A stretch of DNA of 64,000 bases from Blepharisma stoltei ATCC 30299 (Eukaryota; Protista; Ciliophora). The stretch lies in the NCBI GenBank assembly GCA_965603825.1, contig CBFDEM010000018.1:868001-932000 (forward strand). Direction: 5' to 3'. Positions 1 through 64,000 of this stretch are shown here, piece by piece (positions within the stretch are counted from its first letter, which is position 1; each line of letters begins with the position of its first letter). Below the pieces are notes generated by a model. That model searched no databases, was not told where the DNA came from, and was given only the letters and a program-made list of their open reading frames with translations. The position numbers and the translations under genes were made by a program.

Positions 1-304
1 CATCCATATTTCTAATTAAATCTCTAAGTTTGAATCGAAATAAATAAGTAAGAATCAATAATATTCTACCTCCTTTAATTAATGTGGTTATGGCGACGAC
101 TATATTTATTTTTATTTTATTATGCACATTTTTATAAGTTAAAATCTAAGCTAGAATTTATAAGAAACTTATATGAATTATTATAATTTTATTTTTATCA
201 GTAAGACTCAAAGGATTCGTAAATATTTAGCTTATCTTTAAATCAACTATATAGTTTTCATGTATTGTTCATAAAATCTTAATATTTTATCATCCAATAT
301 AGTA

Positions 305-1207
305 ATGGATAGAAAAACTCTTATCATCCTTGGCTTAATCGGAGCAGCTCTTCTTGTCACTGCAATTTTACTTGCAGTTTCCTTTGACAGTGTAGAATAC
401 ACTGAATACGGCCTTGACTACTCCTCAATATCAAAATCTGTCGGCACATCTCCTTATCTTGGTGGAATTTACCTATTAGGGATCGGCCACAGCTTTATCA
501 AGTTCCCAAGAACTGTGCTCACAATAGATTTTTCAAATGACGCAAAATCAGACCGCCCTCAAATTGAAAGCCGCACTTCTGATGGGCTTGAAGTCCTTCT
601 TGAAATTTCTTTCCAATACGAGCTTATTTCTGCCAATCTATACGATCTCTATATGAACTACGAGCTTAAATATCAGTATGTAATTGAAAATATTGCAATT
701 GATACCCTAACTGATCAAGCCACCAAATACACTGCCTATGACTTTTTCATGAACCGTGCTAAAATTGGCACAGAAATGCAGCAAGCACTGGACGCCCAAT
801 TAAGGAACAAGACTTACACCTCAGTACCATTTTTCCAGCTTCGTGACGTCGATTTGCCAGACGCTTTTGAATCAGCAATTCAGCTGTCTGAAGTGAAAAA
901 GCAAGACATTCAGAAAGCTAATGCAGAAATGAATAAAATTAAAGTTGAAATAGAAACTAAGCTGCTTAAGGCAAATCTCAATAAAAGTGTGACAATTAAT
1001 TTGGCTAATGGTGAGGCAGAAGCTATAAAGCAAAACAATGAAGCGGAGGTAAATGGGTTCAATGCAACTGAAATGGCTGCTATTTATGGATATCAAGCTC
1101 TTAAAGAGTCAACAAATATGACTAACCCAGATCTGTTGAACTATTTGAAAGCCAGCATTGTAGAGAACTATGATGGGGACAAGCTAGTCGTTTCTTTCAA
1201 AAAATAA
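305..1207 (+). CDS. SPFH/Band-7 (prohibitin/erlin-like) membrane protein
   Basis: N-terminal TM anchor; 'GGIYLLGIGHSFIKFP', 'SRTSDGLEVLLEISFQY', 'QLRDVDLPDAFESAI' followed by a coiled coil; TAA stop. Confidence 0.85.
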   Translation: MDRKTLIILGLIGAALLVTAILLAVSFDSVEYTEYGLDYSSISKSVGTSPYLGGIYLLGIGHSFIKFPRTVLTIDFSNDAKSDRPQIESRTSDGLEVLLEISFQYELISANLYDLYMNYELKYQYVIENIAIDTLTDQATKYTAYDFFMNRAKIGTEMQQALDAQLRNKTYTSVPFFQLRDVDLPDAFESAIQLSEVKKQDIQKANAEMNKIKVEIETKLLKANLNKSVTINLANGEAEAIKQNNEAEVNGFNATEMAAIYGYQALKESTNMTNPDLLNYLKASIVENYDGDKLVVSFKK

Positions 1208-1218
1208 TTTTAGTTAAT

Positions 1219-2736
1219 TTATTCCATATGGTCTATCAAGTTCTTAAATTTCAGCTTGTTTGCACCATAAAGTTCGTTTAGTGGATATACACGATTAGTC
1301 GATACTTGGAGAGGCTTGGGCACACGATTGTCTTGACGATTAAGTAAAGAGCTAGCTAAGGTTTTATAAGCCTTGACAAGAGAAGCTACTTGGTCTTCGC
1401 CTTCTTTAAGCTCGTTCAATTCGTTAATTGTTATGTTGTCTTTTTCTGTAGCATTTGCGTTTATTTTTTCAGTGAAATCAATAATTCCTTGCAGAGGCTC
1501 TTTAATTGATTTTGCAAGGAAATTAATCAAAATTAAAAGCACAGAAATAGTTATAACTGAACAAATCATAGTGACTCCTAATAAGACCATGCCATATTCT
1601 TGAATCTTTGCCTTGCTGTCCTCACTATAAGACATAATTTCGCTTTCTTTTACAAAAAGCATCACTAAATACCATCAGTCATCTCCAGCAACCTGAGTTT
1701 GAGCTACCACTGGATACGAGGCCACTTGATATATTTCATGATTAATTACAATATAATGGACTCCGTATGGATCCTTTTTCACTTCCTTCCAAAAGTCTGA
1801 ATCAGACAGCTTATTCATATTAGTTATATTATTGCTTCACCAGCCCCTTCCCTGCGTTTTTAATATATCGCCATTATTATAAACCACACATGTTTCTCCG
1901 CTCTGCAAATATTTTACCAATGAGAGGCCTTCATATATAGCAATAACTGGCAAATCAACAACTAAAACTCCAATTTTATTATTGCCCGCATCATAAAGAG
2001 GCATCATTAACGAAATAATAGTATTTGAAGGGTTTCCGATATGGTCTGGGTACCCTGTTGTTCCAATACTAACTTCTCCATGCTCTATATAAGTGCTATA
2101 TCATACAGTATCCATAGGATTATAATTTTTAGGCAATTGTGTGCCTGGAAATATCACTAGAAAATCAGCATTTTCAAAATATGCAATAAATCTTATTGCA
2201 ATTTGATGTGTGAGCGCAAGGACAATTCACCAAATATCATTTAGCCTTGATATCTTTTTCAGCAAATTTCTATCAAAACTGTCACTCAAATTATAATAAT
2301 TGCTGTATCGTAAGCAAACTCTTTGGTTTCCATAAACCGGAGGGTCTTTCACAAGACAGTTTTCAGGCAAATGTTGGTAATCAGTGATATTTGAAGATTC
2401 CAAAGAGTAAGCATTCTCATCAAAATCCATAGTCACTAGCATCTGCCTTATTAGCCCTCCCATAACTGAAACTTCTGTTAATTTTGAATATAAATAAGCT
2501 CCGGCTTCTCTGACAAGCCCATTCATATTGTCAACAGCCTGAGTTCCTTGTGTATTTTCGATTTTACTTACTGTATTTTCTTGTAAAAAATACAAATTGC
2601 TAAGCATAAGTGTGATAATCAATAAAAGTACAATAGCAATAGCCATTGCATAGCAGACCATCATTTGTCTTCGAATTGGTCAGGTCTTGGTAGCAGACAT
2701 TACATCTCGTCAAAAAGTCTTAAAGCAAAAGAACAT
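1219..2736 (-). CDS. TM-dCache-TM-HAMP receptor-like protein without output domain (505 aa with TGA=Trp)
   Basis: ORFs 2227-2664 and 1219-1665 are in one frame joined by TGA. Cache-like 'GYPDHIGNPSNTIISLMMPLYDAGNNKIGVLVVDL'; two TM helices; HAMP-like 'SIKEPLQGIIDFTEKI...EDQVASLVKAYKTLASSL'. Confidence 0.7.
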
Positions 2737-2985
2737 TTTAATTCAACAAATTTTACTCCCTTTACTTTGACTATATTTAATGTTAGTTTTCAAAAATTTC
2801 TTATCAAGTATCGCTGTAAGCATAGAAGTTAAATTAATTTGACTAAATAAATGATAAAGGCTTTGCTTCGGTAAACTATTAAAAGGAAAAAGATTATATT
2901 TTTGATTGAGAAAGATGGATTAATTGAAAAGCCCTCTCAAGGAAAAAGATAAATAATGATATAGATAAAGCAGCTTATAAGCGTA

Positions 2986-3645
2986 TTATTTATTACCCCA
3001 GCCAGCTTTTTTATAATTAAAAGGCATGCGTGGTCTTGCTATAAACTCTTCAACATGAGCTAAACTTCTTACATTGTCCTTATAAGAACTAAAATTTTGA
3101 GAATTTTCAGCTAAAATTCCTGGGCACATTGTCTCAATTTGATCAAGCAATTCAAATAAGTAAAAATCTATTCACGTCGGATGGTCTCCAATTAAGAATC
3201 TTTTGCCTTCTAAAAACGATCCAATTCTTATCAGCGTCGGTTTTAAGCTTTCCCTACAAAGAGGTATAAGTGACAAAGCATCAGAACTAAGGCATGGCTT
3301 TGTTGCAGCTGTTTTCAGATCCTTAAGAACTCCTTGCATCATGACTACATGAGTTTCTTCCATCATATTATTTCCCAGATAGCTTGGACTATATTTTGCT
3401 GCAACATATTCAAGTATTGCGAATGTTTCAGATAATTTGATATCTTCATCGATCCAATAAGGCAAATTAGGGAATTCCATGCCCAGGGTTTCCTTGACAT
3501 TAAGCCATTCACTTCTATCATAATCTGGAGCATCCCCTTGCTGATACATCATATCTTCAAAATCAACCTCCAGATGTCTCAGAAGCATCCTTATCGGCTC
3601 TGCATAACCCCTAAACGCCCAATACCCCAGGACAGGTCTTTGCAT
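2986..3645 (-). CDS. GST: Glutathione S-transferase, mu-class-like
   Basis: 'LGYWAFRGYAEPIRMLL', mu loop 'GDAPDYDRSEW', 'FPNLPY'; reading through TGA at 3172 gives C-terminal 'PFNYKKAGWGNK*'. Confidence 0.93.
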
Positions 3646-3668
3646 GCCTTATTATTATCATTTATATT

Positions 3669-3789
3669 AAATGTCAGGAGATATACAAGCATAAATTCCA
3701 CTAAAAATTACACTCCCGGACCTCCTATTAATGTGATATGGGATTGATGGTCACAAGACACTTAATTCTCATGAGGAGTTGTCCCATAT
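3669..3789 (-). ncRNA. Box H/ACA snoRNA candidate (two-hairpin, about 121 nt)
   Basis: Hairpin 1: lower stem AUAUGGGA/UCCCAUAU, pocket CAACUCC/CCAUCAA, upper stem UCAUGAGA/UCUUGUGA. H box ACAUUA. Hairpin 2: UAGGAG/CUCCUG and GAGUGUAA/UUAUGCUU. ACA followed by UUU. G-U pairs fit only the minus strand. Confidence 0.75.
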
Positions 3790-4809
3790 TTAATATTTGA
3801 ATTGACTTTTAATTTTAATTTTCGATGATTTCCCTTGCTTTGCTTTCATTTGTGCAGAATAAGAGTTCAAAGTTTTGCTCTTTTGGACGGGCTGCTTGTC
3901 TTTCGGGGTAGGTGATAAATTAGTTTTTTTAATGATTGCAGGCGAAAACGTGCACTGCTTGAGCTCTTCCTCTTCTTTTTTAGCCTTCCATTCTTCTATC
4001 TGTTTTTCTCTGTCTTTTTTGAGCTGATCTGCGAGCTCATATAGATTCTTTTTGTGATGCATCGGCATTTGTTTGGATTTGTCATCGATTCTCGGCTTAA
4101 AAGTGCAATCCTCTGTGATTCTGTTGTCTGGAGGAGTCGCCACTCGATTTTTTTTCTCTTTGGTTTGCTCTAAAGCAATTTCGTAGTTTCTTTTTATGAA
4201 ATCTTTAAAGTTCACTTGGGGTTTTGTCTGTTTGTTTTCTTCTGGGTTCGGCTGTGGGCTTGGTTTCTCTTTTTTCTTTGGAGTCGCCAGAGACCTGCCT
4301 TCTTTTTCCGCATACTTTACCATTAGGAGTGATTTTGGATCTAATTGCGGTTTAAACGAATATGCTTCTTCAAAGAATCTTTCTCTTTTTTCTTGTTTTT
4401 CCACTAAAAGCTTCCTGCCTTTTTCATATAAATTTTTAAAAATTACTTCAGCATCAGCTGTTGATAATTTATTTTTCCTCTTCGTTGAAGGTTGAGGAGT
4501 TTTGCTTGTTCGTGGAACTTTTGGTGAAGTTGGTAATTTAAATGTAACTTCTTCTATATCGAAATCTGGCATAAGGTCAGGAGTTCTTGAGTGTGGGTTG
4601 TCTGGAGAAAATGAAAACTCTTCTTCATCTAAAAAATCTAAAAATCTTTGATTCTCCGCTTTGGGAGGTTCAAGGACGAGAGGGTCTAATGTTGGGGATT
4701 TTGGAGATGATGAAGTAGGGGGAGGCGGAGGATTGATTGGGGCTGGAGATGCAAGGGGAGTAGATTTGAATAGGCCCAGAAGCTTTAGGGAATCCAGAGT
4801 GCTTGACAT
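3790..4809 (-). CDS. Lys/Pro/Ser-rich protein with repeated (C/Y)(T/S)F(K/S)P motifs
   Basis: 339-aa ORF; motifs YSFKPQL, CTFKPRI, CTFSPAI. Confidence 0.75.
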   Translation of the reverse strand: MSSTLDSLKLLGLFKSTPLASPAPINPPPPPTSSSPKSPTLDPLVLEPPKAENQRFLDFLDEEEFSFSPDNPHSRTPDLMPDFDIEEVTFKLPTSPKVPRTSKTPQPSTKRKNKLSTADAEVIFKNLYEKGRKLLVEKQEKRERFFEEAYSFKPQLDPKSLLMVKYAEKEGRSLATPKKKEKPSPQPNPEENKQTKPQVNFKDFIKRNYEIALEQTKEKKNRVATPPDNRITEDCTFKPRIDDKSKQMPMHHKKNLYELADQLKKDREKQIEEWKAKKEEEELKQCTFSPAIIKKTNLSPTPKDKQPVQKSKTLNSYSAQMKAKQGKSSKIKIKSQFKY

Positions 4810-4903
4810 ATTTTGTTTTTTGTAAAAATTATTGATATTTGAATTTAAGTGGAATTAATAGTGGCAAAATTATTAATAGGTAAAAGTTCTCATATAGCAG
4901 TAA

Positions 4904-5371
4904 TTATTTAGAAGACACTCTTGCTGATCTTCTGCAGTTTGGACAATCAGTTCGATGCTTTAGCCATCTCACGATACAGTCTTTGTGAAATACATGCCCA
5001 CAAGGTAATTTAATACCTTCAGCACTAGCGCTTAAACAAATAGTGCACTCCCTCATTGTTTGTCCCCTGTAAGTTGGGAATCGTGCAATTTCTTCATCAG
5101 AGAGCCCGAAGGTTGACAGTTCTTCACAATCTCTCCATAAAAATTCTAATTCTCTTGAAGGGACATCATAATAAGGGCATTGCTCATAAGAAAGCCCTTG
5201 TCCTAATTATTTTTTACTTTGCAGATTGGAAACATGGTCTATGACTGCTTCATATTCATTTTCCCAGTCAATGAAATTTAGGTTATAAGATCCAGAACCT
5301 TTAATGGGCCGATTATCTGCATATTCATTGATTTCCCTTTTTCTATCTTCTCGGTGGTTTCTTCTTTCCAT
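4904..5371 (-). CDS. RING-H2 zinc-finger protein (putative E3 ligase), one 15-nt intron
   Basis: Absent from ORF track. After splicing 5203-5217 it reads 'CTICLSASAEGIKLPCGHVFHKDCIVRWLKHRTDCPNCR'. Confidence 0.88.
5203..5217 (-). other. 15-nt spliceosomal intron
   Basis: GTAAAAAATAATTAG; removal eliminates an in-frame TAA. Confidence 0.85.
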
Positions 5372-5846
5372 GCTCCTTTATATAATTTGCCATTTAAATA
5401 GCATTTTCACATATAATTAGATTATTGTACTTTATAATAAAATCCCTAAAATATCATTATAGGTCTAGTAATTTATAAAGCGCGAAAAAGAACAAATTCG
5501 AATCAAATCTGTATTAGTCTTGACTCTTTATCTTTATGATTCAGAACAATTTGCATATACCTGTTTTGCTATTTAAATTGAAGTATAATTGCTCGCAGCT
5601 TTGGTAAAGTTTAACAATGCCACACTGATGTAAATTTATTGATAATTTTATAAACATATAAAAATATTTATGCTGATATAATTAAGTGAGTTCTTTATAG
5701 TTTTATAGGGCATATATTAAATCCAGATTTAATTTTCATTTTAATACTTGAGATAATAAGCTTTTACAAGATTTCTATTAGAAGACTAATAAATAGTTAA
5801 AATTGTGGAAAATTGATAAATCTGCTTTTTATTAGGCCATTTATAA

Positions 5847-6437
5847 ATGGAAAGTAACCTTCCTCTCCAAAGAAAGTGGGTCCTATGGGAGCAATGGGAC
5901 CAAAACAAGCAAAGCAGCACTCAGCAATTCACAGATACTATGCAGCCAATCGGCGAATTTGACAATCTACACAGTTTTTGGCAGCATTGGAATTACCTCC
6001 CTCATGCAAAACCTACAGACCTTTTCACGAACCCAGTAACCAAAACAAAAGTCATCATTGAGCCTCTTAAGAAGAACATCGAAGCAATTGGAGTTTTTGA
6101 AAGCGGGATTCAGCCAGCATGGGAAGACCCATCCAATGCTGAAGGTTCTGACCTTACTATTAGGAGAAAGTTCGAGTTTGAAAGCCTAAACCACTTCTGG
6201 GACAGATTTGTCTTTGCAGTCATTGGCGAAACCTTCCCTTTCAGCGAAGAAGTCACAGGCTGCCGCATTGTAGAAAAAGTGAACGGAATTTACAAATTCG
6301 AACTATGATTAAAATTCAACGCAAGTGACCAAAGATTTACAGAAAAAACCAAGGAACTCAAAGAGCAGATGATTAATCTTGTGTTTTCCAATTTCAGCAT
6401 AAATGATATCACCGTGAATTCTCATCGGAGCAGATAA
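5847..6437 (+). CDS. eIF4E: Translation initiation factor eIF4E family protein
   Basis: 'PLQRKWVLW', 'SFWQHW', 'IQPAWEDPSN'; TGA at 6306 supplies the conserved Trp of 'KFELW'; ends at TAA 6437. Confidence 0.92.
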
Positions 6438-6509
6438 GGTGTGTTCAACATAACTTAAAGTAATTATATTTGGTTCAATAAACCTGTGATTAAATAGCAA
6501 ACAATTAAA

Positions 6510-6932
6510 ATGGCAGAAGAAAATAAAACTAGTAAGGACGTGAAAGATGAGGGAAAAGGCCAAGAGCAGGAGCATGAAGAAGTTGACGAAGACGCAGAGC
6601 TTCGATCTATTTTTGTAGGGAATGTACATTTTCGAACCACAAAAGAAGAGCTGACTGAGTTTTTCAAAGAATGTGGCGAAATCAAGCGAATCACAATTTT
6701 GCAAGACAAATTTACAGGGCAGCCAAAAGGGTTTGCATATGTGGAGTTTGCTGATAAGGAGAGTGTCCAGTCAGCGTTGGCATATAATGATGCCACCTTT
6801 AACAGCAGACAGATAAAAGTCTTGCCAAAGCGCAAAAATCTCCCTCTAAAATACCCGCCAAGCCGATTTCACGCATATCCGAGACGAGGCCGATTTTTCA
6901 GCAGAGGCAGGTTCAGATACAGACCTTACTAG
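6510..6932 (+). CDS. PABPN1: Nuclear poly(A)-binding protein (PABPN1/PABP2-like RRM)
   Basis: 'RSIFVGNVHFRTTKEEL...RITILQDKFTGQPKGFAYVEF', Arg-rich tail ending RPY. Confidence 0.9.
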   Translation: MAEENKTSKDVKDEGKGQEQEHEEVDEDAELRSIFVGNVHFRTTKEELTEFFKECGEIKRITILQDKFTGQPKGFAYVEFADKESVQSALAYNDATFNSRQIKVLPKRKNLPLKYPPSRFHAYPRRGRFFSRGRFRYRPY

Positions 6933-6964
6933 TGATAAAGCTAATTTATTATAAACAGAATGAC

Positions 6965-8326
6965 TTAATTTTTATCCTTACTCTCCCCAAATGTGTTTTC
7001 TGTCATCTCAATTTCTCTTTTAGGGTGGCTTAATTGTGCATAATCATATTCTTGGGTCTTATTGAATTCTTCTATTGACCTCCTTTCAGGAGTATATAGC
7101 CATTCTAATAGAACTACATAGAGATTTAGTGCAGCTACATATACAAGCATAAGCTCTCCGTTCCGTGGAATAGACTGAAAAGCACCTATTCCAACCCCAA
7201 AAAAGGAAATCACCATCATGCAAAAATTTAGCTTGATGATAAATCTCTTCCTCGCTGTGAATTTTCTGATTGCAGGAATTGCTCTTATGCAGAGGTAGAG
7301 AATCCATATACCAATGATGCTTAAAAATGCAATCGCCGCGATAAATGCATTTCTATAGCTGGTTTTAAAATCGTTTTGCCAGTCGTAAGATGGATCATAT
7401 TTTAGCTGCAAATGGACATAACAATACACAATGAATAAAAGAATAAAAAAGGCACCAACTAATATGGCCTCAGCGATAAAATAAATCCATTGATTTTTGA
7501 ACTGCTTATAGCTTTGAAACTCTGCCATTCAGAAATAAAGTAAGCAGCCCACAAATTGTGTCGCACAAAATACAGAAATAAAGCTCCAAATGTGGTGTGG
7601 ATAATCGATAGAGAATAATAATAAAGGTTCATTGAATAAAACTAAAGAAAGTCCAAGAATTGCTACCATTTTTGCGTCGAAATTTCATAAATATGATGGA
7701 ATCTTTGAGGTCTGTAAGAGAAAATAAACCAGAGATGACAGAGAAAATGCAAGAAATCATGATTTTATCATGAGTTGAAAGCGGGTGAATTTTGGTGAAA
7801 TGTAGCCCAAGTCAAATTTAATATCTTCGGCAGCGATAGGGGAATAAACTTCTATTGACACATTATATATTTTGTAATTTAAGTATGGCTCATAGAAAAT
7901 CATCAAGCTGTTACATTCTCCTTGCAAACAGTCTATTGTTTTGACACTTCTTGAGTCTATCACTGGATATTGAGCAGACTTCTTTCAATTTTTTCCTTTT
8001 AAAATTACTCGCAAATCCAAATCAAATTCAACATTTTCTTTTGTTTCTGGAGTTGCTGTCAGAAAAAGTACTTGATTATATGTACTCACACCTGAAATTA
8101 CGCCACTCCATGTTTGCACATTTCCAGTATAATTGAAACAATTTGGATCATTATTGCCAGGCTCACAATCATCGACAATTACACTGGAGTAGTAAATCAT
8201 TTGAGGAGTGGAAGTTGATGCAATTGCACATCCTAAAAAGACACATAAAAATAATGATATGTGCAATATCAGCTTTTTCTTAGATAGATACTCAAGTCTA
8301 AGCTTTATGAAATCTTCTGGTTCCAT
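6965..8326 (-). CDS. TMEM181: TMEM181/Wntless-like multipass membrane protein
   Basis: Three ORFs in one frame joined by TGA; 'PKFTRFQLMIKSW', 'LFNEP', 'YFW', 'LNLYVVLLEWLYTP'. Confidence 0.75.
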
Positions 8327-9028
8327 TATTTATAAAGGTAAATTATAATTATAAAACCATAGGAGATTAAAAAATAAATGAAGAGAGATTCTATTCTCAT
8401 TAGATCATTCAATTATATTGGTGGTCACATTAGATTTTTGATACCGAGTAAAGCTACAAAGGCTTAAATATGGTTAAACAGATTTTAATTTTCATTAAAA
8501 ATTTTCTCCAAATAAGTTGTAGAATAACCCCATAATAAAATGTTTTAGATATTTTGAAAAAGTAACTCTGATCAGCCAAGATTAAAATTTATTTTTGAGA
8601 GCATACTTTTATTTCTAGTTTGAATTTTAAACAATAGTGACTTTTAATGCAACTTGAAAATTTCACTTAATTAGTTAATTTCAAAATTTTATTCCGAGAA
8701 TCTTATTAGAGATTGCTCTTATCCATTCCTAGAGCTTTAAGCGAACTAAATATTGAGATTGCTGGGAAGAACCAATTAATCTGGATGATATTTATTAAAT
8801 TTATTTTTTGAAATTGAGCTATTAAAAAATTTTTGTGCTCAAAATTTAAACAATATTGAATTAGAAACTTAAAAAGATATCTAAAATTCTATAATATTTT
8901 AAAAATTAGTTGTGAATGCCAATTAGTGTTATTGCTGATGGAATAAATAGTCTAATATAAATATTTCTGCATTATTCTTTAAAATCTTACCAGTAATTTG
9001 TAACTCGAATTTATTAAATTTCTCTTAA

Positions 9029-9737
9029 ATGGATTCTCTTGTGAACAGATGAAAATCTACAGTAGATGCACAGAAACAGCGGCAAAGATCACATTCTACC
9101 CAATCAAAAACTCACACGCAATCACCTGCAAGAGATTCCTTAAAAAGTTTAGAGAATTCTCATGACGATTCTTTTAATCATTCTAAGCAAAATCATTATC
9201 AAGATTACATAAAAGCTCAAGCTCAAAATATTATTGATATTCTTTCAATAAAAGGCCAAGATCCTCCTTCAAGTAATTTTTATTGCAGTTTCGTCTTTCA
9301 ATAAAGTTTGCAATGTAATTGGAGATATTATCAAAAATGAACGATCAAAATACAATGAAGAAAATAACCCTGAGGCTGCTAGATTGCGTGAAATGAGAGA
9401 AAGCCAACGATGAAAATCAGAGTCTATTAATAAAACCGTTTCTGATTTAGAAGCACGCCTTTTTGAATCAGAGAGAGAAAAAATATTGCTTAAAAAAGAA
9501 AAAGAGGAATTAAAAACTAAAATTGGCGAGATAAATAAACAGCTAAGCTCAGCCTTAGTAACTCAGGAAATCGTTGGGGTTTTAAAAGAATCGTTTAGGA
9601 CTGTAGAAAAATCAAATAAAGCACTGATTTCGAGTATTGATGCTATTAAATCTGCGCATAGAGAAAAAGAAAGAACATGGGAGCTGGAGATTGAACAGCT
9701 TAACAAAATTTTGGAACATCTTTATAAGGACGAATAA
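9029..9737 (+). CDS. Coiled-coil protein, one 16-nt intron
   Basis: ATG at 9029; the frame joins ORF 9486-9737 only after removing 9273-9288; two TGA read as Trp. Confidence 0.7.
9273..9288 (+). other. 16-nt spliceosomal intron
   Basis: GTAATTTTTATTGCAG; restores the reading frame. Confidence 0.75.
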
Positions 9738-9993
9738 TTTTTATAAAGTTAAATCACTAAAGAAAATCTTTATCTATTAAATTATTGATAAGTAAAGCAA
9801 AAAATCTTGAGAAGCATTCAACAATTTTTACTAATACTGAAATTTATCATTTACATTATAATAATTTAGCGATTGATTCACTGCCATTTTAATTAATCCT
9901 AATAATAATATTCCTCATGATTTCTTAATTAATGTTTAGAAAATAACTTTATTCTCCTTGTACTGACGCTCCATATTCAATATAAGCTAAATA

Positions 9994-11121
9994 ATGGAAG
10001 AGTGCGAAACCCCAAGAGTCAAACGTCTTCCCAATTTCAATTCAAGATCACCTAGAAAATATGATGCTCTTTCCCAACTTCCTAAGCTCCCTAAAAATAG
10101 GAGCGTTTCTCCTCTATTAATATCAAAGCATATTAGAGACTCCTCAAGGGAATTGCAGACTCACGTTCAAAACTTTCAAATAACATGTATAAATTGCCAA
10201 GAACTCATAAATGTCAATAGTATAGAAAGCCACTCCAAAGAGTGCATAAAAGTTACAGAAAACGTTGCAAGTATTGACTCCAGCTCATTTCTGCAACAAA
10301 CCACATTTAAGCTAGAAAAGCTTGAAAAATGTCTTGAAGATATAATTGCAACTAGAAATCTGAGGCCTGGAGATAAAAATTATTTATCAGTACTCATCAA
10401 GTTTTGTAATAAAATTGTAAAGTTTGATTATAATGAGTTTGAAGCATGTGAAGCTATAGTAAAAAATCTTGAAAACTTATTGATTTCTCATCAAGGCTCA
10501 AGCTCCTTAAAGATATACGCTGATAAGCTGTACTCGATCTCTAAAGATATGCTGGAAGCTATAAGAGAGTTAGCAATCCAGAAGAAAAAGCAAGAAATCG
10601 ATAAAATGAGGTTTGAAGTCAAGTTGTATAAAGACCAGGCTGAAATGTTGCAAAATAAAATTAATAAAAGAGTTCCAGGTTTGAAAATCGCTGATATTTC
10701 AAAGCCATTGAAAACCGTTGAAAGTGAAATAAACTTAAGAAATCTTAACACTCCTACAACTAGTAATTCAGCTACTGAAGAAGCATCACCTTTACTTGAA
10801 GAGCACTCTGAAGAGAATCTTAGTGATAAATCTGATTTACAGAGATATTTTTATGCTCTATGCTTAGGATATAAGCTTAAGCTGTCAAAAAATTCTGAAT
10901 CTAGGTATGTCTCAATTCAAAAACTATATAGCTCTGCAATTTCAAGTGCAGTACCTGCAGAGAAATGGAAGGACTGAATAGCTCATGAACTTTCCTCACC
11001 AGAAAAATGATTTGGAGATAAGCCTAAGAGCAGCAGAAGGTCACGAATGAGGACAGAAACTTCTCGAAGAGCAAAAGATTTTGAAGCGATAATTGAGGAA
11101 AGCTCAATCGACCTCTACTAA
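9994..11121 (+). CDS. Uncharacterised protein with C2HC-type Zn motif and coiled coil
   Basis: 'CINCQELI...HSKEC'; extends through two TGA codons to TAA 11121. Confidence 0.75.
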
Positions 11122-11169
11122 TTTTCCATAAGTAAGTAATGGCTTGCTATTTAACTAATGATATTAGAA

Positions 11170-12441
11170 TTAATCAAAAAGGGACTTAGGGACAGATTCA
11201 AATTTTCTGTTTCCACTTCCCCTTTGGCCCTGAAAAGCTTGCTCAATTGACTCTTCTTCGTGCTCGTAGCTCCCAAACTGAGCTCTCAATGAGCTTTCTT
11301 GTCCTTTAGGTGTGCTGCTTTCTGATGAGCTTTTTCCTAGGCCTCTGTTTTTTGGTGTTACTGGCTCTTTAACTTCTTCTAATTCATCATAATTATTTAT
11401 TCTATCTGTAGCAGCTCCATCCATTTCCCATTGGATTTCAGGAGGTGTCGCAGCTCCTTGTTCATATCTTTGTATTTCTTGGACTGTTTCTCCAGTGCTG
11501 AGATGAAGTAAATTTTCAAAAGGATCTGGAGATGCATAATGGCTTTCTTTGGATTCTTCTTGGACTTTTGCATTGATGCTTTCTGTGCTTCCTATGTCAG
11601 ATAATAGCTGCCTTTGGTTGCTACTCTGGGGGTACACTTCAATTATTGGCATAAAGTGGTCTGCAGGAGGGTCAGCTGGCACAGCTTGATTATGTGACAA
11701 AGTGATAACTTCAGAAATTGCCTCATTGTCTAATATAGTTTCTTCAATTTGTGTTTTCAAAGACTGGATTATTTCGTTTTTCTCATGTATCAGCTGGTAA
11801 AAATTGTCAACTTCTTGTCTCACACTCGCAATATCGCTCATTAATATTTCCTTTTGTTGCAGCAAAGGTGTAAGGCTATCAACAGAATTAACTTCTCTTA
11901 CATTTAATTTTTCCAACAAACTCCCTCGCTGTTGTTCTAAGCTAACTCTTGCAGATTCACTATTTTTCTTAAGTTTTTGATATTCTTCCCACATTTCCTT
12001 TATGCTTTCATTGAATTTTTTCTTTTCTTTTGAAACTTCTTCTAGTCTTGCCCTTAGGCTTTTGGTTTCATTTGTTTTGCTTTCCAATACTTTTTCCAAT
12101 GCTTCTATTTCTTGTAAGCTGGCTTGCTGCTCTTTTTCCTTTTCCTTTTTCCTAACTTCTAATCGGAGTTTTTCGAGCTCTTTTTCTAAGAGTCCAGCTT
12201 TGAGCTTTTCGTTTTCTATTTGAATGCTAGCGAGAACATGGCGTCTTCTGGCATCTAGAGTTTCTTTGCGTTTCTTCTTTATTTCTTCTTGGAGAGCTCT
12301 GATTTGGTCAGAACCTGCAGGGTCTGATTGCGAGATTTTTTCTCAGGATGAAAAAGATTGCTGGTCTGAAGGGATCTTGGGGTTTTCTGTATTAGATTTT
12401 GAAGGAATTCGGTCAGATTCTTTGCCAGAAAGCACGCTCAT
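11170..12441 (-). CDS. Coiled-coil protein with acidic C-terminus
   Basis: ATG at 12441 is in frame with ORF 11170-12099 via one TGA. Confidence 0.75.
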
Positions 12442-12702
12442 ATTTATTATTGAGATGAAAATAGAGGAAAATGAAATTAAATTGAAGATGATATAGTTAA
12501 GTAAAACTAATTTTTATGCTATTTTGAGTAGATAAATAATGATAGATTGCTAACCAAAGGATAAAGCAAGTGATAAAAAGAAGACTGGCCCATATGATTA
12601 TTTATATAAGAAATTCCAATTTATGAAGTTTTTCCAATTATTCAGACTATAGGGGTAGATTTATTAAGCTTAATTACAAATACCCTCTATATAATCCTCA
12701 TC

Positions 12703-13452
12703 ATGGAGGAAAACTTTACTTTTACTTATCTACCTGGCGCAGTTTTTAAGACTACTCAGACCAGAGAAATTCAAGATCTCCTAACTAAATGGGGATTAGC
12801 TCAATCAATGAATTTATGGAAGTTCAGATTTGATCATGCATTTAATGACTTGATGTCTGCATCATTTCTCAGTGATTTAGTAAATAGCCCAGACGTCGCC
12901 AATGTAGTTGCACCTATTCGAACTGCTAAGACAAGAGACAGCATTTCACAACTAAATTACACAGAGCTAAGGACAACACAGACTTCTATGGATTTTTTCA
13001 ATTTTCTGGAAGCCAATAGATTTGCTGATCCTAGCGGGTACATCAGTAAAATTATTCCAGATTATTTTGAAGAAATAGAAATATGTGATAAAATAAGACA
13101 AGCAATTTTGATTGAAGAAAGCGAAAATTATGAGCTCCTTACTGAAAATATTCGAAATGAGTTTTTGTTTAGGATTTTTCAGCATATTACAATTGGAGGA
13201 GGAATTTGCCAATATGAAGATTATACAACTCCTTATATGGATGTTGTAAAATCCTTATATAAGGATTTAATTTCAGTGGGAAAAGACGAATCCGGGCAAC
13301 TTAGGATTTCATCAAAAGCGTATCAGTTGAAGAATAGCCAAGAATTTAGACTATTTACTGCAGAGCACCCTCAAGACTTTCTTTATGTAATCGTAGACCA
13401 ACAAAATAGGCATGTAAATCTGTGGTATCATAAGTGGCATGGAATATGGTAA
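12703..13452 (+). CDS. CFAP300: Cilia- and flagella-associated protein 300 (C11orf70; dynein assembly factor)
   Basis: 'LLTKWGL', 'SMDFF', 'RNEFLFRIFQHITIGGGICQYED', 'YVIVD...VNLWYH'. Confidence 0.88.
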   Translation: MEENFTFTYLPGAVFKTTQTREIQDLLTKWGLAQSMNLWKFRFDHAFNDLMSASFLSDLVNSPDVANVVAPIRTAKTRDSISQLNYTELRTTQTSMDFFNFLEANRFADPSGYISKIIPDYFEEIEICDKIRQAILIEESENYELLTENIRNEFLFRIFQHITIGGGICQYEDYTTPYMDVVKSLYKDLISVGKDESGQLRISSKAYQLKNSQEFRLFTAEHPQDFLYVIVDQQNRHVNLWYHKWHGIW

Positions 13453-14491
13453 TTAACTACATTCAATATAAATTAATGTCATTTAGCTTTGTCTATCTCA
13501 TGCTAAATTTTCGAATTATTTAGAGGAAAATTTAGTGATAAATTTAGGAAATTTTTACCATAATCTTTGCCAATAAGCATTCCATTACCAGTCATTTTCA
13601 GCAGTTAATAATGATGAAAATGATGCAGGAGTTGGTCTGATATTTAATTGCTGATCATAAAAAGCAGTAAAATGAATTTAAGCCTAAACTTAAAAGGAAA
13701 ATTCCTGAATTACAATAATAGCATAAATAATAAATGAAAGTGCGATAATTTTATAAATATAGTTATGAGCCATAGACTTAACAATTTACCCTCTTCATAT
13801 CAATTAGCAATCGGTTTGGTAAGACTCTATCTGCAAATTCTATCATAAAATTAATTCAGAATTATATATCTGAATAGCTATGATTGATTCGGTGCTAAGT
13901 ATAAAACTCATTAAAAAGAGCAGTCTAATCGCTCAATGTTAAGGATGGCTGGGTGTTCTAAATTTTATAGTTCATCGATTTAGTTTCTGACTGCTCAGAG
14001 TTTGAATCTTTTTATAGAGATCAATTTACATACCTATTCTGATTCTATCGAATATATTAAAAATCACTTAAGATTATATTAAAAACAATCCTTTAAGCTA
14101 CTACAAAAAAAAGCCCACAATTCCTATTGTAAAATGGATGACTGGGCTTAGTTTGCGTGCATTTTGAAAACCAAGTTTGTAACAGCTGCGCCAAAAATCT
14201 ATCATTGTGTTAAAATATTACATTAATTTAGCAATTTCTTACTTAAGCTTCTGTTCTAAAGCCCTATTCCTTCCAGAAAAGTCTATAAACTTCTTAAGCA
14301 TGCTTAATTTTTTTTGCTGGTTTCCTATCTTTTCTAAAAATAAGGCTTCTTTTGTTTCCGCAATTTCTATGTGTACTACGTTTTTACTTGATTTACTGTA
14401 AAATTGTCTTGTTGCTGCTCTGCCTTGCAAGCCATATTAGCTAGCAATTTTTCATAAATCAGTGAAGCCGATCAAATTATAAAACTTAAAT

Positions 14492-14971
14492 ATGAAAGAC
14501 GTGGTGTTTAAATGTTCAGCAGAAGGCTGTCCCAGAACCTACACTAATAAATTCAACCTTAAGCGCCACATCGAGGCCTTTCATAGCGAAGACAAGAAGT
14601 ACCAGTGCAAGTATTGCACGAAGATCCTCTCTTCAAAACAGAACTTGAGAGAGCACGCCTTCACCCATTCTGGCGAAAAACCTTATTTTTGTAAGGAAAC
14701 AGGATGTGGCATGAGGTTCAGACAGGGGAGCCAACTTTCGGCCCATAAAAGAATTCATGCAGCAATTAAAAGCTATTCAGCTTGCAAACAGGAAGACAGC
14801 CCTATTGAGAAGCGGAGCATCAAGCTCTCAGAATATCTCGCAAGAAATCCTAGGATTTTAGATGAAAAATACGAAATTTTTGAGGAAAACTTGGAGAATT
14901 TTGACTTCAAATTGCCTCCAATTGCAGTCCCTCAGGAATTCGATCGTTTACCAAGTTATGTCCTTTATTAA
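14492..14971 (+). CDS. C2H2 zinc-finger protein (3 fingers)
   Basis: Three CxxC/CxxxxC...HxxxH fingers with an HSGEKPY linker. Confidence 0.92.
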   Translation: MKDVVFKCSAEGCPRTYTNKFNLKRHIEAFHSEDKKYQCKYCTKILSSKQNLREHAFTHSGEKPYFCKETGCGMRFRQGSQLSAHKRIHAAIKSYSACKQEDSPIEKRSIKLSEYLARNPRILDEKYEIFEENLENFDFKLPPIAVPQEFDRLPSYVLY

Positions 14972-15861
14972 AGTCTTTGTAAAAACTAATATAATCACTA
15001 GCATTGAAATTTTTGTCAAGTTAAACAACATATATTTTGACAAAAATGGCCATTTACGTGAGATGATCATTTAATGCTTATTCTTTTAGGAACTGCTTGT
15101 AAAATTTCCTATGATTATTATTTAATTTTTTCAGTTTAGTACACGAAATTTAGATGATTTAGGAATAGATGAACTAATTACTATTTTAGTTCTCAATGCC
15201 TTGGGGGCCATTAAGCGCCTCTGCTATATATAGTTTTTATAAAGTATTTATAATTGAGCTCAAAATGCCTTTATATTAGAGGAAGCCTAATAACTTCCCC
15301 CAAGTCTTCATCGTTTAGAACCTTTTATCTAGTCTAGATAATCCATATTTGTTGGCTAGAATTTTATAAATTACAAATAAAAGATAATCTATCATAGCTA
15401 TTAAACTTTAAGTTATGTCATCAGTTACTATAAACTTCCTAATTTTATATTTTTTTCTTATTCAAGAGCACAGTCTTTGATTAGCCTGGATATTAATAAT
15501 TTATTTAAATCGTTAATAATAGGCTAGAAATATTGTTTGAAAAGAAATAAGCATGATAAAGTAAGTCCTTAATTTAAATAATATAGCCTGAGCACTAGTT
15601 TGTTCAAAGCTATGTCCAATCCTATTCATTATGAAAAAGGATTTGCCACCTAGGAGTTTTCAGGTTTATCTATGGAAAGCCAAAGCAAAGTGGGTATTCA
15701 GATATATATACAAAATCAACACTAAAATTTGAGTTCAAAATCAAAAAATTATGTATCTCATTTATTCAACATTAGGCTTTTATAAATGCTTTAGAAATAA
15801 AAATATTATGAGACCATTTTAAATTTTTTGATTCATAATTTTTATATTTATCCAAAAACAT

Positions 15862-17817
15862 ATGGCCAAGCCTGATGCAATTGCTATTTCCTATTCTATG
15901 CCAAGCTCATACCCAAATGACTTATTTACTCTCGTTTCAAAAGGAAAAATCTCTTCCCTTTATGATTCAATCAAAGAAATGGCTCCAAGTGAAATTTTAT
16001 ACCAACTCTCTCGTCAAGATCATGAAGGTAAAACTTTAATCCATTATTCTTGCTATCTTGATCTTGAAATTATTTCTCTCTATCTTGTCTCTTTAGGCTC
16101 AAACCTTACCAATGTTGATAGAAACGGTCAAAATTGCTTTCATGTCTTAGCTTTCAAAGGAAACTATAAGACCCTAAATACAATTTTAAACTTCGAATTG
16201 CACAAATTAAGAAAGAATCTTTATGATAGCATGAATTCTATGAAATGAGACTTTGGTATGGGAAATATAAATCTTTCAAATACAGCTGGCTGGATTTTAA
16301 CTTCTAGCATCGATAGCGATCTAAAGATCAAGGCAAAAAAGCTCAAATATTCAGTAGAGCTTATCCAAAAGCTGCGTGATTATTTTTCACAAGTTGTGCA
16401 AATATACAATTCAGCTTTAAGCCAAGTTGATTCTAGAGGAAGAAATCCTTTGCATTATGCTGCATTATCGAAATTTACATGATGCCACAAAGTTGTAGAA
16501 AGTCTTCTTTCCCCTCATAAAGTTGAAAATTTCTCTGAGTTCCTTTTAAACTTTGATAGTTTAGAAAGGCTTAAAAATTCCCCATTCAAAATTGACCCCA
16601 AAAAGTATTTGAGTGTCCTTGACGAAGTCAAAAGCATAATAGGAAGCAATGAGTATAAAATTTGTTTTAAAGAATTCAAGGATGCATTGAAAACAGTTAT
16701 TACAAATGCTATAAATTTAAAAGATAACAAAGCGAAAACTCCACTAAAAATTGCAACAATTTCTGGCGATTTTAAAATAGTGACAAAACTTGTAGACTTA
16801 AGAGCAGAGAAGCCACCAGAAGACACTCAAGCTTTATCTAATTTAAAATCTGCCAGCAGCAAGCTTGTGGCAAAATATTTATCTCTTCCAGAGCCCTCTA
16901 CTATTACCGATAACATTGAAAGTTACAATGATTTGATAAGGTTTGGATACATCCCAGAAAACTCAAAAAGAAAACTTCTTTCAAAAAATATCAGCAAGAA
17001 ATCCATAACAGAGAGAGGACCTCTACCTGCAGATATTATCAATCAGAAAGATCCAAATTTAATTGGATGAGATTTATACACTCCTTTACACTATGCTTGC
17101 ATGCTTGGAAAACTAGAAGATACCATAGAACTCATAAACCAAGGCGCAGATGTTAATGCAGTCTCTGAATATTCGCTTACTCCTTTACATTTAGCCGCTC
17201 AGTTTAATAAATCAAATACAATAAAAGTTTTAATAGACAATGGGGCAATAAAAAACCAAAGAGACCAAAAAAATATGGCACCTCTTATGCTAGCTGCTAA
17301 ATTTGGAGCTACAGATAGTTTAAAGTCATTACTAGGAAATGGGGCAGACCCTTATGAGATGGACGAGAAAAAATGAACATGCTTGCATTATGCGAGTTTT
17401 CATAATAAAGAAAAAATTGTAGCAGAGCTGATTAAATGAGACAGTGATGAAAACAAACTGCATTTAATAAAGAATTTGCATGGAAAAACAGCATTAGAGC
17501 TTACTTCCAACCCAAAAACAAAAGCAGCTTTTGATACCTTATGGATGGCTGCACATAAAGGAGACTTAGATTTGGCAAGAAAATTATTTAGAAAAGGCCA
17601 TGATGTCAATGAGAGAACATTGCTTGAAAGGAATACTCCACTTATGAATGTAAATCATATTTAGGCAGTTAAAAACTCACAAGTAATGATGGTAAAATTG
17701 TTATTAGATCACGGTGCTGATATAGAAATTACTAATAAGGATCAGCTAACAGCTCTAGACTATGCAAAAGAAGTAGGACATCCACAAATAATTATGATAC
17801 TTGAAGCCTATAAGTAG
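15862..17817 (+). CDS. Ankyrin-repeat protein, one 15-nt intron
   Basis: Five ORF fragments in one frame joined by TGA; repeated TPLH/NPLH ankyrin motifs; the last repeats are completed by splicing 17650-17664. Confidence 0.88.
17650..17664 (+). other. 15-nt spliceosomal intron
   Basis: GTAAATCATATTTAG; removal gives ankyrin 'TPLMNAVKN'. Confidence 0.88.
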
Positions 17818-17855
17818 AATATTTAAATTCGTAATTTAAATTAAATTATATATCA

Positions 17856-19652
17856 TTATTGCTTTGATTTATAAATTTCAAACAGTTTTTGGTGCTTTAA
17901 TGAGAGCGATTTTATGATCTTTTCACTGAGTTCAGGCATAATTGAAGAAATTCGTACTAAGCAGAAAATCATATTTCTTCTAACTTCAGGACTTTGATGC
18001 TCAAGAGATGCCACTGCTGTGCGTTTTAATGAATCTTCGTGCTCTGGCAGCTGGCTTTTATAGAGATCTAGGCATTTATTTAGTATAGAAATGAAAACAG
18101 CTTTATGAGGCTGCTGGGCGCTATCAATTGCGTGCAGAAAATTAGGGATTGTGTAATAACTTTGCATTATATTGCTAAGGCAGGCATCTAAAGAAGCCGT
18201 TAATTCTCGTACTTTGAAATTGTAGAGCGGGACAAGTGAATCAATAATTAGATCTTTGTAGCTCATTACATTTCGAGATTCGAAAAGAAGCTTATTAAGG
18301 ACATTTACTTTAGCTGTTAGCTCTTCAATATTATTCGTTTTTAAAGAATCCAAAACGCTTTCAATACTTTCGTCTGTTATTGGCGAGTTTTGGATTTTTA
18401 GCTCATCATTGTTAAATTCTGTTGTCAGGATTTTAGGCTTTAGCTCGTCAAGTTTTAGCTTTGTTTGAGAAAGAAAACTAGGCTCACCATCAAAAGATTT
18501 AGATCGATTCGGAAATTTGGGTGTTTCAACAAAAACTTCTGTTTGTTTTGCTTCAAGTTGGAATTTTGGAGTATCAGTTATAAATTCCATTGGCTTTTCT
18601 AGGAACTGGAACTTTGATTCAGCGAGTTTTGTTCCATTAAAATTGATTCTTGACTCTTTTTGAATATTTTGAATTTGGGCTCTTATATTTTCTAATATCG
18701 ACTCAGCCGGTCTATCATAATTTTCAGTCGGTGAGTCATATTCATCAGGCTGAGTTGCAGACTCAGGGTCTTTAATTGAATATGATAGCTGAAATCTAAC
18801 CTTTTTAGTAGCTGTGTCTTCTGAAAAGTTGGTGTACACACTATTGTCTATTTCCGACTCATCAGCTGGGGCATCCATTCTTATAGAAGGAATTGACAAT
18901 TTTTTTTTTGATTTTTCTTTTAAAAGTATTCCTGAAGAAATTGGAGATCTGTTTCTGTCACTATTTATTGAAAATTTCTTTTTTGAATGTGTAGGCAGGT
19001 TGCTTTCTATGTGTTCATAAGCTTCTCTATAATTTTCATAAAAAACTTTTACGAATTCTTCTAGCTGTAAATCTGGTAGATTAAGAGTTAGTATTTTCCT
19101 CACAATTTTAAAAAGTGTCATATAAAGTCCACTATTAGGTAAGCTTCCTATGCAGCCCAATAATAAATCATTGAATGTCTGGAAACCTTTTAGCTGAATC
19201 ACAGGATTTCTATCTTCTAATAAATCTCCAATAAAGTCAATGAAAACCCAAGATTTCAATTTTTCATAAATTTTAGCCGCAGCTTTGAGTCCTGAATCTG
19301 AGGTTTGTTTATTACTGGATCGAATTGTGTCAGATAAAATACTAATAATTGGGTCTTTAATTTGGATTGAATTTGTGCCAATTGTTTCTATACCAAGAGT
19401 CAACAGTATTAAAACTTCTCTGCAAACTGCACTTTTTGGATCTTTGGCAGATACCCTTAAGATTTTTAAGAATTTTTTGAAGTGGTTAAAAAATCCTTCA
19501 ATGTTTGAGCCTGCTCGTCAAATTGCTTGTTGCGCTTTTTTTAATGCTTTTATTTTAGACTGAGAGTCTGAGTTTGTTATTGATAATATACTAGAGGCTT
19601 GACTAAACGCTTCTGCAAGCATTATAGAAGAAAGAGGATCAATAGATTCCAT
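17856..19652 (-). CDS. HEAT/TOG-type, CLASP-like protein
   Basis: Helical N-terminal region; C-terminal 'SPEVRRNMIFCLVRI...QKLFEIY' resembles the CLASP C-terminus; one TGA=Trp. Confidence 0.6.
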
Positions 19653-19895
19653 TATTATAAAAGTCAAAAAAATTGTTTTATTATCTAGAACTTTTAATCT
19701 AAAAAATATTAAAAATAAGAATATTTCCCATCCCTTATGTTTATAATTCAAAAATTCCATCACTATTTAAAGGAAACAATTAGAGATATCCTTTGCGATG
19801 GATTGATTATCATCAATAACAATTACCTCTCCAATAAAAAGATAATTTTTATACGGAAAAAAATATAACTATAATTAAATATTGTGGAACACCAA

Positions 19896-20570
19896 TTATA
19901 TATGAGATGCTTCATAAGAGGTATTATAATTCAAATTGCTAGATGCTTCAGATCTTAGCCTTTCAACTAAATTAATTGATTTGTCACTCATATTGCTAGA
20001 GTAGCTTCTATGATGAAAACTTGGTGATTCTAGTGTCGAAAATCTCATAAGGCTTGGTGTTCTTGGAGGCGATTTCATATCAACTAAATCGCTTGTTTTA
20101 TTTAGATATTGGTTGTTTTTTCTATCCTTTATTTCATCTAAGTTAATTTCTACTTGATAAAACTCTGAGCTAGCTTGCGAGCTTGATTTTTCAATTTCTT
20201 GAAGTAGATTACTACCTCTTGGATTGATTCTTCTTAAACTTTGCTCTCTCAGAGAGCTTTTAATCATATATTTTTCCTTCAATATTTCTTTTTCAATCCA
20301 ACTTAATTTTCCTCCTAAATCAAACGCTAAAGTATGTTCTTTAAATCCATTGCTATCGTTTTCCTCTAATAAAAATCCTCTAAAATCGCTTCCAATCGGA
20401 GACACGCCACCAGGAGAGCTATCAAATTCAGTTATTTCTTCTTTTTCAGTGGTTTGAAAGCTTTGCTGTTGGAATTCATTAACAGGATTTAGTTCGCTCT
20501 TTTTATCATCATTTGCTTTTTTATCACAATCATGACAAAGAATAGACGTTTTCGATAAAGCAGATCCCAT
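19896..20570 (-). CDS. Uncharacterised, probably N-myristoylated protein
   Basis: MGSALSK consensus followed by CxxC; shares motifs with 42284-43003. Confidence 0.75.
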   Translation of the reverse strand: MGSALSKTSILCHDCDKKANDDKKSELNPVNEFQQQSFQTTEKEEITEFDSSPGGVSPIGSDFRGFLLEENDSNGFKEHTLAFDLGGKLSWIEKEILKEKYMIKSSLREQSLRRINPRGSNLLQEIEKSSSQASSEFYQVEINLDEIKDRKNNQYLNKTSDLVDMKSPPRTPSLMRFSTLESPSFHHRSYSSNMSDKSINLVERLRSEASSNLNYNTSYEASHI

Positions 20571-21339
20571 ATTAAAATTAGTAAACTAAAATATCAGCGA
20601 TGCAAAGGTTAAATTCAAAATTATTTAAATTTTATTATTGCAACTTAAGAAGGTAGAATGGTTTAAAAGTAGATAACCCTATTTATTCTAGTAAAATACT
20701 CTTAAAACGATAGGATTATTTTGTATATGAATGATTATAGATCAATTAAATAATATTGTTAAATGATTTCTTCTGAGGGGTTTGATTTTGCACTTAAGAG
20801 TTAATTGATTTATTTATGCATTGGCTCTTATAAGCTCTTTTTGGAGAATATTGAGTCAAATTAGCCATTAGAGCAAGTATAATTCAGTTCAATCATATAT
20901 TTTTAAATTTTAGCAAAATACGAATTTTAATTGCATCATTCTCGAATTTTTTCCGTTTTAATGCAATTAATAAAATTAACACGAAAATGAAAAAGTTTTA
21001 TTTGATGCAAAATTTCTCAGAATTTTTCGTAAAGATGTATTCAATTGAATTTAACTAATCACCAAGTAGTTAATTTGAAATTTGACTCATCGAATAAATC
21101 AGCAAAAATTCATAAGATGTGCGTTATAACATAATTTTAAATATTAGACTAAAATAAATAAGCTTAATTTGATTCCATTCTTTAATTTTATTTCAAGCTT
21201 ATTAGCGTATAAATTATACAAACTATGAGCTATTCAAAGCAGAGGACATGCTTTAAGGTATAAAAATAATGATATTTTTTCTAGTAGAATATAACTCCCT
21301 TTTTGCTCAAATTCTATTTTAGCTTATTTTAATCAAGTA

Positions 21340-23283
21340 ATGAATAAATATTCAGATCTATATCAAAGACCTTTAACCTCTTTCAGTTCAAGTAACTTCT
21401 TCAGTTCAACAAAATCACCCCTCACTAGTAGGGCTGCGCCAGTCGAATTCCAAAACTTCAATGAAGCATTGTCAAGTGACAAATTACTTGCAAACCAATT
21501 ATTTTCAAAATCATGAGAAGCTCTTTACTCTCCGCGATCATCAGCCTATCAAGACACCCAGAGAAGTGGTAAATCTATTGATGACTCCCAGTATCAAATT
21601 TCTGTAAAATTTCCAGATCGACCTAAAACTTCTTCAATTAGTGGTCTTACCTTCCAAGAAAATGAACGAGTTATGAGCAGTTCCAGAACTTTGCTTACTT
21701 CAAGAGATAATGTTTCATTTCCATCAGTTTTCAGCTCAACTCAAAAACTGCCAGGCGAAAAAGATTTTAATCGGATTTTAAACAAAATCGAAATGATTGT
21801 TTCAAACAAATATCTTGGCAATAGAGGTGCAACTCTTAGAGAAGGCGAACCAATAGAAATTATGGCCGAACAATCTTCAATTAGCTTCTTAAAAGTTTAC
21901 ACTAAAGGGAAAAGATGCCCAATGAGGGTTCATATAAAAAAGTATAGAGGGAAGCTAATAGTTTATACGTCGAGACACAACCCTGAGCCTACTGAAAGTT
22001 TGCATGACGAAAGTTTTAAAGTTGACTCATTTGAAATTTCAGACCCAGGTCTAAAATTCAAAAACGAATACATGCATTTTGGAATCCAAACCCTTGAAGA
22101 TTCCACATTTTCTATAGCAGTTAATTTCGGAAGACTGAAAATCTCTCTGAATAAAAAGAGAAAAACGGAAAGACAAGACACAGCAGTCGAATTAGAAAGC
22201 CTCAGAAAAAATGAAATGCTTCAATATGAACTTAACAAAAAAGTTGACAATGCAATCGCAAAGAGAAAATTTGAACAATTACAAAAATTAAGCGAAAAGG
22301 ATTTTCTGAAAATGAATATGAATATTCTCCCACCGAATTCTCCACGTGTTGCACGAGAAAAAGCAATTTTTCAGAAGAAAATTGAAGAGAGAAGAAAAAT
22401 AGCAAAAGTGCGAAATAAATTATCAATTCAAGAAAAACAGCAAAGAGCTGTTAATGTTGTAAATAAAAAACTGCTAAGAGCAGAAGAAGAGAGGCAGGAA
22501 AGAATAAAACGAGAAGAATTTATTTTATTGCAAAAGGAGCAACAAGAGTGGTTTATTGTAATTAATCTTGCGCTTTCAATGGTTTCTATTAGGGAAAGAT
22601 GGCTTTCAAAACGGAAAGAGAAATTAGATAATTTTAAAAAAAGCATGGCGGCTAGAAAAATTCAAAGTTTTTTCCGAAAACGTAACAAAAATAATACAAT
22701 CTCAGACCTTTGTATAAATCGAGCTAAAGACGCTCTTATTTTCTATATTAACCATATAAAACCAATACAAATGAGTAAATTTAGACATCAAATATCAAAA
22801 TGTATCTATGAGAGTGCAAGAAATCATACTTTGCCTCATCATTTTTCAGCATTTACACAGGGCATTTTTAATGTTCAAAAAGTATGACGTGAGTATAATA
22901 CGAAAAATAAAGAACGATGGGAAGAATTGACATCACTTTGGAATCAAACACTTGAAAAGAAAATTCTTGATTTAAACAAAACAAAACCAGCAAAAGGGAA
23001 AAAAAGAAGAGACGAATCTTCAAAATATCTAAAAATTTCTGCCATAGCAAGAAATCATGTGCTAACTGAATATTTTAGAGATTGCAAGAGAAGCTTTAGA
23101 GAAAAAATCAGAAAGTTTATAGAGCTTAGAAAAATGCATAAAGTAATTAGGCAGTGATCATCAAAATATTTGAGAAATGATGACCTTGGACTAGATCAAG
23201 AAAATCTAATCTTCACATTCATGCCAGATGAATCAAACATGCTTCTGCTTATTGAAAAAGCTATTGAAATTGCTATTAATTAA
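21340..23283 (+). CDS. IQ-motif coiled-coil protein
   Basis: Single frame with three TGA; IQ-like 'AARKIQSFFR' and 'IFNVQKVWR' (W encoded by TGA). Confidence 0.75.
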
Positions 23284-23393
23284 TATTAGTCATTTAGATA
23301 AATTATAGATGTTTAGCATAAGATAAAAAGATATTTCGAATATTAATATTGGCAAGAAATATGAACAATTATTTAATACAATCAGCAAAATTT

Positions 23394-24053
23394 CTATCCT
23401 TTGATATTTCCTTCACTTTGATCAAGAATTCTTAAGCATGCAGGAATCCTCAATTTTTTATTTTCCAAATAAGTTTTATACTTTTGAACAGCTGGCAAGG
23501 TCACAAGTTGCGCTTGGGCTTTTTCATGCCTAATATCTAAATCAGTAGCCAGCTCTTTTTTTTCTTTTGCATAGAGATTAAATTTTTTCTTCCTCATATG
23601 TAGATTATAATACAAGTTTTTAATCCTTTCTTCTTCATCCTGTACCTTGGCTGTTGAAATATTTGCTAACTTTTCCCAGTTCCTGGGTGAGATATATCAA
23701 GGGCTTTTATAGGATTTTTTAAAGTCAAGTTTTCGGGTTGTGCAGCTAAGTTCAGAAGAATGATTATGGGCTAAAGATGATGCTTCAAATGGCTGAGTAT
23801 TTTCGAATGAGCTCATATCATTAGTTCGTTTCGAAACTTGAGACTTGACTATTCCTCTTTTTTGATACCCTAATTTAGTTTTCTGAGATTTTGACTTGAA
23901 ATCAGTATCAATTTGGTGAGATCTTTTTTCTATAGATTCAAGAGCTGCCTTTGGACTCAGATCATTTAAACACTTTAACTGCGTTTCGTCATCAGTGACC
24001 CAAAACCATTGAGTGCCAAAGTGCCTCATTATACTTCCATTAGATTTCGACAT
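23394..24053 (-). CDS. Uncharacterised basic protein
   Basis: Two ORFs in one frame joined by TGA 23697; TAG stop. Confidence 0.7.
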
Positions 24054-24115
24054 TAAAATTAGAACTTATATTCTCATTATTTTTTTGCAAAAGAATTTTG
24101 TTTCAATTTCAAAAA

Positions 24116-25006
24116 TTATTGCTTAAAAAATCTTAAAGAAGACGTCGGCGTCTTCTGAAGCCTATTAACAAGATTATTTTCTTGATCCTTAGTCAGCCGT
24201 TTGTGCTTGGTCGACTCTGTTTTTTGTGCTGACATTAAAGCCTCTAGATTTTCCAGCTTTGGATCTTCTATATGCATCTTATATTTATCTTTTGATCTAT
24301 CTATATCAGCTGGAGAGCCATTACGACTTCCTATTCATTCTTGTGAAAATTTTAAATTTAGTTGTTTTTGTGAGCAGTTTCGTGCTATTGAAAATGGAGT
24401 TGTCGGACTCATCGGGCTCTTCATTCTAGGAGTCCCAACTGGTGAAACTCTTGTTGATCTTATAATATTTGTATTGCTATGAATTGAAGCTATATCAATT
24501 TTCTTTACTTTCTGTGGCTCATTTGAAGCAGTGGTTTTCAGCTTTTTTAACGTAGAGTACAAGCTTTCTTTATGACTTTGCTCATGCTTTACAGATTTTT
24601 TTTCTTCGGGTTCTTTGTGATTTTCATGGCTTGGCTTTCTCGACTTTTGGCTTGGATTTTTCGAGAGTGCTTGCTTGGCTGCAGTGGCGATATCGCATAG
24701 ATATTTACTATTATCAGCACTGAGTTCTCGTTTACTTTCTTTCATAACAGATAGCTTTTTTGAAACTAAAGGTTGATTTATAGATGCATTGCTGTTAGAA
24801 AAACTCATAGAGTTGTTTGAGCTTTGGCCATATTCAAGAGAAGTAGTAAGGTCATTGATCTTAGAGATAAAATCACCTCGCTTTAAAGATTTAATTCTCT
24901 CACGCTCATCATGATAATTGATAAGTCTTATGGGCTTCCAATGTGCTGTAGGACTTTTTGGAGATAATTCTCTAGCTATAGATTGTGTAGTTGCTTTATT
25001 ATCCAT
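24116..25006 (-). CDS. Uncharacterised Ser/Lys-rich protein
   Basis: ORF extended through TGA 24335 to TAA 24116. Confidence 0.7.
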
Positions 25007-25279
25007 TTTTTATATGAAATTAATAAGTGAGACCAATCAAATAAATCTGTTTTATTATTGATTAAATTAAACAATTTAAGAGAGCCAGCTAATAATTTTT
25101 TTAAATTCTAAAATGGTATTGCATTCTTATATATGTAAGAAATATTTATTCAGCACCAAGATTTAACAGTACAATAAAACATAAATTTTATACAATTATT
25201 GCTCAGAAAAAGACCATTGAAAAAGTTGCAAGTTTAAATTACCTTTGCATGTTATTAATTTACCATTTTTTATATACTG

Positions 25280-26185
25280 ATGAGATCTATACATGAAGCT
25301 TATTCCAAGAGTTTAGCATCCTTGAGCGACTCCCAAAGAAGAAACATGAGAATGAAAGTATATCACGAAACTATTGAGATCGTCCGACAAGGTAGATACC
25401 CCTTACCATCAGGTATTTTTGTAGATCTAATCAAAGATCAAGACAGAGAAGCATTACAAAGAAACATGCAAATCAGCCACCCTTCAGATCTAACTCTTCC
25501 TCCATTTCAAATGACAAATACAAGAGTAATTGTTTATGATGGAGACTGCATAGAAGCAGGAATTCAGATGAAAAGGCTTGGCTTTAACCCTGTGATTCTT
25601 AATATGGCCAATACAAGAACTCCAGGCGGTGGTGTCACATCTGGTGCAGGCGCCCAAGAAGAAAGTATTTTTAGAAGAACTAATTATTTCCAGCATTTGA
25701 AGGACAATCTTGCTGTTAGATATCCTATTAGTCTAACTGGCGCAGTCTATTCCCCAGATGTTGTAGTCTTCCGTGATACAGAAGCAAGCCAATACAGCCT
25801 ATTTGAAGAGCCTATCAACTTAAGTTTTATTGCATGTGCAGCCTTAAGAAACCCAGACTTAGCAAATCAGCATTATAAGCCGAAAGACCTTGAAACAATG
25901 AGACACAAAATAAGGGCTATTTATTCACTTTCTGCGGCAAATATGCATAATTGCTTAATTTTAAGTGCCTTTGGATGTGGAGCATATAAAAATCCACCTA
26001 TAGAAGTGGCAAGGTTGTTTAGAGAACAGCTGGAAACGTCTGAATTTCAAGGAAGATTTGAAAGGGTTATTTTTGCAATTTTTAACGACCATAACTCACA
26101 GAGGCAGCATAACCCACAAGGCAATATAAAGCCTTTCAGCGATATTTTCGAGACACCAATTGTCGATTTAAATCAATTAAATTAA
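25280..26185 (+). CDS. Bacterial-type poly(ADP-ribose) glycohydrolase macrodomain (TIGR02452/DUF2263 family)
   Basis: 'VILNMANTRTPGGGVTSGAGAQEESIFRRT', 'LILSAFGCGAYKNPP'. Confidence 0.9.
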   Translation: MRSIHEAYSKSLASLSDSQRRNMRMKVYHETIEIVRQGRYPLPSGIFVDLIKDQDREALQRNMQISHPSDLTLPPFQMTNTRVIVYDGDCIEAGIQMKRLGFNPVILNMANTRTPGGGVTSGAGAQEESIFRRTNYFQHLKDNLAVRYPISLTGAVYSPDVVVFRDTEASQYSLFEEPINLSFIACAALRNPDLANQHYKPKDLETMRHKIRAIYSLSAANMHNCLILSAFGCGAYKNPPIEVARLFREQLETSEFQGRFERVIFAIFNDHNSQRQHNPQGNIKPFSDIFETPIVDLNQLN

Positions 26186-26209
26186 TATGTCTACTGGGTT
26201 ATTATTAAA

Positions 26210-27910
26210 TTAAAGATCCTCAAGCTCATCAACCTTAACCTTTGTTTCAGGTTTCCAGTAGTTAAAATCGCTATATTCATCTCTTTCTCTGTTGTTTTTC
26301 TCGAATAGTTCATTTGCTTCTATCTCTTTCGCAGGCTCTTTAGCTTCTTCTTCTTGTTCTTTATTTTCTGTCTCTTCTACATTTGAAGTAGCGCTTTCTG
26401 GCAAGTCATAGTCTTGTTCACTGCTAAATCTAGACCTTGTTTCAGCTGGTTTCCCTCCTAATTCAAGGCAATCTAATCTGTTTTGAGGTACCAAGAAATC
26501 ATTAACAAAGTTTTTCCATTCGTCTAATTTTGCCAAAAAATTATCAACGGTAGTACATGAGGAGTTTTCAATGACTATGTTCCCTATTTTTGTAGCAAAA
26601 CCTAAATGACCTTTGCGGATATCACATCTTTGGTTAGAAATTATTTGGAATTGGCTTAGTTCATAGAGTTTGTGTGGGAGTTGGGCTTGAGATAATAGCT
26701 AAATAAAAATTACTGTGAGTTTTAAGGAATCTGATTTGCTTTCAAGGATTGACGCAATGAATTTGCAGTAAGCTTGATGCAAAAATGAATTCCAAAAGCT
26801 TTGGAACATTAAGTCCTGTGTAAATTTTACGGTGGAAATTTGAATAATCTGTGACTCGGCAAGAATTGTATTGAATCTTTGGCTAGGAATTTTAATTGCT
26901 GCAGCCAAAATTTCTATCATTCTGATTTTTCCTTCACCCACAATTGGGATTTCTTCATTAAATGTAGTCTTTATAGTCCCTTCAGGGTTTTTTAAAGTGC
27001 TTTCAATCTGTTCGGTATGTTTAATCATTTCTACAATTATTTTTTGATCTTCTTCATCAATAATTCTGCTGTCATCATCGCTATGCTCAGGATCAGGGAT
27101 GTCCACATTATTAATCAAACTACACAATAGCTTCGTGGCTTCTTTCTTCACTATTAAATTCCCTTCAAAAACTTGTTTAAACACATACTCTATGCACTGA
27201 TCTCCTAGCAAGTGTCCAAAAATATACCCCCAGTTCTTTATTTCTATTTTTTTCGACAGTAGCTCTATCAACAAATTGCTTGCATTGAATACAGTTTCTA
27301 CTGAATTCTCAGGAGAAATGCAAAACAAAATTTTTTCTATTAAACTAAACAGGTCATCTTGAAACTCAGTGCTTCCGTATTCTTCACAAGATAAAAGCCT
27401 TCCTATCAGGTCTGCTACACTTTTGCTATAAAAATGTCTGATTGCCAAGTCGATTCGGTCTTCATCATGCAGAAATCTGAGTACTTCATAAGCTTTTGTT
27501 GATAATAAAGATTGAAAAACCTTGCAAACATAGCCTAAGGAAGTAATATTACGTCCTTCTTGGCTGCTTAAGTAATTATAAAGTCTTTCCAAAAGTGAAT
27601 TTTCATTTACTATTCTGTTGTTGATTTCTGGGCACCCACAAGCTAGCAGCTCACAAGCAGTGTAAGGATATTTGTATCTGAGTTTGGCGTCAAGATGTTC
27701 AGGAGGTTCGACAATCATGTAGTCTATCAAAATTTCAATTTTCGCATTATCAAGAAAATCCAAGAATTTTTTATTTGAGAACTTGAGCTCTGAGACAGCG
27801 TCGTCATCGCAGTCCATTACTGCTTCCAGAGTTAAGCCTTCCTTATCGAAGATTTTGTCAAATACAGGTGGACTTTGACGGAACCTTGCTCTTCCAAAAC
27901 CCATCACCAT
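26210..27910 (-). CDS. PPP6R: SIT4/PP6 phosphatase-associated protein (SAPS), two 15-nt introns
   Basis: 'RYKYPYTACELL', 'DLMFQSFWNSFLH', 'RKGHLGFATKIGN', 'YSDFNYW'. Confidence 0.88.
26699..26713 (-). other. 15-nt spliceosomal intron
   Basis: GTAATTTTTATTTAG; removes an in-frame TAG and joins the SAPS halves. Confidence 0.88.
26816..26830 (-). other. 15-nt in-frame, stop-free intron (probable)
   Basis: GTAAAATTTACACAG matches the local consensus (T9, A10); would insert VKFTQ if retained. Confidence 0.7.
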
Positions 27911-28047
27911 ATCCTATTTATTATTAAAGTTAACACAGGAGCTTTGATATCAATCAATTCAGCTCTGATTGAAAATAAACAATTTAAAGAAAAGCTGCCA
28001 TTATATGGTAACAATAAAATAATTAAAATGGATTAAAAGAAATATTT

Positions 28048-30150
28048 TTAGTACCCTGCGACCATTTGACAGCCTCTTTTCATATTTTTAACCCAATCTA
28101 ATGGAGCTCTTGAAGCCATGCTGTTAACAATGCTTTTTGGAACCAGTCCTTTTACATCATTTTGAGAAATAATGGTGACTGTGCAGCTTCTTGCAGTTTT
28201 TGGCCGAAGAATATATCCAGAAACAGCTGTCTCAGCTCTTATTACTCCTTTTCTAGGTGGCATAGCTGGATCATCAACACTGACAAAGTGAAGAATAATC
28301 ATGTTTGGCTCTGGATAGTCCCTGATCATTATTCTTCTTTGTAGCCAATCTCTTCTTGTGACTCCAAATGGGGTTTTTATCATATAATACAGCAACTCTG
28401 CATCATCTCTGGAGGCAACAATACGAAATTCGTGAAACAAATGGTCCCATTGGGTTCTGATGGAGGTATCCCATATTGCTTTTACTACAGTCTCAGTTGA
28501 GTACTCTATATCACAAAACCCTTTTATCATGCAAACTGGGCTATTTTCAGCCTTCCTCTGATAAACTTGTGTTCCAGGCTTATTTACACAATGTCTCCAC
28601 ACTTTATCACCTACAGGCTCTTTCTCAATTTCTAACAACTTATCAAAGCAGTCTTGATACTTATGAATCCTCATATCAATTTTAAAAGTCTCTTTAAGGC
28701 TGCTCTCTACGCTTTCTTTTCTTTCCTCTTTATCTGATAATTTTGATGAGCTTCTTGCTGAATTACTTCCAGGACTTTCTATTTTTTCCACTTTTTCATA
28801 CCTTTCTTCCTTTTGAATCATTTCAATTTCTCCTTTGTCCTCGTCATGATCTGAGTCCTCATCCATATCAACTGCACTGCCTTCAAATGGTAGATGTACT
28901 GGCACTGGGATCATGCTGGATGATGGGGTTTTCTCTGGCGAATTAAAATGGATTTTTGCTGGAGAATCAGCCTGACACTTTTCTGGTGAATTAAAATTAA
29001 TGTCCCCTGGGGAATCAGCCTGGAACTCAATTTTTATTTGGCAATTAACATCTTCACTAACTGAGCCGACTTCAAAATCATCAGCAGTCTCATCTTGCTG
29101 GAAAAGCGGAGGATTAAAAGTTTCGTTAGCAGCAGAAAGTTTACTAATAATTTCCAAGCTAAGCAAATCTTTATAGTTCAGCTTATAATGGGGATCATGA
29201 GTAGAGTATCCTGGCAAGCTTGATCTTCTGAACATTAGTTTTTCAAAGTACTTTTTGTTTTCGCAGCTTTTGTTCTGATCAGCTTTAGACGTTTTGTATT
29301 CTAAGAAATGCTCTATATCAGAAATGGCTTTACAAGTTTGGACATTTTTCCCTATGAGTTTGCAAGAAAGTGCTGGAAAAGGAAGAATCATCCCTATAAT
29401 GTCTTCGTCTTGTAGGTGGGATTTTTTTAAAATTGCTTTAGTTTTGTCGTTGGCAAGAATTTCTTCAATTCTTCTGACAATTTCGAGTTCATGGCCTTCT
29501 TTTGCGATAGGGTCTTTAAGCAGTTGGAGAACTGGGATTAGGATTCTTCGGATTCTTGAAGAGGTGAAATGAATGTTTATCCCAAATTCAATGGAATGAG
29601 CTATTTCATAAGCAGAATTTAGAAGAGCTGTGTGGGCTACACTTGTTCTTAGAAATTTTCTTAGCTTTTGGACTTCTTTCATAAAGGCAGGATTATGTAA
29701 TTGTAGCACAAAAGCAGGTCTGAATTCATCAATTGCTTTTTCTAAAATTCCTGAGTACTCACTTATTGGGATTTTTGTTTTTTTAAGGGTAGATAAATAT
29801 ATAAGCATACAGCTGAGTCTTAGTTGATATTGCATATCTTTGGTAAGAGCTGATTTGATGACTTTATTTCTTTTCCATCTTCTTCCAATTACATGACCAA
29901 TTCCAAAACCGATTGCACCGCCTAAGATGCCAGCTACTATAGTTGCGCTGGTAAAGATCATAAAGCCTACTACTGCCAAAATAGAACCACCAATGAGGCT
30001 GCCTAAGTATCTTCGATCTGTTTTGGTTATTTCTTCTAGAATTTCTTGGAGGCTGCTTTCCATTGAATCCAACTCGGGTTGGATTAGTAGTGGGAAAGCT
30101 AATGAAGTGGAAAGAGTGCTATTGCTCCTATGGTGCCTGCGTGAGCTCAT
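28048..30150 (-). CDS. Membrane-anchored START-domain lipid-transfer protein
   Basis: N-terminal glycine-rich TM hairpin; C-terminal START motifs 'RTQWD', 'VTRRDW', 'KGVIRAET...GY', 'DVKGLVP'. Confidence 0.88.
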   Translation of the reverse strand: MSSRRHHRSNSTLSTSLAFPLLIQPELDSMESSLQEILEEITKTDRRYLGSLIGGSILAVVGFMIFTSATIVAGILGGAIGFGIGHVIGRRWKRNKVIKSALTKDMQYQLRLSCMLIYLSTLKKTKIPISEYSGILEKAIDEFRPAFVLQLHNPAFMKEVQKLRKFLRTSVAHTALLNSAYEIAHSIEFGINIHFTSSRIRRILIPVLQLLKDPIAKEGHELEIVRRIEEILANDKTKAILKKSHLQDEDIIGMILPFPALSCKLIGKNVQTCKAISDIEHFLEYKTSKADQNKSCENKKYFEKLMFRRSSLPGYSTHDPHYKLNYKDLLSLEIISKLSAANETFNPPLFQQDETADDFEVGSVSEDVNCQIKIEFQADSPGDINFNSPEKCQADSPAKIHFNSPEKTPSSSMIPVPVHLPFEGSAVDMDEDSDHDEDKGEIEMIQKEERYEKVEKIESPGSNSARSSSKLSDKEERKESVESSLKETFKIDMRIHKYQDCFDKLLEIEKEPVGDKVWRHCVNKPGTQVYQRKAENSPVCMIKGFCDIEYSTETVVKAIWDTSIRTQWDHLFHEFRIVASRDDAELLYYMIKTPFGVTRRDWLQRRIMIRDYPEPNMIILHFVSVDDPAMPPRKGVIRAETAVSGYILRPKTARSCTVTIISQNDVKGLVPKSIVNSMASRAPLDWVKNMKRGCQMVAGY
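28930..29022 (-). repeat. Imperfect 48-nt tandem duplication within the START gene
   Basis: Encodes QADSPGDINFNSPEK / QADSPAKIHFNSPEK. Confidence 0.8.
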
Positions 30151-30799
30151 TTTATTTGAATAATCACAGATTACTTTAAAAAAGAAATGTGATATTAGAA
30201 TAATGATAATTATCTTTATTTTTTGCTATAAATAATATAGATAACGATGAGAGAAAAAATATTTAAGCGGCATTTATCTAAAAAACTTTTCTTCCTCATT
30301 AATATTTAATTACTTGATTGTGTTACCATAATTATTTTTCGTCAAGGCCACCTATGTTTGTCCTTAGGTCATCCGAATGCGTTGGCTGAAATATTTTTTT
30401 CCTCTAACAAACCTCTTGCCATATTTAGGTCCGGGGGCGGCTGAGACTGATTCATTGCTAAATCTTCTAGTGTCTTCAGCAAATCAAATTTTATTCCTTC
30501 GAGCACACTCTTGTAAGACACCCTCAATTCCTTTAAGGAGCCTTCACAGTTATACAAAGGATGGAGTTGCGGATTTTGTATGATAAAAGAAACCAGAAAG
30601 ATGTAACCATCAGATGAGGATCAAATAGACCTTAAATGATTAAGTTAAGCTTCAGTTCTTCCGCCAACGTTATAAAGCATTTGGATGGCATAAGCAATAC
30701 AAATGGTCCAAAGCATTATGTTTGACTTATTTAAAATTTATATATTGTATTATTCATACACTCCGTTATTAAAAAGACTAAGAAAATAAATTTTTAATT

Positions 30800-31360
30800 A
30801 TGGAAGAAACAGCTAACGATCTTTTTAAATTTACAAAGGTTTATCCTGCTGAAAAATTAAAGAGATGCAAAAGTTTGCAAAAGCAAACTCTAAAAGAAGC
30901 ACTAAAAATTAAAAGAATAGATGAATCTCCTATAAATGGACGAATTTCAAGTACAAGATCAAGCTCTCAGACATCATTTAAGAGAAATTTGATTCCAAAA
31001 CTACCTCAAACACTTAAAAATTCAACTTTATCTATTAAAAAGCCTTTATCACTTCCTAATACAGACAGATCACACACAAGCACTCCTTCATTAGTGCTCA
31101 AATCGAAAAATGGTAATTCTCATATAAATTTATATGAAAAATTACGATCAATTAACAGCTTAACCCTCACAAAAGCCAAAGAAAATTCTAACACTCAATT
31201 TAAGACTTTCGGAAGCAAGCTAACTCTACATCTAAGCTCCTTAAGGCCTAAATTTCTTCACAAAGCTTCATCAAAACTCCTTCTTTATCCTCTTAGTCAT
31301 CCGAAACACATCTCCCACTTCACACAAACAGATTTAAGTGAAGAATTCATAACTTTTTAA
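30800..31360 (+). CDS. Uncharacterised basic protein
   Basis: 186-aa ATG-to-TAA ORF. Confidence 0.65.
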   Translation: MEETANDLFKFTKVYPAEKLKRCKSLQKQTLKEALKIKRIDESPINGRISSTRSSSQTSFKRNLIPKLPQTLKNSTLSIKKPLSLPNTDRSHTSTPSLVLKSKNGNSHINLYEKLRSINSLTLTKAKENSNTQFKTFGSKLTLHLSSLRPKFLHKASSKLLLYPLSHPKHISHFTQTDLSEEFITF

Positions 31361-31379
31361 GTCTTAAAAAAAATTAAAT

Positions 31380-32313
31380 TTATTTTTCGTTCAAGTCGAG
31401 AATTAATCCTTCCAAATTTCTGTCCTTCATAATTTTATTGACAATATTGGTTAGAACTCTTTTTGCTCCAACTTCTGTGAATAGATTTGAACCATTTGAT
31501 AAGCAATACTCCATGCCTCTCAAAAACCATGCAGGATTTGTGATGTTATCGACTAAGCTTTGCTTGATTTCGTTAGGGTCAGTCAACCCTTTGGAGTGTG
31601 CATTAGAAATAACAGGAATCTTTGCAGGCTTGACATCCATTTTCTCAAGCTCTGCTTTGACTCTATCAGCTGCTGGCTTCATGAGTCTGCAGTGAAATGG
31701 TGCAGACACATTTAAAGATTTAATAGGGACTTTGTATTTTTGTTTCATATGGTCTGTGACTAAGTCGACAGATTCACGAGTGCCACTAAGGACGACTTGC
31801 TTATCGTGGTTTACGCCGGCTATTTCACATATTCCATCGATTTGGACCTCATTTAACGACTTTCTGACAGTTTCTTCTGATGCAGCTACTGCACTCATTC
31901 TGATTGCAAGGCCTTCAACGGCTTCTTGCATTGACTTGCCTCTTATATAGGCTAACTTAGCACCCTGTTCCACTGTGAGGGCTCCACTTATAACACAAGC
32001 GGAGTACTCCCCTAACGAGTGGCCTAGGGCAAAAGAAAATCCATCTTCACGGGCTCCATATAAATGCTTTAAGAAAGTCCAATGAAGAATTGATGATACC
32101 ATGATTGCTGGCTGAGCGAACTCGGTCAAGTTCAAATCAGATTCAGGTCCTTCTTTCATCATCTTTGAAAGCTATATAGAATGTTACCGAAAACCCTAGA
32201 GCATCGTCAACTTGCTTTAATATTTCGTTACTCCATGGGTAACGCTCAAACTGTTCAATCATGCCAACGTGTTGGATGCCTTGGCCTGGGAGCAAAAGAA
32301 CACGCCTTATCAT
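31380..32313 (-). CDS. MCAT: Malonyl-CoA:ACP transacylase, one 16-nt intron
   Basis: Exon 1 'MIRRVLLLPGQGIQHVGM'; 'AQPAI', catalytic 'GHSLGE', 'VSAPFHC'. Confidence 0.93.
32172..32187 (-). other. 16-nt spliceosomal intron
   Basis: GTAACATTCTATATAG; joins the PGQG exon in frame. Confidence 0.88.
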
Positions 32314-32963
32314 AAAAATTATCCGTTTTCAAATAAATGGACTGTTATCGTAGGTAATTATCTAAAACTTTTCACAAAGAAGGAAAATTAACCATGCGAT
32401 TTAATAACCGTTCTGATAATTAAGTGTTTTAGCTTTAAATTAGATTATTAGTTTGCATAGAAGCTGATAGATAGGATGAAATGTCCCGTGACCTTGAATT
32501 TAAGAATTATAAGGAATATGTAAACTATTAATCAAAATAATCGCCAATAAGTTAAAAATAAAGGATTCTATTGCGATCTTTCGCTAACAAAAGTACACCT
32601 ATTTTATTGGTTATAAAAAAATATTTACAAAAAACCAGAAACCATTTTGACATCGGGTGCTGAAAAATAGAATTACGTCATCAAGTATTTAAAATTTTGT
32701 AAAATAGTCTTTAAAAATAATATAAATTTATATTTGATTTTGTTTATCAAAAAATTTTTTATATGGGGAAAATAAAGAATTTATTCGCCTAATAATCCTA
32801 AATAATCTTAAATAATTTAAATTTTTCTTAATATCTTAAATATTTTATCAAATAACTTTTCGAAAATGGCTGAGTAATTCTGCGAAATTTTAATTTAAAT
32901 ACAAGTGCAAATAAGTTTTATGTATAATCATATTAAAATAGCTATCTATCTATTGGTAAATAT

Positions 32964-34080
32964 CTATAGACCTTTTCGAATAAGTATAGCTGGCACTACT
33001 TCATTAAATTTTTTATATAGAAATGCACATGTGTCGAGAAACACCATTTTTTGTCCTTCTCCTCGAATAATGTCTAATACAAAAGTTTCTTCAAGCTGAA
33101 TATTTCTTACCTTTTAAATTTTTATATCAATTTTAATTACTTTTCCAAGAGTACAAGGTGCTTTATTTACTCCTCTTTCAAATCCGCGAGAAATTTCCAT
33201 TCCATATTTAAAGCTTTCAAGGACTCAAAAAGAAAAACCACCAATTCTGTTGCCGGAATTGAGCATCTGAAGCCAAAAACCCAATTATGAGGTATTGGAT
33301 GATTATTTTTTTCGGATTCAGTCGATGATGTGTCATTTGAACTTACAATGGTTTCATTATCTGGTATCATAAAACTCCCAGCTTCTTCTGGAAAATTGGC
33401 TCAACATTAATTTCACTTTGATTAAGGACTTTTTCACATTCAAGTTGAATGGCAAATCAGCATTTTTCATAAATCCTGTAGCTGAACAACTTAAAGCCGG
33501 GACCTAGAGGAAGGAAGAGACGTACTCGATATGCATATACAGAAGGGTTTTAGCAATTTCATGGAGCGGCGACACTGGGCTAGCAAGTGGTGAAGTGCTA
33601 ATGAGAACGAGTAGTTGCCTACGAGCCTGCCTAAGACTTTTGATAAGGACTTTTCGCTTGACTTTTAAAGTAGAGTCTAAAAGAATTGCATAAGTTACTG
33701 TAAAAGGGTCTTGCTTTTTCTTCAAAATTCGTTCTTTCAGCTCAACTTTATTTTTACATAAGCCTTCAAATTCTGGATACTCAAGACATTTTTCTAAGAC
33801 TTCTTCAAATATTTCTTTTTTAGATCGATTTGCTTGGACTGACCCTATGCAATCTAAAATTTGATTTTGGTCAACAACAGCTTCAGTATATTTTAAATGC
33901 AAAGGTATATGAGCTTTATATCATGGATGCTCCATGATTTGTTTTATTGTAATCCTTGACACTGGGTCTGTGTTCAACATTCTTCTTATTAAATCTTTAG
34001 CTCCTACCGAAAAATTGTGTGGGACAGAAAATCTTCCTGCTTTAATTTTTGCAAAAAGTGAAGGGATATTATTTTCATCG
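32964..34080 (-). pseudogene. 5'-truncated SNF1/AMPK/SnRK1-type kinase pseudogene
   Basis: Only kinase subdomains X-XI remain ('DENNIPSLFAKIKAG...DLIRRMLNTDPVSRITIKQIMEHPW'), followed by UBA-like and KA1-like regions; in-frame TAG/TAA and two frameshifts. Confidence 0.75.
33096..33110 (-). other. 15-nt intron retained in the pseudogene
   Basis: GTAAGAAATATTCAG within the KA1-like region. Confidence 0.7.
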
Positions 34081-34279
34081 CCCAAAAAATGTATATAAGA
34101 AAGAAGATAAAATAGAATTTTCCAACCAAAAAACTCAGCAATAAATGTATATGTAGTATAAATTTTTTATAACCGATAACACTATATTTATTTTATTATA
34201 TTTTCTGTGCTTCTCTATTAAATTGCACTCTTAATTAATTCTTCAAAATCAATATTTAAAATATTTTGCATTTTATCTA

Positions 34280-35725
34280 TCATAATTTACTCATAACTAA
34301 GGCTTCAAATTCTTTAATGTCAATTTCTCCATTTCCATTGCTATCAGCCTCGTCCAAAATTTCAGTCCAGACATTATCAGTAGTATCTAGACCTTCTCCA
34401 AGAACTGACCTTAATTCATCAGCGCTTATTGCTCCACTATTATCTTTATCAAACATATTAAAAGCAGCTGCAAGATTTTCTCTAGAATTCATCAATCTTT
34501 TATCTAGGGCAGCTCTTAGAAATTCATTATAATCAATGAAACCATTTTTATCAGTGTCGACTTCGTTCATAATCTTGTCTACTTCACCTTCTGTGCCAGA
34601 TTCTTTCATTATACTAAGGCACTTATTTCTTAATTCGTCTTTGCTGATTTTTCCGTCTCCATTCGTGTCGATAGCAATAAAGACTTCTTTTAGCTTGCTG
34701 ATTTCTTCTGCAGATGCAATCTGAGAAGCAATATACATTTGAATTGCGCTTTTTAATTTACTTTTACATTGGTAAGCTCTTAAGTTTATTAATACATTTT
34801 CAGTTCCATCAGAATCACCATATGGTCTAGATCTTTTAACAATTCAAGGATGCTCTAAACAGTCTTTTGCAGAAAGTCTTGATTTTTCAGGACAAAGAAG
34901 TTTAGAAATTAAATCTTTTGCATCTGCTGATATATACAGTCATTGTGGCCCACTAAAACTATAGTGCCCATTTAAAATAGACTTAAAAATTTCATTATTT
35001 GAGTTTCCAGAAAATGGAAAGCTACCACTAAGTAGTAAATAGAGAATAACTCCGCAGCTCCATAAGTCACATTTTGAAGTATATCGTCCTTTAATTACTT
35101 CAGGCGCTAAAAAGAATGGAGTTCCAATTATTCCTGATACGTTATGATTATTTTCATATATCATTGCAGCTCCAAAATCTGAAATTTTTATATGGCTTGT
35201 ATTTCCCTTACTCTCTAATAAAATGTTTTGTGGTTTTAGATCTCTATGTATAATGTTTCGACTATGCAAATAACTAACTGCTGAGAAAACTTGCTTCATA
35301 ACTAGTACAGCATCATATTCATGAAAATGGTTTCTTTCGATCAGCTCATCAAGCAATTCTCCTCCTTTGCATAGTTCCATTACTAAATAGCACTTTTTTG
35401 GGCTATCAAAATATTCATAAATCTGAACGGTATTTGGATGACCAAGAATTTTCATCATTTTTACTTCATTTAAAAACTCTTTGGTTTGAAAATCTCCCTC
35501 TTTAGGTATAATTTTGACAGCTCTTTCGATGTTAGTTCCTTTGCGGGTTACAACTCTAACCTCACCATAAGCTCCATGTCCTAAAGACTTGCCAAATTCA
35601 TAAACATCTTCAACAGTGTTTCTATTTAGTTGAACAAAGATTCCTTGTTCTGTAAAAATGTCCCGACTGCTTGTGATTTTTATACTCGAATTGACTTTAT
35701 TTTTCGTTGATGTGCAACAGCCCAT
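34280..35725 (-). CDS. CDPK: Calcium-dependent protein kinase (kinase plus 4 EF hands)
   Basis: MGCC acylation motif; HRDLKPQN, DFG, APE; TGA=Trp gives HPW and joins the kinase to the EF-hand ORF. Confidence 0.95.
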
Positions 35726-36473
35726 GATTTTATTATTAAGCTTAATAAATGAAAATTTAAATTCTAAGGAAATGCAAATAAATTCATAATTGCTTTTATT
35801 TAATTTTTTCAAATTTTTAAGCCAAGGTTGATTATAAAACTTAGCGAAAAAAATTTAATAATCTTTAATATTCAAAATTTATGCGTTTCATTTTCAAATA
35901 TTTTTACTAGCTTCATCTCCCTTTATTAAATTTGATAATGCAAAATATTTATTGATTACGATTAGATCTCAAATAGGAGTCTTTTGTCATATAGGCTTTT
36001 TGTCTTCTAATTTGCTTACCTCTTTTTCGATCATCCCGAGAAAAGAAATTGACAACTTTCTGTTAAAGGTAAGCACAGAAGCATCTAGGCAGATATGACA
36101 CCCTGCTTCATGCATTTCACTTTGAGCCTAATAATGGTGGCAGAGGCATAAATACAGCTATAAAAACGATTCTGGAACACATAAGAATTACTGTCATGAA
36201 GGAGTAGATTGATCATCTCAGGCCATTTTATGTAGTTTTATCCTGATTTATTTCCAAATCATCAACTTATTATTGTGAGATTCATTTTTATTGCAAAAAT
36301 ATTTATTCCTTTCTTCTTATGATTATAAAGTGTTTAATTATAATTTCATCGTAATATTATGCTTATTTTAATTAATGTTTTATAACTTTTGGCATATTGA
36401 ATAAAACACTTTTAACTAGATAATTGCTAATTAAATAAAGATTTATCAATTTATACATCCTCGATATTAAAAA

Positions 36474-37946
36474 TTATTGTTTTATTTGCAATAGTGGCTT
36501 TCCACTTACAGAAGACTTTCTCTGCTGCATTTGTGGAGCTTTAAGTGAATCATTAGATTTTCTAACATCTCCAAAAATATTTGGCTTATCAAGATTTAGC
36601 TTTGGCAAACTTTTGTCCCTTTGATTTTTTCCAACAAAAAGAATTCTATTGTTCGGTTTTGTTAGAGGATTTTGCTTGAACCCAGAGCTTTTTCTATTAT
36701 TGCTTAAAGTTTGCTCAATAGATGGAGTCCTTTTTTCCATGCTTACGATCCACAAGTCTTTTAAAGATGCGATTTCATCTAGCTTTGTAGGTTCTTTATA
36801 AGATCCTTGCGACTTTTCTTCAGAAGTCTTTCAAAATTCGTATTCTTCAGGAAGCATAGGTTTTGAGTTAAATTTTTTTTCTATATTCTGCTGAGAAGGT
36901 GTAGAAATTTGCGAAGATGTCCTATATAAAATTTACTCAATTCTGCTTGCTACTTCTAAACTTTCAGCTTTTTTCTCACGAAGCTGTTTTCTTAAATTTT
37001 CGAGCTCTTGATTTTGTTTTTTAAATAACATTTCATATTGCTTCAGCTTTAATTCGAGCTCCTTAATTTTTTGGTCGTTGTGAGATTCTTCTGATATTGA
37101 TTGTACAAGATCTTGTGAAGGAAATTCCACCTTTCATATTTCATTATCAGAAGCTGAGGATTCTGAAGGGGCAAGATTAGGCCGTTTTTTGGAGAATTTA
37201 TTATTCTTATGTTTTTTAGGTAAATCTTTCTTTTCGTTTATATTTTTCTCTTCAAACACTGGCTGAACGATTTCTTGAATAATTTGTTTTCCAAATTCTG
37301 CTGTTTCAAACTCATTGAATTTTTGTTCTAAGTTTTCACTTTTCTTATGTTTATGCTCACTCTCAGCTTTAGATTTTTCTTTATGCTTATGCTCAGATGG
37401 TCCTCTGGCATGCGATTTCTTTATTGGCTTATCTCTTATGGATTTTAGGTCTTGATTAAACTCTTTTTCTTCAAGTTCTCCCATTTCAGAGCCAAAATTC
37501 GTAGGATTTACTTCTTCAGTTACAGGAATTTCATTTTTTTCTTCGAATTTCGACGAAGCTCTTGAATAAAATTTTTCCTGAGGCAGTTGCTCGTTTTCAT
37601 AGACATTTTCTACAGGATTTTTATCTTCGCCAAAATTTTCAGTTCCTTTTAATTCGCTGATTTCTTTTTCTAAATTCTGGAAGGCCTGTCTTTGAGGCTC
37701 TAAATTATTTGGATTTTCGCTTCCGAAATTGCCGAATTCGTTGAAATTCTCATCTTCTACAATATCAACAAGGTTTCCTCCAAGCTGCTCGATTAAGCCT
37801 TCATTAGCTAACTCATTACCTTTTTCTATTTCACTTTCTGCAAAGCCAGGCTGATTTTGAAATTGATCTTCTGGAGGAAAGTCTTGCTGATGATCTGTGC
37901 TAAAAATATTTGCCTGCTCTGGATCAAAATTTTCAGGTATTTCCAT
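36474..37946 (-). CDS. Acidic low-complexity coiled-coil protein, one 15-nt intron
   Basis: Three ORFs joined by TGA readthrough and intron 36922-36936; start could alternatively be 37976. Confidence 0.7.
36922..36936 (-). other. 15-nt spliceosomal intron
   Basis: GTAAATTTTATATAG; removes an in-frame TAA. Confidence 0.85.
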
Positions 37947-38130
37947 TCTTAATTTATTTTTATTAAGAAATTGCATTAAAATATATTAACTCCAAACAGT
38001 TATTCAGCAAAAGCTGCAATTAATTGCCATTTAATGTTAATAAACTTATCTGTATTTAATATTCTTTTAATAAAAAGAATTCAATATTCAAGCTTTTGAT
38101 TGACTTCAAACTTAATATATCCATTATTTA

Positions 38131-39780
38131 TTACCAAAAGAAATTGCATTTTTCCTTAATATGTCTAACACCTCCTTCTAATGGTCTATCTCTTCTCCAT
38201 TTCCTGCACATCTCAGTCAATTGATGAGGATTTTCAAAGCTTACAAAGTTCGCCATAAGCTCTTCTTTCGCTTCAGTGGGCTGCCACTCTCCAATCCATC
38301 TGCTCTTCGTTATCCACAGCTCTTTTGCACTATCTAAATTAGGGATCACAGTCCCTCCAACCCACATTAAATGGTCAGGTTTTATATGCTCTTTATTTCC
38401 ATCACTATCAGAATGTGTGACGCTTGCCTTGACTTCTACTCTATCGACCCCTGCATCTTCAGGAAACCTATTTATTAGCCTATCTTCTAATATATCGACA
38501 ATGTCAGGAAACATTCCTCCTCCCCCAGTCAATAATATACAATTAGCCATTTTCTTACGGGCATCAGCCTGGTCATACGCAGAGATTGATCGTATAATCA
38601 TTTGATCTAAACTTAAAACTTTGTCCACTACAGGGTGAGTTGGAGATTCTAATTTTGTTTCAACCAAGTCATCTAAATAGTCGTCGGTGTCATAAGAAAA
38701 TGCTGGATGCAAGACCAGTGGTATTTTTGGTGGGCCTGAAGAAATTTCTAATAGAGAAGTGTGAAATAATGAGTGGGCGCCGACAATAAGGGCGGGGTTA
38801 TTGGAGTTGACACGTAATAAGCCACTTTCACTTGAGCATGCATAAGTGATGCTGTTTTCTTGTTGGAAAAATCTGCAGGCTTCTTTTTTTAAAGTTTCGA
38901 CTATGCGTAGTTGGTCAAGCCCATCAGCGTCTGGTCTGATTAAGACTCTCATTAAAAGGATATCAATATCTCTTCCAGCATAAAATTGTCTTACATGAGT
39001 TTTCGGATTGATGACACCTTCATCAATGCATATTACATTTATGTGTGAAGCTCCTATATCAACGACACAGGCACTTGGAACTCCAGCGCCAAATATCGCT
39101 GAAACGCTTTCTTGATGCAAAAAAATGCTTCTAAACCCTAAAGTTCTCAATAAAATATCGACAAGGGCTTTGACTTGCTCTTTATAAAATGCGTCCGGAA
39201 TAATAAGGACCACTGAAAATTGATGAAACATTTCTCTTGGAATTCTTAATATTCTCACAACTGTGTATTCTAAAATTCTTTCTAAATCACTAATAACAGT
39301 TCTTAATGATTGTGATTGGCTAATATTGAAATGCCCTCTTAAAATAGGCCAATGTTTTATATAAGGCTCTCCTGGTCCAAGATTGTAAGCTTCATCTCCA
39401 ACTAGATAAGGAGGATTATGAGAAGCTTCAGTTCTTCTTGGCAATGGTTCAAGTGCTGTTTCGCTTTCCCCTTCATTTTCTTCTTCAATTTGCATATCTG
39501 AAGCATTCCTCTTGCTTTTTGATTTTTTCTTTGGAAGTACAATTTTTGGAATGTGGTCTTTAAGGAAGCCAGTGCTTTGCAAGTAATTTTGCACCATTGA
39601 GTAAGCCTTAAATAAAGTTTCTGCATCACATGGTGGTAATGCTGATTGCAACTGAGTACCAGGTTGGCGATAAGCGATTACGTTGGGAATTGTATAAGGC
39701 TGCATTTGATTAGCGAATCCAACACGTAAATAAAGGGATCCTAAATGAACTACAATAGTCTCTGTAGGCTTGATATCCAT
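38131..39780 (-). CDS. ARP8: Actin-related protein 8 (INO80 complex)
   Basis: 'IVVHLGSLYLRVG...PNVIA', 'HQESVSAIFGAG..SACVVDIGA', C-terminal 'IKEKCNFFW'. Confidence 0.88.
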   Translation of the reverse strand: MDIKPTETIVVHLGSLYLRVGFANQMQPYTIPNVIAYRQPGTQLQSALPPCDAETLFKAYSMVQNYLQSTGFLKDHIPKIVLPKKKSKSKRNASDMQIEEENEGESETALEPLPRRTEASHNPPYLVGDEAYNLGPGEPYIKHWPILRGHFNISQSQSLRTVISDLERILEYTVVRILRIPREMFHQFSVVLIIPDAFYKEQVKALVDILLRTLGFRSIFLHQESVSAIFGAGVPSACVVDIGASHINVICIDEGVINPKTHVRQFYAGRDIDILLMRVLIRPDADGLDQLRIVETLKKEACRFFQQENSITYACSSESGLLRVNSNNPALIVGAHSLFHTSLLEISSGPPKIPLVLHPAFSYDTDDYLDDLVETKLESPTHPVVDKVLSLDQMIIRSISAYDQADARKKMANCILLTGGGGMFPDIVDILEDRLINRFPEDAGVDRVEVKASVTHSDSDGNKEHIKPDHLMWVGGTVIPNLDSAKELWITKSRWIGEWQPTEAKEELMANFVSFENPHQLTEMCRKWRRDRPLEGGVRHIKEKCNFFW

Positions 39781-39886
39781 TTAGGTCTAATTTATGCAAT
39801 TAGCTAATACTAACCTTAAAATGAATCATAGCTTTCAGCGTTAATAAGAAAAGAGAATACAAGCCCCCGATAATTATTATTAACTA

Positions 39887-41026
39887 ATGAACTCTTCAAA
39901 ACAAAATGACATTCCTCAAGATCATATCAGTTTAACAGACTCTTCAGATTTTTCTATTGATTCCCAACAATCTAAATTTTATAATAGCAAAATACTTGGA
40001 AAGAGTTTTACCCCGCCAAAACTTACGTTTAAAGACTTATTGGATATCAAGAGAAATAGTGAATCCAGCTCTGACTTGCCTAAAGATCTTCCGATTTATC
40101 ATGCACCTACAGAATCAGTGACTCCATCTATAGAGTTTCAAAATGAAAGAAAAATAAATCTTGATTCAACACCTAAAACATCGAAAAAGAAAGCACCGAA
40201 AATTCATGTACCAAAACTTATAAAATTCAATAAACTTATTGATGATATTGCTATTCCAGAGGAACCTATCAGAGAGTATCAATTTTTAAGAAACGAGCCA
40301 CTTATTTTACCAAAAAAAGAAAAGAATTCATTAGATTTGAATGAAATTTTATTGAAGTGTCAAAAAGAAAAGCAGGATAAAGGAAGCTATTATTTGGCTA
40401 AAAATGTATTGACGGATGCTGATAATAAAGATAACTTTGTGATCGAAGCACCAGAAAGGGTGGAAGGATTTATTTCTAAAAAAATATCAATTGACCCAAG
40501 GGAAATTATGAGAGAAAAACTGAAAAATGCAGCAAATGAAAGAAAAACAAGCAATATCAGTAATGAAATGCTTTTTAACAAGCCGAAAACAGAGCTGGAA
40601 GGAGGCGATTTTAATGATTTTTGCTATAGCTCTAGAGAATGGCAGCCTGAGATTAAAGAAGCTGAAGGTGAAATTGACAGCTTTCATGAAGATCATGCAA
40701 AAATTATTCCTGAAAAAAATCTCTGCACTCAAATTAATGAGAAAATAAAAAAAGCCGCTAAATTGCATAGAAATGAAATTAAGCCAAGAACAAGGAATGG
40801 ACTCTGCATATTAAGCGAATGGCATGAAGAAATAGGAGATTTAGATCAAGTAGTTAATTTGGATATTAACGTAAATTTATCAAAAAATGATGGAGAAGAT
40901 TCACTTAAGAGAAAAATTAACAAAGCAAGGGAAGATGTGAATGGTGCTGGGATAAAAAGGATAAAAGACGCTAATGGGACGCCAAAAATCGTATGAGATC
41001 GAAAGCTAGTAGATCTTTATTTGTAA
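39887..41026 (+). CDS. Uncharacterised protein
   Basis: 369-aa ORF extended through TGA 40994 to TAA 41026. Confidence 0.7.
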
Positions 41027-41190
41027 ATCAAATTTTTAATATAATAACAACTAAAATGTTAGGATTAATATTATTATTTTTTAAGTTCATTAATATTATA
41101 ATAATTTGCCATAATTTAAAAGGTTTGTAATTTAACGACCTTGGCTATTATAACACCATAAAGAGATTATTGTGAATTTTTCAAAAAAAC

Positions 41191-41661
41191 TTAAATTGGA
41201 GTTCGTTCTGGCTCAAGCTTAGATATTGGGCTGTTTTCTATTTTTGCTGTGTACACATCTTCGTTTTCGCTTCTTTTTTGCACTTTTATATTTGATTTAA
41301 ATGAAAAGTCAGATTTAATCCCTTTCATCACTTTTTCTAATTTACTTCAGATCTCATTTTCTTCTTTATCAGCTGCTGAAAAGTCAAAAAGTGGGTCAAG
41401 AGGCCGTTTAACTGGTGCCCTATGAGCACTTGGGAGTGAGATACGGGGATAATTAAACAAATCATAAAAGGCTCTTGACTTATTATCATAAAGAGTATGA
41501 TAAGCAGTTGATATTTCTTCGTATCTTATAGGTGATTCTGTTGATTTATTTTTATCTGGGTGCCATTGTATTGCTAATTTATAATAAGCTTTTTGTATTT
41601 GCTGCTTTGATGCACTCTGCGGAAGGCTTAAAATTTTGTATAGATCTCGCTTCTCATCCAT
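41191..41661 (-). CDS. DnaJ (J-domain) protein
   Basis: 'DLYKIL...AYYKLAIQWHPDKN'; extends through TGA 41347. Confidence 0.88.
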
Positions 41662-42283
41662 ATTTCTGATTATAAAGCATATTCCAAATTTAATGCTTTA
41701 AAGATATTTAGAAAAATCTGGAATCTCCATCTTTATTTTAATATCGCAGATAAATCCATGTGAAGGAAAATCTTCAAAGGATGTGTTTCTCGTTTGAATT
41801 AAAGAAATTTAAGCATTTTCAAAGATTTTGCAGCTAGATAATGTGCGAAAATTCTTACAATAAAGAAATAAAAAGTAAAAATTACTTTTTAAAATTATAA
41901 TAAAGGATTATCAAACTAAATAGCTTAAGTCTAATAAAAGTTATATCGGGAAATATAAAAATATTATAGGTAAAGAAACACAAAGTTATCTTTTATAAAT
42001 GATCAAAACAAATAAAACTATTATAGTTATTTATTGCCATGGCCTGCATAGGATTTATAAAGCATTTATGCAGCTTTACTGTAAATTCACAGTATTCACA
42101 TTATTTTATGATTTTAAGAAACCCAAGTATAACTGCAAGTTTATTCAAAAATTCAATATTTTAGCATTCTAGCTCGCCCATATAAATAGAAATAATATTC
42201 ATTAATTCTCATTCAGAAGCTTCCATAATGATCTCACATAAATTGCCTATTATTTATTTAAAAATATGATAAATTTACATTAA

Positions 42284-43003
42284 TTATCGATTCGAATCGC
42301 GACTTCTTCGTACTATTGGTGATAGATCTATCGTAAAATTTTCGGTTAAAGGAGATTTATTTTCCAGCTCTCTCGAAATTTCTCTGTCAAGTATTGAAAT
42401 GTCATCAATTAGAATTGAATTTTGTAAGCGCAACTGTTCAAGAATATTTAGAGTGGTCTCGCTGAAATTATTTGATTGAGATCTGGTGTGCTTAGGCTTA
42501 GTTGCTTGATGTTTAGTTGGTGTTTTCTTATATAAACTTACACTGACACAGCCAGGAGATCGGCTTCTTGCAGAAAATTTTGGCTTTGAAGCAGCTTTTT
42601 GGGTGCTTTTGTCTTTGGTTTTTATGGTTTCCGGAAGCGGAGAGAGCCTTTTACGCTGTTTTGAAGCAAATTTAACTGGAGCTGGTGGATGAACTTGGGT
42701 TTCAGAGACATCTGTTATTGTTTTAAGCTGTTGAGATTTAGGTACTGGAAATTCTTGGCTATTTGAAAATGTTATTGATTTTTCGTCTCTTAACATGCTT
42801 CGATCTGTGCCATATCCTGTTGTTACCCTGGTGCTATACTCTTTTCCTTTTAAAATTTCTAAAAGCGTTAACTCTCTAAATGTCCGGCCATTAACCAAAA
42901 TTTCTTCTTCTTGCGGCTTTTGGTATTTTTCGTCAAGGGTTTCAAGTGTTTGTACTCTTTCAGTGCAGCCTCCACACACATTTTTGCTTAGAGTTTTTCC
43001 CAT
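42284..43003 (-). CDS. Uncharacterised, probably N-myristoylated protein
   Basis: MGKTLSK followed by CxxC; shares motifs with 19896-20570. Confidence 0.75.
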   Translation of the reverse strand: MGKTLSKNVCGGCTERVQTLETLDEKYQKPQEEEILVNGRTFRELTLLEILKGKEYSTRVTTGYGTDRSMLRDEKSITFSNSQEFPVPKSQQLKTITDVSETQVHPPAPVKFASKQRKRLSPLPETIKTKDKSTQKAASKPKFSARSRSPGCVSVSLYKKTPTKHQATKPKHTRSQSNNFSETTLNILEQLRLQNSILIDDISILDREISRELENKSPLTENFTIDLSPIVRRSRDSNR

Positions 43004-43122
43004 TTATTTTTGTACCTCATCAAAACTTATACTAACTAATAATTCTTTTCTTTATAAAACTATCATCAGAAATCACTATTATCTGTGCTATATTAAATGA
43101 TAAAATTTTGTGTAATTTTATA

Positions 43123-43710
43123 CTATTTTATTGAATGCAAGGCTCCAATTGCTATTTCTAGCCCCAATCTTCCCTTCTTTTCTGGGTATCCTGTGTTTAT
43201 TGTCACTGATCTCACAGATTTAGTAGCATTTGAATATACATATAAATTTACATAGGGATTAGTTTCCGCATATTCTTCTAGTTCATCTATACTTTCCATG
43301 TCAAAATCCTTGCTTCCAACAATAAAATCCTCATTTGCAACGAGTCCAACTTCTTTTGCTGGGCCATCGTCAAGGACTTTAGTTATATGAAGAGTTTCAG
43401 ATCATGCCTGAATAGAATTTTCATATCTTAAAGCAACTCCTAAAACTCCTTCACCATCTATTGTTCTGGGGGTTACTTTAATTTCTCTTGACTTCTCTTC
43501 AATTAAATTATATACTTCTAGAGTTAATTCACAGTTAGCATTTAATTTGACGATGTCATTAAAAGGAATAGTGGAATCTATAAGTTTAGTTCCATTTACA
43601 GCTACAATAAAATCAATAAAAGGTTGCAATTTTACTTCTTCTGCTGGGAATCCTTCATAGACCTCAATGATTCTGTGTCCTTGATTAAATTTACTCTCAA
43701 AAATTCCCAT
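43123..43710 (-). CDS. GORASP: GRASP55/65 Golgi stacking protein (tandem PDZ)
   Basis: MG start; 'LQPFIDFIV', 'GEGVLGVALRY'; second PDZ after TGA ('EDFIVG', 'LGLEIAIGALHSI'). Confidence 0.88.
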
Positions 43711-43943
43711 ATTATAATGATAAAGTTATTGAAATTTTATGACTGCCTTATTTATAAGGCGTTAAAAATTCATTATATTGCATAAATCCTTGTGCGTTCA
43801 AGCACTGATATTTGGCAATATCTTAAAATTTTTTTAAATAATCTGGCTATCATTGATAATATATCCTTCTAATTATAAGCTACAAAGTGGAAATTATTAG
43901 ACGCTTATACAAAATAATTTATTTTAAAATTAAACTAATTTCA

Positions 43944-44636
43944 TTATTTCCCATCAAACCTGGTTTCAATAAACACAGGACTTAGCTTCGCCCCTATTTT
44001 TGTCAGATTCTCCCTCAAAGATCTATGTCTTCTTTGGTTTTTCCTAGGCGGTAGCTCAACCTTAGATGCCACAATAATTTGATCAAAAGTATCAGGAGAA
44101 CTCACTGGATCATCAAATCTATTTAAAAACATATCAATTGAAGAATTTCTATGATTTCCCTTTCTTTTTTTATGGTGGCGAATTTTTGGAATTTCCACAT
44201 GCAAGTTTGAGTGAGACTTTCTTAAGAGCTGCCTCAAGCCTTCATTTGAGAATTTCCTTTGGATTTGATTCTCAGACTGTAGCTCGGTCAATAAGAAAAG
44301 ATCTCTAGATTCCTGCTTGGCTGGCTTTGGAGGACTTTTCAATGATTTATTTTCAATATCGGGAAACAAGGGCTTACAAATTTTGTGGATGTATTTTTGG
44401 GTTTCTTCAAGAAATTGAAGAGTGCTTCTTTTAGATAGAAGATTTCTATTAATAAACCTATGTCTCCCTGCAAGATCAATTCACGATTGAGGAATGGAGC
44501 TTTCTCACATATAGGATATTGGGGTTGAATTAGTTTTACGACAATCAAGTGTAGATTTGCTCTTTTTCATAAATTTGTCGCTAAAGGCATCTTCTAAAGG
44601 ATCTCCATGATTTGGACGATAACTTAGACCTTTCAT
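43944..44636 (-). CDS. Uncharacterised basic protein
   Basis: ATG at 44636 is in frame with ORF 43944-44369 via two TGA. Confidence 0.65.
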
Positions 44637-45204
44637 ATAGTTTTATTTATTGACTGTTATTTGATACATTTATGTTCTGAGAAGCAAAATGAAGTAATTA
44701 TTTTATCATAATTTATGCAATAAATTCTTTAATTTGGTTATCAATTCCTTAGAAATATTTTTAGATGGAGCAAACTATGCATAAATCTATTCCGAATCAA
44801 TAAAATAATAAAATATGTAATCCTCCAGCCAAAAAAATCTATTACGAAATCACTCTATCAATTATTATTATGCCAGCTAGTTTATTTTAAGTGATTTGAA
44901 CATTGATTTTAATAATGGTAAAATAATTTGTCCTCTCTATTAAAAAAATGCCTGGATAAGCTATAGATTAAAGAGTATAATTAGACTAGAAATTTTTTAA
45001 GACGTTACACATTTCCTAAGCATCCTCTCTATAAATTTACTTTAAATTTTTGAAACATAAATTTATTAGCAATTTTGCATTTTATTCACATCTTTATGTG
45101 ATCATTTTTTTATTTTGCTAATAATATGTATTTCAATAGTAAAGAGAAGCTAATATTTCTTTTAATAATAAATAAAATTTTGGAATTACATATATTAAAA
45201 AAGG

Positions 45205-46467
45205 ATGGTGGAATTAAATATCAAAGCGGAGACAATATTAGCTCAGAGATTTCAAATTGGCACATTGATTGGAAAAGGGTCGTTTGGAAAAGTTTATTTT
45301 GCTATTGACTTGCAATCAAACAAAGAAGTTGCTGTAAAAATTGAAACAAAAAAATCTAAACACAGCCAACTCTCAAACGAATCGACAATTCTTCAGGAAC
45401 TTCAAGGTATTGTTGGAATTCCGAGATATGTATTTTCTTCTGATCAAGGCGAATATAATATATTAGTGATGGAACTATTAGGAGAAAGCATAAGATCTAA
45501 ATTTTCGAAGTGTAATAAAATTTTCTCTCTTAAAACAACATTGCTGATATCAGAACAGATGTTGGATCGAATAAAAAGTTTGCATGATCATGGCTATATA
45601 CATAGAGATATCAAACCTCAACAATTTGTTACTCCATATTGTGATAAAGAAAATTTAATCTATTTAATTGACTATGGCCTCTCAAAAAAATATATCAATA
45701 AGCTTGGCTTTCATATTCCGTACACTGAAAACTGTCCATTTGCAGGTACTTATTATTACGCATCCATTAATTGTCATACTGGGATCCAGCAAGGCAGACG
45801 AGATGATTTGGAGTCTATGCTCTATTCAATAGCCTTTTTACTCCGTGGAGATTTGCCATGAATCCCAAACTCAAAGCAAAAATTTTCAGCTGCTAGAATT
45901 CATGTCATCAAACTTAAAACTTCGCCGCTGAAGCTTATGAAGGATGCACCATATGATTTCTCTGAATTGCTTTGCTACGTTAAATCACTTCAATATGACA
46001 CAAGACCTGACTATGACTATATTAAAGGGATTTTAAGTGAGCTCAAAAGGAAAGTAAATGTCAATGATAATATTTTTGATTGAAATATACTAATTGAAGT
46101 AAATAACAATAGGAGGTTATATAAGCAGAATAAAAAAAAGAAACAAAGCAAAGAAAGAGATGAAAGCGTGGCAATATCGAAGACAAGTATTTCGTTTTAC
46201 GAGCAAGTAGTCTTAGAATCTTCTGAAGACTCTAAAACTATTGAGCAGTCTAAGTTTCCTGAATTTCATAACAGGAATATTCTCCCCCAAAAGCCGATTC
46301 AAGGAATAATTGAATCTATAACTTTACCATTAACTTTACAGTACTCAGATAAAAATGAACAAAGTGTGGATGAAAGCCATTATGAAAGAAGACCAAGAAC
46401 GCATAGCTTTGATATAAATATGCTTGAATCACGAATTCAACAAAAATCAAATTGCATCATATTTTAA
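45205..46467 (+). CDS. CK1: Casein kinase 1 family protein with C-terminal CaaX-like motif
   Basis: GKGSFG, VAVK, LIDYGL, YASIN, RRDDLES; TGA gives LPW and FDW; ends CIIF*. Confidence 0.9.
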
Positions 46468-46529
46468 AGCTTCTCCCATATTTTAATGCAAAGTAAGATT
46501 ATATTTAATAGATTCCTATTTTCTAATTT

Positions 46530-47939
46530 ATGAGAAAATCAAAGTTTCCAACTTCAGTCAAAGCAGATAAACTTTATGAGCTAATTTTTGGCTCAGAAAA
46601 GCTCAAACCACACATTAGCCCAGTTCTTTCACAGCTTAATATCTCAATTCACGATATTGAGCCAAAAAGTATAAATGATTTTCAAACGGAAGATTCTATT
46701 CAAGAAATTGCCGAACTTAGATTCAATCACTACCAAAAAAAAAGACTTCAAAAGTTAGCTGAGGTTTCTAAGGTTATGCTCCAAAAATATCCCAATGAAA
46801 GCGAATTGCAAGATGATTCAAATACAATGAGCACCTGCGATATTGAGGCAGAAGTGCAGAGTCAATTGTCAAGCGAGAAGACTAAAGAAAAGAGGTCAAG
46901 CTTGAATGAAATGCAAGAGAAATGAAATAAGGCAACTAAACTTAGACACAAAAGAAGGCAAGAAGCAGCGGACAGAGCTGTTAAACTGATAATGGAGCAC
47001 CAAACACACTTTGTTGAAAAACTAAAAGAAAAAGAGCAAAGGACAAAAGAACATTTGGAAATGCAATTAGAGAAATTTAATAAAAAACAAAAAAAACTGA
47101 AAGAACTAGAATTAAATAGAAAAGCAAGGCAAGGTTTTTCATCAAGAGAGCAAAGCCAAGAAAATTACATAAATAACTCAAGGTCAATTTCTCCGGTCAA
47201 TGAAAATTACCATAATGTTTCGTTTAATACAAGATCAAAAAGCAGGCTTTCTGGTGATGATTTTGATACCTTAATCGATGAAAAATTGAAGCAATTTCAA
47301 ATAAAAATGGACCTGGCGCTTCAAAGGCATCAACTTTACAATAAAGAGAAATCAAAAACACAAGAAAAAAGGTGCTATACAGTTATGAAAAAACGAGAAG
47401 AATGAGACGAAAAGAGAAGAGCTGATGAAGAAAAAACAGTAAACGCGCTTTTTAAGCTTCATGATAGTCTAATGCAAAGTCATTATAATCGTGAAGAAAT
47501 AAAGAAAAATAAAAAAATTAAATTGATGCTGGATCAGAAAAAAACAAAAAGCAAAATGATACTAGATCAACAAACAGAAAATTGACTGCAAATAGAAAAC
47601 CAAATGAATTTGAAAGAAAAAAAGATACAGGATAAAGTGGAAGAATCAAAAATGAAAAGAATGAAAGAGGTTGAAATCAAAAAAGAAAAGAATCGCCTCA
47701 TAATGAATGATGTGATTGAAAATAAGAGAAAAAAAGAAAAAATTGATGAAGAAAAGGCAAGAAAAATAATTGAAGAACACAATAAAGAGTTGGAAGAATT
47801 GATTGAAAGGAAAAAATGGATGGAAACACTTGATCAAATTGCCAGGAAAAAGGAAAATAAATTGATATTAGAAAGCAATAAGGTAAAAACGGAAGTTTCA
47901 TCAAAAATGATGGAATTGCATAAAAGCCTGATAAATTAA
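46530..47939 (+). CDS. Charged coiled-coil protein
   Basis: Three ORFs in one frame joined by TGA. Confidence 0.75.
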
Positions 47940-48677
47940 CTCGAATTAAATAAGTAATAATGTAAAGATAATTTAATTATAAATAAAATGTATTGAAGGG
48001 AGACAATGCCTGGGCTGAAGCGCCATTTTATTTATTAGGAATTCAGTTCAAGATTACTTTATTTCCATTAAAATATATTGATAGATAAGGAAGAAAGTTA
48101 AAGGATATTTCTGTTCTACTTTTAAATCATTTTGTTAAAATATTTTGAGGTTATGTTGAATTATATTTCAATAGAAACTAAAAATTGGAAATAGAACCAA
48201 AATATTGCTATGCACTAATAATTTAAAAGTCTATTAATTATGTTGAAGTTTTTTCATATTCTTTTAGTTAATTCAGATATTTTGATTTAATAAAATAGAA
48301 ACTTCTGGATTATTTTTTGGCATTTGTTCTTAGTATATCTAATTTATTATTTGATTGAAGTGTCTTTAATACAAAACACTTTTTAATTTTCTCTAAAATA
48401 TTAAATAATGGCTAAAAGCTTGCTATAGTCAATAAAACTAAGTATATAAAGCTGTCAGTTATAAATGCTCAATTTTTATCCTTCAATTTTATCCAGGAAC
48501 GTTTTATATTTCAATTATTTATTAATACCTTTGAAATAAGTCAATCAATTTTCTGGCATTCAACTTTATATTCGATATCAAATTTCAACTAGGCCTCATA
48601 GCAATTTTTTATATTTCATTATCCAGAATATATCTTTGGCCAGATCTCTTAATAAGGGAGTTTCATATAGATATTAA

Positions 48678-51600
48678 ATGGAATCAAGCAGCATATCATC
48701 TCAATTCTTGCATTATGGCTCGCTAATTACAATCAAAACCGCCGATAATTTTTACCTATACTCCAAAGGTTTTATAGACAACAACCCTATACTACAAGAT
48801 GGCCTCGATAGCGTGAGCGATTTAATTGGGGCTGTATTTCGCATAATCCCTCAATGTATGTTTTCAACCCAAAAAGAAATTCTTCGCTATATTTCTGACA
48901 GCCGAGGAGGCGTTCAATCATCAAAAGTAAGCCGTCTAGAAGAAGCTCTAGATGGCGAAATCAAGACTAATATACATACCTATAACAATTTCAAAGGAGA
49001 AGCTATAAAATATGGTTCTCTTATCCAGCTTGAGCACATTCAAAGCCATAAATTCTTGACACTAAATAGCCAAAAGAGCTCAGAAGTGGAAAGGGAAAAC
49101 CTAAAGCTTTCTCTAGAAGATTACGGCAGCGAGTATTCACATTTCCGGATTGAGCCGAGCTTTCGGTATCAAAAAGAAGGGAACGGGCTAGTAAGATTGA
49201 ATGACAAAGTGCATTTTGAAATTGCAATTCCTGAACTCAATAGAATGGCTTATTTACACTCTAGCAAAGATACACTGATTTTGCCTCCAATCAGCAGACT
49301 GATGACTGGACTTTCAGCATCAGGAAGTGAGGAGCAGCCAAACTCTTTAGAAATCAATGTTTCACTTGATAAGAAAACTCGCTGAGCTATCAATTTGTAT
49401 GCTCCTTTTGTAAAAGATAGCAATCAATATTTATCGTGCGGAGATTATATATGGCTGACTAGAGTTGAAGAACAAGTATGCCTTTGTGCAAATTTTCGTC
49501 AAATGGGCCATCAACGATTGAAAATGATTTTCAATGAAAATTTGAGCGATACAAATGGACTGTGAAAAATTGAAGCTGAAAATCAATACCAAGGTGGGCT
49601 TGTAAATATAGAAAACCGATATAGACTCAAACATATTTCTTCTGGGAAATATCTGACTATAAAAGAAAGAAAAAGTGCTAAACTGGCCAAAGCATCTGTT
49701 AAAACCCTTGAATTTCATAAGCTTAAACTAGGAAAGATCTTACATGCTAATAACTTATGAAAATTTGTTCCTTTAGAAACTAAGCCAGGAAAAAAATTTT
49801 TAGAATCTGAAGAGTTATGCAAGTTAGTCAATGCAAATCTAGATGCTTCATTTATTGGAAAGGAAGTCTTGTCGTCTAAAAATATTACTAAATTTGCTCC
49901 AAGAGTTACTTTTAATGTAGATGAATTGACATATATAAAACTCTCAAGAGCAGGTGGTGCAATTGTATGAGAAACTTTATTTTTGCTTAATTGCTATCCG
50001 ATTTTATGCAGCTTCCCTGAATATGTCTCAAGGAATTCGTCTTTGGTAGAAATGGATAATAAGGCTGTCAAGGAATATGAAAAATATATGATTCTTATCA
50101 ATAAATGCATAAATGATTTAGAACTGTTTTGCAATAATAAGCTGCAAAGTATGGTTGGGATGGATAATCAATATGGAGAAGTCCAAAAAGCAAGGCAAAG
50201 AATGCTGAAGGAACAGCAGTTCTTTGAAGCTCTAGCACAGATTTTAGATTATGCGTTACAAACTGAAAATGAAAAGTCCAGAGTCGAAAAATTGCAGTGG
50301 AATAATAACATGTACGTGGATTATGGCTCCTTAAATCAAGAGCTAACTGATTTCTTTTCACCAAGAGTTCACGACGCTGACCCAGAAAGCATGAGAATCA
50401 AATGCCTGGCACTGGTGATCACAAATACTTATCGACTTATTTCAGTGATTTGTCATAAAAACTACGAAAACCAGCTTTACGCTTTCCAGTTCTTCAAAAT
50501 TTTTATAAAGCATGTAGGACTCAACGTAGGCGCAACAAAATGTATGTTAGATATACTGAGAGAAAACGAAAAATTGCTATTGGAAATCCATGAAGCAAAA
50601 AATGACAACATCATTGCCCACTATACGAATTTATTGAAATTTTATCAGCATGACAAAAAGCCTCAGCTTCTTGATTTCTTGAGAACTATTTGTGTCTATA
50701 AAGGAGACAGCATTGCTGTAAACCAAGAAAAGATTTTTAATTATATTTTTTCCAGCCAAGAAACTAAAGACCAAGTATTGATTTCTACCAGTATAATAAA
50801 TGACGAAATTTATATAATTGGAGAAAAAGGAGAAGACCCTGTTCCATTGAGAAGCTGCTTTTTTGAAGGGAAAATCATTGACTACCCAGGAACTATTATT
50901 TATTTTATCAAGCTATTGGAATTGTACGCTAACTTATGCTTTGGTAGGAATTATATGTGCACAGAGTATCTCAAAGAGCAGTTTTCTTTAAAGTCTTTGC
51001 AAATAATGATAGCAAATGAAAACCTGAGCAAACAGCTGCGAGCTGCACTAGTCAAGCTGTCGCTGTCGATTTATGTTGATACTTATCCAAGAGAAGAGTT
51101 TGTAAAGCCAGAACTTATTAAAGTACTTATCTTAAGGGGTGGGTTTTCTTCAGGTGATGAACTTGTGCGCCACAACACAAGATTTTTATCAGAAGATATG
51201 AAAACGATAAATTTGACTCCTAAAAGTGTTCAAAACATAAGAAAATCTAAAAAATCCATATTAAGAGGGCTAGGAAAAGCAGCTGAAAAAGTACTAAAAT
51301 TTAAAGCGCCAGGGATCGTTACACCTTTAGCAGGAGAAATTGACAGGTTTAATGAAGAGGATAGACTTAGCAAAGATTTTCTTCAAACAGTCATTCGCTA
51401 TTTTGATCATCAGGCAGAGTTGGCAAGCTATGACGTCTTAACTTATGAAATTCTAAGAGTTGCAAACAAGCAGCTAAGATTTGAGCTCTTCGGAACAGTC
51501 TGCACAGATTTTGTAAACGAATACGTTATCAGAGATCCAAGAAGTGGAGCTTTTAGAGTAAAAAATATGGATCTTCTCAGATTTCTAACTTCTGTATCCA

Positions 51601-54600
51601 AAATATTTTTGAAGCAGCATCCATCAGTTTCAGAAAGATCAAAGATGTATAAAAAAAGAGCTTCAAAGTTATTTGCAGAAGATGAAGAAGACTCAGGCAA
51701 AAAGACAATTAAATCTACATTTCTGACAGGCTTGCTAAATGATCCTACCAGTTTATCTGACCCTATTATCAGATGTGCAGCCAATTTGAGAAATTTTCTG
51801 TATCTCTTAAGACAATCTGCTTTGCAAAACCCTGACCAAAAAAATTACGAAAATAGAATAAAAATCAAAATCTGCCGAATGCTTCATTATTACCTTGACT
51901 GACGACAAGAATTCTTAATCAATAATATTACTCAATGGTTCAATACTCTTGAAGACACAAGAAACTGAAAGACTGAAATAAACATAAAAAATCTCCTTCC
52001 AAAAGTGATGAAAATTTCTAAGTCTTCAAATATAACACCAAGCTTAGAGAGCATGGTAGCAGAAATCTACAATTCAGATTTCAATAAATATTATAACCCG
52101 AAAATCCCAGATCTTAATGCAATTTCTGAGAAGCCGATCCTTTATCAGCTCTTAAAAGTGTTTATTTCCTCTACAGACCATTTACTCCAATCTCTCACAG
52201 TGAAGCTTATAATCAGATGTTTTAAACAAAGGGAAGAGTTTTTGCTATCAGTTAAGCGGCTCTATGTTATTAGCAGTGAAGGCGATAAATTATTACTAAG
52301 GTGGGTCAAAAAGAGCCTTACTAGTTTTAGACAATATAGCGAGCAAAGTGAACTGTGACTGAATTATTGGAAACAAAATGATTATCTGAAAGTCAAATAT
52401 TGGGAAAATTTCCAAAGTGTTATGGATTTCCTTGTCAAGCTTGGCAATATCTTTTATGAGGATACTTATATAAAAGATGGAGAGCCAAGCATAGGAAATA
52501 AAGGAACGATTTCTAAAGCAAGACAAGACATGCTTTACTACTTAGGCGCCCATAATCTTATTATAAGACTACTAAAAGATGGGATGCATACACTTGCTGA
52601 TTTATATGAAGCTCCTAATGAGCACATACAGGAGCCAAGACTGCATATAAGAGAACTATTCACACAGTGCCACAAAATCCTCAGGAGATTCGTATATATG
52701 CACACTCGAAACCAAAAAAGATTGCATAAACACATTCATGTATTTTTACAACATTTGAGGATCGATGTAGACCAAATCCCTTTAATTTGCGAAATTTATA
52801 AAGATAACTATAGCTTGCTGTCACAAATAAATAAAGATATTTTAAAAAGGTTTAAAAAAGTCATATACTCTGAAGGTAGAAGACCTATCTATTTGGAATT
52901 TTTAGATGTCATTCAGACATCTAAAGGAAAAGCTCTGTCGCAAAATCAAAGATATGTTATAAACTTCTTTGTTAAAGAAGAATTTAATAGATTTTTGCTG
53001 TATATGAATAATGAACCCGAGCCAGAATTTATTTTTGAGGCTGAGAGACCTAAAAATGCCAGTTGATCATATCAGGATATTCCCTATGAATATCATGGAA
53101 AACTACTAACTGTATTATCAAAATGTGGATTTGGAGTAAGCGGAATGTATTTAAATGAAGCAAAATGCCAGAAAATATTTAGGCTGCCAAGTATTTTCCG
53201 ATTACTTGAACATGCAGAAAATAAAAGCAACCCTTTTTATCGACTTAAAATTCCTATCTTAGACTTTTTATTCAATATTTATATTGACTGCGAAAAAACT
53301 AATGATGATGTAAAAGAATCTGCTGATTTTATTTCCTACATGAAATCACAGGTCGAGTTTGTTTCAAAAATATCCTCCCTTGACAGCTCTTATGTGATGT
53401 TTTTACAAATATGGGTAAAAATCCTGACAAAATATAGTAACTCTCACTTAAATACTCGAGAAGCATATATAGAGACCAAAGAGGATTTCCTAGCAATAAA
53501 AGCTTATACGCAAGCTTTATTTGATAATCATAAGATTTTCTACTCAAGGAAAGTTCCAGAATCATTGATTCAAAACATTTCGATCCTTTGCAGTAAATTT
53601 GGGCTTGAATTTCCTATAATCCAATACGAAGAATATCATGATATTGCTATGGATCCCTTTGATTCTTTAGTTTTACTTCGGGATGACTCAAAATACGAGC
53701 TTAAAGATTATTCAAGTGAAGCAATAGAGTGCTGAAACCAAGTAAAAGAAGAGTTATTATATGATGACGGGATAAAAGAATACTTGAAACTTGAACAAAA
53801 AGCTTTAAATATAGCAATATATAGAGCTGAAGATTTAGGAGAAGGCCTTACCTTTGAAAATATTATCGAGTCGCTTATCAATTTTATCAGGTCAAGCAGA
53901 TCTCAGCAAGATGAAATTGACACCATAGTTAGCGCTATTGAGCTATTGGCCTCATTAATAGAAAATCCTGTATGCAACCCATACGACGATGCTGAAGAAA
54001 TAAAGGTAAAAATTCAAGATCAGCTGAATAGCTTTGGGGTAAGCCGAGTTGTGCTTGCTCTTATGTGCGACCCTGAAGTCAATAAACAAGTTTTTCACGC
54101 TCTGCTTGAATTATCAATTCAATTACTTGACGGAGGCAATGATAAAGTTCAGCAAGAATTTTATCAGTATTTTATAGGAGTTGCTGGATCGGAGTATTTC
54201 TTTGAAAAAATCCACAATACCTTGCTTGAAAATGTCTCAAAACTTGCCAGCGGGCATATTTCTGAAATAACAAGAGTTCCTGTATATAAATCGAAAAAAG
54301 TTCAAATGAGACGAATCCTGAGAGTTCTGCAGCTTTTTTGTGAAGGCCACTTTACTAAGCTGCAAAACTATATAAGACATCAAGAAAAATCGAGAGCTAG
54401 CTATAATATTATTGATGACATTGTATCATTATTGGACATGCTACTGAAAAAAATGTACTTCAAGCACTTTTTCGAAATTTCTCAATGCTTTGACACTCTC
54501 ACTGAAGCAATTCAAGGCCCTTGCAAAGAAAATCAAGAAAGTATCATTGACGGCAAATTTTTGGAGCTTGCTGCCTATTTATTGTCTCTCGACGAAAATA

Positions 54601-56729
54601 GTGGTGGAGTCCAAGTTTATGAAGCTCTTAAAGGAGATCGTGATTTTATTCACTTAGAAACTATTAAATCATCCCAGTCAGCAGAGCAATTAGAAACCAT
54701 CAGTGGATGGATGATTTCTCACTTGAAATACAAGTGCATGATTACTCTGCTTAGTCTTCTTGAAGGACGTAACGATAATTACGTTATATCTAGAATCATT
54801 CGTGCTTTTAATGTTGAAATTTTTAAAGAAAACTTAATCAGTATTTATGATGGATACACAAAGCTCTATAAGAAAGTAACCTACACTGACCAGATCTTTA
54901 GCCATCATGCAAAAAACGATAAATATCAATTCGGATTCCCTGATAATCCTCAAGATAAAAATCCTGAGTATTTTACTGTAATCATAGAGGTGGGATTTAT
55001 GATTTTCCATCTAATGAAAAGCTTTCACGACAATGATGATCCTGAAAACCGTGAAGTTGTAGAAGAAGAACTCCCAGAGCTTGAGCTTGAAGAAGACACA
55101 AATGTTTTCTTTGCAAAAAAGATTTTGGGAGATTTAGGGAAAGTGGGATTTGCACTTGTCAAGGACACCATGAATACTGTTGCAAAAGCAACTGATATGC
55201 TATCTCTCAGAGATTCAAGAGGTCCTGCTTTAGAGAAATCAGGGATTTTAGAAGCTGCTTATGAATTTTTTGGGAAATATACAGGAAATATTGAAGTCGT
55301 TTTCAATGGATCTTTAACAAAAGTATATTTCTCGCTTCCTCCTGAATTTGTAGGCTTGAACAAAGAAATCAAAGAAAATTTCCATAATAACGCTGATAGA
55401 ACTTCAGACCAAACCAAGCTTCGATACCTGATGATGAAAGCAGACGGAATAGTTGAGCAAATCAAAAACAATCATAAGATGGAAATGCTGTTTCAAAAGT
55501 ACCCATTTGTGTCTGTGCTTACTTCCAATGTCACATTATGGGGAGAGTTGGTATTTTACTTAACACTTATTTTGAACTTTTTTATCATTTTTTCATATGC
55601 GTATTATGGGGATATGACTCTATACAAGCCTTCTTTGTTTTATGAAGAAACTGGGAGTGATGTAGATGGCGGGCTCAATTCTGATGATACTAAGCAGGCA
55701 ATAGAAGCTATTGGTATAGTGCTGGTGGTTTGCACCGTTTTTATTGTTGGAGTGTTCTTATTGAAAACTGGTCCAGTTCTTGCAAAGCGTGGCTGAAATA
55801 AAAATGCACCAACCATTGAGTTTTGGAAAAGCAACCCATCAAAACGGAAAATCGCCTTAAAAAGACTTAAACAATCATTATGAACTCTTTTATATGTATG
55901 AAGCAACTGAAATGTGATCTACTATTGTCTTTACTTTGCTATTGCTTTATGCGGAGTAGTTGTTCATCCTTTCTACTTCTCTCTTTTGCTTTTAGATATG
56001 CTTTATCGCTATCCTGCATTGCAAAATGTGATAAAATCTATCACAATGCCCAAGAAAGCATTAATTTTGACCTTCATTTTTATGCTTGTTATTGTCTATA
56101 TCTTTGGCTTGGTTGGCTTTTGAAAATTTTCAGAGTACTTTAATGGTAACTGTCCAAGCTTATTTTACTGCTTTCTTAATGTCTGGGATAAAGGCTTCAA
56201 GGCAAATGGAGGTATAGGAGGATACTTAAAGCAATGGACTGACGGCTCAATGAACACAGGCAGGCTTATTTATGATAATCTTTACAATATCATTATTATG
56301 ATCATTATGCTAAACATTGTGCAGGGTATCATTATTGATACATTTGCAATATTAAGAGAAGCTCATGAGCGAAACACTTCTGATAGAGAAAACAAGTGCT
56401 ATATTTGTGGAATGGAAAGAGATTTGATAGAAAGAGTTACAAGCAAACCTTTTAGATATCATACGCTTAGGGAACACCATGAATGAAACTATATTCTTTA
56501 TATAGCTTACTTGAGAGCGAAAGAAGAAACTGAGTACACAGGGATTGAAAGTTATGTGAGAGAGCAGATTGATAACAAAGATTTTCAATGGTTTCCACAG
56601 CATCAAGCACTCTCAGTAAAAGAAGAATCAAACACAGAAGAAAAAAGGCTGCTTGACAGTGCTTTGAGGATGGAGGAAAAATTAGCACTGATGGAAGAAG
56701 AAATCAAGAAATTTAAGAACATTTATTAA
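48678..56729 (+). CDS. ITPR: Inositol 1,4,5-trisphosphate/ryanodine receptor-like Ca2+ release channel (about 2683 aa)
   Basis: Nine ORF fragments, all in one frame and joined by TGA. N-terminal 'FLHYGSLITI', 'IQLEHIQSHKFL'; RIH-associated 'LQLFCEGH..LQNYIRHQ', 'TLTEAIQGPCKENQ'; pore 'GIIIDTFAILRE', 'CYICG'. Confidence 0.93.
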
Positions 56730-56839
56730 GCAATGTTCCTATAAAAACTAAATTGATAAATTAATTTTATTTGAATTTTGAGAATATAAAATTGAATTTC
56801 AAATATTGATAGCCATTTATAGGAAACATATTATTATTG

Positions 56840-57538
56840 TTATTGGTTTCCTGATTTTTGTTCTTTGATATGATTAGCATTTATTTTCTCATCAGCTAGC
56901 CTTTTCAAAAAATTCCGTCATCCTCTCGCTTCAAGAAGCGCTCCTTTCTCATAATTGCAAATTGTATTTATCCAGCTTTCTTCATTAGCATTCTCTCCAA
57001 ACCATCCAGTAACTTCATCAACACAATACCTTTTAGCTTTTTTTAACTCTTCTATATACATTCTATTTTTTATTTCATTTGAATGGATGCTTTGACCAGT
57101 AACAACGAGTCGTCCCAATGTTTCTAGAGAAATATCAATAATTTTCTCAATCTTTTCTCTTATTATATCTATTTCTATAATATTCTGAGATCCAACGTCA
57201 AAAATTTGAAAAAAGAGCCTTGCTTTGATTTCTGGTTTTCCTTTACTTAGAAGTATTCCGATAATTAATACATCTTCTAAATTGATATCTCCATCCCGGC
57301 TCCTTAATTTATTCCACAAGTCGCTGATCTTCAAATTCAACCCATAGTTGCAGATTCGAAATCCCAAAATTCCAGATGTTCTTTCAAGTTGCCCTTGGTT
57401 AAGTTTATTGTTATAACTAAACTTCCTTAATACTAAATCTACTTGAAGTGGATTTACTTTATCAAAGCAAAGTCCTAGCTCAGCGTTTTCTATTGCAAAT
57501 TCTTCACTATTCGAAGGTCTAGCTTCAATACATCCCAT
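56840..57538 (-). CDS. Acylated protein with degenerate EF-hand (calcineurin B/NCS-like)
   Basis: MGC start; 'KARLFFQIFDVGSQNIIE'; extends through TGA 56918 to TAA 56840. Confidence 0.7.
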
Positions 57539-57541
57539 ATT

Positions 57542-58492
57542 ATGAATACTTTTAGCTATTCTCAAGAGGTAAGAGAAGCTTTAAGTAGAAACTTGCCAAT
57601 TGTCGCCCTAGAAAGCACTATTGTTTCTCATGGAATGCCTTATCCAGACAATGTTCGAACTGCTATAGAAGTCGAAAACGTAATCAGACATCATGGAGCA
57701 ATCCCAGCTACTATTGCAATTTTGCATGGAATTATTCACATTGGTTTGGATAGAGACTCACTTGAAGAAATAGGTAGGGCTGGACTATCATGCGTAAAAT
57801 GCTCACGAAGAAATTTGCCTCACGTAATCAGCAAAAAATTGCATGGATCCACGACTGTGGCTGCAACAATGTTTTTAGCTCACAAAGCTGGATTGAAGTT
57901 TTTTGTGACTGGAGGGATTGGAGGAGTTCATAGAGGAGCTGAAGAAACTTGGGATGTAAGTGCAGACTTAATTGAGCTTGGAAGAACCCCAGTGACTGTA
58001 ATTTGTGCAGGAGCAAAAAGTATTTTGGATATACCAAAAACGTTGGAGTATTTAGAAACACAAGGAGTCCCTGTTGTTGGATTTGGGACTGATCATTTTC
58101 CAGCATTTTTTTCTCCCAGTTCTGGATGTGAAGTTATGTGCAGATTGGACACCCCAAGAGAATGTGCAGATATGATGAGGGCTAATGAAAGCTTGGGGCT
58201 AAATAATGGAATTTTAATTGGAGTGCCACTACAAGAGACAGATATTGCGGTGAATTCAGAAGCTGCTATACAGACTGCTTTGGTTGAAGCAAAGGACCAA
58301 AGAATTATTGGAGCGAGAGTGACCCCATTCTTATTGCAAAGAGTAAATGAGCTTAGTGGAGGAGAGAGCTTGAAGGCCAATATAGCTCTGATTAAAAATA
58401 ATGCTATGATAGGTGCTCTTATCGCTAAAGAGTACAACTTAGCAGATCAAGAAAATAATTCTAATCTGAGGAACGAAGAAAGAAACGATTAG
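57542..58492 (+). CDS. psuG: Pseudouridine-5'-phosphate glycosidase (PsuG/IndA family)
   Basis: 'VALESTIVSHGMPYPDN', 'TGGIGGVHRG', 'DVSADL', 'GAKSILDIPKTLEYLETQGV', 'VTPFLL'. Confidence 0.95.
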   Translation: MNTFSYSQEVREALSRNLPIVALESTIVSHGMPYPDNVRTAIEVENVIRHHGAIPATIAILHGIIHIGLDRDSLEEIGRAGLSCVKCSRRNLPHVISKKLHGSTTVAATMFLAHKAGLKFFVTGGIGGVHRGAEETWDVSADLIELGRTPVTVICAGAKSILDIPKTLEYLETQGVPVVGFGTDHFPAFFSPSSGCEVMCRLDTPRECADMMRANESLGLNNGILIGVPLQETDIAVNSEAAIQTALVEAKDQRIIGARVTPFLLQRVNELSGGESLKANIALIKNNAMIGALIAKEYNLADQENNSNLRNEERND

Positions 58493-58580
58493 TTAAATAT
58501 TATTGGCCAAATATTTCTATTTAATTCTGGCTTTAGAAATTTATCTACTAATTATATTGCCAATTAAAATCGTTTAAAAC

Positions 58581-59105
58581 TTAGCTCGTTATTAATGGCT
58601 TCGCAACTTTTCTTGGGAATCTTTGAGAAGATTGAAGATCAATCATTTCTTCCCAATTATAAGGCATCAATCTTTCTCCATTATTTCAAGCCAAAACAAC
58701 TCCTAACTCTGTTTCTGCGGTTGATAAGTAAAATGATTTTGCATCTCCAAGTGAAATGATCCTTGCTTTAACAATATCCCCAGGCTGGAAGCATTTATCA
58801 ATTTGCAATTTTTCGATTTCATGCTTTCTTACATCAGATAATCTAATAATTCCTAAAAATGAGCCTTTTAAAGCTCTTTCTTCTACTGCCAAAATATTTG
58901 CTTGAGCATTGTTAAGTGTGAGTTTGACAATTCTGCACAGCACAATATTTCCAATTCTAGGGATTATCTGGCCTTTGTTTATTACAGAAGCATGGCCGTT
59001 TTCAATAGAAACATCTCCGCATACTGTAGCTCGTAATGAATTTTTGTATTTATAAGTCCCTTCACCTCCTTCCATATCAGGTAAAATTGACCCTGGAAAA
59101 AGCAT
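58581..59105 (-). CDS. CSL4: Exosome complex component CSL4
   Basis: S1 domain 'GIIRLSDVR', 'FQPGDIVKARIISLGD..YLSTAETELGVV'; after TGA 'PRKVAKP'. Confidence 0.92.
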
Positions 59106-59262
59106 TTTTATATTGAAGATTATAGTGTCATATTTAAAACTAGCAAAGATTTTTATATTTGAATTTAATTGGAAATATAAACATTATAATTTTTACAATG
59201 TTATATCTTTATAATAATAACTTTAAGATTTTTAATTGGTTAATCTTAAAATTAAAAATTAA

Positions 59263-59685
59263 TTACTTCCTCTTACCTCTGGCTCTTTCTGCAAAAGTGG
59301 CTATTTTTTCCCATACTCCATCCATCAAAATTAAGATTGCTGCCATAAGTGCCAAGTTGGCCAAGCAAACTTGAAAAATTTCTTCAGTAGGAGCTGAAAA
59401 TGGGTTATACACAAAGAAATTTCCTAGTAAAATGATATAAAATAGCATTTCGCCCACTTCTTCAACTTTTAACAAAAATAAAATTGAAAAAAGTAAAATC
59501 GCGCCTCCGTAGGCTTGTATAACTATTTTGGCATCTGGAGTATGAAGTGTAATATAACTCGCATAATAAGTTGCAGGATTACTCCAGATGAATAAGTATA
59601 GCTCTGGCTTTGTAAGCATTCTTAGGCCTATAATGATCAAGATACCCATCAGCAAGAACTTCCCTGACTGTTTGCTTAGTCCCAT
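59263..59685 (-). CDS. Small multipass membrane protein (possibly DoxX/HR-lesion-like)
   Basis: Four hydrophobic segments, 'YNPF', 'NLALMAAIL', basic C-terminus. Confidence 0.65.
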   Translation of the reverse strand: MGLSKQSGKFLLMGILIIIGLRMLTKPELYLFIWSNPATYYASYITLHTPDAKIVIQAYGGAILLFSILFLLKVEEVGEMLFYIILLGNFFVYNPFSAPTEEIFQVCLANLALMAAILILMDGVWEKIATFAERARGKRK

Positions 59686-59712
59686 TTTTATTAATTTAGA
59701 TATTTAATTAAA

Positions 59713-60471
59713 TTATTCAGGGTTTATTCTTTTATCAAACCAATCTACAACGTCATCTCTGCAAGCATCAAGCTCTCTTAAAATTTTATTTTTCGATAAA
59801 TTAATTTGTTTTTCTAGAGAGGCTTCTTTTGATTCCTCAACTGAGCATATTAACTGTTTGGATTTTTGAGGGGAGTGAAAATGTTTTTCTCTGCCTTTTC
59901 AGAGCCGAAGAGGTTTTAGCTGCCAACTCATTGCTTCTTTTTCTTCTTTATATGATTTATCAAGAATGCCTGATCTTAGAGAATCTAAAATGGTTTCACA
60001 ATGATCTGAATCAGGTTTTGAAAGCAGAGACTTAGTTCTCATAAATCTATCTCGTATGTTTCTATAATGAATCTTCTTAGAAATCTCTATGTTAGGTAAA
60101 TGAATTGGGTTACGGTTTTTTATAAGGTCTTCTATATAAATTTCTTTATCTGTAAAAGGTGTTGGAGTTTCTGATTTTTTAGAATTTTTGTAGCGAAATG
60201 GAGAATGATATTCTGGATTAGGAAGATCAGATATATTAAAAGTAGTCTTTTGCACAGGCTTCGAATTCGCTATAACTTCTTTGTGAGGACTTGGCTTTCG
60301 AGGCAAAAGTTTTGATTTTATTTTTTTGATTTTGAAGGTTAAATATTCATTTTCAACATCGGTTATTAGAGCTGGAGATAGGGAAAAGTTGATTTCTTGT
60401 TTTCGATACATACAGTCGATTGGGTTGAGCTTATTGCATTTTCATCTTGTGCTTCTTAAATGCAAATCCAT
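59713..60471 (-). CDS. Uncharacterised basic protein
   Basis: ORF 59899-60411 extended in both directions through TGA. Confidence 0.65.
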
Positions 60472-60797
60472 TATTTTGAGATAAAAGCATTAAGTCCAAA
60501 TTTAATAATGTTAACGGAAAATTAAATAATTATTTGCATATGTTCAATTGTTATAAAAACTCTAAACTAATTATTCTTCATAACAATTCCATAAATTGAT
60601 ATTAAATATTAAGGGCTTCATCACTGAAAAGCTTAGTGGCTTTGCTCTGAAATACTAATTAGCTTATTTTATTGCATTTTCTTAAAAACTTCTTAAAATT
60701 ATAAGCGAATTTATCTTTTATTATTAAAATAAAATAAAGAATGCGTTTTTCTTATTTTTCAATAGATATTTGTTTTGTTGATTACGTATCAATAAAT

Positions 60798-62822
60798 ATG
60801 GACTCATCTTATTTATGGGTGTCCAAATCTGCTTACAATCAATTCATCCAGCCAGATGGGAAAAATCTCCACTGGACTGATGATATTAATTTTGAACTTC
60901 CTATATTCATGGAATCATCAGGACCTGGGGCTAGTCCTCCAATGACGTTCATAAATATTTTTCAAGATGCTTTGCAAACCCATGCTCAGCAGCCTGCTTT
61001 ACGAGTAAAGCGCGGAGGAAAGTGGGTCACATGAACTTACCAGCAATATTACGATGATAGCTTACGATTTGCAAGAGCTGCAATTAATTTAGGAATTAAG
61101 CCTCGAGCAGTCACGAACATCATTGGATTCAATGCTCCTGAATGGCTGATTAGCTTTGCAGGCTCATTAATTGCTAATTTAGTTCCAATTGGAGTCTATA
61201 CAACTAATGGTCCAGAGGCCTGCTTTTATATAGCAAATCACAGTGAAGCTGAATTGTTAATTGTTCAAAACGAAATTCAGCTCAAAAAATATCTTGCAAT
61301 TTGGGATAAACTACCTCGATTAAAAGCAATTATTGTCTATTTGCCTGGAGCAGAATTGGAGTCTTTAAGAGCTGGGAAGCAAATTTTTACATGGGAAGAA
61401 TTTATGGCAACTGGAAGTGATGCTGAAGGAAAAGAACTTGCAAAAAGAATGAGAGAGATCAGTCCAGCTCAATGTGCAACTGTAGTTTATACATCAGGCA
61501 CTACAGGACCTCCTAAAGGAGTGCTGCTTAGCCATGATAACTACATTTGGTGCGCAAAATCCTGCGTTGATGATGCCGAATTGATGGCAGCAGACCCCAA
61601 TATTCTGGTTTCATATCTTCCTTTAAGTCACTCTGCAGCACAAATTATTGATATTTTTGGCTGCATGTATAAGAAAGGAATTTTATATTTTGCAGACGAA
61701 AATTGCTTGCAAGGGACTTTAGGCAATACACTTAAAGAAGTTCGCCCAACTTTTTTTATGTCAGTTCCAAGAGTTTTTGAAAAAATCGAGGAAAGAATTA
61801 AAGCGATCGCAGCAAGCAAAGGATCATTCGCTAAAAAAGTTGGCACTTGGGCTAAGAAAGTTGGATATGAAGGAACCATCGAGCAGCTTCAGCAGAAGCC
61901 AACTTCTTTGAGTTTTAGTATTGCAAATGCTATTATCTTTAAAAAAATAAAGCAAGCATTAGGATTAGATAGATGCAAGGCTTTCATTGTTAGTGCTGCC
62001 CCAATAGCGAAATCAACTCTTGAGTATTTTTTAAGCCTAAACATACCGCTGTTAAACGTCTATGGAATGTCAGAGTGTGCAGCCCCAGAAACTATGAACT
62101 ATCTTCATAATAACAATATATGAAGTGTTGGACAGCCTGTGAATGGGACAAGGCTTAAAATTCTTAGCCAAAGCGGAGAAGAGGTGCCAAGAGGGACCCG
62201 CGGAGAAATTTGCATGAAGGGACGTAATAGATTTATGGGCTATTATAAGAATGAAACAGAAACTAAAGCAACAATTGATAAAAATGGTTTCTTGCACAGT
62301 GGAGATGAAGGATACCTTAACGAAAAAGGGTTTCTATTCATAACAGGAAGATTCAAAGAACTTATCATTACAGCTGGTGGAGAAAACATTCCTCCAGTTT
62401 TAATAGAGGACACCATAAAAGAGGAATGCAAACTAATTTCAAACTGTATGCTAGTTGGAGACCATAAAAATTATTTAGCTTTATTGCTAGCTATTAAAAC
62501 CGAGCCTGGACCTGACCTGAGTTTGACCAGAGTTTTATCAGGAGAAGCATTGAGGATTCTTGCAGAAATAGGATCAACAGCAAAGACCTATGATGAAGCT
62601 ATGAGTGACCAAAAAGTCAAAAAATATATACAGGAAGGAATTGATAGGGCGAATAAAAGAGCTATTTCGAAGGCTCAGCATGTGAGGAAATGGGTATTTT
62701 TGCCAAATGATTTCTCACTGCAAGGTGGAGAATTAACACCGACAATGAAATTGAAAAGGAAATTTGTAGCACAAAAATATGCTAGTCTGATTGAAGAGCT
62801 CTACACTAGTCCTAATTTATAA
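60798..62822 (+). CDS. ACSBG: Long-chain acyl-CoA synthetase, bubblegum (ACSBG)-like
   Basis: 'YTSGTTGPPKGVLLSHDN', 'YLPLSH', 'YGMSE', 'GRFKELIITAGGENIPP', 'GELTPTMKLKR'; two TGA read as Trp. Confidence 0.93.
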
Positions 62823-62929
62823 TTAATTATAAAAGTTCTTTAATTGATTATAGAGAAATTCTGATTACAAAATGAGAATTAATTTATTTACAATGGAATT
62901 AGTATAAGCATTCTGTATATTATTTATCA

Positions 62930-63457
62930 TTAATTTTTTGGCTTAGTGATAATCCTCTCTTTTGTTGGGTTGCTGAATAACCGATAATTGAGGATCTTAG
63001 TATTATAACTTCCAAAGCTTAGTGAGCTGTTCAAATCGCTCGGGATATCCACTGAAGCCCCACAGTCTTCAATATTTTTCAGCTCAAATCCTGTCACGTG
63101 CAAACTCTCATTCATAAACAGCTTTCTATTACTGTTATTTGAAGAAAACACCTGTGGACGTCTTAGCATAGGCTTTTTTAACGCACTATCCAACTCGCGC
63201 TCTGACTGGGACGCTAGAAGCTTGCTAGGAGAACTTGGAGCGGTCTTCAAGGCTCTATCATCCCATATAAAGCTATCAGGTGTTTGCCGACTTAAAAAAT
63301 TGTTTTCATTATTGCCAGTCTTCCCAGGTTTTTTTGTGAGGGAGTTGCGACTTGAGAAAGTATGGAGGAGAGTTGGAGTGCTTGGCTTCTTCATAGGATA
63401 ACGGGCATAGTGAGTATCATGGCCCTTTTTTAACGAACTTTTCGAATTCGAATCCAT
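62930..63457 (-). CDS. Uncharacterised Ser/Lys-rich protein
   Basis: 175-aa ATG-to-TAA ORF. Confidence 0.65.
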   Translation of the reverse strand: MDSNSKSSLKKGHDTHYARYPMKKPSTPTLLHTFSSRNSLTKKPGKTGNNENNFLSRQTPDSFIWDDRALKTAPSSPSKLLASQSERELDSALKKPMLRRPQVFSSNNSNRKLFMNESLHVTGFELKNIEDCGASVDIPSDLNSSLSFGSYNTKILNYRLFSNPTKERIITKPKN

Positions 63458-63675
63458 TTATTTCTTAATAGAACGTATCAATATGTTATGCATAGATTTT
63501 ATAGATTTCAAACTTAATCATAGAGTGCTAAAATTTAAATTAATTTAAGTGTATTGGTAAATTTACTTTAATTCTGTGATATTTTTGATGGCAATTCAAT
63601 ATAAATTCCATAATTTGCTTTATTCCCACACATTCTCAGTAATTTTTCTCTTTCTTATGTTTCAAATTTATACAA

Positions 63676-64000
63676 ATGGAACCCAAAAAATCAAAAACTT
63701 TAAAGTCAACTCGACCAATTTCTGCAGGCAAAAACACGATGGAAGTTATTGCTCCTCGTCAATCCACCACTGAGTCTCAGCGTTCTCGTAAAACTCCTAC
63801 TCGTAAACTTGAAAGAGTTTCCTCAGGATCTACCTCTCCCAGTACCTCCTTGACTGACTTTTCTTCAATTCGTCCCTCCACTCTTGACTCCACAGAAAGA
63901 TCCCGTCTCGAACTCTTAGCCACAAACCCTCTAAAATCTTCTACAAGCATCAAAGAACTTTCCCAAAGATCCCAAGAGCTTCAAGAAATGCTGCGAGAAA
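63676..64000 (+). CDS. 5' part of a Ser/Thr-rich protein running off the window
   Basis: ATG at 63676 (MEPKKSKTLKSTRP...) with the frame open to the window end. Confidence 0.65.
   Translation, partial: MEPKKSKTLKSTRPISAGKNTMEVIAPRQSTTESQRSRKTPTRKLERVSSGSTSPSTSLTDFSSIRPSTLDSTERSRLELLATNPLKSSTSIKELSQRSQELQEMLRE

Follow-up and report, generated by a model that had tools for sequence, protein, structure and literature searches.

The window, the whole 64,000-nucleotide (64 kb) stretch of DNA that we analysed, comes from Blepharisma stoltei, whose somatic genome spans 41 Mb, reads UGA as tryptophan and has introns of 15–16 nt (PMC9942806). Two protein genes lie in tandem on its minus strand with a 144-nt gap between them, and this gap holds a candidate RNA on the same strand (3789–3669; predicted length 121 nt). 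The 5' base of the RNA, 3789, directly follows the stop codon of the upstream gene, at zero distance, and its 3' end lies 23 nt from the ATG of the downstream gene at 3645. The positions that the initial annotation gave for the gap, hairpins, boxes, TAA and ATG were all correct on re-check.

3790–4809, minus strand: upstream protein gene, 339 aa, with FKP-type repeats; TAA at 3792–3790
3736–3789, minus strand: hairpin 1, with an 8-bp lower stem, a 7 × 7 pocket and an upper stem
3781–3775 and 3750–3744, minus strand: predicted pseudouridylation pocket of hairpin 1 (7 × 7)
3729–3734, minus strand: H box ACAUUA (ANANNA) in the single-stranded hinge
3675–3727, minus strand: hairpin 2, its pocket partly closed in the predicted fold
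3669–3674, minus strand: ACA box (3674–3672) followed by UUU; predicted 3' end at 3669
3646–3668, minus strand: A/T-rich spacer of 23 nt, which could contain the GST start site
2986–3645, minus strand: Mu-class-like GST gene, 219 aa, with an in-frame UGA (Trp) at 3174–3172

Structure and predicted target of the RNA

The candidate has a hairpin-hinge-hairpin-tail layout, with an ANANNA motif in the hinge and an ACA three nucleotides from the predicted 3' end. The upper stem of hairpin 1 consists of 8 pairs with one bulged base and lies 16 nt from the H box. Folding gave z = −2.5 for the minus strand (1 of 200 shuffles was as stable) against −0.2 for the plus strand, and each hairpin folded alone gave a z of about −2.7. 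When both strands of the 64 kb were filtered for two hairpins with H and ACA boxes, two sites passed, and 3789–3669 was far the stronger. A relaxed filter of the same kind let through some 15 sites, all weaker, in ~200 kb taken from elsewhere, and thus the H/ACA architecture alone is suggestive, not proof. The second site in the window (38690–38820, plus strand) is weak and probably due to chance.

We scanned both pockets against the genome's own SSU, LSU, 5.8S, U1, U2, U5, U6 and U3 RNAs. For hairpin 1, whose target had previously been left unassigned, this revealed a site at LSU 895–915, where the two guide strands would form 16–17 bp around U904/U905.

3774–3782, minus strand: 5' guide strand, 9 bp with LSU 907–915 (8 Watson-Crick, one G-U)
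3742–3751, minus strand: 3' guide strand, 8 of 10 positions pairing with LSU 895–904 (two mismatches, one G-U)

This pairing exceeds the threshold of at least 8 bp for bipartite guides (PMC6049503), and its energy of −23.2 kcal/mol compares with −16.2 kcal/mol for the next best site among the rRNA and snRNA targets, a margin of 7 kcal/mol. Shuffling the targets into 1272 sets matched this score in 4.2% of them, or in 1.5% when at least 17 pairs were also required, which gives a moderate p of 0.015–0.04. The target string predicted initially, UUG(A/G)UGG-Psi-N-GG(A/G)GUUG, needs revision, as the duplex is not 7+7 and instead runs into the stems, leaving 2–3 nt unpaired. U904 and U905 correspond in the Rfam alignment to a bulge of two nucleotides within a long LSU helix, which we take to be helix 38, the A-site finger, presumably ~10 nt 3' of the equivalent of yeast Psi1004; the 5' guide pairs with LSU letters that depart from the eukaryotic Rfam consensus. 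Helix 38 carries many pseudouridines in yeast and is likewise the target of snR5, snR8, snR33 and snR81; the yeast sites that the paper lists do not include the one predicted here (PMC2794176). U904 lies 16 nt from the H box with 3 nt unpaired, and U905 lies 17 nt away with 2 nt unpaired, which is outside the 13–16 nt rule for the distance from target U to box (PMC8763049). Because H/ACA pockets can accommodate three or more unpaired bases (PMC6049503), we slightly prefer U904 as the predicted target. The best reading of these pairings is that hairpin 1 would guide pseudouridylation of bulged U904 or U905 in LSU helix 38. Hairpin 2 had no target above chance in the same set, its best scores equalling those of shuffles; a second target is not obligatory.

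Searches for relatives placed the RNA in no known family. No Rfam profile matched at gathering score, the matches being at chance level (E 1–7), and genome BLAST found no second copy, so that the RNA is single-copy. Of the searches that the initial annotation suggested, the Rfam-type search returned no curated family, and the target search returned the LSU site for hairpin 1 and none for hairpin 2. A pocket-pattern match elsewhere in the genome (G000:C41:500184-500234) failed the combined stem-base and H-box pattern and is regarded as chance, with ~0.2 matches of this type expected by chance on our estimate. A metagenome pattern scan gave ten matches, nine of which lacked the flanking stem and boxes (the tenth, L014, from a human gut metagenome assembly, lies outside that count). 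We also rejected two other classes of RNA. A SECIS element is contradicted by the wrong geometry, an upper helix that is too short and an upstream ORF without UGA, and a scaRNA by a UGAG that lies within a stem and by the lack of any outstanding target among the snRNAs scanned.

Taken with its fold and boxes, the guide complementarity supports the H/ACA call, and we conclude that the RNA is very probably a box H/ACA snoRNA, best read as a lineage-specific one. It resembles the TtnuHACAs of Tetrahymena in its hairpin-hinge-hairpin-tail form, its H and ACA boxes and its bipartite rRNA guide, but differs from them (124–136 nt; PMC3273799) in its length of 121 nt, in having no upstream element and in matching no Rfam family. 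That it is instead a structured and conserved element of a UTR or promoter, bearing H and ACA boxes by chance, seems improbable. The absence of an Rfam match, the false sites passed by relaxed H/ACA filters and the target p of 0.015–0.04 would all allow this, and the lower stem resembles the promoter element described below in both orientations (3.5 and 8.2 bits). Genuine promoter elements, however, exceed 15 bits, and a structured UTR of 120 nt would be very unusual for a heterotrich. Furthermore, the fold, the correctly spaced boxes, the guide match in a pseudouridine-rich helix (PMC2794176) and the conservation between strains coincide in this one RNA.

A small-RNA promoter element in Blepharisma

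A motif, TCCCWTAA, is common to U2 (two copies), U6, U5 and one U1 gene at −55 to −61, usually preceded by ATG or AAG, and it resembles the Tetrahymena element AAACCCATAA (PMC3273799). Its genome-wide counts are near chance, so that it is informative by position only. Screening of motif sites brought up two U3 genes (L060, L080) and two RNAs that were classified by eye, one U17/snR30-like and the other H/ACA-like, which indicates that free-standing, promoter-led snoRNA genes exist in Blepharisma. The resulting set comprises nine small-RNA genes (five snRNA, two U3 and two other H/ACA-like RNAs), at which the element scores 15.5–23 bits in a leave-one-out test; the four non-snRNA examples were found through the motif itself and give no estimate of how often Blepharisma snoRNAs are without it. 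Upstream of 3789, by contrast, the best score within 300 nt is −0.2 bits, and no same-strand element with at most one mismatch occurs within 1.37 kb, the first lying at 5156. An element ~55–180 nt ahead of the RNA, a feature of independent ciliate snRNA and snoRNA genes, is thus absent here. Among intergenic snoRNAs of Tetrahymena the element was present on 22 of 27 (PMC3273799). The earlier idea that a tiny-intron genome needs an alternative route for its snoRNAs is weakened, since snoRNA genes of Tetrahymena typically stand alone with a promoter of their own (PMC3273799), and such genes also occur here.

Several other RNAs came to light around this motif. In the snRNA loci L006, L007, L008, L010 and L011 the element stands 55–61 nt upstream of each RNA. 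The best U1 match (L009; G000:C29:114848-115008, minus strand) lacks the usual U1 5' end and an exact element, and in the weaker U1 match, L010, the element is present and the 5' end could pair with GTAATT. An element-led H/ACA-like RNA (L075, ~565–780, plus strand; G000:C11:1118582 onward) carries U17/snR30-type m1 and m2 motifs before its ACA and had no Rfam match at E 0.5 or better. A two-hairpin H/AUA snoRNA candidate begins ~100 nt after an element (L027, ~1600–1750, plus strand; G000:C1:399328 onward). Two tandem element-bearing units (L054; G000:C11:15180, minus strand), the first ending in a T run, share GGCAGCTCCAGCTG and ATACTGGAA, have no Rfam match and possibly represent an unknown small-RNA family. 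Two more element-led RNAs of ~80–110 nt (L050, G000:C6:263054, minus strand; L091, G000:C50:230855, minus strand) share GATACTTC and TGGCGCAGT, end in T runs and have no Rfam match, and L091 seems to include part of another unit. Neither L050 nor L091 showed a telomere-template sequence; the telomerase RNA of this species has been reported as not found.

The upstream gene, conservation and transcript contigs

The protein encoded upstream belongs to no Pfam family. A B. stoltei paralog is 68% identical to it and stops at the homologous codon, and we therefore regard the upstream TAA as a real stop. A frameshift that had shifted the stop codon up to the RNA was rejected, as the paralog has an equal number of codons to its TAA. 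Behind the paralog's stop there is no such RNA, only plain A/T-rich DNA. Both the paralog and a homolog with an in-frame UGA in another ciliate assembly lie behind RPA1, which suggests from gene order that the copy next to the snoRNA is probably a derived duplicate. If so, the link between gene and snoRNA would have arisen after the duplication. The annotated paralog gene (L112, 2501–3622) is 111 nt longer than the protein requires, with the extra on the 5' side.

A DNA run labelled as the same species and differing by 2.5%, probably from a second strain, has 36 changes in a 1417-nt contig and none in 3617–3837. The whole 144-nt gap is therefore unchanged, where about 4 changes would be expected (P about 0.02). 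In two other organisms, ~8% divergent, the order gene-RNA-GST is kept, and the one indel listed is a single-base insertion at 3650, outside the RNA. The closest contigs from orthologs elsewhere stop 4 and 8 nt past the stop codon, which makes them uninformative, and GST homologs elsewhere are at most 48% identical.

Two runs have contigs that extend across the locus. In X8, a run guessed to be RNA, one unspliced contig covers 4811–3112 with no joint across the gap and starts 2 nt before the upstream ATG. In X15, from another organism, one contig (3296–4704) likewise crosses the gap without a joint, and the uneven depth of this run and a contig ending 17 nt after the stop of a RING gene lead us to infer that it is RNA-like. 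A 94-nt gap just upstream is unbridged in both, although such a hole proves little. Four RNA-like runs contain 0.83–0.85 of the words, consistent with this extent. Assembled contigs carry no RNA ends, strand, level or poly(A) site; a spanning contig is not equivalent to a single transcript, and rare forms drop out.

Expression of the snoRNA

The missing element and the unbroken RNA-like contigs together favour hosting by the upstream transcript, as the initial annotation had proposed, and from these we infer that the upstream gene is the probable host transcription unit. That the snoRNA is made as a downstream part of that gene's Pol II transcript is, in our judgement, the likeliest reading, though about as likely as not. 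Because the RNA starts right after the stop, any 3' UTR of the upstream mRNA is snoRNA sequence. In heterotrichs the median 3' UTR is 21–26 nt, and some Condylostoma mRNAs, notably those ending in UAA, are polyadenylated right at the stop and have no UTR (PMC4967479; 10.1101/2022.04.12.488043).

By analogy with known snoRNA processing, H/ACA proteins would load on the nascent run-on RNA and the 3' end would be trimmed to ACA+3. The 5' end could arise in two ways. Poly(A)-site cleavage at the stop codon would give an mRNA with a 0-nt UTR and an intact snoRNA from one transcript; alternatively, read-through transcripts, lost as mRNA, could be trimmed 5'-3'. We think it quite unlikely that a single cut at 3790/3789 by the mRNA 3'-end machinery yields both a UTR-less, translatable mRNA and the snoRNA 5' end, which snoRNA proteins would then have to shield from 5'-3' exonuclease. 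If the cut fell ~20 nt farther downstream, hairpin 1 would be lost and the snoRNA could come only from 5'-trimmed read-through molecules, a version that we hold as tentative and doubtful.

The same snoRNA might instead be transcribed from a start site of its own that lacks the usual element, with a promoter in the last codons of the upstream gene, and some run-on might then give a snoRNA-led GST mRNA. We consider this rather unlikely. The element is absent in 5 of 27 intergenic Tetrahymena snoRNAs (PMC3273799), transcripts of this genome often overlap (PMC9942806 supplement), and RNA-like contigs bridge the 3' side into GST, which requires either a long GST leader or read-through. However, no promoter-like element was found upstream, and the 300 nt in question are coding sequence common to the paralog, which has no snoRNA.

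It is very improbable that the snoRNA sits in a rare long intron (GT 3806 to AG 3648, 159 nt), whose removal would fuse the upstream ORF to GST in a stop-free frame (554 aa; a one-in-three chance): an A precedes the AG by six bases, a feature shared with tiny introns, and the published caller accepted only two-digit gap lengths and could not have seen it, but the GT-AG pair is weak, its donor GTCAAT being poor against the GTAA start of the few tiny introns compared and pairing poorly with the U1 5' end, the X8 and X15 contigs are unspliced (though contigs lose rare forms), and the TAA at the paralog's codon gives the upstream protein a normal end.

Hosting by the upstream transcript has precedents. 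In Plasmodium, the PFS9/PVS9 snoRNA lies in the RPL7a 3' UTR (PMC2656528), Entamoeba snoRNAs lie within UTRs (PMC3542256), and the latter paper also cites a Drosophila H/ACA-like RNA. The presentation of UTR hosting as an alternative route is weakened by these reports. As in Plasmodium and Entamoeba, the Blepharisma snoRNA lies on the same strand 3' of a stop, in what would be mRNA-linked RNA. PFS9, in contrast, is a C/D snoRNA located ~600 nt downstream of a ribosomal protein gene's stop, whereas the RNA here is H/ACA and at zero distance, and its probable host, unlike RPL7a, has no ribosomal link and belongs to a genome with typical UTRs of ~20 nt. The arrangement also recalls hybrid mRNA-snoRNAs and snoRNA-capped polyadenylated RNAs, in which mRNA is joined to a snoRNA end and 5'-3' decay can act, although those hybrids come from intronic hosts after failed splicing and the Blepharisma locus has no evident intron (PMC10557570). 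We found no second stop-abutting snoRNA in the 266 kb of genome scanned, no report of a zero-distance stop-snoRNA arrangement in the part of the literature searched, and no snoRNAs reported in either the Blepharisma genome paper or the supplement to it (PMC9942806). UTR hosting is therefore already known in kind, and the zero-distance arrangement is a variant of it.

If confirmed, this would be a snoRNA whose survival depends on transcription continuing past the end of a duplicated protein gene unrelated to it, in a genome where introns measure 15–16 nt and UTRs ~20 nt. The single-cut route, if true, would need neither splicing nor a promoter, and it would be open only to organisms whose 3' UTRs can be reduced to nothing, such as heterotrichs. 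One small locus could then serve to probe both snoRNA release by poly(A)-site cleavage and the placement of heterotrich poly(A) sites, and the Blepharisma small-RNA promoter element offers a handle on unannotated RNA genes in this genome.
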